Shown in pieces: positions 1 through 64,000 of a stretch of DNA of 64,000 nt. The DNA is taken from assembly GCA_017437125.1 (NCBI GenBank), contig JAFSBV010000024.1, positions 32,263 through 96,262 of the forward strand. The letters run 5' to 3'. The stretch is from Bacteroidales bacterium. Its GTDB lineage: Bacteria; Bacteroidota; Bacteroidia; Bacteroidales; UBA932. Positions within the stretch are counted from its first letter, which is position 1. The number at the start of each line of letters is the position of its first letter. The notes below the pieces were generated by a model. That model had not been told where the DNA came from, searched no databases, and was given only the letters and a program-made list of their open reading frames with translations. Position numbers and translations under genes: made by a program.

Positions 1-1
1 T

Positions 2-55
2 GAAGACCGTGAAAACTTCGAGGAAATGGTGAAAAAGATAGGTTCAAGACAGTAA
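2..55 (+). CDS. 3' end of an upstream gene running in from outside the window (...EDRENFEEMVKKIGSRQ*); possibly the PUL regulator
   Basis: Open frame from base 2 to TAA at 53-55, followed by a terminator-like hairpin. Only 17 residues are visible, so the product is a guess from position. Confidence 0.45.
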   Translation, partial: EDRENFEEMVKKIGSRQ

Positions 56-58
56 AAA

Positions 59-248
59 TCCACTTTTAATCCTGTTGAGTTCTGAAACTAAAATATTGAT
101 ACACAGTATTTTGGTTTCAGAACTTTTGTTTTTTCGTCCACTTTTAAAAACTATTCAGAGGAGATATCTCTGAATTCGTCCACTTTTTTATATTTAAAAG
201 ATAGGCTAATGTGTTGATGCTCAATGATATATATGTGAAAAATCCACT
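59..248 (+). promoter_or_regulatory. Four direct TCCACT boxes upstream of susC (candidate activator sites)
   Basis: TCCACT at 59, 137, 179 and 243; the middle two are TTCGTCCACTTTT and flank the palindrome ATTCAGAG-N7-CTCTGAAT (153-175). Confidence 0.45.
78..124 (+). terminator. Putative intrinsic terminator of the upstream gene
   Basis: 21-bp stem (AGTTCTGAAACTAAAATATTG / CAGTATTTTGGTTTCAGAACT, two G-U pairs), 5-nt loop, then TTTGTTTTTT. Confidence 0.65.
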
Positions 249-298
249 AATTTGACCCAACCTGCCGATGTGACGGAGGGATCAAGCATTTTTATTCT

Positions 299-306
299 TA
301 AATTTG
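299..306 (+). promoter_or_regulatory. Bacteroidetes -7 promoter box for PUL1
   Basis: TAAATTTG matches TAnnTTTG, about 55 bp upstream of the susC ATG. Confidence 0.55.
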
Positions 307-361
307 GTGACACGAACACAGAGATTCGTAAAACACATTATTAACACATAAACACTAACCC

Positions 362-3300
362 ATGAAACACCTAACTTATCGAATCGCCCTTATCTTTGCG
401 ATAATGGGCCTGAGCTGCGCCAATGCGTTTGCTCAGCAAGTGAAAGGTACAGTGAAGGATGTTTACGGAGAACCTGTCATCGGCGCAGCCGTGATGGTGG
501 ACGGAACATCCATTGGTACAACAGTCGATCTCGACGGTAGCTTCGTTTTCAATCAAGCTGTTCCGTCAGACGCTGTCCTCGTTGTTTCTTCAATCGGTTA
601 CAAGACTGCCCGCGTTCCGGCAAACGGCAATCTTAACATCGTTCTTGAAGAGGATACGACAATGCTCGAAGAGACTGTCGTGGTCGGTTACGGCGTACAG
701 AAGAAGAGCGTCGTGACAGCAGCGATTTCATCAATCACTTCAGACGATCTGAAGAAGACCGCGGCTACACGCGTGGATAACCTTCTTCAGGGTATGACTT
801 CCGGAGTGACAGTGACATCAACTTCAGGTGCTCCTGATTCAGGTTCGCAGATCCGTATCCGCGGTATCGGTACCATCAATGATTCAAATCCTATGTATAT
901 CGTGGACGGTATGCCTGTAGGCGGTATCGATTACCTCAACCCTAACGACATCGAGCGTATAGAGGTACTCAAGGATGCGGCTTCAGGTGCGGTTTATGGT
1001 GCTCGTGCTGCAAACGGTGTGATCCTCGTGACCACCCGTCAGGGCTCAAAGGGCAAGACTACCGTCAACTATGACTTCTCATACGGATGGCAGAACCCTT
1101 GGAGAAAACCTCAGGTTCTTGATGCTACCGAGTATGCCATCATGATGAACGAAGGTTATGTTAACAACGGCCAGGCTCCGATCTATGCAGATCCATATTC
1201 ATTCGGAAAGGGAACTGACTGGGTGAGCGCGATCTTCAACAACAATGCTCCTGTCGAGAAGCATGACGTGAACATCAGCGGCGGTAATGACCGTGTACAG
1301 TATTCTACATCAGCCGGTTTCCTCTCTCGTGAGGGTACTATCGGAGGTAACTTCGGCCGTGCGAACTATGACCGTTTCACTCTCCGTCAGGCACTCAATG
1401 CAGTTCTCTTCGACAACTCTGAGGACCGCGACTGGCTCAACAAGATGACAATGCAGTCAAGCGTTTCTTACGCGCATATCAATTCTACTGGTATCTCTAC
1501 AAACTCTGAGTACGGTTCACCACTCGGTTCTGCAATCGGAATGTCTCCACTCGAGCCTATCTTCGCTGATGCAGCTACAGAGGAAAGCTACAGGACTCTT
1601 TATCCGCTCGGTTTCGACTACATCATCCGTGATGCAAGCGGCCGTCCTTATACAATCGTTGACGGTACCATCTATAACGAGCAGAATAACCCTCTCGCAA
1701 TGCTTGAGCAGCCAGGTGAAAAGTACTGGACTGACAAGTTCGTTGCCAACGGAAACATCGAGCTCCAGATCTGGGACGGCCTCAAGTTCCGTACTCAGGT
1801 AGGTGTGGATATGGCATTCTGGGGAAGCCACGGCCACAGCGAGCCTTATTTCCTTTCTACAAAGAACTACAGCTATGAGACTACTTCCGACACCATCACT
1901 TATGACAAGGACGGTAATGAGGTGATCACTTCAAAGACAAACTATGCTACAAGCGCATGGCAGTCTATGAACCGTTCGCTCTCATGGCAGGTCGAGAACA
2001 TCCTTTCTTACAACAAGACATTCGGTGAGCACTCGGTTTCTGCAATCCTCGGTCAGTCGGCTCTCTCATCATCATCATCAAATGTAGGTGCGTCTGCAAA
2101 CGGTCTCATGTATCCGTATGACCCTTACAAGATCTCGGTAAACAACACTGTAGGTCAGACAATCAACGGTGACCGTAACGGCTGGGGCTCATGGAACTCC
2201 ATCCCTTACAGACTCGCTTCATACTTCGGCCGAGTTTCTTACAACTACGCTGAGCGCTATATGGCTGAGGTTACAGTTCGTCGTGATGCATCAAGCCGCT
2301 TCGGTGACAATAACAAGTGGGGTACATTCCCTTCATTCTCACTCGGTTGGAACATCAAGAACGAGGCATTCATGAAGGATGTCGCTGCAGTTTCAGGATT
2401 GAAGCTCCGCGCATCATGGGGTGTGAACGGTAACGACTCAATCGGTAACTTCACATATGCCGTTTACATGAACTCAGGAAACAACTACGTGTTCGGTTCA
2501 GGTGCAAACGGTTCTGAGGTCATCAACATCGGTGCAAAGCCTTCAGGACTTGCAAACCCTAACGTGAAGTGGGAGGAATCAAGACAGACCAACATCGGTC
2601 TCGATGCAGCATTCTTCAACAGCCGCCTCACAGCTACATTCGACTGGTATCGCAAGAACACAGCCGGTATGCTTCTTTCAATGCCTGTTCCTGGCTACTC
2701 GGGAGACTCATCTCCTACAGGTAACCTCGGTGACATGGTGAACAGCGGTGTTGAGCTTGAGGTCGGATACCGTGATACTTACGGTGACTTCAACTGGCAT
2801 ATCTCAGCAAACGCTACCTATAATAAGAACTCCCTCACATATCTCGGTGACGACGCTACCGACCTCTATGGTTCAAGCCACAAGATCGGACAGCTTACTC
2901 GCGGTGAGATCGGTCTTCCTTTCCCATTCTTCTATGGTTACAAGACTGACGGCGTATTCCAGAACGCAGCTGAGGTTGCAGCTTATACAAATGCTGAAGG
3001 CAACATGATCCAGCCTAACGCAACTCCGGGTGACTTCCGTTTCCAGGATGTGAACGGTGACGGCCAGATTACAGATGCAGACCGTACATACATCGGAAAG
3101 GGTATTCCTGACTGGACATTCGGTCTCAATATCGGTTTCGACTGGAAGGGCATCGATTTCAGCATGCTCCTTCAGGGACAGCTTGGTGCTCAGGCATTCA
3201 ACGTGACCCGTCGTACAGACCTTTATTATATCAACCTTCCTAAGACTATCCTCAACCGTTGGACAGGTGAGGGCTCTACAAACTCAGCTCCTAAGTTCGA

Positions 3301-3598
3301 GTTCACATCAGCAAACGAGAACTACCGTGTGTCTGACTACTGGGTAGAGGATGCATCATTCCTCCGCGCACGTAACGTACAGCTCGGTTACACTCTTCCA
3401 CAGAGCCTTACAAAGAAGATCTTCGTTCAGCGTCTCAGAGTCTATGCTCAGGCTGAGAACCTCTTCACTCTCACAAGATACACAGGTTGTGACCCTGAAG
3501 TTACCGGTGGTAACGGATTCGGAACAGAGCTCGGTATCGACCGCGGTGTATATCCGCAGAACCGTACCTTCTCTGTCGGTGTAAATCTTACTTTCTAA
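362..3598 (+). CDS. susC: SusC/RagA family TonB-dependent transporter (1078 aa)
   Basis: Signal peptide ending AFA-QQ, N-terminal carboxypeptidase-regulatory-like domain, plug motifs IRIRGIGT and IEVLKDAASGAVYGARAANGVILVTT, C-terminal YPQNRTFSVGVNLTF. Confidence 0.97.
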   Translation: MKHLTYRIALIFAIMGLSCANAFAQQVKGTVKDVYGEPVIGAAVMVDGTSIGTTVDLDGSFVFNQAVPSDAVLVVSSIGYKTARVPANGNLNIVLEEDTTMLEETVVVGYGVQKKSVVTAAISSITSDDLKKTAATRVDNLLQGMTSGVTVTSTSGAPDSGSQIRIRGIGTINDSNPMYIVDGMPVGGIDYLNPNDIERIEVLKDAASGAVYGARAANGVILVTTRQGSKGKTTVNYDFSYGWQNPWRKPQVLDATEYAIMMNEGYVNNGQAPIYADPYSFGKGTDWVSAIFNNNAPVEKHDVNISGGNDRVQYSTSAGFLSREGTIGGNFGRANYDRFTLRQALNAVLFDNSEDRDWLNKMTMQSSVSYAHINSTGISTNSEYGSPLGSAIGMSPLEPIFADAATEESYRTLYPLGFDYIIRDASGRPYTIVDGTIYNEQNNPLAMLEQPGEKYWTDKFVANGNIELQIWDGLKFRTQVGVDMAFWGSHGHSEPYFLSTKNYSYETTSDTITYDKDGNEVITSKTNYATSAWQSMNRSLSWQVENILSYNKTFGEHSVSAILGQSALSSSSSNVGASANGLMYPYDPYKISVNNTVGQTINGDRNGWGSWNSIPYRLASYFGRVSYNYAERYMAEVTVRRDASSRFGDNNKWGTFPSFSLGWNIKNEAFMKDVAAVSGLKLRASWGVNGNDSIGNFTYAVYMNSGNNYVFGSGANGSEVINIGAKPSGLANPNVKWEESRQTNIGLDAAFFNSRLTATFDWYRKNTAGMLLSMPVPGYSGDSSPTGNLGDMVNSGVELEVGYRDTYGDFNWHISANATYNKNSLTYLGDDATDLYGSSHKIGQLTRGEIGLPFPFFYGYKTDGVFQNAAEVAAYTNAEGNMIQPNATPGDFRFQDVNGDGQITDADRTYIGKGIPDWTFGLNIGFDWKGIDFSMLLQGQLGAQAFNVTRRTDLYYINLPKTILNRWTGEGSTNSAPKFEFTSANENYRVSDYWVEDASFLRARNVQLGYTLPQSLTKKIFVQRLRVYAQAENLFTLTRYTGCDPEVTGGNGFGTELGIDRGVYPQNRTFSVGVNLTF

Positions 3599-3615
3599 TC
3601 TAACAGGATGATATT

Positions 3616-5127
3616 ATGAAAAAGATAATAATTGCAATAAGCGCATTGGCTGTCCTTCTGATGTCTTCTTGTACAAAGGAGTTCGTCACCGTGAAGCACA
3701 ATTCATCGGAGCCACAGTCAGAGTACTATATCAATGAGTCGCGTATGTTCGAAGGCCTTGTTGCCGCATACGACCCACTCAAGTGGTATGACTATTTCTA
3801 TCAATATACAGACTTCCAGATGATGGCCGACATCATGGCGGACGACATCTACTGCGGAGGCTCGAATGACGGTGACCAGCCAAGCCTGGTGAAGATCCAT
3901 TATTACACATCTACTCCTACCGAAATCGTGGATGTACCTTGGACTGTTTCATATTCAGGTATCAACCGCTGCTGCCACGTTCTTGAGAACGTTGACAACG
4001 TACCGGGTATGGCTGAGGCTACAAAGACTCTCTACAAGGCAGAGGCTACTGTACTCAAGGCTTTCTATTACACCATTCTCTGGAAATTCTGGGGTAATGT
4101 ACCTTATTATGACACAAACCTTGAGGCTCCTTATACAACTCCGCAGCTCTCGGCTGACGAGGTTTATGAGAATATCGTTACAAAGCTCGAAGAGGCTATC
4201 GCAATGGATGTCCTTCCTATGAAGCAGACTCCTGAGAACTACGGACGCATTACAAAGGCTATGGCTTATATGCTCTATGCCGAGGTCGTTATGTATCAGA
4301 AGGATTCAGGCCGTTATCCACAGGCTCTTTCTTACATGAAGGAGATCATCAGCTCAGGCCAGTATTCTCTCGTGGCAGACTATGCAGGAATCTGGGCAGA
4401 GACAGGCGAGTGGGGCAACGAGTCTATCTGGGAGATCAACTATATCTCTGAAGGCGGAGTACGTGACTGGGGTGCACCTATCGCAACAGGCGGTAACGTT
4501 TACTCTACTCTCATCGGTATCCCTGGCGGCGTAAGCGGTCAGTTCGATGACGGTTGGGGATTCAGCCCTGTAGCTGCAAAGGCTTATGAGATGTATGAAG
4601 AGGGTGACACACGCAGGGACGGCGGTATCTATAACCACCTTGCTGTAGCAGGCGAGTATGGTAACGGTATCAACGGCGGACGTTGGCAGTCAACAGGTTA
4701 CTTCCTCCTCAAGTACATGGCAAGAACAAACGGAAACCATGGCTTCAAGGCTGCAAACACCATGAACTATGGCAACAACAAGCGAATTTACCGCTTCGCC
4801 GAGACTCTCCTCAACGCAGCTGAGCTTGCAGCTCTTACAGGAGGAAACGGCAGCGAGTATCTTGCTCAGGTACGTGCTATCAGAAACTGCTCTGACACAG
4901 ACACTTCTATCGATGGTATCATCGAAGAGCGTCACAAGGAATTCGTGGGCGAAGGAAAGCGCTACTGGGATCTCGTACGTACAGGCAAGGCGGCATCTGT
5001 GCTGACAAAGGCAAACCGTCAGTTCGACGGCAGCCAGCCTGTGGACTGGACAGAGAACAAGAAGTACTGGCCTATCCCGCAGTCAGAGTGTGACAAGGAT
5101 CCTAACATTGTACAGAACAACTACTAA
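3616..5127 (+). CDS. susD: SusD/RagB family glycan-binding lipoprotein (503 aa)
   Basis: Lipobox LMSSC; directly after susC; YRFAETLLNAAE, ERHKEFVGEGKRYWDLVRTG and terminal WPIPQSE...QNNY motifs. Confidence 0.95.
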   Translation: MKKIIIAISALAVLLMSSCTKEFVTVKHNSSEPQSEYYINESRMFEGLVAAYDPLKWYDYFYQYTDFQMMADIMADDIYCGGSNDGDQPSLVKIHYYTSTPTEIVDVPWTVSYSGINRCCHVLENVDNVPGMAEATKTLYKAEATVLKAFYYTILWKFWGNVPYYDTNLEAPYTTPQLSADEVYENIVTKLEEAIAMDVLPMKQTPENYGRITKAMAYMLYAEVVMYQKDSGRYPQALSYMKEIISSGQYSLVADYAGIWAETGEWGNESIWEINYISEGGVRDWGAPIATGGNVYSTLIGIPGGVSGQFDDGWGFSPVAAKAYEMYEEGDTRRDGGIYNHLAVAGEYGNGINGGRWQSTGYFLLKYMARTNGNHGFKAANTMNYGNNKRIYRFAETLLNAAELAALTGGNGSEYLAQVRAIRNCSDTDTSIDGIIEERHKEFVGEGKRYWDLVRTGKAASVLTKANRQFDGSQPVDWTENKKYWPIPQSECDKDPNIVQNNY

Positions 5128-5139
5128 ATCCGGATCATC

Positions 5140-7635
5140 ATGAAAAAGTTATTTAAATATATTGCAGTTCTGGCGGCATCTGTGCTGGCTTTCGGATGTT
5201 ATCCTGAAGTCCTGACTCCGGACCAGGGCAAGCTGCCATCGGCGTCTGACTTCGACGTAGAGATCGTTGTCGATCAGACTACCAACTATGTGACATTCAC
5301 AATGAAGAACCAGGGCGTGGTGCCTATGTGGATCTTCGGTGATCAGAAGATCGACAAGTCTGCAAACACAAGGTATGCATATACGGCAAACGGCGTCAGC
5401 CTCCGTTTCAGGGATGCCGGAACTCACGAGGTGGAAGTGAAGGCATATAATGCTCACGGTATCTCACAGGGTTCGCAGATCTATACTTTCAACATTGAGA
5501 ACACATATCGTGATCCTTTCGATCCTAATCCTTACATGAAGGCTGTTGCAGGCGAGTGGATGTGGAATTCAGAGGTTGCAGGTCACTTCGGATGTGGTGA
5601 GCCTGGTACTGACGGAACCAACTGGTGGTCTTGCGGTGCTAACGAGAAGGCTGACTGGAGTCTTTATGACGACCTCATGACATTCACTGCCGAGGGCGAA
5701 TATACATATGACCCAGGTGACGGTCAGGTATATGTGAACAAGGATTCAGGCTTCAAGAACGAGTACAATACAAACGACGGTAACGACTACCTCGCTCCTA
5801 TCGAAGCCTATACCACTACCTATACCATCGAGAACGACTGGAATGCAGCCGGTATCGAGGATATCTATCTCGTTCTCCCTGCAGGTTCTAACCTTTCATA
5901 TATTCCTAACCCAGAGGCTCTTACAAATCCAAGGTGGCGTTTCCTCGAGACAAAGACTTCTGCTATCAAGAAGAAGATGTCTCTCGTGATCGACAACGGC
6001 GGAATCTCATGGAAGTATGAGTTCATCCCTGCTGTCAAGGTAGCTACTCCTGAGGAACTCCTCGCTGGAACAACTGCCGAGGGTAAGGTATGGGTTATGG
6101 ATCCTGAAGCTGTCGGACATCTCGGATGCGGTGAGTCTGTCGAGAATCCAGGCGGATGGTGGTCAGCTCAGCCATTCGACAAGAAGGATTTCGGTATGTA
6201 TGATGACGAGATCACATTCTATCCTGACGGCAAGTATTCATACAGCTCAGGTGCTGACGGCAAGATGTATATCAACTGGGGTGTGACTGCTATCGGTCCT
6301 AATCCTGGCGCAGAGCCTGACATCGACATCGAGTGGCCTTTCACTGAGTCAACATATGTATTCGACGGTGAAACCATCACTCTCGCAGCTAATACTCCAA
6401 TGGTATATGTACCATCTGACCATGTATGGAACAATCCAGTATTCCATGTCGCTGAGATTACCGAGACTACCCTCAGAGTGGTTGCCGACAATCCTGGCTG
6501 CTACTGGCAGATGATATTCAAGGCACGTGACGTCAAGGGTCCAGCTGGTCCGACAATCAAAGGAACAGAGCTTCCTGCAGAGCTTTCTGTTAGCCAGGGC
6601 GACCTTCTTGAAGTAGGAAACCTCAATCTTGCAGAAACATGGGTTGACCCTGACTTCTTCGAGGTATCAGGTACTGCTCTCAAGTTCAAGGCTGTTGCCG
6701 GTGACTATCAGTTCTCATATGACAAGAATTCCAACTGGATCAAGGCTGTTCCTATGGTTGACGGCGCAAGAGCTACATACGAGAACGGCAAGGCTCTCTG
6801 GATCATCGGTGACGGTGGCGGAAAGCCTACTGATGCCAACGTTGTCGGATGGAATACCGGAGAGGCGCCTCTTCCAATGGCACAGATCGGTGAGAACACT
6901 TACCAGATCACTCTCGCTATGAAGGGAGACGGTTCTGTGAAGATCTTCGGTCAGTCAGACTGGGGTATCGAGTGGACAAGCGACAAGTACAGCTCATTCA
7001 ACGGCAACGGCTTCTTCAAGCTCGGTGACGGTGTTGACGGCGACAACGGTAACATCTATCATGACGGTTCACCTGCCGGATACTATGTATTCACAGTTGT
7101 TGACAATGGTGGTATTTTCGATATGACTGTCGATAAGAAGAAGGAGACAATATTTGATCCTGCTGATGCAGCTCACAACATGTGGCTCTCAATGAACCTT
7201 CTTTCAATGTCATATTACTATGCTCCAGGTTGGGCTCAGATCGCTGACCCTACAGTTGAAGCTGACGGCAACAATTACGTGATCTCTCTCCCTGAGGCTA
7301 CTACAGACCAGTGGCAGGCACAGGTTGCATTCCATACAGACATGACTTCAAGCGCAGACAAGACATATGACTTCTGCTGCAAGCTCGTGTCAAATCAGGA
7401 TCATCCTGGCGTTACCATCAAGCTCGTACTTTCAGGCGGTGGAGACAATGACAATATATTCTACTTCGCAGACCGTCACAAGCTGACTGCGGACACTGAG
7501 TATGTCTATAAGATGGCGGACATGCCAGGTATCGATATGGACAAGATCAGCTTGTTCTTCGATTTCGGTGGCTGTGCTGCAGGTACTGAGGTTACTCTCA
7601 GCGACGTTCTCTTCCAGGAGCATCGCGCTGAATAA
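5140..7635 (+). CDS. Multi-domain surface glycan-binding lipoprotein (SGBP-B-like, 831 aa) with C-terminal CBM4-like beta-sandwich
   Basis: Lipobox LAFGC; position after susD; two internal copies of GH(F/L)GCGE...WWS...YDD..TF; Trp-rich; C-terminal QWQAQV...FDFGG module. Confidence 0.75.
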   Translation: MKKLFKYIAVLAASVLAFGCYPEVLTPDQGKLPSASDFDVEIVVDQTTNYVTFTMKNQGVVPMWIFGDQKIDKSANTRYAYTANGVSLRFRDAGTHEVEVKAYNAHGISQGSQIYTFNIENTYRDPFDPNPYMKAVAGEWMWNSEVAGHFGCGEPGTDGTNWWSCGANEKADWSLYDDLMTFTAEGEYTYDPGDGQVYVNKDSGFKNEYNTNDGNDYLAPIEAYTTTYTIENDWNAAGIEDIYLVLPAGSNLSYIPNPEALTNPRWRFLETKTSAIKKKMSLVIDNGGISWKYEFIPAVKVATPEELLAGTTAEGKVWVMDPEAVGHLGCGESVENPGGWWSAQPFDKKDFGMYDDEITFYPDGKYSYSSGADGKMYINWGVTAIGPNPGAEPDIDIEWPFTESTYVFDGETITLAANTPMVYVPSDHVWNNPVFHVAEITETTLRVVADNPGCYWQMIFKARDVKGPAGPTIKGTELPAELSVSQGDLLEVGNLNLAETWVDPDFFEVSGTALKFKAVAGDYQFSYDKNSNWIKAVPMVDGARATYENGKALWIIGDGGGKPTDANVVGWNTGEAPLPMAQIGENTYQITLAMKGDGSVKIFGQSDWGIEWTSDKYSSFNGNGFFKLGDGVDGDNGNIYHDGSPAGYYVFTVVDNGGIFDMTVDKKKETIFDPADAAHNMWLSMNLLSMSYYYAPGWAQIADPTVEADGNNYVISLPEATTDQWQAQVAFHTDMTSSADKTYDFCCKLVSNQDHPGVTIKLVLSGGGDNDNIFYFADRHKLTADTEYVYKMADMPGIDMDKISLFFDFGGCAAGTEVTLSDVLFQEHRAE

Positions 7636-7645
7636 TTATCAAATC

Positions 7646-7684
7646 AGGCAGGGGTACAGGCCCAAGGCTTACCCCTGCCTTTTT
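7646..7684 (+). terminator. Intra-operon hairpin / terminator between transport genes and enzymes
   Basis: AGGCAGGGGTA-N13-TACCCCTGCCT followed by TTTT. Confidence 0.7.
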
Positions 7685-7696
7685 AATATCATATAT

Positions 7697-9157
7697 ATGA
7701 ATTTCAAGACTTTATCTATACTTGCAGTGTCTGCTTTTGTATGTGCGTTATGTGCGTGCGAGCATCCTGCGGACAATGGTGATGATCCTGTAAAGGCCGG
7801 AAATGTTACTGTCTCACCGACAGATATAAAGGTAGCCAGTGATGCTGTGGAAGTAAGGCTCGATGTCACATCTGACTGTGACTGGGGCATTTCTGCCGAT
7901 GACAACACATGGGTGTCCGTATCGCCGAGCGGAGGAATTTCAGGGCAGACATCCGTTAAGGTGAAGATTGCGGAGAATGCCACAGGAGAAGTCCGTGAAA
8001 CAGCTCTTACAGTCAGATATGGCACATCAAAACTTTCTGTTCCTGTAAGACAGAACTATGATGTCGTTTCCGTTGAGGTTTCCGATGCGGCGTTCATGTC
8101 ATACCTCATAGGTGCATATGATGTGGATGAGGATGGAGTCTTGAGTACGAAAGAGGCTGCAGCGGTAACGGAGATCAAGGCTTCCGGCTGCGGCATAAAG
8201 GCAATGCCTGAACTGAACACGCTTTTCAAGAACATAACTTATCTGGACTGTTCGGATAATGAACTGACAGAGCTGGATATATCTCAACTTTTAGGGCTTA
8301 AGACAATGAATGCGACAGGTAATCCTCTGACTGTCATTTATGTGTGGTCTGGTTTTACAGAACCTGACGGATTCAGCAAGCCTGCTTCGGCTTCTTATGT
8401 GGAGCCGGAAATCAATACTCCTGCAGGATACCGGCTGGTATGGCAGGAAGAGTTCAATGAATCGGCTACAGGTCTCCCTGATACTAAGAAATGGTGGTAT
8501 GAGACGGCAGAGCCTGGCTGGGTGAACAATGAACTTCAGACATATATCGCAGGTCGCAAGGGCGATATCGTCACTGCTGACGTGAGTGACGGAAGCCTCA
8601 AGATCCGCGCAATCAAGGACGGCAACAGAGTCTATTCTGCCCGTGTCAACACAAACGAAAGCTGGACATACGGATGGTTCGAGGCACGCCTGAAGCTTCC
8701 GAAGGGAAAAGGAACATGGCCTGCGTTCTGGATGATGCCTGCCACATGGTCGGGATGGCCTGACGGTGGAGAGATCGACATCATGGAACATGTGGGATGT
8801 GTACCTACCGAGGTGTCCTCTTCAATCCATTGCAAGGCATATTATCATGCCATAAACACACAGAAGACAGCAGCAAGGAAGATCGCATCGGTCATGGACG
8901 AATTCCATGTATATGCATTGGAGTGGACTCCGGAATACATCAGGACCTATGTTGACGGTGAATTGCTGTTCCATTACAATCCTGATGATTACCCGAAAGG
9001 AAGAAATGCCGACACTTGGCCGTTCAACAAGCCTTTCCAGCTTAAGCTGAACCTCGCATGGGGCGGTGACTGGGGAGGAATGTACGGCGTGGATGAAAGC
9101 TGTCTTCCTGCAACATACGAAATAGATTACGTACGCGTATTCCAGATTCCTGAATAA
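7697..9157 (+). CDS. GH16 endo-beta-1,3-glucanase (laminarinase-like) lipoprotein with BACON and short LRR region (486 aa)
   Basis: Start moved from 7502 to ATG 7697 (MNFKTLSIL..., lipoprotein-type signal with Cys). Catalytic motif GEIDIMEHVG and WPAFWMMP; N-terminal BACON (W..VSPSGG....V.V....N.T...R). Confidence 0.92.
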   Translation: MNFKTLSILAVSAFVCALCACEHPADNGDDPVKAGNVTVSPTDIKVASDAVEVRLDVTSDCDWGISADDNTWVSVSPSGGISGQTSVKVKIAENATGEVRETALTVRYGTSKLSVPVRQNYDVVSVEVSDAAFMSYLIGAYDVDEDGVLSTKEAAAVTEIKASGCGIKAMPELNTLFKNITYLDCSDNELTELDISQLLGLKTMNATGNPLTVIYVWSGFTEPDGFSKPASASYVEPEINTPAGYRLVWQEEFNESATGLPDTKKWWYETAEPGWVNNELQTYIAGRKGDIVTADVSDGSLKIRAIKDGNRVYSARVNTNESWTYGWFEARLKLPKGKGTWPAFWMMPATWSGWPDGGEIDIMEHVGCVPTEVSSSIHCKAYYHAINTQKTAARKIASVMDEFHVYALEWTPEYIRTYVDGELLFHYNPDDYPKGRNADTWPFNKPFQLKLNLAWGGDWGGMYGVDESCLPATYEIDYVRVFQIPE

Positions 9158-9173
9158 ATTGTAATATTGCGAT

Positions 9174-11387
9174 ATGAAAAGATTTTTAAACGCAATCATG
9201 CTCATATCGGTACTGGCGCTTGCATCATGCAGCACAGAGCCGAAGAGCGATATCGACAGAAAGGTCGATGAACTTCTTTCAAAGATGACCCTTCACGAGA
9301 AGGTAGGTCAGATGAACCAGCTTTCCGGCGGAGCATGGCTTGTGGATCAGGCTGCGAAGGGAGAGGTCGGCTCGATTCTCAACTGCGTGGATCCGGCAGA
9401 GATCAATGCCGTGCAGAAGGCTGCGGTGGAGGAAAGCCGTCTGGGTATTCCTATCCTCGTGAGCCGTGACGTGATCCACGGATTCAGGACAATATTCCCT
9501 ATCCCTCTCGGACAGGCGGCTACATTCGACCCTGCAATAGTGGAAAAGGGTGCACGAATTGCTGCTGTCGAGGCTACTGCAAGCGGTGTAAGATGGACAT
9601 TCTCGCCTATGCTTGACATTGCACGTGATCCGCGTTGGGGCCGCGTAGCCGAAGGTTCCGGTGAAGATCCGTATCTTGATGCACTCATGGGTGTGGCCAT
9701 GGTGAAGGGATATCAGGGTGATGACCTCAGCGATCCTACATCTCTGGCAGCCTGCATCAAGCATTTTGTAGGTTATGGTGCAGCCGAGGGTGGTCGTGAT
9801 TATAATACTACAATGATTTCAGAGCGCTCGCTCCGCAATACGTATTTCCCTGCATTCAAGGCTACTGCAGAGGCAGGTGCTGCGACTCTCATGACATCCT
9901 TCAATGAGATAGACGGTATTCCTTCTACAGGAAACAAGTGGCTTCTCAAGGACATCCTCCGCGACGAATGGGGATGGGACGGAATGGTAGTCACTGACTG
10001 GAATTCAGCAGGTGAGATGATCGCTCATGGCTTCTCACGTGACCTCAAGCATACTGCGGAACAGGCAATCAATGCCGGTGTAGATATGGACATGATGTCA
10101 TATGGCTTCATCCAGTATGTCGAGGAACTCGTGAAGGAGGGAAAGGTTTCCGAGAAGGAAATCGACCGCGCCGTACGTAATATCCTGAAGCTCAAGTTCG
10201 AGCTCGGTCTCTTTGAGAACCCATATGTCGATGAGACAGCTTCTGCAAAGATAGACTATGCTCCTGAGCATCTCGAAGCTGCAAAGCAGTGCGCGATAGA
10301 GTCTGCTGTCCTCATCAAGAATGACGGTGTTCTTCCGCTTTCAGGTGCAAAGACGATCCTTGTTACCGGTCCGCTTGCAGACGCTCCGTATGAGCAGATG
10401 GGAACATGGGCATTCGACGGCCAGAAGGAACATACAGTCACTCCTCTTGCAGCTCTCCGTCAGGAATATGACGTGATATGGGAGCCGGGACTGGACTACA
10501 GCCGTGACAAGGATATGTCGGATTTCGCAAAGGTGCGCAGGGCAGCTTCGAGGGCAGATGCCGCTGTGGTATTTGTCGGTGAGGAAGCCATCCTTTCAGG
10601 AGAGGCGCATTCTCTTTCGAACCTCAATCTCCAGGGCGCTCAGAGCGAACTCATCGCAGAGGTGGCAAAGGCTGGAAAACCTGTTGTGGCAGTCGTTATC
10701 GCAGGACGTCCTCTTACAATCGAGCGTGATCTCGCAAACTGTGATGCAATGCTTTATTCTTTCCATCCTGGTACGATGGGAGGCCCTGCTCTTGCAGATC
10801 TCATAAAGGGTAAGGCAGTTCCTTCAGGAAAGCTTCCGATGACATTCCTCCGCGATGCGGGACAGGCTCCGTTCTATTACAACCATAACAACAGCGGACG
10901 TCCATGCAACGGTACAGAGACTCTTCTGAACGATATTCCTATCGCTGCAGGCCAGACATCTCTCGGATGTACATCATATTACCTTGATACAGGATATGGC
11001 CCTCTCTTACCGTTCGGATACGGACTTTCATATACGACATTCGAATATGGAAAACCTTCCGTAGAGAAGGCTGAACTTGGCCGTGACGACGTCCTCAAGG
11101 TAAGCTTCGAGCTGAAGAACACAGGTAAGTACGAAGGTACTGAAGTCGCTCAGCTCTATGTTCAGGACAAGGTCGGATCTGTCGTACGTCCTGTAAGGGA
11201 ACTCAAGAGATTCGAGAGAGTGACACTTGCTCCGGGCGAGTCGAGAACCGTTACATTCGAACTCCCTGTTTCAGAGCTCGCATTCTGGAACATCGACATG
11301 GAATATGTTGTGGAACCGGGAGATTTCAGACTTTGGGTGGCAGGAGATTCTGCTTCCGGAACCCCTGTGGATTTTATCGTGAAATAA
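9174..11387 (+). CDS. GH3 beta-glucosidase (BglX-like) lipoprotein (737 aa)
   Basis: Lipobox LASC; RDPRWGRVAEGSGEDP, KHFVGYG, nucleophile motif VVTDW; C-terminal Fn3-like domain. Confidence 0.95.
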   Translation: MKRFLNAIMLISVLALASCSTEPKSDIDRKVDELLSKMTLHEKVGQMNQLSGGAWLVDQAAKGEVGSILNCVDPAEINAVQKAAVEESRLGIPILVSRDVIHGFRTIFPIPLGQAATFDPAIVEKGARIAAVEATASGVRWTFSPMLDIARDPRWGRVAEGSGEDPYLDALMGVAMVKGYQGDDLSDPTSLAACIKHFVGYGAAEGGRDYNTTMISERSLRNTYFPAFKATAEAGAATLMTSFNEIDGIPSTGNKWLLKDILRDEWGWDGMVVTDWNSAGEMIAHGFSRDLKHTAEQAINAGVDMDMMSYGFIQYVEELVKEGKVSEKEIDRAVRNILKLKFELGLFENPYVDETASAKIDYAPEHLEAAKQCAIESAVLIKNDGVLPLSGAKTILVTGPLADAPYEQMGTWAFDGQKEHTVTPLAALRQEYDVIWEPGLDYSRDKDMSDFAKVRRAASRADAAVVFVGEEAILSGEAHSLSNLNLQGAQSELIAEVAKAGKPVVAVVIAGRPLTIERDLANCDAMLYSFHPGTMGGPALADLIKGKAVPSGKLPMTFLRDAGQAPFYYNHNNSGRPCNGTETLLNDIPIAAGQTSLGCTSYYLDTGYGPLLPFGYGLSYTTFEYGKPSVEKAELGRDDVLKVSFELKNTGKYEGTEVAQLYVQDKVGSVVRPVRELKRFERVTLAPGESRTVTFELPVSELAFWNIDMEYVVEPGDFRLWVAGDSASGTPVDFIVK

Positions 11388-11388
11388 T

Positions 11389-13047
11389 ATGAAACGCTGT
11401 TTTCTGATATCTTTGATGTTCTTGTCCCTGCTTCTCATCGGATGCAGGGAGGAGATCAATGCCTCTGAACCGGAGGAAGTGCCAGCAGGATACCTCGAGT
11501 TGCTTGAAGCATATGATGCGGGAATGAAGTTCATTTCGGCTGAACATGTGCCAGGAAACTGTGTCGTGACCTTTGAAGAAGGGCTGAAGGTCACTGTCCC
11601 CGAAACGTCATTCCTGATCGATGACTGTAGAGAAAAGGAGCCGGTAAGATATTGGGCGGCAGGAGGATGGTGGCGCAAGGATGACCTTGTCCTTGGAATC
11701 AAGGCTGATGCATCCCTTCCAAAGGAGGAAGCCTTGCCTGTATATGTGTATTTCGATGAAATGACACTATACATGAAGATCAGCAATTATGACTTGCTGG
11801 TATTCCCGAGCGTGGCTCTTGAAGAGGAGGAGAAGAGGCAGGAAGAGCTGGCCAAGAAGCAGAACATACCGGTAGTAAGAATCACTACTGACGGCAATGC
11901 CCCTATTCTTGACAAGAAGAATTATGTCAAGGGAACCATCACCATTTCGGATCCGGAAAAGCATTATAGCGATTCCACTCATTTCAATGCCAGAATGGGC
12001 ATCAGGGGCCGAGGCAATTCTACATGGGGATGGCCTAAGAAGCCTTGGAAGGTGAAACTTGAAGAAAAGGCTTCTCTTCTCGGAATGCCTGCCGACAAGG
12101 AATGGGCGCTGCTTGCGAACTATGCGGACAGGACCCTCATGCGCAACATCGTGGCATTGAAGATTTCGGAAATATGCGGTTTCAAATGGACGCCTCGCCT
12201 TCGCAGTGTCGAAGTATATCTTAATAACCAGTATCAGGGTGTATATACGCTTTGCGAGCATAAGAAGGTTTCTTCGGACAGGGTTGACATCGACGTGGCT
12301 GACGAGAACGATGCTCCGGAAGCAGGCGGCTATTACCTCGAAATGGAGGAAAATCAGGATGAGACCACATGCTGGTGGACAGGAATGGGTGTTCCTATGA
12401 TGTTCAGCGAGCCTGAAGTTCCGACTCCTGCACAGCTGGAATATGTAAAGAAGCTTTTCAAGGATTTCGAGGCATCGCTTTACAGCAGCGAAATGGCTGA
12501 TCCAGAAAAAGGCTACGCCGCATATATTGACGTGGATTCCTTCATAAACTATTATATATTGCAGGAGCTGGTAAAGAACATCGACGGCAATCTCCGCAAG
12601 AGCTCTTTCATAACGATAGAGGCAGGAGGAAAGATGGAGATGTACCATGTATGGGATTTCGACCTGACCTTAGGCAACTGCGGATATTTTGACGGATCTG
12701 TGGGAAACGGGCCTGAAGGCTTCTGGATCAAGGATTTCACTTCAGGATGCTGGAAGGGAGACAACTGGTTCAACCTTATGATGAAGGATCCTGCATTCAC
12801 GGCCAGACTGAAGACCAGATGGAATGAGCTGAAGCCGGAGCTCTCGACGATTTCCGGATTCATCGACGATCAGGCTGTCGTTCTGGGCAAGGCTCAGGAA
12901 AGGAATTTCAAGAAATGGAATATAAACAGCTCTGTTGACTGGGTGAAGTTCCCTTCGCTGGGCTCATATGAAAAGGAAGTCGATTATCTCAGATATTTCT
13001 ATACTGAAAGACTGGATTGGCTTGATAAGGAAATTAACAGACTATAA
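11389..13047 (+). CDS. CotH-family atypical kinase lipoprotein (552 aa)
   Basis: Lipobox LIGC; RGRGNSTW..PKKPWKVKL, WALLANYADRTLMRN, VEVYLNNQYQGVYTLCE, NIDG, and VWDFDLTLGN motifs characteristic of CotH. Confidence 0.88.
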   Translation: MKRCFLISLMFLSLLLIGCREEINASEPEEVPAGYLELLEAYDAGMKFISAEHVPGNCVVTFEEGLKVTVPETSFLIDDCREKEPVRYWAAGGWWRKDDLVLGIKADASLPKEEALPVYVYFDEMTLYMKISNYDLLVFPSVALEEEEKRQEELAKKQNIPVVRITTDGNAPILDKKNYVKGTITISDPEKHYSDSTHFNARMGIRGRGNSTWGWPKKPWKVKLEEKASLLGMPADKEWALLANYADRTLMRNIVALKISEICGFKWTPRLRSVEVYLNNQYQGVYTLCEHKKVSSDRVDIDVADENDAPEAGGYYLEMEENQDETTCWWTGMGVPMMFSEPEVPTPAQLEYVKKLFKDFEASLYSSEMADPEKGYAAYIDVDSFINYYILQELVKNIDGNLRKSSFITIEAGGKMEMYHVWDFDLTLGNCGYFDGSVGNGPEGFWIKDFTSGCWKGDNWFNLMMKDPAFTARLKTRWNELKPELSTISGFIDDQAVVLGKAQERNFKKWNINSSVDWVKFPSLGSYEKEVDYLRYFYTERLDWLDKEINRL

Positions 13048-13050
13048 GAT

Positions 13051-14589
13051 ATGTTCAGATTCAGATTACTTGTTGTATCGGTTCTTTTCAGTCTTTGCGC
13101 ATGCAACTGTACTGAAGGGGGTAAGAACGGCCCGGAAGATCCGGACGTGACTGTTGACGGGACAAAGGACGTGACTGCATATGTGACGACTGCAGACATG
13201 AAGAATCTCTTCAGGAAGTCTTCTTTTGATTTTTCAGACCTGAATGTTCTCAATTCCTATAATGTAAGATATGACAAGACCGCTCTCGGCAAGGAGATAG
13301 ACGGTTTCGGCCTCGCTGTGACGACTGCTACCTGCTATAATCTCATGAAAATGGTGCCGGAGGACAGGACTGCCTTCCTGAAGGAGATGTTCTCTCCGAC
13401 CGAGGGTATAGGCTCAAACCTCATCCGTGTTTCCATCGGTGCATCGGATTTCTGCCTTCATGAGGAATATACATGGTGTGACAAGCCGGGACTTGAGAAT
13501 TTTGCCGTCCATCAGGAGGACAAGGATTATCTTTTCCCTATACTGAAGGAAATATATGCCATCAATCCTGATGTGAAGATAATAGCATCTCCATGGTCAT
13601 GCCCGAAATGGATGAAATGCCGGGTGCCGGGAGGAAACGACTGGAACGCTTCGAAGTTCAATACTCCTGTAACCGAGGAAAAGGACTATGATTCATGGAC
13701 AGGAGGCCGTCTCAAGCCTTCATGTTATCAGACATATGCTGACTATTTCGTGAAGTGGGTTCAGGTCATGGAAGGTGAGGGGTTTGATATCCATGCTCTT
13801 ACCATGCAGAACGAACCGCTCAATCCAGGCAATTCGATGTCTCTCGTAATGCCATGGCAGGATCAGAAGGAATTCGTCAAGATCCTCGGTCCGGCTATGG
13901 AGAAAGCTGGTCTCGGTGATGTCCAGCTCCTGCTGTTTGACCATAACTTCAACTATGACGACAAGTCCGGACAGGACAATTATCCGCTGAACATTTATGC
14001 CGATCCTGAGGCTTACAGATGGTCTGACGGCTCTGCATGGCACAGCTATGGCGGATCGGTGAACGAGCTTGACGAGATACAGGCCACATATCCCGAGAAG
14101 TCGATATATTTCACGGAGGCCTCGATAGGCGAGTGGAATTATAATTTCGCGAACTGCCTCCTGAATGACTTTTCATCGCTTTTCCTCGGAACCCTGAAAA
14201 GAAACGGTCAGGGAGTGACTTTGTGGAATATGATGCTTGACGACAAGAACGGCCCGTACAGTCCGCAGGACGGCTCTTGCAAGACATGTTACGGAGGAGT
14301 GACCATCCAGTCTTCCGACTACAGCACGATTGTCAGGAACAGTCATTGGTACAATGTGGCACATGCATCCAAAGTTGTCAGGCCGGGCGCAAGGAAGATG
14401 GACATTTCCGGATTCTCATTCCCATCCGGTTTCCAGTGCCAGATGTTCCTCAATACGGACGGAACCATAGGAGTGCTTATGCTCAACGATCAGGCTTCTG
14501 CCCAGCAGATCGTATTTATAAATGATGAATTCACCGTGAGATATTCCGTTCCTGCCAGATCGATCGTATCTCTTGCATGGAAGGAATAA
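13051..14589 (+). CDS. GH30 glycoside hydrolase, likely endo-beta-1,6-glucanase (GH30_3-like) lipoprotein (512 aa)
   Basis: Cys-containing signal; IRVSIGASDF, ASPWSCPKWMK, acid/base QNEP and nucleophile YFTE motifs; context in a beta-glucan PUL. Confidence 0.88.
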   Translation: MFRFRLLVVSVLFSLCACNCTEGGKNGPEDPDVTVDGTKDVTAYVTTADMKNLFRKSSFDFSDLNVLNSYNVRYDKTALGKEIDGFGLAVTTATCYNLMKMVPEDRTAFLKEMFSPTEGIGSNLIRVSIGASDFCLHEEYTWCDKPGLENFAVHQEDKDYLFPILKEIYAINPDVKIIASPWSCPKWMKCRVPGGNDWNASKFNTPVTEEKDYDSWTGGRLKPSCYQTYADYFVKWVQVMEGEGFDIHALTMQNEPLNPGNSMSLVMPWQDQKEFVKILGPAMEKAGLGDVQLLLFDHNFNYDDKSGQDNYPLNIYADPEAYRWSDGSAWHSYGGSVNELDEIQATYPEKSIYFTEASIGEWNYNFANCLLNDFSSLFLGTLKRNGQGVTLWNMMLDDKNGPYSPQDGSCKTCYGGVTIQSSDYSTIVRNSHWYNVAHASKVVRPGARKMDISGFSFPSGFQCQMFLNTDGTIGVLMLNDQASAQQIVFINDEFTVRYSVPARSIVSLAWKE

Positions 14590-14616
14590 TGGATTGAAAC
14601 TAAAACTGATGATCAT

Positions 14617-16839
14617 ATGAAGAATACAGCCAGATTAATCGCCATCATTTCGCTTTCGGCTTCAGTCGCTTCGTGCTGCCAGGCTCCAAAGTCTGAAGGC
14701 CCTGTCTATCTTGATGACAGCCAGCCTATAGAGGCACGTGTCGAGGATGCTCTTTCACGTATGACTCTTGAAGAGAAGGTCAAGGTAATCCACGCGCAGT
14801 CGAAATTCTCTTCAGCAGGTGTTCCCCGCCTCGGCATCCCTGAGTTATGGACGACGGACGGCCCTCATGGAATCCGTCCTGAAGTGCTCTGGGACGAATG
14901 GGATCAGGCAGGATGGACAAATGACTCCTGCGTCGCTTTCCCTGCACTTACATGCCTTGCCGCAACGTGGAACGAAGATATGTCCGCCCTTTACGGTAAG
15001 TCTATCGGAGAAGAGGCCCGCTTCCGTGAGAAGGATATTCTTCTCGGTCCGGGCGTCAATATATACAGGACTCCGCTCAACGGCCGTAATTTCGAATATA
15101 TGGGCGAAGATCCGTATCTCGCTTCAAGGATGGTGGTTCCATATGTTCAGGAAGTTCAGAAGAACGGTGTGGCTGTCTGCGTAAAGCACTACGCATTGAA
15201 CAATCAGGAATCTAAAAGACATGAATATGACGCTGTCGTTGATGACAGGACCCTCTATGAAATATATCTCCCAGCCTTCAAGGCTGCGGTTCAGGAAGGT
15301 GGTGCATGGTCGATCATGGGTGCATATAACTTCTACAAAGGCCAGCATGCATGTCATAACGAGTATCTTCTCAATGATATTCTGAAGGGAGAATGGGGAT
15401 TCGACGGAGTTGTGATTTCGGACTGGGGCGGAACTCACGAGACGGATCAGGCCATAACAAACGGACTTGATCTTGAGTTCGGCACATGGACTGACGGTCT
15501 TACAATGGGTGCTACAAACGGTTACGATGCATATTATCTTGCAGATCCGTATCTTGAGAAGCTCCGTAACGGAACCGCTTCCGAGGATGTCCTCGATGAC
15601 AAGGTACGCAGAGTCCTCCGACTCATGTTCCGCACAGCCATGAATAATGACAAGCCTGCAGGATCCATGTGCTCACCTGAGCATTATGATGCAGCCAGAA
15701 AGATCGCAGGAGAGGGTATCGTGCTTCTCAAGAATGACAATGATGTCCTTCCGATAGACCTTTCTTCTGCAGGCAAGATCGCCGTTATCGGTGAAAATGC
15801 CATAAAGATGATGACTGTAGGCGGAGGTTCTTCATCACTCAAGGCTCAGCATGAATGCACTCCTCTCGAGGGTCTGATCGCTGCTGCCGGAGACAGGATC
15901 GTATATGAAAGAGGATATGTAGGTGATGTAAGCGGCAGCTATAACGGTGTGGTTACAGGCCAGGATCTTTCCGAGAGCCGTTCCGAGGAACAGCTTATCG
16001 CTGACGCTGTGGCCCTTGCAAAGACAGCTGATGCAGTGATTTTTGTAGGAGGTCTCAATAAGGCTTCTCATCAGGACTGCGAGGATTCCGACAGATATCA
16101 TCTCGAGCTTCCTTACGCTCAGGACAAGGTGATCGAGGCCCTTGCTGAAGCAAATCCTAATCTTGCCGTCGTGATCATCTCAGGTAATGCCGTTGCAATG
16201 CCTTGGATCGACAATGTGAACGCAGTCGTGGAAGGCTGGTATATCGGATCGCAGATGGGACATGCATTGGCTGACGTGCTTTTTGGAAAGGTTAATCCAT
16301 CCGGCAAGCTTCCTTTCACATTCCCTGCGAAGCTCGAGGATAACGGCGCTCATGCATTGAATGCATATGATCCTGCCGATCTTTCGGTTGAATATAAGGA
16401 AGGAATATATGTCGGCTATCGCTGGGCAGAAAAGCAGAATATCAAGCCTCTGTTCGCATTCGGACATGGATTGAGCTATACTGATTTCACATACGGTGAT
16501 GCTGAGTGTGCGAAGGCTTCTGTCAAGGCCGGAAGCAATGTCACTGTTAGTGTCGATGTGACCAACTCCGGAAAGGTTGCCGGAAAGGAAGTCGTTCAGC
16601 TTTATATCGGTGACGACGAGTCGTCTGTTGACCGTCCGGTAAAGGAACTCAAGGGATTCAGGAAGATTTCTCTCGAGCCAGGCGAGACAAAGACCGTCAC
16701 ATTCACCATCGAGCCTGACATGCTCAAGTATTTCGATGCGGCAAAGCATGAATGGGTGCTTGAAAACGGCAAATTCACTGCATATGTGGGTTCTGCATCC
16801 GATGATATCAGGACCACAGTACAATTTGAAGTCAGATGA
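14617..16839 (+). CDS. GH3 beta-glucosidase (second, different subfamily; 740 aa)
   Basis: Lipobox VASC; RTPLNGRNFEYMGEDP, KHYALNNQE, VISDW; Fn3-like C-terminus. Confidence 0.95.
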   Translation: MKNTARLIAIISLSASVASCCQAPKSEGPVYLDDSQPIEARVEDALSRMTLEEKVKVIHAQSKFSSAGVPRLGIPELWTTDGPHGIRPEVLWDEWDQAGWTNDSCVAFPALTCLAATWNEDMSALYGKSIGEEARFREKDILLGPGVNIYRTPLNGRNFEYMGEDPYLASRMVVPYVQEVQKNGVAVCVKHYALNNQESKRHEYDAVVDDRTLYEIYLPAFKAAVQEGGAWSIMGAYNFYKGQHACHNEYLLNDILKGEWGFDGVVISDWGGTHETDQAITNGLDLEFGTWTDGLTMGATNGYDAYYLADPYLEKLRNGTASEDVLDDKVRRVLRLMFRTAMNNDKPAGSMCSPEHYDAARKIAGEGIVLLKNDNDVLPIDLSSAGKIAVIGENAIKMMTVGGGSSSLKAQHECTPLEGLIAAAGDRIVYERGYVGDVSGSYNGVVTGQDLSESRSEEQLIADAVALAKTADAVIFVGGLNKASHQDCEDSDRYHLELPYAQDKVIEALAEANPNLAVVIISGNAVAMPWIDNVNAVVEGWYIGSQMGHALADVLFGKVNPSGKLPFTFPAKLEDNGAHALNAYDPADLSVEYKEGIYVGYRWAEKQNIKPLFAFGHGLSYTDFTYGDAECAKASVKAGSNVTVSVDVTNSGKVAGKEVVQLYIGDDESSVDRPVKELKGFRKISLEPGETKTVTFTIEPDMLKYFDAAKHEWVLENGKFTAYVGSASDDIRTTVQFEVR

Positions 16840-16887
16840 TTCTATTTGGTTAGTTAACCAAACTTGTTATTAGATAGGTTAGAACGT

Positions 16888-16924
16888 AATTGGCCTTGCC
16901 TGTGAAGGTAGGGCCAATTTTCTT
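16888..16924 (+). terminator. Intrinsic terminator ending PUL1
   Basis: 14-bp stem AATTGGCCTTGCCT-GTGA-AGGTAGGGCCAATT followed by a T-rich tail. Confidence 0.8.
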
Positions 16925-16957
16925 GTCATTACTATTGGTTTATAAAATAAACTTGTT

Positions 16958-16965
16958 TATATTTG
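16958..16965 (+). promoter_or_regulatory. -7 promoter box
   Basis: TATATTTG upstream of the 17054 ORF. Confidence 0.6.
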
Positions 16966-17053
16966 CACTGTCATCGCGGGACAATGCTTCCGATCTTCCC
17001 GTCCGGAAGGGGAGTGAAGAAGCTGGAAATGTTTAATTATTAAATCTTTAGAG

Positions 17054-17632
17054 ATGGAAACAAATGAAATGACACCTGAGAAGAGCCTTCAGGTAATCAG
17101 CGATGCGATCGCAAGAAGCAGGAAAGATTTTGAAAAGAATGCCGGTGCGCCTATGATTTTGTGGGGAGTGGTAGTGCTTGTGTTTTCTATAGTCATATGG
17201 CTGTTGCTAAGAGCGACGGAAAACCATATGTGGAATTTCCTCTGGTTCGGAATTCCGGTTGTCGGATGGCCTCTGTCGCATTTCTGCCTTAAGGACAGGT
17301 GTGTGAAGGGAGCAAAGAACTTTATAAACGACACCATAGCACAAATATGGGCAGGATATGGTCTCTTTGCAACAGTGACAGCTTTGCTTATGGTATTTGT
17401 TGCCGCACAGCATATAGGCCCGATTGTCATTGCATTGCTCGGATATGGTGCATTCATGACCGGAATGGTTCTGAAGAACGGTTATATCACAGCAGGAGGA
17501 ATCATAACCGGAATCGGAGGAGCAGTGCTGCTTTATGCCCTTGATTCTTATGATTCAGCCTTGATATTTGCCGTTGCGGCCTTGGTATCATTGATCCTGC
17601 CGGGCATTATGATAAACCGCAAGAACAGATAG
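17054..17632 (+). CDS. Hypothetical integral membrane protein (192 aa, about 6 TM segments)
   Basis: Alternating hydrophobic stretches; N-terminal 'SLQVISDAIARSRK' amphipathic helix; 4 bp from the downstream HTH gene. Confidence 0.8.
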   Translation: METNEMTPEKSLQVISDAIARSRKDFEKNAGAPMILWGVVVLVFSIVIWLLLRATENHMWNFLWFGIPVVGWPLSHFCLKDRCVKGAKNFINDTIAQIWAGYGLFATVTALLMVFVAAQHIGPIVIALLGYGAFMTGMVLKNGYITAGGIITGIGGAVLLYALDSYDSALIFAVAALVSLILPGIMINRKNR

Positions 17633-17636
17633 AGAT

Positions 17637-17918
17637 ATGTTCAAGAAACTGGACCCTTTACTTCATTCAGAACTGCGTCTTGCAGTGATGTCGCTGCTGG
17701 TCGAACTTGAGGAGGCGGACTTCGTCTATCTCAGGGAGACCACCCATGCAACGGCAGGCAATTTGAGCGTCCAGCTGGACAAACTGTCGGAAGCCGGCTA
17801 CATATCCGTCGAAAAGACATTCGAAGGCAAGAAGCCGCGCACGATCTGCCGCATAACTCCCGTCGGCCTCCAGGCCTTCGAGAATTATGTCGATGCTCTC
17901 AAATCTTATCTGAAATAG
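17637..17918 (+). CDS. Winged-helix transcriptional regulator (MarR/ArsR-like, HTH_34 type; 93 aa)
   Basis: LDPLLHSELRLAVMSLL...F..L......T.GNLS.QL.KL.EAGYI...K.F.GKKPRT pattern. Confidence 0.88.
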   Translation: MFKKLDPLLHSELRLAVMSLLVELEEADFVYLRETTHATAGNLSVQLDKLSEAGYISVEKTFEGKKPRTICRITPVGLQAFENYVDALKSYLK

Positions 17919-17962
17919 CTGGATGGCGTGCGTAGTATCTAAGCTTTGAGTATCAGCTTATT

Positions 17963-18006
17963 TTCGTAACCTCCTGCTCCCCTTTGGTGGCAGGAGGTTT
18001 TGCGAA
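17963..18006. terminator. Hairpin downstream of the HTH gene (possible terminator)
   Basis: AACCTCCTGC-N12-GCAGGAGGTT perfect 10-bp stem with an imperfect outer extension; weak U-tail. Confidence 0.45.
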
Positions 18007-18076
18007 CCGTCTGATTGCCAGGCGTTTAGGTGCCACCGACTTCTCCTCATTACTGAATCTGGCCTCGATTTCAGGC

Positions 18077-18161
18077 GTCCGGAGGGACGGAAGATTCGTC
18101 TCGCGGAATACAATCCGCCTCCGGCGGCTCAACGCTCGCCTCATCTCCCGTCCCTCCGGAC
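18077..18161. repeat. GC-rich 85-bp element with 14-bp perfect terminal inverted repeats (MITE/REPIN-like)
   Basis: GTCCGGAGGGACGG (18077-18090) and CCGTCCCTCCGGAC (18148-18161). Confidence 0.55.
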
Positions 18162-18238
18162 TGTGTCTGATCCCAAAACAGGATTATTGATGGTCTGTAG
18201 TCTGGGTGTTTTTTATAACTGTGCGAATTACAGCGGTT

Positions 18239-18282
18239 TAGCTGTTCGTTGGTGGGCGAATTTCCCCACCAATGAACAGCTA
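18239..18282. repeat. 18-bp stem palindrome
   Basis: TAGCTGTTCGTTGGTGGG-N8-CCCACCAATGAACAGCTA (one G-T pair). Confidence 0.6.
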
Positions 18283-18808
18283 TTCTATTGAATGTCAGTA
18301 AGATATATTTTACGGGCTTGGGCCGAAATACTGCCTTGTGCCTGACTCGCATCATAGCCTTAAACAGCTTGGCAATAAAACACCATAAAACCGTCCGAGC
18401 TGTATTGGAACAAGCTCATTTGCATCACTTTTCATAGTAGCTCGGTCAAGTTTTCGCCCTTTCTCGTTCAAGCTGTATATTATTTTTATATCTTTGTCAT
18501 GTTTCGGTGTTACAGCTGAGCACATATACATATTAGAAAGTGTTTTCGCACTGTCCTTAACAGAAAATGTGGAAGTTTTCAAAGTAACATGGACAATACG
18601 GACAACACTCATTCTTGTTTAGATAATGGCAGACTTCATGAGAATCAGACATGTAGTCGATACCCCATATCTATCCAAGTGTGGGGTGTCGTGTCGTTTA
18701 TTGTTACTTGGGTCTTTCCACAACCTTCTGTTAAATAAACGAATCAACCTCACACTTTCTTTATTATTAACATTTGTCGCTATTGAGGTTTGAGCTTAAC
18801 CTGTTATC

Positions 18809-18943
18809 ATGGAAGCAGTTAAGAACTACGGAGTGCCTGAAGAGGAATATCTGGCCCCAGAAGTTAATGTAATGTTGCTGAATTACGAAGGTGTGATCTG
18901 CAACAGTAATGAAATGTTGGACGAAACGGAAGGAGAGTGGTAG
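18809..18943 (+). CDS. Small 44-aa peptide (MEAVKNYGVPEEEYLAPEVNVMLLNYEGVICNSNEMLDETEGEW), below the ORF-track cutoff
   Basis: ATG 18809 to TAG 18943, 1 bp before the next ATG. The YxxP-E-V...EGVIC.S...acidic-W pattern resembles small ORFs I recall preceding Bacteroidales fimbrillin-type lipoproteins. Confidence 0.7.
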   Translation: MEAVKNYGVPEEEYLAPEVNVMLLNYEGVICNSNEMLDETEGEW

Positions 18944-18944
18944 T

Positions 18945-21900
18945 ATGAAAGCAATGAATAAACTGTTTGTGGCGGCTGTTATTGCCACTTCTCTGACAGC
19001 ATGTCAGCAGGAATCATTTGAAGTAAGAACTGATTCAGATAATTACTATGCCTCTGTCGAGACATTTGCTACAGGCACTAAGACAGTACTCGAAGAAAAT
19101 CGCTCTGTCGTATGGTCATCGGAAGATCGTATTGCCATATTTGAAGGCAAGGATGTAGGCCAGGCATATCAGGTGCTGGATTCATACGTAGGAAAAAGTT
19201 CCGGAGAATTTGCAGAGGTTGAAGGTCTTGTGACCGAGGGAACCGATGCTGCCATTGAAGGCTCTATAGCCGTATATCCGTTCAACGAAGCCCTTACCGT
19301 CACTTCAGGAGATAACGGAGACTATGTTATTGAAGGAGTCACCTTTCCGTCAGAACAGAAATATGTTGCCGGAAGCTTCTCCGACGAAGCATTCCCTATG
19401 GTCGCAGTGACATCCGACAAGAATCTGTCCTTCAAGAACGTCGGCGGCGTCCTCAAACTCAGTCTCACAGGATCGTACTCCGTCAGCAGCATCACCCTCA
19501 CCGGTAATTCTGGCGAGCTTCTTTCCGGCCCGGCCACAGTCACCCTCGGCCCAGACGGCATCCCTTCAGTAACAATGTCTGACGATGCATCCACGTCAGT
19601 CTCCCTTGTCTGTGATCCGGCAGTCCAGCTCGACTCGGAAACAGCCACTGAGTTTTACATCTCAATTCCGCCAACTGAGTTTGAAGCGGGATTCAGTGTT
19701 AATATAACTGAAAGTGAAGGAGGAAATGCGATAAAAAACACAGAGAAACAAAATAACGTGTGCAGATCCCAAATTTTGGTAATGCCGGCATTCGCCCCTC
19801 CAACACATATGTTCAAAGAAAACTATTATGAGGATTATGATGCCTATATTTCTGAAGAAGGCATCACTATGCTATCTAAAAAGACAGAAGACGGTTATGA
19901 AATACTCATAGGTCATTATGACGAAACCGAAGAATCGTGGAACGATGATCAGTTTATGGTCATTCATACAGACTCTCTTTCGAGGGTATCAGATCTATAT
20001 ATTGAAAATGAACTACTAAGATTCTCCAACTATTCAGATAATGCAGTTGACATCCTACATATCGTGGGAGAAGATTATGAATTATATGAACACGCTGAAA
20101 TGCCGATTACAAAGTCAGTCCTATTTGCGACTAAATCTGAAGGTGTTGATGCAGATCAAGGCTCTGAAACTATTGAAGACCTGATTAAAGTCATTGTTGG
20201 TAGCAAGACTTCATTTGAATTCGCCGTTAACCTTATTAAGCATAAAGGAAAAACTCAAACCGTACTGGCTTCTATCAATTATATCTCTACTGCGATACCC
20301 GGATTAGGAGGAGTAGCTTTATCCGAAATCCAAATTGGACTGGAGAAAAAATTCTTGGGAAGAATGCCATCACTTCTTGAAGGCGAATTGTTGTTAGTTG
20401 AAGCAGTGAATGGTTTCGTAGATAAGGTTTCAGATAGATTGATCGGATCCTGGAAAATAACCGATACAAATGTAATTGTTTATACAGCTGAATCAGCTGA
20501 AGTTAATTACACTATAAGCGGTATAAAGAGTAATCCTAACATTAATCTTTCTGGAAATATAGGTTATAGAAATGTAACGAATAATAAGTTTACAAATATA
20601 TCTATACCTGTCATTAACGGTACTCACAAACAACTTCTGACACTCTCTGGCCCGGGAGACTACACTTTAACCATAACTCTAAATGGTACAGGAGGTTTCT
20701 TCAAAAGATTACAGATACATTTTAACGTTCCTGATTATCCAATGTGCCTAACCGGCAGTGCATCTAACATAACAACAACGTCGGCTGTTGTTGATTGCAC
20801 ATACAGCAATATACCTGAAGACGGCCAGTGTCAAGTTCTGCTTTCCTGGGACGATGGACATAAAATAGTAAAAGCTGAGAACCGCGAAGGCGAGCATGAA
20901 ATCAGTTTAACTGATTTGGAACCAAACACCACATATTCATATTGTGCCTGCATTGATTATGAGGGTGGCCCTGTCAATGGTGAAACGAAGGAATTTACTA
21001 CGAAAGAAGACGATGTGAAACTAAGAAATATGCTCATCAGTCTCTATAACCAAACAGATGGCGATAATTGGTATTGTAATGAGAATTGGTGTACTGATTC
21101 TCCGTTAGATACTTGGTGGGGAATATCTTATAGGGGCGAGCAAATGCATATAGATTTATCCAACAATAATCTTAGTGGAAAGATATCTTGGAGTGATAGA
21201 AAGTGTAATACAGAGTTTACAATAGATGTGTCTGATAATCCTAATTTAGAAGACATAGCTATTACACATTGCTTTATTAAGATTTCTTTAGATGCTTCTG
21301 GTTGCATTGCATTGACTGATTTATGTATTGAAGATGTTTATCACCTTATTCAACTTAAAGCATCTAACTGTTCAAGTTTAGAGATATTTGATTGCCATGA
21401 CAGTTATTCGTCATCAGTCAATCTTTCAGGATGTACTGCACTTGAATACATTGATTGTAGTGATTGTCAGTTATCATCACTTAATCTTTCAGGATGTACT
21501 GCACTTGAATACATTGATTGTTCTTACAACGATTTTACTTCACTTGATCTTTCAGAATGCACTTCACTTAAAAAATTTCACGGTATTTTTAATCCGCTAT
21601 CATCCCTCAATCTTTTAGGATGTACTGCACTTGAATCCATTTGTTGTGCCCATACGAATTTAACTTCACTTAATCTTTCGGGTTGCACCGCACTTGAATT
21701 CATTGATTGTGAATACTGTAATTTAACTTCACTTAATCTTTCAGACTGCATAGCACTCAAAGAGATTCGTTGCCAGTACAATCATCTTACTTCACTAAAT
21801 ATTTCAGGATGTCTAAACATCCATAGCCTCGATTGCGCGAACAATCTTTTCAAGCGGGTTATAACCCCTGAATTTCAAAGAATACCTTCTTTTACTTACG

Positions 21901-22040
21901 ATAGGAGGTATACTAATTATTACCACATATGGATTCTTGGAGATGAAATTGAATGCAAGTTTGGTTATACTGAAAATCCGGTAGGCTGGTGGTATGAAGG
22001 TGAGCCAGATAGTGAACATCTGAAGAGGCATACGAGATGA
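18945..22040 (+). CDS. Large mosaic lipoprotein: fimbrillin-like N-terminus, unknown middle, FN3-like domain, LRR C-terminus (about 1031 aa)
   Basis: Start moved to ATG 18945 (lipobox LTAC). TKT.L....V.WS.EDRIAIF and FPMVA...LSFKNVGGVLKLSL fimbrillin-type motifs; LEPNTTYSY...EFTT FN3 pattern; LYNQTDGDNW cap then 21-aa LNLSGCTALE.I.C repeats. Confidence 0.8.
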   Translation: MKAMNKLFVAAVIATSLTACQQESFEVRTDSDNYYASVETFATGTKTVLEENRSVVWSSEDRIAIFEGKDVGQAYQVLDSYVGKSSGEFAEVEGLVTEGTDAAIEGSIAVYPFNEALTVTSGDNGDYVIEGVTFPSEQKYVAGSFSDEAFPMVAVTSDKNLSFKNVGGVLKLSLTGSYSVSSITLTGNSGELLSGPATVTLGPDGIPSVTMSDDASTSVSLVCDPAVQLDSETATEFYISIPPTEFEAGFSVNITESEGGNAIKNTEKQNNVCRSQILVMPAFAPPTHMFKENYYEDYDAYISEEGITMLSKKTEDGYEILIGHYDETEESWNDDQFMVIHTDSLSRVSDLYIENELLRFSNYSDNAVDILHIVGEDYELYEHAEMPITKSVLFATKSEGVDADQGSETIEDLIKVIVGSKTSFEFAVNLIKHKGKTQTVLASINYISTAIPGLGGVALSEIQIGLEKKFLGRMPSLLEGELLLVEAVNGFVDKVSDRLIGSWKITDTNVIVYTAESAEVNYTISGIKSNPNINLSGNIGYRNVTNNKFTNISIPVINGTHKQLLTLSGPGDYTLTITLNGTGGFFKRLQIHFNVPDYPMCLTGSASNITTTSAVVDCTYSNIPEDGQCQVLLSWDDGHKIVKAENREGEHEISLTDLEPNTTYSYCACIDYEGGPVNGETKEFTTKEDDVKLRNMLISLYNQTDGDNWYCNENWCTDSPLDTWWGISYRGEQMHIDLSNNNLSGKISWSDRKCNTEFTIDVSDNPNLEDIAITHCFIKISLDASGCIALTDLCIEDVYHLIQLKASNCSSLEIFDCHDSYSSSVNLSGCTALEYIDCSDCQLSSLNLSGCTALEYIDCSYNDFTSLDLSECTSLKKFHGIFNPLSSLNLLGCTALESICCAHTNLTSLNLSGCTALEFIDCEYCNLTSLNLSDCIALKEIRCQYNHLTSLNISGCLNIHSLDCANNLFKRVITPEFQRIPSFTYDRRYTNYYHIWILGDEIECKFGYTENPVGWWYEGEPDSEHLKRHTR
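21420..21790 (+). repeat. 63-bp tandem coding repeats (LRR units)
   Basis: AATCTTTCAGGATGTACTGCACTTGAATACATTGATTGT is identical at 21420 and 21483; further degenerate units follow at 63-bp period. Confidence 0.85.
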
Positions 22041-22169
22041 TGCAGGTGCAATGTACATATTGTCCTCATCAGATTGGTATATTGCGTTTGCCTATAGTTG
22101 CGTAGTAACAGAACTAAGTCTCTATTATGGTTTCTCCATGTTTTATGTAGGAATTATTTCTGATGCTTA

Positions 22170-22252
22170 AGCGTGGGTGCGGGATTTCAGTATATTGCGC
22201 CCACACGCTCTGTACCACGAGCTAAAGTCTGCAAAACGTTAGCGTCGGTACA
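22170..22252. repeat. Two adjacent imperfect hairpins at the right edge of the island
   Basis: AGCGTGGGTGCG...CGCCCACACGCT (22170-22209) and TGTACC..GCTAA...TTAGC..GGTACA (22211-22252). Confidence 0.45.
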
Positions 22253-22309
22253 TGGAAACAGTAATCCGTGTGCCGACGCTATTGTATCGGACATACCCAA
22301 ACAGATCTT

Positions 22310-22915
22310 TTACAGACTGAATCCTCTGAAATCGTCTATCACGATGTCGCAGAGGGGAGAGATGGTCTCGCGCGGGTTTGTCGTGGCGAGACCTATTACT
22401 TTTGCACCGGCGGCGCGGCCGGCATTGATGCCGTGAAGGGAATCCTCGAATACGTATGTCTCGGAAGGCTTGCCGCCGAGGACTTCCATGCCCTTGAGGA
22501 AACATTCCGGATCGGGTTTCGACTTGGTGAAATGTTCGCTGGTCAGAACGGCATCCGCAAGTTCCCACAATTCGGGATGTGCCTTGCGTACGTTCTTCAT
22601 CTTAGGCTCGTTGGAGCTGGTTACTATGGCCATAGGCACTCCGGAGGCCTTCAGCTGTCTCATGAATTCATCTGCACCCGGAATATAGTCATAGCTCATA
22701 TTCATCTCGTATTCGTTCAGCCTGCGGACTATCTCCTCCTGCTCTCTGGCCATTCCCTCGAAATGTCCTCCGAATATCTGGAACAGTGTCTGTCCCTTGA
22801 TGATTCTGCCGAAGTCGTCAAGGCCAAGGTATTCCTTACCCATCATGTTCCAGAATATGCTGTACTGAGATTCAGTGTCCATTATCACACCGTCAAGATC
22901 GAATAAAGCTATCAT
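22310..22915 (-). CDS. HAD-family phosphatase (beta-phosphoglucomutase-like; 201 aa)
   Basis: Motif I FDLDGVIMDTE, motif II VTSS, KPDPE and VFEDS motifs. Confidence 0.92.
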   Translation of the reverse strand: MIALFDLDGVIMDTESQYSIFWNMMGKEYLGLDDFGRIIKGQTLFQIFGGHFEGMAREQEEIVRRLNEYEMNMSYDYIPGADEFMRQLKASGVPMAIVTSSNEPKMKNVRKAHPELWELADAVLTSEHFTKSKPDPECFLKGMEVLGGKPSETYVFEDSLHGINAGRAAGAKVIGLATTNPRETISPLCDIVIDDFRGFSL

Positions 22916-22919
22916 AGGA

Positions 22920-24566
22920 TTAACTGTTCAAAATGGCTTGAAGGTCGGATGGAATCTGACTGGTCAGTGCCTTCTTCAGCTGCTCGTCATAACGGAGACG
23001 GACCTTTGCTCCTGCCTCCTGGAACCAGTATCTTGTAGCGAGCTCCTCCTCGATGAACGGTATGATCTCGTCCTTCTTCAGACGGATGAACCTTTCCTTG
23101 TCCATCTCCAGGGCCTTTTCCATAGCTTTCAGTTCTTCGCTCATCGAATCTGCAAGTCCGTCCTTCTCCAGCTCCTTCTTCATCTGGTCATAAAGGGTCT
23201 TTGCGCTGCTTCTGTAGTCGAATTCCTGAGTCTTTGCAAATCTTATGAAGTCCTCGAAATCCTTATCGCCGAAATGGAAATCATCGACAGCCGGGATTGA
23301 TTCATGTCTGCGTGCGAAATCGATGCAATACTGGTCTATCACGCCTCCAAGCACGAGTGCATATACAAGGCGGCTGTAATCTGGGAAATCGATATCGACA
23401 TCCGGTGTTATTCCACCGCCGTCACGAACGATCCTTCCTGCTGCTGTCTTGAATTCACGTGTAAGCGAATCCGGAATATGACCTACGCTTCCGTCCTCAT
23501 TACGATGTGTATAATCGATGGCCTGTACGCATCTTCCGCTTGGAGTATAATACTTGGCTGTGGTCACCTTGACCTGACCGTTATATGGGACAGGGAGGAT
23601 GGACTGCACGAGGCCCTTTCCGTAGCTTCTCTTTCCCATGATGACAGCCCTGTCCATGTCCTGAAGGGCTCCGGCCACGATTTCGGATGATGATGCAGAT
23701 CCGGAATCGATCATGACGATGATAGGGAGTTCGGTGTCGATAGGTTCTGAGGTGGTGCGGAACTCCTTCAATGAACTGCCGGTATTACCCTTGGATGAAA
23801 CTGCGAGCGATCCCTTAGGTACGAAGAGGGATACGATGCCGATGGCCTCGCTCATGAGTCCGCCTCCGTTTCCGCGGAGATCGAGAACCAGACGCTTCAT
23901 GCCCTGCTTCTTGAGATCGAGCACCTTGGTGCGGACTTCACCGGACACATTGTCTGTGAATCCTGTCAGAAGGATGTAGCCGGTCGTGTCGTCTAGCATT
24001 CCTGCATATTCGATGTCTGGGAAATGGATACGCTCGCGCACTACAGGAATGTCGAGTGTATCTCCAGAATGTACCTTCTTGATCTTGAATACAACAGTCG
24101 TTCCTGGCTTGCCCTTCATCCTGTCGCTGCTCTCCTTAGTCTCCAGTCCCTTCGTAGGCACTCCGTCTATCTCGATTATCTCATCACCGCACTGAAGACC
24201 GTATTTCTGGGCAGGAGATCCTGCGTAAGGCTCGTTGATGATGACATTCTCGCCTGGTTTCTTATGGATGATGGCGCCGATTCCTCCGTATGTCTTTGAA
24301 AGGAACATCTTGAAGTCTTCGTTCTCCTCTTCCGGAACATAGATCGTATATGGATCGAGTTCCTCAAGCATGGCATTGATGCCGGCTTTCATGATTCTGT
24401 CCGTAGGTATGGAATCGACATATGACCTGTTGAGTTCCTTGAGGATGGCACTCTGGATTTCGCTCCACTGTCCGAGTTTGAAGCTTTGTGACTGGGCATA
24501 GGCGGCATGGGACGCCGCAATAACCATGGCAGCTGCCATGAAAATGTATATGATCTGTCTTTTCAT
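22920..24566 (-). CDS. S41 family carboxy-terminal processing protease (548 aa)
   Basis: Start moved to 24566 (signal peptide MKRQIIYIF...AYA). PDZ domain, DLRGNGGG, SASSSEIVAGALQD and GKGLVQ motifs. Confidence 0.95.
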   Translation of the reverse strand: MKRQIIYIFMAAAMVIAASHAAYAQSQSFKLGQWSEIQSAILKELNRSYVDSIPTDRIMKAGINAMLEELDPYTIYVPEEENEDFKMFLSKTYGGIGAIIHKKPGENVIINEPYAGSPAQKYGLQCGDEIIEIDGVPTKGLETKESSDRMKGKPGTTVVFKIKKVHSGDTLDIPVVRERIHFPDIEYAGMLDDTTGYILLTGFTDNVSGEVRTKVLDLKKQGMKRLVLDLRGNGGGLMSEAIGIVSLFVPKGSLAVSSKGNTGSSLKEFRTTSEPIDTELPIIVMIDSGSASSSEIVAGALQDMDRAVIMGKRSYGKGLVQSILPVPYNGQVKVTTAKYYTPSGRCVQAIDYTHRNEDGSVGHIPDSLTREFKTAAGRIVRDGGGITPDVDIDFPDYSRLVYALVLGGVIDQYCIDFARRHESIPAVDDFHFGDKDFEDFIRFAKTQEFDYRSSAKTLYDQMKKELEKDGLADSMSEELKAMEKALEMDKERFIRLKKDEIIPFIEEELATRYWFQEAGAKVRLRYDEQLKKALTSQIPSDLQAILNS

Positions 24567-24640
24567 AATCCGTTTTGTAAGAGGGGCCTGTTTTTTGCCA
24601 ACATCTGTGAAGACGAAAGTTCCCCGCATATATAGTGCCA

Positions 24641-24668
24641 CAAAAATACGAAAATATTTATACCTTTG
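24641..24668. promoter_or_regulatory. Back-to-back divergent -7 boxes (S41 protease / rdgB)
   Basis: CAAAAATA at 24641-24648 (TATTTTTG on minus) and TACCTTTG at 24661-24668 (plus). Confidence 0.65.
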
Positions 24669-24705
24669 CAGCGGTTTTTAGTAGTAATGATTAATAGCAG
24701 TTATT

Positions 24706-25335
24706 ATGAAATTGGTATTTGCAACGGGCAATGTTGGTAAACTGCGTGAAGCATCAGAGATATTAGGTGAGGGCTTTGAGCTCGTTTCCCTCGCTCAGGC
24801 AGGTATCCTGGAAGATATCCCGGAGACGGGAAAGACATTGGTAGCCAACTCTTTGCAGAAGGCTATGTATCTGTATGAAAAGGTCGGATGCAATTGTTTT
24901 GCAGACGATACAGGACTTGAAGTGGATGCTCTCGGAGGTGCTCCGGGCGTCTATACTGCAAGATATGCCGGTGACGATAAGGACTTCAACAAGAATATGG
25001 ACAAGGTGCTCCATGAACTGGAAGTTCTGGAAGGTGAGGCGCATATGGCTGCCGCTCTCGGTCTGAATACAAAGCTTGTGACCAGAAGAGCCAGGTTCAA
25101 GAGCGTCATAACCTTGATCATCAACGGCGAAAAGAAGATTTTCGAAGGAACTCTGGAAGGCGTGATCGCACGTGAGAAATCCGGAAACGGAGGCTTCGGC
25201 TATGATCCGATCTTCATCGCTGACGAATTCCCCGGACAGACTCTTGCAGACATATCGGAAGATGAAAAGAATGCCATTTCCCATAGAGGAAAGGCACTTC
25301 GTGCCATGGCCGAGTGGCTGAAGGACAGAGCCTGA
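24706..25335 (+). CDS. rdgB: Non-canonical purine NTP pyrophosphatase (RdgB/HAM1; 209 aa)
   Basis: FATGN.GK..E, ADDTGLEVDALGGAPGVYTARY, GFGYDPIF and SHRGKA motifs. Confidence 0.95.
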   Translation: MKLVFATGNVGKLREASEILGEGFELVSLAQAGILEDIPETGKTLVANSLQKAMYLYEKVGCNCFADDTGLEVDALGGAPGVYTARYAGDDKDFNKNMDKVLHELEVLEGEAHMAAALGLNTKLVTRRARFKSVITLIINGEKKIFEGTLEGVIAREKSGNGGFGYDPIFIADEFPGQTLADISEDEKNAISHRGKALRAMAEWLKDRA

Positions 25336-25341
25336 TTTCCC

Positions 25342-25426
25342 TGTCATCCTGATCTTCCCATGTCATCCTGAGTTTTCCCATGTCATCCTGAGCTTCCATT
25401 GTCATCCTGAGCGGAGCGAAGGATCT
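25342..25426 (+). repeat. REP-like element GTCATCCTGAGCGGAGCGAAGGATCT preceded by three truncated tandem copies of its 5' end
   Basis: TGTCATCCTGA at 25342, 25361, 25381 and 25400; the last continues as the full hairpin (ATCCT...AGGAT). Confidence 0.75.
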
Positions 25427-25440
25427 TTAAACAGACTGTC

Positions 25441-26094
25441 ATGACAAACAATACCGGACTAATAGTTCTCCATACCACCAAGTTCGGTGAGAATTCGCTC
25501 GTCGTCCATACCCTGAGCAGGGAATATGGGCGGCGAAGCTTTCTTGTTAAGGGAGTGGGGAAGAAGGCTATGATGTCGCTTTTCCTGCCCCTGAATGTGC
25601 TGGAGGCGGATATTGTCGAGACAGGAAAGTCAACATTGTTCACAGCCCGCAATCTTGTGGCCCGATACCCTCTTCTCGGTATAAGGAACAACATGTTCAA
25701 GAACTCCATGACTATGTTCATGAGCGAGGTGCTGTATCGCGTGATCAAGGACGGAAGCATGGAGGAAGGCCTTTACGAATGGTGCGAAAAGAACATACTT
25801 CTCCTTGATGCCATAGATTCCGATTTCAGCAATTTCCACATAAGGTTCCTTCTGGAATTTGCCGTGGCCCTCGGCTTCAGCCCGGAAGCCAATGACCTGA
25901 TGCCATTCGTCGGTGACCATTATCCTGTCGTGGAGAAGTTCATGACACTCTCTTTCGCCGACTCCATGCTCATCCCTCTCAACGGTGCGGCCAGAAACGA
26001 AATAGCGGAAGAAATCCTCCGCTACATAGAATTCCACACCGAATCAGCTGTCAATATCAACTCCCTCAAAGTCCTCCGCGAACTTTTCGCCTAG
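25441..26094 (+). CDS. recO: DNA repair protein RecO (217 aa)
   Basis: N-terminal OB-fold (GLIVLHTTKFGENSLVVHTLSREYGRRSFLVKG...LFLPL); C-terminal INSLKVLRELF typical of Bacteroidetes RecO. Confidence 0.88.
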   Translation: MTNNTGLIVLHTTKFGENSLVVHTLSREYGRRSFLVKGVGKKAMMSLFLPLNVLEADIVETGKSTLFTARNLVARYPLLGIRNNMFKNSMTMFMSEVLYRVIKDGSMEEGLYEWCEKNILLLDAIDSDFSNFHIRFLLEFAVALGFSPEANDLMPFVGDHYPVVEKFMTLSFADSMLIPLNGAARNEIAEEILRYIEFHTESAVNINSLKVLRELFA

Positions 26095-26153
26095 ATAAAC
26101 CTCAGGTGTATTCTTCCTTGGAAGCATTCAATCCTCACGAATCCTCCTGACCC

Positions 26154-26290
26154 TCCCGTCCGTAAATCCGGCTGTTTTACGGATGGGATGCCTAAATCAG
26201 CTATCGTTGTCCGTAAATCGGGGCATTTCACGGATGACATCCTCGAATCTATCCTTTTCGTCCGTAAATCAGACTATTTTACGGATGGGA
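26154..26290. repeat. Left palindrome array: 3 units, 51-bp period
   Basis: GTCCGTAAA-N9-TT(T/C)ACGGAT-G(GG/AC)A starting at 26158, 26209 and 26260; the third unit overlaps the transposase stop codon. Confidence 0.9.
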
Positions 26291-27215
26291 TTGATGATTG
26301 TTGAGGGAAAAGTTCATTAAGAATGCCTATGTCAAGTTTCAGGAGACGCCGGATCTGCTGGTTTGAAGCGTTGTATTTGAAATGCAGTTCCTTGGACATC
26401 TGGATCTTTTGCTCTGGGCTCAGGAGTGACAGCTGTCTGCTGCCATAAGCCTTTTCTGCATACATGGCAGCAGCAGCATACAACTCGTCATCAGTAAGAA
26501 ACACTGAATCCTTTAATCTTTGAGCAATCTGGCTGAATGCTTCTGCGTTGCGTGTCAATGAGTTGAAGTAACTTCGTGCATCCCTGAACATGCTTTCCCC
26601 GATATCGGTTCTGCAGAAAGACGGTATATAAACAACGTCTCCCAAGAACTTCAGATCTTCAATCAACCTTACCTCTCGGAAACGAGTCAGTTCACGCGCT
26701 TTGTTAAATCCCAATTCCTTTAAAGTTCTGGCAGGTAATAGATTGAAGAAGGGCAAGAAATAAGCACAACCACCTCCCCATGGATAGCTGAAAGGTGTAA
26801 ATTGCGGATTGGCGACAAAGGCGTTGCGGTTTACATAAATAATTTCATTCCGGAGAGCGATAAGAGTTTCGATCGGCAGTATGTCAGCCTTGAATGCTTC
26901 CCAGTCGATAACCCGCTCTGTTGTCTTGAGAATTCTTCGGAGACGAGCCTTGAATCTTTCGAAAAGTTCCATGCAGTCTTCTGCCTCTCCGTTCAATATC
27001 ATATGAATATGATTGCTCATAAGCTCGAATGTGATGATTCTGACCTTTTTGAACAATACTGCTGCGACTGCCAGAGCTGTCATTGCAATCTTGAAATCTT
27101 CCTCACTATATAGGAAATCCCCCATGACCCTGCCGTCTGTATATATATGCCAGAATGGTTCGGACTCTTCAAATAATCTCTCACACTTCCTTTCCTTTTC
27201 TGCAAATGTCAGCAT
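26274..27215 (-). mobile_element. Y1/HUH tyrosine transposase family protein (RAYT/IS200-like) with C-terminal HTH extension (313 aa)
   Basis: HUH motif LMSNHIHMIL, catalytic-Tyr segment LRNEIIYVNRN, YPWGG (cf. YPWSS), and a C-terminal helical HTH-like region; flanked by palindromic repeats. Confidence 0.8.
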
Positions 27216-27226
27216 GTAAACTTTAT

Positions 27227-27499
27227 TTAGAAGATACTGTATGAGTCAGCCGGAGAAAGCTTTCCTGAATACTGCGGTTTGAAAGGACGTCTCAGCTTGA
27301 TGGCGACCTTTTCTTTTACTTTGTATATCTGTCTGAATAATCTGACAGCATCACGCAACGTCCATGCAGAAGCTAAAGCGATTCCGTCTCCTTGCTGGCG
27401 ACAAACAGTGTATGCTGTATGTGGAATCTTTGACTCGGCATCGAATGCCGGTACAGTCATTACATCAAGATAAATGATTTCCGTCGTTCCCATAATCAA
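27227..27499 (-). CDS. Hypothetical protein (88-90 aa), co-oriented 11 bp upstream of the HUH gene
   Basis: Protein-like composition, lies between a -7 box and the HUH gene; alternative start 27493. No family recognised. Confidence 0.6.
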   Translation of the reverse strand: MIMGTTEIIYLDVMTVPAFDAESKIPHTAYTVCRQQGDGIALASAWTLRDAVRLFRQIYKVKEKVAIKLRRPFKPQYSGKLSPADSYSIF

Positions 27500-27569
27500 A
27501 TATTTAAGTGAATGTCACTTTGATGCCATTTGATCGTGGATGGCGAACCAGAGGAGTTCAAAGATGGAA

Positions 27570-27577
27570 CAAATATA
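27570..27577 (-). promoter_or_regulatory. -7 promoter box for the hypothetical-HUH operon
   Basis: Plus-strand CAAATATA reads TATATTTG on minus. Confidence 0.6.
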
Positions 27578-27622
27578 GACTTAATATTCGGAATAGCAAT
27601 TGTTTAGCTGGTATATTTTCTC

Positions 27623-27759
27623 TGCCGTCCCTAAAAAAGCCCATTTTACGGATGACAGTATAGTAAGGTACTCTCTCGTCCGTAATATTGGCTGTTTTAC
27701 GGATGGGATGCCCCTAAAGGTGACTGTTGTCCGTAAATCCGGCTGTTTTACGGACGGGA
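27623..27759. repeat. Right palindrome array: 3 units, 51-bp period, same orientation as the left array
   Basis: Units start at 27627, 27678 and 27729; the unit at 27729 differs from the unit at 26158 by 1 base in 31. Confidence 0.9.
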
Positions 27760-27764
27760 TACAG

Positions 27765-35642: not shown

Positions 35643-38045
35643 ATGACTTTACACATAAGCATTGAATACAGGACAAACTGGGGCGAGGAAGTCGTTCTCT
35701 GTCTTGGTGGAAAGCGCTATCCGCTCGCGTATGTGGCTGACGGTCTCTGGAAAGGCGACATCGCAAGATTCAATCCGGAGAAGGCGGCTGAATACGGATA
35801 TGAGATCGTGCGTGAGGGCGTTACCGTGCGTACCGAGTGGAAGAAGCACAGACTTGTTCTTCCTGAAGGAGTTGAGGCTAAGGATATTACTGTAATGGAC
35901 AGATGGATCGACCGTCCGGTTGATTCTCCTTTCTATTCGTCAGCGTTTACAGGCGCGATTTTCGGCCGTAAGGCAGAGAAGGCAAAGAAGGCTCCTAAGG
36001 GTGCCAATGTCATTCTTCAGGTATCTGCACCGGCTCTCCGTCCTAATGAGGTTCTGGCACTTGCCGGAAGCGGAAAGGCTCTCAAGGAATGGACTAAGGT
36101 GGTTCCTTTCGACGGAACAGGATTCCCTGTCTGGACTCTCGCGCTTAACGTGACCGAGCCATTTGCATATAAGGTTCTCATTGCCGACAAGGAAACTCTT
36201 GCTCCTGTAGCATGGGCGGACGGAGAGAACAGATGGTTCACTGATATTCCTGAGAAGGATGAGCTTGTTGTCGAGGCGGATTTCCAGGTAAGCTTCGGCG
36301 GACGCTGCTGGAAAGGTGCCGGTACAGCTATTCCTGTATTTGCACTCCGCAGTGCTGATGATTTCGGAGTGGGCGAGTTCTACGACCTTAAGAAGATGGT
36401 TGACTGGGCTGCGGCTACAGGTCAGAGCATCCTTCAGCTTCTTCCTATCAATGATACCACCATGCTCCATACATGGGAGGATTCATATCCGTACAATCCG
36501 AACTCTACATTCGCCCTTCATCCTCAGTTCCTGCATCTTCCTGCAGTAGGAGTGAAGGTGGATGAGGAGTACAAGGCACTCCAGGCAGAGCTCAATTCCC
36601 TCGAGCAGATCGACTATGAGAGAGTGAATGCGGCAAAGCTTGAGCTTCTGAAGAAGGCGTTCGCCAAGACGTTCAAGAAGCTTTCCGCAAAGAAGGAATA
36701 TCAGCAGTTCGTAGAGAAGAACAGTCACTGGCTTCTTCCTTATGCTGCTTTCTGCGTGCTTCGTGACCTTAACGGAACTCCTGATTTCTCTCAGTGGAAA
36801 GGATATGCGAAATATAACAGGAAGAAGGTTGCTGCCTTCTGCGAGGAGCACAGAGAGGAGATAGACTTCTGGTGCTTCGTACAGTATCATCTTGATCTCC
36901 AACTTTCCGAGGTCTGCGCATATGCACATTCGAAGGGAGTCGTGTTCAAGGGTGACCTTCCTATCGGAATCAGCCGTACCAGCGTGGATGCATGGCTCTA
37001 CCCTGAGCTCTTCCATATGGATTCACAGGCAGGAGCACCACCTGATGCTTTCTCTGCTGACGGACAGAACTGGGGCTTCCCTACATATAACTGGGAAAAG
37101 ATGGCTGAGGACGGATATGCATGGTGGAAATCACGCCTTGCAAAGATGTCCGAATATTTCGATGCCTTCCGTATAGACCATATCCTCGGATTCTTCCGCA
37201 TATGGGAGATCCCTCTCTGGACAAAGAGCGGTCTCAACGGATATTTCAGCCCGGCTCTTCCTTATCCGGCACAGGAACTCCAGGATATGGGATTCGATGT
37301 GAATGATTTCGATCTCTTCCTTCAGGATCCTCGTCAGGAGGGACATTACCACCTCAAGATCGGTGCAAAGCAGACTCAGTCGTATCATTTCCTCGATGCC
37401 TACAGAAGATCTGCATATGACCGTATATATGATGACTTCTTCTATCGTCGCAACAATGAATTCTGGAAAGAGAAGGCCATGCAGAAGCTTCCTGCACTTC
37501 TCGATTCGACAGGAATGCTTGCATGTGGAGAGGATCTCGGAATGATTCCGGCTACTGTACCTCAGGTTATGGATGATCTCAGAATCCTTTCGCTCGAGAT
37601 CCAGCGTATGCCTAAGTCTGTGGAAGAGACATTCGCACATCCTGCAAATTATCCTTATCTGTCGGTATGTACCACATCTACCCACGATATGAATCCTATC
37701 CGTGCATGGTGGGAGGAGGACCGTGAGGTCACTGATCAGTTCTGGCAGATGATTCTCGGCAATCAGGGAGAGGCTCCATATTTCTGCGAGCCATGGATAT
37801 GCCGTCAGATCCTCGAGCAGCATGTATGGTCTCCGGCAATGCTGACCATCCTTCCTCTTCAGGACTGGCTTTCTATGGATCCGCAGCTTCGCCGTGAGGA
37901 TCCGAATGTCGAGCGAATCAATGTTCCTGCAAACTCACGTCATTACTGGCGTTACCGTATGCATCTGACTCTCGAGCAGCTCACTGCAGCCGATGAGTTC
38001 AACAGCACTCTCAGCGACATGATCGCTGCCAGCGGCAGAAAGTAA
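35643..38045 (+). CDS. malQ: 4-alpha-glucanotransferase (GH77) with N-terminal CBM20-like domains (800 aa)
   Basis: GTAIPVFALRS...GVGEF, QLLPINDT, KGDLPIG, FRIDHILGFFRIWEIP, CGEDLG and STHDM motifs. Confidence 0.96.
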   Translation: MTLHISIEYRTNWGEEVVLCLGGKRYPLAYVADGLWKGDIARFNPEKAAEYGYEIVREGVTVRTEWKKHRLVLPEGVEAKDITVMDRWIDRPVDSPFYSSAFTGAIFGRKAEKAKKAPKGANVILQVSAPALRPNEVLALAGSGKALKEWTKVVPFDGTGFPVWTLALNVTEPFAYKVLIADKETLAPVAWADGENRWFTDIPEKDELVVEADFQVSFGGRCWKGAGTAIPVFALRSADDFGVGEFYDLKKMVDWAAATGQSILQLLPINDTTMLHTWEDSYPYNPNSTFALHPQFLHLPAVGVKVDEEYKALQAELNSLEQIDYERVNAAKLELLKKAFAKTFKKLSAKKEYQQFVEKNSHWLLPYAAFCVLRDLNGTPDFSQWKGYAKYNRKKVAAFCEEHREEIDFWCFVQYHLDLQLSEVCAYAHSKGVVFKGDLPIGISRTSVDAWLYPELFHMDSQAGAPPDAFSADGQNWGFPTYNWEKMAEDGYAWWKSRLAKMSEYFDAFRIDHILGFFRIWEIPLWTKSGLNGYFSPALPYPAQELQDMGFDVNDFDLFLQDPRQEGHYHLKIGAKQTQSYHFLDAYRRSAYDRIYDDFFYRRNNEFWKEKAMQKLPALLDSTGMLACGEDLGMIPATVPQVMDDLRILSLEIQRMPKSVEETFAHPANYPYLSVCTTSTHDMNPIRAWWEEDREVTDQFWQMILGNQGEAPYFCEPWICRQILEQHVWSPAMLTILPLQDWLSMDPQLRREDPNVERINVPANSRHYWRYRMHLTLEQLTAADEFNSTLSDMIAASGRK

Positions 38046-38053
38046 CACAGGAC

Positions 38054-38101
38054 TATATAAAACCGGCTGGACTGCTGCAGCAGTCCAGCCGGTTTTATAT
38101 A
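38054..38101. terminator. 48-bp perfect palindrome between convergent malQ and LytTR genes (bidirectional terminator)
   Basis: TATATAAAACCGGCTGGACTGCTG|CAGCAGTCCAGCCGGTTTTATATA, with A/T runs on both sides. Confidence 0.85.
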
Positions 38102-38107
38102 AATATA

Positions 38108-38866
38108 CTACTTCTCCAGCCACTCCAGGAAGTCGTCCACACGGGAACGGCTGACGGTCATCTCGAATGACGGCTCCGGCTTGGCAACGACGCGGAGACG
38201 TCCTCCCTGCTGCTTGATTATGCTTGTTATGGACTTCATTGATATGATGCAGCTTCGGGAGATGCGGAAGAATTCATCAGGATTCAGTTCTTCGGAAATG
38301 ACATCGAGGGAACAGTCGATTATATAGCGCTTGTCATCAGAGGTAACGAGATAATTGGTCTTGTCCTCCGAATATATATATGCTATGTTGGATGTAAGAA
38401 GAGGTACGATCCTGTCGTTGAATCTGACGATATATCTTTCCTTGTATTCTTTCTTTGGATGTGTGCCGCCTCCTACAGCCTTGAGAAGAGACTCCACATC
38501 TATCTGACCTCCGCTCATCCTGCAGCGTGCTACGGCCCTTTTCAGAGCGGAAAGGTCAATGGGCTTGAGAAGATAGTCGATGCTTCCGGCCTCGAATGCC
38601 TTGAGGGCATAGCTGTCATAGGCCGTGGTCATGATGACCTTGGCCTTGATCTCCGTCTGACGGAATATTTCAAAGCATTCACCATCAGACAGTTCCACAT
38701 CCATGAAGATTATGTCTGCTACGTTGTCGGGATTCCGGAGCCACTCTACCGTACCCTTTACGGATGAAGTGTATCCGATTATTTCCATGTCTGGAAAGTT
38801 CTGTGTCAGAACTCGTGTAAGGCTCTTCTGAGCCATGATCTCATCTTCAACTATCAGGACCTTCAT
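38108..38866 (-). CDS. LytR/AlgR family response regulator (REC + LytTR; 252 aa)
   Basis: VEDE, IFMDVELSDG, TTAYD, DYLLKP receiver motifs; FFRISRSCII LytTR motif. Confidence 0.95.
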   Translation of the reverse strand: MKVLIVEDEIMAQKSLTRVLTQNFPDMEIIGYTSSVKGTVEWLRNPDNVADIIFMDVELSDGECFEIFRQTEIKAKVIMTTAYDSYALKAFEAGSIDYLLKPIDLSALKRAVARCRMSGGQIDVESLLKAVGGGTHPKKEYKERYIVRFNDRIVPLLTSNIAYIYSEDKTNYLVTSDDKRYIIDCSLDVISEELNPDEFFRISRSCIISMKSITSIIKQQGGRLRVVAKPEPSFEMTVSRSRVDDFLEWLEK

Positions 38867-38870
38867 AACT

Positions 38871-40217
38871 TCAGATTAAAGGTAAGGTTACACTATATGA
38901 TTCCTCTGTTTTCACGATTTCTATCTCTTTGCCTGTCAGATCCTTGTACATCTGTCTGATGTAGGTCTGTCCAAGACCGGTGGAGGTTGTTCTGGTAACT
39001 TTAGGGATAATGTTGTTAGTTACTGTGATACTGTCTTCAGAAGCCTTGATGCCGATTGTCAGTATGTTGTCAATGCTTACTGCATTGTGCTTGGTCGCAT
39101 TCTCCAGGAGCAGCTGCAGCGAGCATGAAAGTACAAGCTTGTTCAGACTCTCCTCAGGGACTTCAAGTCTGACCTCGAATCCTGACGGAAACCTCTCCTT
39201 CAGCAGATCCACATAAAGCCTTACAAATTCGAGTTCGTCGCGGAGAGGAACTACGATCTCATCCTCGCTTTTGATCATATAACGGTATATTCCGGCAAGT
39301 TTGTGGGTATATGTGCTTGCCCTGTCTGTCTTTTCTTCACATATCAGGCAGTCCAGTATGTTTAACGAGTTGAACAGGAAATGCGGATTTACCTGATGCT
39401 TCAGCTTTATATACCGATATTGTGCCATATTGGCTTTTTCCCTTTCTTCCTGCATTTCATTACGGGCTGTAATTGCGTAGTTTATTACATATACTATGCA
39501 GTACAAGGTTATCTGGGTAACCAGTGATACAATGAAGACAAGGATGAAATTATCTTCCTCCATTCCTACCAGAAAAGACTCCAATATGGTGGCCAGCACC
39601 ATGAAGCTTGAATAGATGACTATCGTGCTGAATGTTGATGCGGATTTGCTTCGTGTCGATATTGACCTGATGAACATGATATTGACACATACGAGGATGA
39701 TAAGAGAAAATGAATTGGTCATCACATTTCCGATGACTTCATATAACATGTCCGTATCAAAAACAGAACCTGACAGGAAAAGGACAATGAAAAGTCTCAT
39801 GATGAATATTCCGGAGGCTATAAGCAGAATCCACTTCAGATATTGAGTGGAATCAAGATCTTCCGGCTTTTCCCCTTTCTGGAAGATATTGGCTATGGCT
39901 ACGATGCACCATCCAAGAATCTCTGTAGTGACGGCCGTAGATATGCAGTGGACTGCATATTCTGAATGTATGAATGATTGCAGAAGGCGCGCTCCGAAAG
40001 TACCGAGCAGAAAGCCCAGGATGTTCGTTATGATCACTATTGCTGCCGTGAACTCTATCTTCAGTCCTTTCTTCATGCAGATTATGAGGGCCAGAGCCAT
40101 TGTAAGGATGGTGAGAAGGAGTTCGTCGGCTATTCCTGCAAAACGACAGCTCAGAGCTGTTACTGCATGAAGCAGGGCAAATATATGTATGATCCAGTAT
40201 AACCTTATGGATTTCAT
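38871..40217 (-). CDS. LytS-type membrane sensor histidine kinase (448 aa)
   Basis: Start moved to 40217. Multi-TM N-terminus, LKHQVNPHFLFNSLN and LQLLLENATKHN motifs. Confidence 0.92.
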   Translation of the reverse strand: MKSIRLYWIIHIFALLHAVTALSCRFAGIADELLLTILTMALALIICMKKGLKIEFTAAIVIITNILGFLLGTFGARLLQSFIHSEYAVHCISTAVTTEILGWCIVAIANIFQKGEKPEDLDSTQYLKWILLIASGIFIMRLFIVLFLSGSVFDTDMLYEVIGNVMTNSFSLIILVCVNIMFIRSISTRSKSASTFSTIVIYSSFMVLATILESFLVGMEEDNFILVFIVSLVTQITLYCIVYVINYAITARNEMQEEREKANMAQYRYIKLKHQVNPHFLFNSLNILDCLICEEKTDRASTYTHKLAGIYRYMIKSEDEIVVPLRDELEFVRLYVDLLKERFPSGFEVRLEVPEESLNKLVLSCSLQLLLENATKHNAVSIDNILTIGIKASEDSITVTNNIIPKVTRTTSTGLGQTYIRQMYKDLTGKEIEIVKTEESYSVTLPLI

Positions 40218-40286
40218 GGCTTTCAGTGATATTGGAAATGTCGGTCCGAAGATAAGAATTTTGCTTCTATTATCCAATTTTATGCT

Positions 40287-40338
40287 TTCGTTCGTCGGAA
40301 AAAACCGGCAGTTCATCATTAACTTCCTACAATTCGTC
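40287..40338 (+). promoter_or_regulatory. Three LytTR-type direct repeats at exact 21-bp period
   Basis: TTCGTTCGT (40287), GCAGTTCAT (40308) and ACAATTCGT (40329), each followed by C and each within about one mismatch of the LytTR consensus [TA][AC][CA]GTTN[AG][TG]. Confidence 0.7.
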
Positions 40339-40423
40339 AGAGACAGGTCGCGCGTCTTATATATAATGATTATTTTCGCATACTTGTATTTACATTAGAA
40401 TTAGTAACCAAAAACGCGATAAA

Positions 40424-41731
40424 ATGCAAAAAGCGAAACTTACATTCTGGCAGATGTGGAATATCAGCTTCGGATTTTTCGGAGTCCAGATCGCATATTC
40501 CCTTCAGAATGCCAATATCAGCCGCATCTTTGCGACTTTGGGAGCCGATCCTCATGATCTGAGCTTCTTCTGGATTCTTCCACCGCTCATGGGTCTTATC
40601 GTACAGCCTCTGGTAGGCAAGTACAGCGACAGGACATGGACCCGCCTCGGAAGACGTATCCCTTATCTTTTCCTCGGCTCCATAATCGCTATTCTTGTGA
40701 TGTGCATGCTTCCTAACGCAGGAAACTTCGGTCTTGCCGTAAGCGGAGCGATGGTATTCGGACTCATCTCGCTCATGCTTCTTGACACATCTATCAATGT
40801 TGCCATGCAGCCGTTCAAGATGCTTGTAGGCGACATGGTGAACGAGGAGCAGAAAGGTCAGGCATATTCGATCCAGAGCTTCCTCTGCAATGCCGGAAGT
40901 CTCGTGGGATATCTTTTCCCGTTCATCTTCGCATGGTTCGGAATCGCTAACATCGCCCCTGAAGGACAGGTGCCTGATACAGTTAAATATGCATTCTACA
41001 TCGGTGCAGCCATACTTATCCTCTGCGTTCTCTTCACTACTTTCAAGGTGAAGGAGATGCCTCCGAAGGAATATGCCGAGTTCCACGGCATAGATCCGGA
41101 CAAGAAGGAGGAGAAGGCTCCAGGAATGCTTACACTTCTCAAGCACGCACCTAAGACATTCTGGACTGTCGGTATCGTACAGTTCTTCTGCTGGGCGGCC
41201 TTCCTTTACATGTGGACTTATACCAACGGTGCTATCGCCGACACAGTATGGGGAACTACAGACGTTGCTTCCGAGGGATATCAGACCGCAGGAAACTGGG
41301 TAGGTGTCCTCTTTGCTGTACAGGCTGTAGGCTCTATGCTTTGGGCTCTTGTGATTCCTAAGTTCAAGGATATCAAGGTCGCATACGTGATCAGCCTCCT
41401 CATAGGTGCTGTCGGATTCGCATCCGTGTTCTTCATCCATAACCAGTATGCGCTTATCGCATCGTTCCTCCTTATCGGAGCTGCCTGGGCCGCAATGCTG
41501 GCTGTGCCTTTCACACTTCTTACAAACTCACTCTCAGGCGACCATATCGGTACTTATCTCGGTCTCTTCAACGGTACCATCTGCCTTCCGCAGATCGCTG
41601 CCGCTGCTTGCGGAGGACTTGTACTCAAGATGGTCGGTGGAGCTCAGGTGAGCATGTTCCTCGTTGCAGGCGTGCTGCTGGTTCTCGGAGCTCTTTCTGT
41701 GCGTTTCGTGAAAGATGAAAAGAAAGCATAA
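40424..41731 (+). CDS. MFS sugar transporter, SLC45/GPH-like maltose/sucrose type (435 aa)
   Basis: WNISFGFFGVQIAY.LQ, VQPLVGKYSDRTWTRLGRRIPY and YLGLFNGTICLPQI motifs. Confidence 0.9.
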   Translation: MQKAKLTFWQMWNISFGFFGVQIAYSLQNANISRIFATLGADPHDLSFFWILPPLMGLIVQPLVGKYSDRTWTRLGRRIPYLFLGSIIAILVMCMLPNAGNFGLAVSGAMVFGLISLMLLDTSINVAMQPFKMLVGDMVNEEQKGQAYSIQSFLCNAGSLVGYLFPFIFAWFGIANIAPEGQVPDTVKYAFYIGAAILILCVLFTTFKVKEMPPKEYAEFHGIDPDKKEEKAPGMLTLLKHAPKTFWTVGIVQFFCWAAFLYMWTYTNGAIADTVWGTTDVASEGYQTAGNWVGVLFAVQAVGSMLWALVIPKFKDIKVAYVISLLIGAVGFASVFFIHNQYALIASFLLIGAAWAAMLAVPFTLLTNSLSGDHIGTYLGLFNGTICLPQIAAAACGGLVLKMVGGAQVSMFLVAGVLLVLGALSVRFVKDEKKA

Positions 41732-41791
41732 TCCATTGATTTACAATCAAGTTTAATTATAAAACAATCTACTAACCAAACTAAATTCTTT

Positions 41792-44785
41792 ATGAATAGA
41801 ATCATGACGCTATGCGCATCCTTCCTGCTCTCATGCATTATGGGTGCGTCTGTATTCGCCCAGGGCGGATACGAGGTGAAAGGAGTAGTTGTTGACGCAA
41901 TCGGTCCGATCATCGGTGCAACCGTGATCGAACAGGGTACCACAAACGGTACTTCAACCGGTCTCGACGGCGACTATGTCCTTACCGTTTCAAGCGCTGA
42001 CGCAGTTGTAGAGATCAGCTGCATCGGTTATGCTTCTCAGTCATTCGTGGCATCACAGATGCCGGCAACAGTTACTCTCGGCGAGGACACTCAGTTCCTT
42101 GATGAGGTAGTCGTAATCGGTTACGGTACTGTAAAGAAGGAAGACATGACCGGTTCGGTCTCAACCGTAGAAGCAGATGAAATCAACAAGGGTATGATCA
42201 CTTCACCAGCTGACCTCCTCAAGGGTAAGTCTGCCGGTGTGGTTGTAACTCCTGGTTCAGGTGCTCCTGGTGCAGGTGCTACGATCCGTATCCGTGGTGG
42301 TTCTTCACTCAATGCAACCAACGATCCTCTCATCATCATCGACGGTCTCCCAGTGAGCAACGACGGTGTGAGCGGTATGGCGGATCCTCTTTCTTCAATC
42401 AACCCAAGCGATATCGAGTCTTTCTCAGTGCTCAAGGATGCTTCTGCAACCGCTATCTATGGTTCACGTGCGTCTAACGGTGTCATCGTGATCACAACAA
42501 AGAAGGGTGCAAAGACAAAGACAGGTGTTCCACTCATCAACTTCGATTATTCGACTTCAATCAGCCATGTAAGCGAGTATGTTGACGTGCTTTCTGCTGA
42601 CCAGCTCCGCAATCTCATGAACGAGAGAGTTTCTGCAGGTCTTCTCAACGCAGACGCAATCGCTGCTCTCGGTGATGCAAACACAAACTGGCAGAAAGAG
42701 ATCTATCAGATCGCAAACACACATGATGCAAACCTTTCAGTTTCAGGTCGCGTAGGTCTTGGCAAGGACATCATCCTTCCTTACCGTGTTTCTGGTGGAT
42801 TCATGTCTCAGGAGGGTGTACTCATGACTGACAAGATGGACAGAGGAACAGTTTCATTGAACCTCACTCCGCAGTTCTTTGAGAACCACCTTACTGTAAG
42901 CCTCAATGGAAAGGGCGTGTTCACAGCAAATAACTTCGCAAACCAGGGCGCTATCGGACAGGCTGTCCGCATGAACCCTACACATCCTGTTTATGACGCT
43001 GAAAACGGTATCGCAGGATACTATGTTCACCGTGACGGTGCAGGTAACATCAATACAATGGCCGTACAGAACCCTGTTGCGATGATCACTCAGAAGCAGG
43101 ATCAGAGCCACGCTGCACGTTTCATCGGTAACGCTCAGTTCGACTATAAGTTCCATGGTTTCGAGGATCTCCGTTTCAACCTCAACCTCGGTATGGACTA
43201 CGCCAAGTCAGGCGGATTCACAGAGTCACCAGTAGGCTCTGAGCAGTCATACCACGACACAGCTCAGTCTGGTTCAGGTTACCACAGCGACTATACTTAC
43301 GAGCGTATGGACAAGACTCTCGAGGCATATCTCGCTTACAACAAGGATTTCGCCGGCGGACATCATTTCGATGCAATGGCAGGTTACTCTTGGCAGCAGT
43401 TCTACTACAAGTCAACCAACAAGTCTTGGAAGCTTTCTGATAATGCCATTCTCGGTGAGAGCAAGCCTGCAGGAGAACTCTTCCTCGTTTCATTCTTCGG
43501 TCGTGTAAACTATACATACGACAACCGTTACATGGTAACAGCTACTCTCCGTCGTGACGGTACTTCACGTTTCTCAAACAACAAGTGGGGTCTCTTCCCT
43601 TCAGTCGCTCTCGGTTGGAACATCAGCAATGAGGACTTCCTCAAGGACAACGAGGTTCTTACAACTCTCAAGCTCCGTGCTTCATGGGGTCAGACCGGAC
43701 AGCAGGGCGTAGGTGGATACTATGACACTCAGGCTACATATTACACCAACCTCCTCGGTTCATACTACTACTTCGGCGGCAGCCTTGTAAACCCTCTTAC
43801 AGCTCTCGGTTACAACGCTGACCTCAAGTGGGAGACAACTACTACTTACAACGTAGGTTTCGACTTCGGTTTCCTCAACGACCGTATCACAGCAGGTCTC
43901 GACGCTTACTGGCGTGAGACTACAGACATGATCAACTACATTCCTGTACCGGCTCTCGGTAACCTCACCAACTACCTCAACTCAAATATCGGTAGCCTCG
44001 TGAACAAGGGTATCGAGTTCGACGTGAATGCAATGGCGATCGATACAAAGGACTGGACATGGTCTATCGGTGCGAACGTTTCTTACAACAACACAGTGAT
44101 CACCAAGCTTACAGCTTCTCCTAACGACAAGACAGGAGTCGAGACTGGTGGTATCTCAGGTGGTGTAGGTAACAACATCCAGATGCATCAGGTGGGATAT
44201 GCTCCTTCTTCATTCTATGTTTACCAGCAGGTTTACGACCAGGACGGCCGTCCTATGGAAGGTGTATATGTTGACCGTGACGGAAACGGCGTGATCAATG
44301 CAGATGACAAGTATTTCTTCCACAAGCCTGCAGCTGACTTCACAATGGGTCTCAACACAACTCTCACTTACAAGAACTGGACACTCGCTGCTTCAGGTCA
44401 CGGTAGCTTCGGCAACTGGATCTATAACAACGTAGCTTCTGACGGTGAGATGCTTGCAGACCTCTGGACAAACAGCTTCACAAGCAACCGTCTTGAGTCA
44501 GCTCTCTGGTCAAACTTCAACCAGGCATGCTACCTCTCAGACTACTATATCAAGGACGCTTCATTCTTCAAGCTCGACAACGTGACTCTCGGATATACAT
44601 TCCCTAAGCTCTTCAAGTCGGACAAGCTTGACCGCGCACTTGGTCTCAACATCTATGCTACAGTTCAGAACGTAGCTACATTCACACAGTATGAGGGACT
44701 CGATCCTGAAGTATTCAGCGGTATCGACAACAACCTTTACCCACGTCCAAGAACTTACATCCTTGGTGTCAAGTTTAACTTCTAA
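41792..44785 (+). CDS. susC: SusC TonB-dependent transporter, starch-PUL type (997 aa)
   Basis: IRIRGGSSLNATNDPLIIIDG, FSVLKDASATAIYGSRASNGVIVITTKKG, C-terminal YPRPRTYILGVKFNF. Confidence 0.97.
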   Translation: MNRIMTLCASFLLSCIMGASVFAQGGYEVKGVVVDAIGPIIGATVIEQGTTNGTSTGLDGDYVLTVSSADAVVEISCIGYASQSFVASQMPATVTLGEDTQFLDEVVVIGYGTVKKEDMTGSVSTVEADEINKGMITSPADLLKGKSAGVVVTPGSGAPGAGATIRIRGGSSLNATNDPLIIIDGLPVSNDGVSGMADPLSSINPSDIESFSVLKDASATAIYGSRASNGVIVITTKKGAKTKTGVPLINFDYSTSISHVSEYVDVLSADQLRNLMNERVSAGLLNADAIAALGDANTNWQKEIYQIANTHDANLSVSGRVGLGKDIILPYRVSGGFMSQEGVLMTDKMDRGTVSLNLTPQFFENHLTVSLNGKGVFTANNFANQGAIGQAVRMNPTHPVYDAENGIAGYYVHRDGAGNINTMAVQNPVAMITQKQDQSHAARFIGNAQFDYKFHGFEDLRFNLNLGMDYAKSGGFTESPVGSEQSYHDTAQSGSGYHSDYTYERMDKTLEAYLAYNKDFAGGHHFDAMAGYSWQQFYYKSTNKSWKLSDNAILGESKPAGELFLVSFFGRVNYTYDNRYMVTATLRRDGTSRFSNNKWGLFPSVALGWNISNEDFLKDNEVLTTLKLRASWGQTGQQGVGGYYDTQATYYTNLLGSYYYFGGSLVNPLTALGYNADLKWETTTTYNVGFDFGFLNDRITAGLDAYWRETTDMINYIPVPALGNLTNYLNSNIGSLVNKGIEFDVNAMAIDTKDWTWSIGANVSYNNTVITKLTASPNDKTGVETGGISGGVGNNIQMHQVGYAPSSFYVYQQVYDQDGRPMEGVYVDRDGNGVINADDKYFFHKPAADFTMGLNTTLTYKNWTLAASGHGSFGNWIYNNVASDGEMLADLWTNSFTSNRLESALWSNFNQACYLSDYYIKDASFFKLDNVTLGYTFPKLFKSDKLDRALGLNIYATVQNVATFTQYEGLDPEVFSGIDNNLYPRPRTYILGVKFNF

Positions 44786-44803
44786 TTTAAGGGATAAGAT
44801 AAT

Positions 44804-46360
44804 ATGAAAACTTTGAAATATATACTTGGAGCCCTTGTTCTTGCAGCAGGTATGTCGTCTTGCGTTGGTGACCTCAACGTTACTCCGCTCGATCCAGCTC
44901 TGAACACTGCCGACAAGGCTCTTCAGACAGAGGACGATTATTTCGCTCTCCTCGCACAGTGCTACACCGGTTTTGCGACTTCAGGCTTCAAGGGCCCGAA
45001 CGGTGATAATGCCATCTCAGGTGTTGACGGTGGTTTCAGCCAGTACTATCGTGGTCGCTACCACCTCAACGGTCTTACTACAGACGAGGCTGTCTGCGGT
45101 TGGAATGACCAGACTCTCCAGGACCTCCACGGTCTTAACTGGACTACTTCAGACGTATTCGTAGCAGCGTTCTACTATCGTATCGCTTATCAGATCTCTG
45201 CTTGCAACGAGTTCATCCGCCAGGCAGACAAGGCTACAATTGACCTTCCTAAGAAGGATCAGTGGATCGCTGAGGCTCGTGCTCTCCGCGCACTCTGCTG
45301 GCTTGATGCTATCGACAACTATGGTGGATTCCCATTCGCTGACGAGACTAACTCAGTAGGTTCTACAGCTCCTGAGTACAGAGACCGCAAGGCTCTCTGC
45401 GAGTATCTCGAGAACGAGTGTAAGGAACTCCTCGACGGCAGCGCACTCTATGACTATGGTCAGGGTGAGTACGGTCGCGTGAACAAGGGTATGGTTGCAA
45501 TGGTTCTTGCAAAGCTTTACCTCAACTCTGAGGTTTATACCGGCACTGCAAGATATGCTGACTGTGCTGCAGTCCTCAAGAACCTCGAGGGCAAGTACAA
45601 GCTCCACACAAATGTTCATGGAACAGGTGCCAACGCTTATCAGGAGCTCTTCCTCGCTGATAACGACAGGTGTACAGACGAGCTTATCTTCGTTGTTGAG
45701 CAGAACGGTACACAGACTGCAAGCTACGGTGCAACAAACTACCTTATCTTCGCTTCTACAGGTGACACTATGGACCCTGCAGCAGTAGGTATATCTTCAG
45801 GTTGGGGCGGTATCCGTACAACTCCTGAGTTCTACGGAATGTTCGATGCTGCTGACCAGCGCGAGCTCTTCTGGGAGGAGGGACACACTCTCTCGATCGA
45901 CGATATCTCTACATTCAGCAACGGTATCGGTTTCCAGAAGTTCAAGAACGTGAACAGCGACGGCAGCGCAGCATCTGACAAGGGTTTTGTTGATGTTGAC
46001 TTCCCTGTATTCCGCTATGCTGATGCACTCCTCATGCTTGCTGAGTGCGAACTCAACGGTGTAAGCTGTGGTGGTAAGGCTGCTTTCGATGCAGTACGTG
46101 CACGTGCAGGTATGCCTGCTATCGAGCTCAATGCTGAGAATCTTCTTCAGGAGCGCGGTCGTGAGCTTTACCTCGAGGGATGGCGTCGTTCTGACCTCGT
46201 GCGTTTCGGCAAATTCACTTCAGACTCGTTCGTATGGCAGTGGAAAGGTGGTGTAAAGGACGGACAGGGTTGCCCTGCACACATGGCCATCTTCCCTATT
46301 CCGGACAGTGACAGATATGCAAACCCTAACCTCGTTCAGAACGACGGTTACGGTGCCTAA
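44804..46360 (+). CDS. susD: SusD starch-type binding lipoprotein (518 aa)
   Basis: Lipobox MSSCVGDLNVTP; TTDEAVCGW, DFPVFRYADALLMLAE and ERGRELYLEGWRRSDLVRFG. Confidence 0.96.
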   Translation: MKTLKYILGALVLAAGMSSCVGDLNVTPLDPALNTADKALQTEDDYFALLAQCYTGFATSGFKGPNGDNAISGVDGGFSQYYRGRYHLNGLTTDEAVCGWNDQTLQDLHGLNWTTSDVFVAAFYYRIAYQISACNEFIRQADKATIDLPKKDQWIAEARALRALCWLDAIDNYGGFPFADETNSVGSTAPEYRDRKALCEYLENECKELLDGSALYDYGQGEYGRVNKGMVAMVLAKLYLNSEVYTGTARYADCAAVLKNLEGKYKLHTNVHGTGANAYQELFLADNDRCTDELIFVVEQNGTQTASYGATNYLIFASTGDTMDPAAVGISSGWGGIRTTPEFYGMFDAADQRELFWEEGHTLSIDDISTFSNGIGFQKFKNVNSDGSAASDKGFVDVDFPVFRYADALLMLAECELNGVSCGGKAAFDAVRARAGMPAIELNAENLLQERGRELYLEGWRRSDLVRFGKFTSDSFVWQWKGGVKDGQGCPAHMAIFPIPDSDRYANPNLVQNDGYGA

Positions 46361-46390
46361 CATGTCGGATCATTAAAAAGTTTAAGAAAA

Positions 46391-48502
46391 ATGAAGATTA
46401 CAAAATATATCGTAATGCTGGCTGCTGCAGTAGGTATGACCGCTGCCTGCCAGAAAGAGGAGTTCGTGACCTTCAATCCAGAAGATGTCGTTGCTCCGGT
46501 TCTTCATGCAGTAGAGGATATCGTTGTTACTGTTGACAACAAGTCTGAGGCTGTTACATTCACTTGGGATGCTGCTGATTTCGGCGTAAAGACTCAGGTG
46601 TATTATTCTCTTGACATGGCTAAGGGTGGCAAGACTGTCAACCTCTTCAGCGGTGTATCGGGCACTTCTATGAACGTGTCTCTCGACAATATCAACAACA
46701 AGGCTTTCAATGACCTTGAGATTCCTTCAGGCGAGGCAGGTGACGTTACCTTCACTCTCGGTGCGAAGCTTAACGTAGGTGAGACTTACTACGCTGCTCC
46801 TGTAGCTGCAAAGGTTACTCCTACAGCTGCCGAGAAGGTATATCCTAACGTATGGGTTATCGGTAACTACTGCGGCTGGGCACATGACGCTTCACTCTAT
46901 CTCTGGAATTTTGCAGAGGACGGTGACGTATTCATGGGTGTAGTTGACTTCGGTGCAGGTGACGAGAAGACAGGCGGATTCAAGATCACTCCTGAGGGCA
47001 ACTGGAACGCAGAGTTCGGTGGAACAGGTACAGCTGACGTTGATCCTGCTTCTATCCCTGTCGTTACTTCAGGCGGTTCAGACATCAAGAACTTCACTAC
47101 AATGAGGTTCTACCACTTCTCACTCAGCACAACTGCTCTCACACTCAGCAAGAACTATGCATTCAACCAGGTTGGTATCATCGGTCTTAACGGTGACTGG
47201 GAGAACGACATCGTGATGGAGTACTCTAAGAACAAGCAGAGATTCTACGCTGATATCGACGTTGCCGCAGCTACTGAGATGAAGTTCCGCATGGATGCTG
47301 ATTGGGCTGTGAACTTCGGTGGTGACATCAAGGCTCTTTCTAACGGAGGTGACAATATCCCTGTAGAGCCAGGTCAGTATCGTGTTTACCTTGACATGAA
47401 CAACCTCGGTGCAATCACTTGTACATTCGACGAGAGAATGTATGGCAAGGAAGAAGAAGTAGGCGGAAGCGAGCCTGAGAATCCTGACACTCCTGTAGTG
47501 GAGAACAAGGGCTGGGGCATCGTAGGTACCATCAACGAGTGGGGTGGTGCAGGTGCTGACGTTGACATGAAGGTCGGTGCAGGCTGGCTTGTTGCTGCCG
47601 GTGTCGAGCTTCCTGAGGGCTCTGAGATCAAGTTCCGTCTCGACGGCGGCTGGGATGTAAACTTCGGTGGTACATTCGCAGCTGATACTGAGATCGCTCT
47701 TGTTGCAGGTGGTGACAACTTCAAGCCAGCTGCAGGTACATATGACATCTACCTCAATCCTGACATCCCTGCTGCATACTTCATGACAGCCGGTGCCGAG
47801 GCTCCTGCAACTCCACAGACATGGGGTATCGTAGGTACTACAAACAACTGGGGTGGTGATGACCTCGATATGGGTATGAAGCTTGATGAGGAAGGAAAGT
47901 ACTGGGTACGCAAGGGTGTTGCTCTCCCTGACGGTGGAGAGATCAAGTTCCGCTTCGCTCATGACTGGGGTGTAAACTTCGGAGGTACTTTCGCTGTTGA
48001 CGCTGTAATCGAGCTTGCAGACGGTGGTGACAACCTTAAGACCGTTGCTGGTACATATGACATCTATCTTGATGTTGAAGGTGCAAAGGCTTTCATCATG
48101 ACTGAGGGCAAGACTCCTGCTGATGCAGGTGAGGCTGTAGTTACTTACATTGATGCATCTGACATCAATGTAGGTTTCTCTGGCAGCGCTATCGGCTGGG
48201 ATGATCCTTCATTCGATACAAACGACAGAGCTTCTTTCGTAAGCAAGGAAGTTACTGACGAGGCTACTTTCGCAGGTACTTACACTTATGAGCTTGCAGC
48301 TCTCACAGTAGCTGAGAACGATGAGTTCAAGATTCGTATCAACGGTGACTGGATCGGTGCTACAGGCGCTACAGTTGAAGGTCTCGCTGTAACAGGTGAG
48401 GACAACTTCGTAGCTGGTGAGGCAGGAACATACAAGGTGACTATCACTTTCGCATGGGACGGTCTCAAGCCATCTGACGTAAAGGCAGTTTTTGCTAAAT
48501 AA
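46391..48502 (+). CDS. SusE/SusF family starch-binding surface lipoprotein (703 aa)
   Basis: Lipobox TAAC; SusE-type N-terminus (VTFTWDAADFG); repeated WG.VG....W....M...K.R....W..NFG...GTYDIY modules. Confidence 0.88.
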   Translation: MKITKYIVMLAAAVGMTAACQKEEFVTFNPEDVVAPVLHAVEDIVVTVDNKSEAVTFTWDAADFGVKTQVYYSLDMAKGGKTVNLFSGVSGTSMNVSLDNINNKAFNDLEIPSGEAGDVTFTLGAKLNVGETYYAAPVAAKVTPTAAEKVYPNVWVIGNYCGWAHDASLYLWNFAEDGDVFMGVVDFGAGDEKTGGFKITPEGNWNAEFGGTGTADVDPASIPVVTSGGSDIKNFTTMRFYHFSLSTTALTLSKNYAFNQVGIIGLNGDWENDIVMEYSKNKQRFYADIDVAAATEMKFRMDADWAVNFGGDIKALSNGGDNIPVEPGQYRVYLDMNNLGAITCTFDERMYGKEEEVGGSEPENPDTPVVENKGWGIVGTINEWGGAGADVDMKVGAGWLVAAGVELPEGSEIKFRLDGGWDVNFGGTFAADTEIALVAGGDNFKPAAGTYDIYLNPDIPAAYFMTAGAEAPATPQTWGIVGTTNNWGGDDLDMGMKLDEEGKYWVRKGVALPDGGEIKFRFAHDWGVNFGGTFAVDAVIELADGGDNLKTVAGTYDIYLDVEGAKAFIMTEGKTPADAGEAVVTYIDASDINVGFSGSAIGWDDPSFDTNDRASFVSKEVTDEATFAGTYTYELAALTVAENDEFKIRINGDWIGATGATVEGLAVTGEDNFVAGEAGTYKVTITFAWDGLKPSDVKAVFAK

Positions 48503-48507
48503 TTCAC

Positions 48508-48531
48508 GAGGGCGGCTTGACCGCCCTCTTT
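48508..48531 (+). terminator. Intra-operon terminator-like hairpin after susE/F
   Basis: GAGGGCGG-CTTGA-CCGCCCTC followed by TTT. Confidence 0.65.
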
Positions 48532-48585
48532 CATATTGGCCTGCCGCCCCTGACCGGACTGCAGGCCACCATAAATTCAAGACGA

Positions 48586-51459
48586 ATGAAACGTTTATTC
48601 TATCTTCTGGCTGCACTTGCAGTCGTTTTGACATCGTGCAAGGAAATAGTTCCTATTGAGGAGACAAAGACCCTGACAGTGACTCCTGAAGTCCTGACCT
48701 TCGGCTATGAAGGCGGTTCTCAGATCCTTACCCTTACGACAGATGCAGGCTCATGGACGCTTTCAAAGACATCAGACAGCGATTGGTGCCGTCCTGCAAG
48801 CACTTCCGGCAGGACTTCCACATCGATAAACGTCAAGGTGGATGCCAATACAGGTGACGAACGTGCTGCAGAACTCGTGTTTTCGGCACCGGACTGTCAG
48901 GATGTGACGGTTACAGTAACCCAGAAGGCTGGTCCGGAAGGCCCTGATACTGGCAAGATACCTGAGGGTATATCCGTTGATCCTGCCGAGCCTGATGCAG
49001 ATGCATCTGCAGTGATATATTTCAAGGCTGCATCATCATCGCCTCTTTACGGATATTCCGGTGGCGTATATGTCCATATCGGCGTGATCGTTGACGGCGA
49101 ATGGCAGTATGTGCCTGCAGACTGGAATGTGAACCTTGACAGATGCAGGATGTCCGAGGTGTCGGAAAATGTTTGGTCTCTCGATCTGGAACCTTCAATC
49201 AGGGAATGGTTCGCCTCAGGTACCACACCTGTGACCAGAATCGGACTCGTCATCCGAAGTGAGGACGGTTCTATGAAGGGAATCGATTCAGATTCGTTCT
49301 TCAATGTCGTTGACAACAAGTACAAGGAAGAAGTCTTTACTCCTGATCCAGTGGTGGAGGAGGCTGTTCCTGCCGGAGCTTCATATGGAATAAACATCAA
49401 TTCCGACAATTCAGTGACCTTCGTGCTTGCCGAGCAGGATAAGTCAGGCAATCATCATAAGTACTGTTACATCGTCGGTGATTTCAATGACTGGGAGCGT
49501 AACGCTTCCTCTGCAATGAAGCGCGACAATGCCAAGGGTGTATGGTGGACTACTGTAGAGGGTCTGGATCCTGACAAGGAATACCGCTTCCAGTACCGTG
49601 CAGGCACATCTGAAGGATCTGAACTCTATCTGAGCGACCCTTATACCGAGATCGTATATGACCAGTGGAACGACCAGTATGTCTCATCCTCGACATATCC
49701 TGACATGCCTTCATTCCCGGAGAAGGCCAAGGCTCTCGTCTCAGCTTTCAAGATTAACAGGGATACATATGCATGGAAACATTCTGACTTCAAGGTGGAG
49801 GATGCCGATGATCTTGTGATATATGAACTTCTTATCCGCGACTTCTCGGCTTCCAAGGACCTGAACGGAGTGATGGAAAGGCTTGACTATATTGAAGGGC
49901 TCGGTGTCAATGCGATCGAGCTCATGCCTATCCAGGAGTTTGACGGCAACCTCAGCTGGGGATATAACCCTAACCATTATTTCGCACTCGACAAGGCATA
50001 CGGAACCCGTGAGATGTACAAGGATTTCATCGACGAATGTCACAGAAGGGGAATCGCAGTGATCGTGGATGTGGTATATAACCATCTTACCGGTCTGAGC
50101 ACATATGCGAAGCTTTACTATAACGGTGACAAGACATCTGCTGACAATCCTTGGTTCAATGTCGATGCACCGCATCCTTTCAGCGTATTCCATGATATCA
50201 ATCATGACAACGAGATCATCAGCCAGCATATCAAGCAGAGCCTCGGCTACCTTCTGAAAGAGTATGATATCGACGGATTCCGATTTGACCTGACCAAGGG
50301 CTTTACCAACAGGAGCAGCAATGAATCGAGCGCCTCGAATTACGATGCTTCCCGTGTGGCGATACTCAAGGGGTATTATAACTACATCATGTCTGTGAAT
50401 AATGATGCAGTAGTGATACTTGAGCACTTCTGCGAGGAGAAGGAAGAGAGGGAGCTTGTCCAGGCAGGAATGAAGGTCTGGAGAAACTGCAACGGAACAT
50501 ACAGGAGCGCAGTGATGGGAGCTCAGGGAGACTTCGGCGGCATGTGGACCGGAAGCTCGACAGTTCCGTTCGGAGGATATGTAGGCTTCATGGAAAGCCA
50601 TGACGAGGAACGTCTCTGCTTCGGTGCTGATGTGGATGCTTCTTCGGTTACATGGGGCGTTATCGGCCTTGGTGACGACTGGAACAACGATAAGAAGATG
50701 AGTGCCGACGGTCCGTTCTTCGTTGTAAAGAACGTGACAGTCAAGGCTGACGACCGTTTCAAGATCCGCAAGGCAGGGGAATGGAATGATGCTTATAATT
50801 ATGGAGCTGCGACCGACAAGTTCAGACTTACCGTCGGAGAAGGATATGCCATGACAAACGGCAACGGATCGAAGGACATGTATGTGCCGGCTGCCGGAAC
50901 ATATGACATATATTTCAGCCATGCTGCGGAAATGGTATGGCTTATGGAGGCTGGCCAGCGTCCGGATGAGCCTGAGGTCGAGGAAGGTGAAAAGGAAGAT
51001 CCTCTTACCGTGGCGATGCGTCGTGCCGGTGCTTCGGCGGCGTTCTTCCTGACCGTGCCGGGCCCGAAGATGATATGGCAGTTCGGTGAGATCGGATATG
51101 ACTATTCGATCAATTACAATGACCGTACGGGTGAGAAGCCTGTCGTGACTGACGAATATTTGGCTGTACCAGAGCGCAAGGCCCTGTATGATACATATTC
51201 CGATCTTCTGAAGTTCCGTCGTGAGAATCCGCGCTTCTTCGATTCGGATGCGAAGTTCGGATGGACTCCTTCGGCTGCAGTAAAGACGATCACATGTACT
51301 GCGGACGGAAGGACATTCCATGTCGTGGGTAATTTCGGCACATCTGCAGCATCATATACGCTTCCAGCAGGTTCGTGGAACGATTATATAAACGGAGGTT
51401 CTGTATCCGGATCCGTGACTCTCAAGCAAGGTGAGTTCCGTCTCCTGACAGACTTCTGA
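48586..51459 (+). CDS. GH13 alpha-amylase family lipoprotein with BACON, N-terminal binding domains, CBM48-like domain and an inserted SusE/F-type module (957 aa)
   Basis: Start moved to 48586 (lipobox LTSC). SWGYNP, VIVDVVYNH (region I), DGFRFDLTKGF (II), ILEHF (III), MESHDEER (IV) and PGPKMIWQFGE. Confidence 0.92.
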   Translation: MKRLFYLLAALAVVLTSCKEIVPIEETKTLTVTPEVLTFGYEGGSQILTLTTDAGSWTLSKTSDSDWCRPASTSGRTSTSINVKVDANTGDERAAELVFSAPDCQDVTVTVTQKAGPEGPDTGKIPEGISVDPAEPDADASAVIYFKAASSSPLYGYSGGVYVHIGVIVDGEWQYVPADWNVNLDRCRMSEVSENVWSLDLEPSIREWFASGTTPVTRIGLVIRSEDGSMKGIDSDSFFNVVDNKYKEEVFTPDPVVEEAVPAGASYGININSDNSVTFVLAEQDKSGNHHKYCYIVGDFNDWERNASSAMKRDNAKGVWWTTVEGLDPDKEYRFQYRAGTSEGSELYLSDPYTEIVYDQWNDQYVSSSTYPDMPSFPEKAKALVSAFKINRDTYAWKHSDFKVEDADDLVIYELLIRDFSASKDLNGVMERLDYIEGLGVNAIELMPIQEFDGNLSWGYNPNHYFALDKAYGTREMYKDFIDECHRRGIAVIVDVVYNHLTGLSTYAKLYYNGDKTSADNPWFNVDAPHPFSVFHDINHDNEIISQHIKQSLGYLLKEYDIDGFRFDLTKGFTNRSSNESSASNYDASRVAILKGYYNYIMSVNNDAVVILEHFCEEKEERELVQAGMKVWRNCNGTYRSAVMGAQGDFGGMWTGSSTVPFGGYVGFMESHDEERLCFGADVDASSVTWGVIGLGDDWNNDKKMSADGPFFVVKNVTVKADDRFKIRKAGEWNDAYNYGAATDKFRLTVGEGYAMTNGNGSKDMYVPAAGTYDIYFSHAAEMVWLMEAGQRPDEPEVEEGEKEDPLTVAMRRAGASAAFFLTVPGPKMIWQFGEIGYDYSINYNDRTGEKPVVTDEYLAVPERKALYDTYSDLLKFRRENPRFFDSDAKFGWTPSAAVKTITCTADGRTFHVVGNFGTSAASYTLPAGSWNDYINGGSVSGSVTLKQGEFRLLTDF

Positions 51460-51482
51460 AATTGACAAAACAGTTATGTCCG

Positions 51483-51515
51483 TCCCTGCGACCGTCCGGC
51501 CGCAGGGATATTTTC
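51483..51515. terminator. Hairpin between convergent GH13 and ORF6N genes
   Basis: TCCCTGCG-N10-CGCAGGGA followed by TATTTTC. Confidence 0.6.
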
Positions 51516-51516
51516 T

Positions 51517-52401
51517 TCAGCACTCTCTTTGTAATCTTTCGCTGATATCATCTGCAGATATCCCCCGTATCAAAGTGAACCCGAACCATTTCTTACCAAG
51601 ATCTTTGATAGAGGCTCCTATGAGATAGACATTATCATCAATGATCAGGAATCTATCGTGGGATTTATTGTATATCTGAATACTTATCGGTTTATATTGA
51701 GCATTATGTTTTCTGATGTCGAGTCTCAGTTTCTTATCAATCTGTGATGTATATATTGTGGCCGTGACAGATACACTTCTTTTGTCAAGCAGAGTCAATA
51801 CGGTGTCGTCTATGTAATTGTCAATCAATATGATCTGACTTTCGGCGCTTCTGATCAGATCGGAAACGAACGAGTATGCATCATATATCTGTCCATCATA
51901 GAATATGCCTTGTGACGGTATCTGCTGGCTTCTGCCTATGATCTTCAATATCTCGATTATTCTTTTATCTGCCTCCTGCTGCTTGTGCTCCATAATGTCA
52001 AGACGTTGGAGGATAGAGGTGTTATGAAACGTCAATTTTCTGAGTCTCACAAAGGACTCGATGATTCTTATGCTTACTTGAATTGCTGTTGGGCTTCTGA
52101 GTACAGCTGATAGCATTGACACTCCCTGCTCCGTGAAAGCATTCGGCATTGCTGAAGAATGCTTGAGGGTCTTGAACCGGTCACAATTTGTGACCAGTTC
52201 ATGGAACTCATCTTCATTTAGCTTGAACATGAAATTCGTCGGGAAACGCTCAATGTTCCTTTTTACTTGCTGATTCAGCACCTTGGTGCTGACACCATAT
52301 AAGCCTGCCAGATCTTTGTCAAGAAGTACCCACTGATTTCTGATAAAGCGTATCAGATTGTCCGGTTCGTTGAGATGTCCGAAATTTTCCTCTTTCTTCA
52401 T
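51517..52401 (-). CDS. ORF6N-domain DNA-binding protein fused to a PLD-like nuclease-type domain (294 aa)
   Basis: Start moved to 52401. IRNQWVLLDKDLA.LYGV.TK.LNQQVKRN..RFP..FMF.L...E...FTEQGV.MLS.VL.S (ORF6N); C-terminal IDNY...HDRFLIIDD...GAS.KDLG. Confidence 0.88.
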   Translation of the reverse strand: MKKEENFGHLNEPDNLIRFIRNQWVLLDKDLAGLYGVSTKVLNQQVKRNIERFPTNFMFKLNEDEFHELVTNCDRFKTLKHSSAMPNAFTEQGVSMLSAVLRSPTAIQVSIRIIESFVRLRKLTFHNTSILQRLDIMEHKQQEADKRIIEILKIIGRSQQIPSQGIFYDGQIYDAYSFVSDLIRSAESQIILIDNYIDDTVLTLLDKRSVSVTATIYTSQIDKKLRLDIRKHNAQYKPISIQIYNKSHDRFLIIDDNVYLIGASIKDLGKKWFGFTLIRGISADDISERLQREC

Positions 52402-52429
52402 AACAATATTTTTATTGCCGTATAAAAAC

Positions 52430-52520
52430 AAAAAAACGCAATACGGGCTATACGACTATACCCATATCGCGTTGTGGACCTCTGAACGGACCACGGTGTC
52501 CAAACTTGAAAGCAAAGATA
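52430..52520 (-). promoter_or_regulatory. Promoter plus structured leader ending in an intrinsic terminator upstream of the ORF6N gene
   Basis: On minus: TATCTTTG (52520-52513), hairpin GTGGTCC-N7-GGTCCAC (52494-52474), long hairpin AACGCGATATGGG...CCCGTATTGCGTT (52473-52435) and a T7 run. Confidence 0.65.
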
Positions 52521-52650
52521 TGTAAATAGTTTTATTTTCCTAAGAAAAAGTAACAGAACTGTCTGTTGGCCTTTTTTCCAGCCTCCTGTGCCGTTTGGTC
52601 TGAGGATTGTTTATCCGCGGGTGATTTGGAATAATTATAAACGGACTTAT

Positions 52651-55600
52651 ATGGACAGGATTAGGAACATACTGATGTCTCTGGCTTTTGCATTTGCCGG
52701 CGGCATCTCGATGAATGCTCAGGGAGGCTACGTGGTAAGCGGAACCGTCACGGATCAGTTCGGCCCTGTCATCGGGGCGGCTGTGGTCGAACAGGGCACT
52801 TCAAACGGAACATCAACCGACATGGACGGCAGTTACTCGCTTACGGTGACCGGACCTTCTGCGTTGGTGGAAATCAGCTGTATCGGATATGCCAGCCAGA
52901 CTTTCGAAGCGGCGGCCGTGCCTTCCGAAGTGAATTTGAAGGAGGATACGGAATATCTTGACGAAAGTGTCGTGATCGGCTATGGAACAGTGAAGAAGGA
53001 CGATATGACGGGCTCCATCTCGGCGGTGAAGGCTGAAGAACTCAACAGGGGTGCGGTGGTCAATACCCAGGATATGCTCAAGGGCAAGGTGGCCGGACTT
53101 CTCGTGACTCCGGGAGACGGAGGCCCGGGATCCGGTTCAAGAATCAGAATCAGGGGATCTGCGTCTTTGAATGCATCGAACGATCCCCTCATCGTGATTG
53201 ACGGAGTGCCGATAGCGCAGGGCGCGGGAGGAGCCATGTCGAATCCTCTCGACCTTCTGAATCCGAATGATATAGAATCGTTCTCCATCCTCAAGGATGC
53301 TTCTGCCGCAGCGATATACGGTTCCAGAGCCTCTAACGGAGTGATTCTGATCACGACCAAGAAGGGCAAGGGGAGCAGGCCTCAGGTATCCTACAGCGGC
53401 TCTTTGAGCGTTCAGGAAATATCTTCAAAGGTTTCGGTCATGTCGGCAGAAGAACTGATGGACTTCTATTCAAAGACATTTCCGGCAGGAACACCGACGG
53501 GTGACAGGATAGCTGAACTCGCTGGAGATTCCGTGACTGACTGGCAGGATCTTATCTTCAGGACCGCCTTTGCGACCGAGCATAATGTCAGTCTATACGG
53601 CAATCTCAAGGACAGGATGCCTTACCGCGGATCAGCGGCCTATTCAGGACAGCAGGGAACCCTCAATGAATCACGTTATGACAGGGGAACGGTGGACATC
53701 AATCTTTCCCCGAACTTCCTTGACAGACATCTTACCTTCGATGTAAGTGCCAAGGGCGTATATTCATATTCGGACTATTCTGACAGCGGAGCCATAGGCA
53801 AGGCCGCATTCTTCAATCCGACTCAGGACCCATACTGGAGGAATGCTGACGGATCCATAGACTATACCACCACGAACGGCTTCTGGAATTACGGAAACGG
53901 AAGGGGTACAGGCTTTTCACCAAACACCCTTGTCGGCCCGAGCCCTTTGTCTATGATTTATGACAACCTGAGCGATGCGAAATCGGGAAGATTCATAGGA
54001 AGGATAGCTGCAGACTACAAGGTACATGGCTTCGAAGCCCTTCGCTTCAATGTCAGCGCCGGAATCGACATCACTGAAACCGCAACGTACAACGGAGTGC
54101 GTCCGGGTTCCTTCCAGGCATATGCCGATACCGGAAACCTGCGTGTCGGCCAGCATACAAAGGGCAGCTACCTTAGCCGCAGCCAGCTTTTCGAGGCATA
54201 TGCGGACTATACGGAGAAATGGGGAATCCACAACCTCAGCCTCCTTGCCGGCTACTCATGGCAGAACAACTACTGGGCAAACAGGAATATAACGTATTAT
54301 AATGAAACGAATGAGATCAAGCTCGATCCCGGAGAAACAGTTGATTCGCGATATCTGAAATACCGCCACGAGAATTATCTCGTGTCATTCTACGGCAGAG
54401 TGAACTACTCCATCGATTCCCGTTACGTGTTCACATTCACCGCCAGAGGTGACGGCTCGAGCAAGTTTGCCAAGCCTTACAGATGGGGCTTCTTCCCTTC
54501 CGGAGCCTTTGCATGGAATATTGCACAGGAACCTTTCATGAAGGGCGTCAAGGCCGTTTCTACCCTCAAATTGAGGCTTTCTGTCGGGATGACAGGCCAG
54601 CAGGACGGAATCGGAGACTATGTCCATCTTGCCAGATACACCATGTCGAACGACCCTTACAGGATGTACAACATGGGCAGTCCGTCCGGTTATATCCACC
54701 TTCTGACACCGCAGGCATATGATCCTACCATCAGATGGGAGACGACGGTGACATATAATGTGGGACTGGATTACGGATTCTTCAACGACCGTCTCAGCGG
54801 AAGCGTGGATGCATATATCCGTGATACGAAGGACCTCCTGAATTCGGTGCAGGTTCCGATGGGATCGAATTTCGGAAACAAGCTCATGACCAATATCGGA
54901 TCCATCAGGAACAAGGGACTTGAGTTCTCTGTGAATGCCATTCCAGTCCAGAAGCCGGACTTCAGCCTGCAGGTAGGATTCAACGGAACATTCCAGAATA
55001 CCGAGTTTACGAAGCTCAATCCTACGGAAGACCGCAACTACTATATTGAGACCGGAGGAATATCGAAGGGAACCGGAGGCTATCTCTGCCGTCAGATGGT
55101 AGGATACGCCCCATATACGTACTACACGTATCAGCAGAAATATGATGCGGACGGAAGGCCCCTGCAGAATGAATTCGTCGATAGGGACGGCGACGGAACC
55201 ATTACCGACAACGACAGGTACATGACAGGCAAGAGTGCTTCTCCGAAGTTCTATTACGGTCTGAACCTCAAGCTGACCTACAAGGACTGGGATTTCGGCA
55301 TCAACGGTCATGGAGCCGCGGGAACATGGGTCTTCAATGACTTTGCCTCCGCCAATTCCACAGCCAGTCTCGACCTGAATTCAGGTGCGCTTCCGAACCA
55401 GGCCATGCTTGTCAAGACAACAGGGTTCACCGCTCCGAACAGCGGTCGTCAGTGGTACTCGGACTATTTCCTTGAGAATGCATCATTCTTCCGTCTTGAT
55501 GACATCAATCTCGGATATACCTTCCGAGGTGTAGGAAAATGGGAGTCGGACATACGCCTTGCCGTAGGTATGCAGAACGTGTTCATCCTTACCGGATACA

Positions 55601-64000: not shown

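Follow-up and report, generated by a model that had tools for sequence, protein, structure and literature searches.

Between recO and a U32 gene, the 64-kb window (the whole stretch of Bacteroidales DNA analysed here) carries a two-gene operon encoding a Y1 HUH protein, with three palindromic units on either side, repeated head to tail at an exact period of 51 bp. We read this locus, with a probability of roughly 70%, as REPtron-like, that is, as a resident RAYT-type Y1 HUH endonuclease accompanied by its cognate REP-like units. On this best reading, the kind of system is already known, and what is new here are the head-to-tail units, the fixed period, the long C-terminal extension of the protein and a lineage-specific partner gene.

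Layout of the locus

The features of the locus are listed below in window coordinates.

26095..27845, no strand: whole segment from the recO stop to the U32 stop, missing from a congeneric empty site
26150..26302, no strand: left array, 3' of the HUH gene, three head-to-tail 51-bp units (hairpin cores 26158-26183, 26209-26234 and 26260-26285)
26274..27215, minus: 313-aa Y1 HUH gene, RAYT-like N-terminal catalytic domain plus a ~170-aa helical C-terminal extension, both as modelled
27227..27493, minus: small partner gene of 88 aa (start ATG, 27493) or 90 aa (start TTG, 27499)
27494..27610, minus: putative operon promoter and conserved 5' leader, -7 box TATATTTG at 27577-27570
27619..27763, no strand: right array, 5' of the operon, three head-to-tail 51-bp units (hairpin cores 27627-27652, 27678-27703 and 27729-27754)
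27767..27825, no strand: long inverted repeat ACCGCCTGT...ACAGGCGGT, located after the right array and before the U32 stop

The operon between the arrays runs on the minus strand and consists of a Bacteroidetes-type -7 box, the small ORF and the 313-aa ORF. An earlier note on this DNA had proposed such an operon with a 90-aa first ORF; the -7 box and the HUH ORF with its two motifs stand, and the small ORF is likely 88 aa, starting at the ATG at 27493. The stop codon of the HUH gene (26274-26276) lies within the innermost left hairpin, and many homologous loci also have their first downstream hairpin right at the end of the gene (gap about 3-5). The inverted repeat at 27767..27825 probably serves as a terminator or marks a boundary of the inserted segment. 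A similar hairpin occurs in an orthologous locus (L055), 41 bp from the first unit.

The palindromic units

Each unit has the form TCCGTAAA-N9-TTTACGGA. The starts, established from the sequence itself, with a repeat finder and by pattern search, lie at 26158, 26209 and 26260 on the left and at 27627, 27678 and 27729 on the right, giving start-to-start distances of 51, 51, 1367, 51 and 51. With up to three mismatches allowed, the pattern search returned 12 matches, which correspond to the six sites on both strands, and no further unit copies in the 64-kb window; shuffled sequences are expected to give 0.10 matches (100 shuffles, maximum 2). The earlier description of three plus three palindromes in one orientation, with an exact 51-bp period and loops and spacers of constant length, is therefore upheld. 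The arm consensus that went with it is exact in three of the six units, the others having one arm mismatch each (26209, TTTCACGGA; 27627, GTCCCTAAA; 27678, GTCCGTAAT), and the last unit ends in GGAC instead of GGAT.

The foot of the units is asymmetric and reads (c/t)gTCCG...CGGA(t/c)g on the + strand in all six, which makes the arrangement head to tail. Their loops and linkers vary in sequence and are constant in length. The hairpin at 27729 is identical in stem and loop to that at 26158; units matching in both stem and loop occur on both sides of one cassette. When folded as single-stranded DNA, four of the six units are far better than shuffles on either strand, with z-scores of -3.4 to -5.2 on the + strand, and the summed DNA fold energies of the six units on the two strands are -40.4 and -39.5 kcal/mol. 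Across the family, stem mismatches comprise 20 G-T and 32 A-C (p=0.13). Neither comparison favours one strand as the one that folds. An A-C excess over G-T is seen at foot positions 13-16, which may just reflect the conserved asymmetric foot. Every unit has an A-tract and a T-tract. The units carry neither a GTAG tag nor the inverted pairing of REPINs and BIMEs, and their foot reads (C/T)GTC on the + strand.

Because the 3' end of the HUH gene extends into the left array, that array is probably part of the transcript, and the arrays could be read as transcribed RNA elements, either CRISPR-like or mRNA-stabilising or terminator hairpins, unrelated to HUH catalysis. In E. coli, a stabilising effect of REPs on mRNA is known, which fits such a role. 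An Rfam scan, however, gave no match and PADLOC no match to a defence-system protein; the loops differ from unit to unit, unlike CRISPR repeats, with linkers of ~16-24 nt, where a CRISPR array would have unique spacers of about 30 nt and nearby cas genes; the stems have no following U-tract; and the units co-vary with the lineage of the HUH protein. We consider this reading highly improbable.

The HUH protein

The 313-aa ORF contains the motifs NHIH and IIYVNRN. Across 27 homologues, down to 21% identity, residues N68, H69, H71, Y127, N131, W146, Q287 and R290 are invariant. N68-H69-I-H71 aligns with the HUH motif of ISDra2 TnpA, and the invariant Y127 and N131 (YxxxN) lie on a modelled helix comprising residues 118-135. 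An AlphaFold model based on the 27-homologue alignment has a pLDDT of 90.9. The best Foldseek matches of residues ~20-135 are IS608 TnpA, ISDra2 TnpA and E. coli TnpA-REP (4er8), all at probability 1.0, with TM scores (target) of 0.48-0.61 over 105-133 columns to 2a6o, 2xo6 and 4er8. The N-terminal half is accordingly modelled as an IS200-type transposase fold.

Profile searches agree in direction, with a match to ISDra2 among PDB sequences at E=0.009. The window protein itself scores 14.8 bits against Pfam Y1_Tnp (PF01797), under the 23-bit cut-off, and 15.4 bits against the NCBIfam RAYT model NF047646, under its curated cut-off of 80 bits. Among the 27 family members, PF01797 is matched by 16 at E<0.1 (best 1.2e-6), NF047646 by 12 at E<0.01 (best 1.7e-11) and the IS200 model by one.

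Residues ~140-305 form a C-terminal extension that AlphaFold models confidently as a helical region. Pfam gave no match over residues 140-313, including to Bac_DnaA_C, HTH_23 and HTH_28, and a profile of the region found no match among PDB sequences. When the domain was modelled alone (pLDDT 82), a fold search against the PDB returned nothing significant (best E=2.7). The extra C-terminal region pointed out earlier is thus confirmed as a helical extension, whereas its supposed likeness to a helix-turn-helix is weakly supported. The last three helices show weak, non-significant fold matches of the sigma-region-4, Hin and DeoR-like types.

Residence of the gene and dispersed copies

At the U32/recO site, HUH proteins with 82-88% identity are found in at least four species, flanked by 2+2 or 3+3 units at a spacing of exactly 51 bp, and the HUH gene has diverged to a similar degree as the neighbouring recO and Ham1-like genes. 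In one congeneric genome (G008, locus L158), recO and U32 are convergent with overlapping stop codons and there is no cassette; since this site is empty, positions 26095-27845 of the window represent an insertion. The synteny comparison suggested in the earlier note yielded both occupied sites and an empty one. An orthologue of 71% identity lies at a different locus. Genomes contain several paralogues, some with in-frame stops, and no near-identical gene copies within a genome, the highest nucleotide identity being 84%, a figure to be read with the caveat that MAG assemblies may collapse identical repeats. These comparisons indicate that the gene is resident, single-copy per subfamily and vertically inherited.

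A count across the source genome, also called for in the earlier note, showed that the same palindrome occurs outside the cassette as well, in four intergenic doublets with a 51-bp spacing and in one singleton. This brings the total to 15 units; classical REPs typically number >100. Five relatives that share the hairpin carry 5-14 copies each, which again lie 51 bp or a multiple of 51 bp apart. In the genome with the 71% orthologue (G043), the copies number about 75 and form arrays of 1-8 units; here the entire unit, including the linker, is conserved, and many of the arrays lie inside a larger repeated element. Two doublets of the source genome are orthologous to doublets in G043, and two further doublet sites are occupied in another genome (G041) and empty in the source genome. 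The intergenic DNA flanking the solo doublets is too diverged for exact insertion boundaries.

These data bear on whether the cassette is instead an autonomous IS200/IS605-like insertion sequence with two to four same-orientation hairpins per end, the solo doublets being end-only (MITE/PATE-like) derivatives. Several observations would suit such an element: as in IS200/IS605 elements, the hairpins of the two ends point the same way; compared with the empty recO/U32 site, the cassette has been inserted; the 71% orthologue has another location; and the several paralogues per genome include some with in-frame stops. IS-like multicopy states could also be hidden by the collapse of identical repeats in MAGs. 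Nevertheless, no pair of copies within a genome exceeds 84% nucleotide identity, orthologues are found at one locus in no fewer than four species, with a divergence similar to that of the adjoining genes, and the RAYT model is matched by far more family members than the IS200 model. We therefore regard an autonomous insertion sequence as quite unlikely. The RAYT/REP paradigm still fits the locus because the gene is resident and single-copy, cognate palindromes flank it and are dispersed elsewhere, and these have been amplified in one relative. The layout had been singled out at first as non-canonical for RAYT/REPIN or IS200; the fixed-period tandem arrays do recur in homologues, but they do not amount to a separate system.

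Array architecture across the family

In a first set of 28 homologous loci, taken from genomes of the same genus, palindromes spaced 50-52 bp apart flanked the gene, and their stems were specific to the lineage, for example GTGTGCAAA, GGCCAGAAA, CGAACAAA, TTGCAGCA and TTAACGTGCA. The second set comprised 80 loci, in MAGs mostly of Candidatus Cryptobacteroides and other animal-gut Bacteroidales, and was examined with a palindrome detector that used no sequence motif. In these loci, strong palindromes are ~6-fold enriched in the gene flanks, and 57 of 90 neighbour spacings fall at 50-52 bp (50 of 90 at exactly 51), the rest being mostly multiples of 51; 800 random regions of the source genome gave no 51-bp spacing. 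Tandem palindromes at 50-52 bp flank homologues down to about 25% identity, and random spacing, named in the earlier note as a possible outcome, was not what we found. A broader rule, by which all hairpin spacings would be multiples of ~10.2 bp, was dropped, most of the 40-44 bp cases involving unrelated GC-rich hairpins or non-unit palindromes beside the arrays.

The stems differ wholly in sequence between lineages. Despite this, stem positions form Watson-Crick pairs in 781 of 855 cases (91%) in 95 units. Within one array, stems are ~100% conserved and loops and linkers 20-60%, and at the array ends conservation extends ~5 nt to either side of the hairpin (CTCCG...CGGAG) and no further. The symmetric 3+3 layout does not extend to the family: the orthologues mentioned above vary, counts in other lineages include 4+4, 3+7 and 6+2, and flanking arrays reach seven units (L106). 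One six-unit array is a duplicated three-unit block, so arrays also expand by block duplication. A distant paralogue in the source genome (25% identity, contig C63) is accompanied by another palindrome, at 61 bp upstream and at 121 bp downstream, where the 121-bp palindrome is present in five copies.

The family numbers >1000 protein clusters, mostly unannotated, with 'RayT' on a few JGI entries. Among 401 genomes across Bacteroidales, the full-length form of the protein occurs only in the source genus. Other Bacteroidales families have relatives of ~190-210 aa with the N-terminal domain only (family profile E 1e-11 to 1e-20). At 20 loci of these shorter relatives, many have a long near-perfect palindrome of one family on either side, with a 12-17 bp stem and a 3-nt loop, and none of the 20 has a 51-bp array.

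The exact period, kept through complete sequence turnover, is unexplained by known RAYT biology and may point to a function at the level of double-stranded DNA. The arrays might then act mainly as duplex, as phased sites or a curved scaffold for the C-terminal domain (operator-, iteron- or centromere-like), in which 51 bp, or about five turns, would set the palindromes on one face. Besides the period being retained while all other sequence turns over, the 61 and 121 bp of the paralogue are also whole numbers of ~10.2-bp turns, every unit has its A-tract and T-tract, wobble pairs show no strand bias, and the last three helices have their weak sigma-region-4, Hin and DeoR-like resemblance. Yet the C-terminal fold matches are non-significant, the arm centres are ~17 bp apart, a poor fit for a one-face dimer, and a duplex role alone leaves the solo doublets, the 75-copy amplification and the gain and loss between species unexplained. 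As the main function of the arrays we find it distinctly improbable, although it can coexist with the REPtron-like reading.

Partner gene and leader

The partner ORF is a real coding gene, as substitutions in orthologous loci concentrate at third codon positions (8/8/31, 16/12/38 and 13/12/38 for the three positions) and homologues exist. These form 35 clusters, down to 47% identity, none of them named. Searches with the protein against Pfam, NCBIfam and PADLOC gave no match. A marginal match (E=0.0099) to a family of unknown function was seen in PHROGs. The gene had been put forward as part of the module; its coding nature is now supported, but it is confined to the lineage with the TCCGTAAA hairpin. 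It is taken as lineage-limited because most other cassettes have ~1040 bp between their arrays, which leaves room for one gene.

Upstream of the partner gene, ~110 nt of non-coding DNA are more conserved than the coding sequence in a three-species alignment. The promoter consensus of Bacteroidetes includes TAnnTTTG, and TATATTTG, with a TTG 19 nt upstream, is the putative -7 box of the operon promoter. The leader contains a GCCAT...ATGGC hairpin.

A possible mechanism

On the REPtron-like reading, and by analogy with TnpA-REP and the IS200/IS605 TnpA, the N-terminal domain would recognise the hairpin with its 8-13 bp stem on single-stranded DNA, for example at a replication fork. The DNA beside the hairpin would be cut and rejoined via Tyr127 and a metal site formed by His69 and His71, and this activity would copy or move units. 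The dispersed form is mainly a head-to-tail doublet of ~102 bp, and arrays at the gene and elsewhere expand and contract by whole 51-bp units. Gene and hairpin co-evolve, so that every protein lineage has a stem sequence of its own. We infer single-stranded DNA cleavage by the 313-aa protein from its relatives; what is proposed here for the role of the C-terminal extension, the strand used and the cause of the 51-bp period is likewise inferential.

The period could reflect enzyme geometry, from the hairpin-binding site to the cut sites, or protein phasing over about five helical turns. A specific form of the former is that the HUH domain and the C-terminal extension together act as a ruler, cutting at fixed distances on both sides of the hairpin, with head-to-tail arrays built in fixed quanta. 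Neighbouring units would then share a cut site, on the right of one and on the left of the other, and excised 51-nt units or 102-nt doublets would rejoin next to existing units. We think this doubtful; if true, it would mean array building by a single-strand transposase with a built-in ruler, and the 61/121-bp paralogue would represent a second ruler setting.

Comparison with known systems

REPtrons (RAYT/TnpA-REP; E. coli YafM/RayT 4er8, Pseudomonas, Stenotrophomonas; class 2 TnpA-Y1, PMC6006769) share much with the locus in the window: the Y1 HUH fold, class-2-like motifs (NHxH and YxxxN), a single gene copy for each subfamily, cognate palindromes to either side of the gene plus intergenic copies, gene-repeat co-evolution, the coexistence of several gene/repeat families per genome, amplified copy number in some hosts and vertical inheritance of the gene. 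In contrast to the inverted pairs of REPtrons, the window units are head to tail, without a GTAG tag and with an exact family-wide period of 51 bp. The window protein is about twice as long, with its ~170-aa C-terminal extension lacking a known match, and does not reach the curated cut-off of the RAYT model. Most genomes have few units, and the window lineage includes a small partner gene.

The nearest relatives found in other Bacteroidales families belong with the Bacteroidetes TnpA-Y1 subclass 2.6, described as ~180-200-aa proteins with 'atypical secondary structures' in the flanks (PMC6006769); unlike the window gene, these have neither the C-terminal extension nor 51-bp arrays (20 loci). 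TIRYTs (subclass 2.1; Bertels group 1) are also long Y1 proteins with a C-terminal helical extension, of HTH type in their case, and are bounded by terminal inverted repeats, often GGGGWSAS, adjacent REP-like hairpins not having been found (PMC3733652). The window gene differs in being flanked by direct hairpin arrays and in its lack of a Bac_DnaA_C, HTH_23 or HTH_28 match.

With IS200/IS605 elements (IS608, ISDra2), the locus shares the catalytic fold, same-orientation sub-terminal hairpins at both ends and the expectation of no target duplication. Here, however, there are no multiple identical copies and no TnpB, the gene is a long-term resident of one locus, and each end has several hairpins at a fixed period. 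E. coli BIME-2 arrays and head-tail (HT) REP dimers (PMC3733652) also consist of regularly spaced tandem palindromes in variable number, but BIME units alternate in orientation, and their spacing is specific to one repeat family rather than kept across unrelated stems.

Head-tail REP dimers and tandem reiteration have been described within GTAG families, together with TIRYTs carrying inverted repeats (Di Nocera et al. 2013, PMC3733652), and a REP is cleaved on both sides, guided by its tag (Corneloup et al. 2021, PMC8266576). In the TnpA-Y1 classification, no subclass combines these motifs, this length and these repeats, and the word 'tandem' is absent (Quentin et al. 2018, PMC6006769). Fixed-period head-to-tail arrays flanking such genes are not described in the surveys PMC6006769 and PMC3733652, although other papers may do so. 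The window protein falls outside the characterised RAYT groups known for this layout: it lies under both the Y1_Tnp and the NF047646 cut-offs, and neither survey describes such a group.

Significance

Among domesticated transposases that have miniature repeats of their own, the REP/RAYT pair is the best studied, and knowledge of it comes nearly all from Proteobacteria and from inverted pairs. The Bacteroidales family represents a second solution, with head-to-tail units and an exact spacing that outlives complete turnover of the hairpin. So strict a constraint on length suggests a physical ruler, which could be part of the enzyme or of a protein-DNA assembly. For the study of how such repeats spread, the family offers natural contrasts in its 5 to 75 copies per genome, its filled and empty doublet sites and its 61/121-bp paralogue.

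HUH paralogues in the same genome

Besides the cassette in the window, the genome that holds it (G000) has another REPtron-like locus (REPtron: a RAYT-type enzyme gene together with its REP-like palindromic repeats), which lies beyond the window at positions 33100-35040 of contig C63. The paralogues of the window HUH protein in this genome include:

C63:33555-34430, paralogue, 25% identical
C32:32210-33007, paralogue, 56% identical, with an in-frame TAA

The C63 paralogue is flanked by a palindrome of its own type, CCGCTCAATGG-N14-CCGTTGAGCGG, which recurs at a period of 61 bp upstream and of 121 bp downstream, where there are five copies, and which is also found as singletons on five further contigs. 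The C32 paralogue is probably a pseudogene; a hairpin of the GGCCAGGAAA type lies upstream of it.

Repeat units in relatives and elsewhere in the window

The TCCGTAAA unit has been amplified to around 75 copies in G043 (loci L135-L154), the relative containing locus L059 and a 71% identical orthologue. Many of these arrays are enclosed by a larger repeated element, whose conserved head is TGATTATCCG..CAGTGCAGTAAACTGTTCGCGC, and at L151 the array continues into hairpins of another family (TCCGGAAA...CCCGGA) with the 51-bp register kept. Upstream of HUH genes that belong to the clade of 53-57% identity (L073, L077, L079 and L107), there is a conserved GC-rich hairpin pair, consisting of GAGCGAGCCCTTCGGCGTGGCTCGC and, 39.5 bp further, GCGGCTGGCCGGCATATTTGCCAGCCGC; at L079, a unit of the GGCCAGAAA type adjoins this pair.

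A separate repeat is present at two places elsewhere in the window:

25342-25426, TGTCATCC(T/C)GA.. repeat
31279-31329, TGTCATCC(T/C)GA.. repeat

Downstream of the Ham1-like gene, it is present in four copies at 19-20 bp spacing, followed by a complete palindrome, and a further occurrence lies within the rsgA coding region. This repeat differs from the HUH-flanking units and has no relation to them.

The recO/U32 junction and the operon leader

The junction between recO and the U32 gene is a variable spot among relatives (L157 and L049-L054). At L157, in genome G002, a gene of ~380 aa stands in place of the cassette and contains the motif GHSLGG, which is lipase class 3-like; in the species with the 84% orthologue the junction holds the cassette plus a 376-aa gene. 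Across species, positions 27494-27610 of the window, with the predicted promoter and the 5' leader of the operon made up of the small ORF and the HUH gene, show higher conservation than the coding sequence. This region includes the hairpin GCCAT-N10-ATGGC, which may be a regulatory site.
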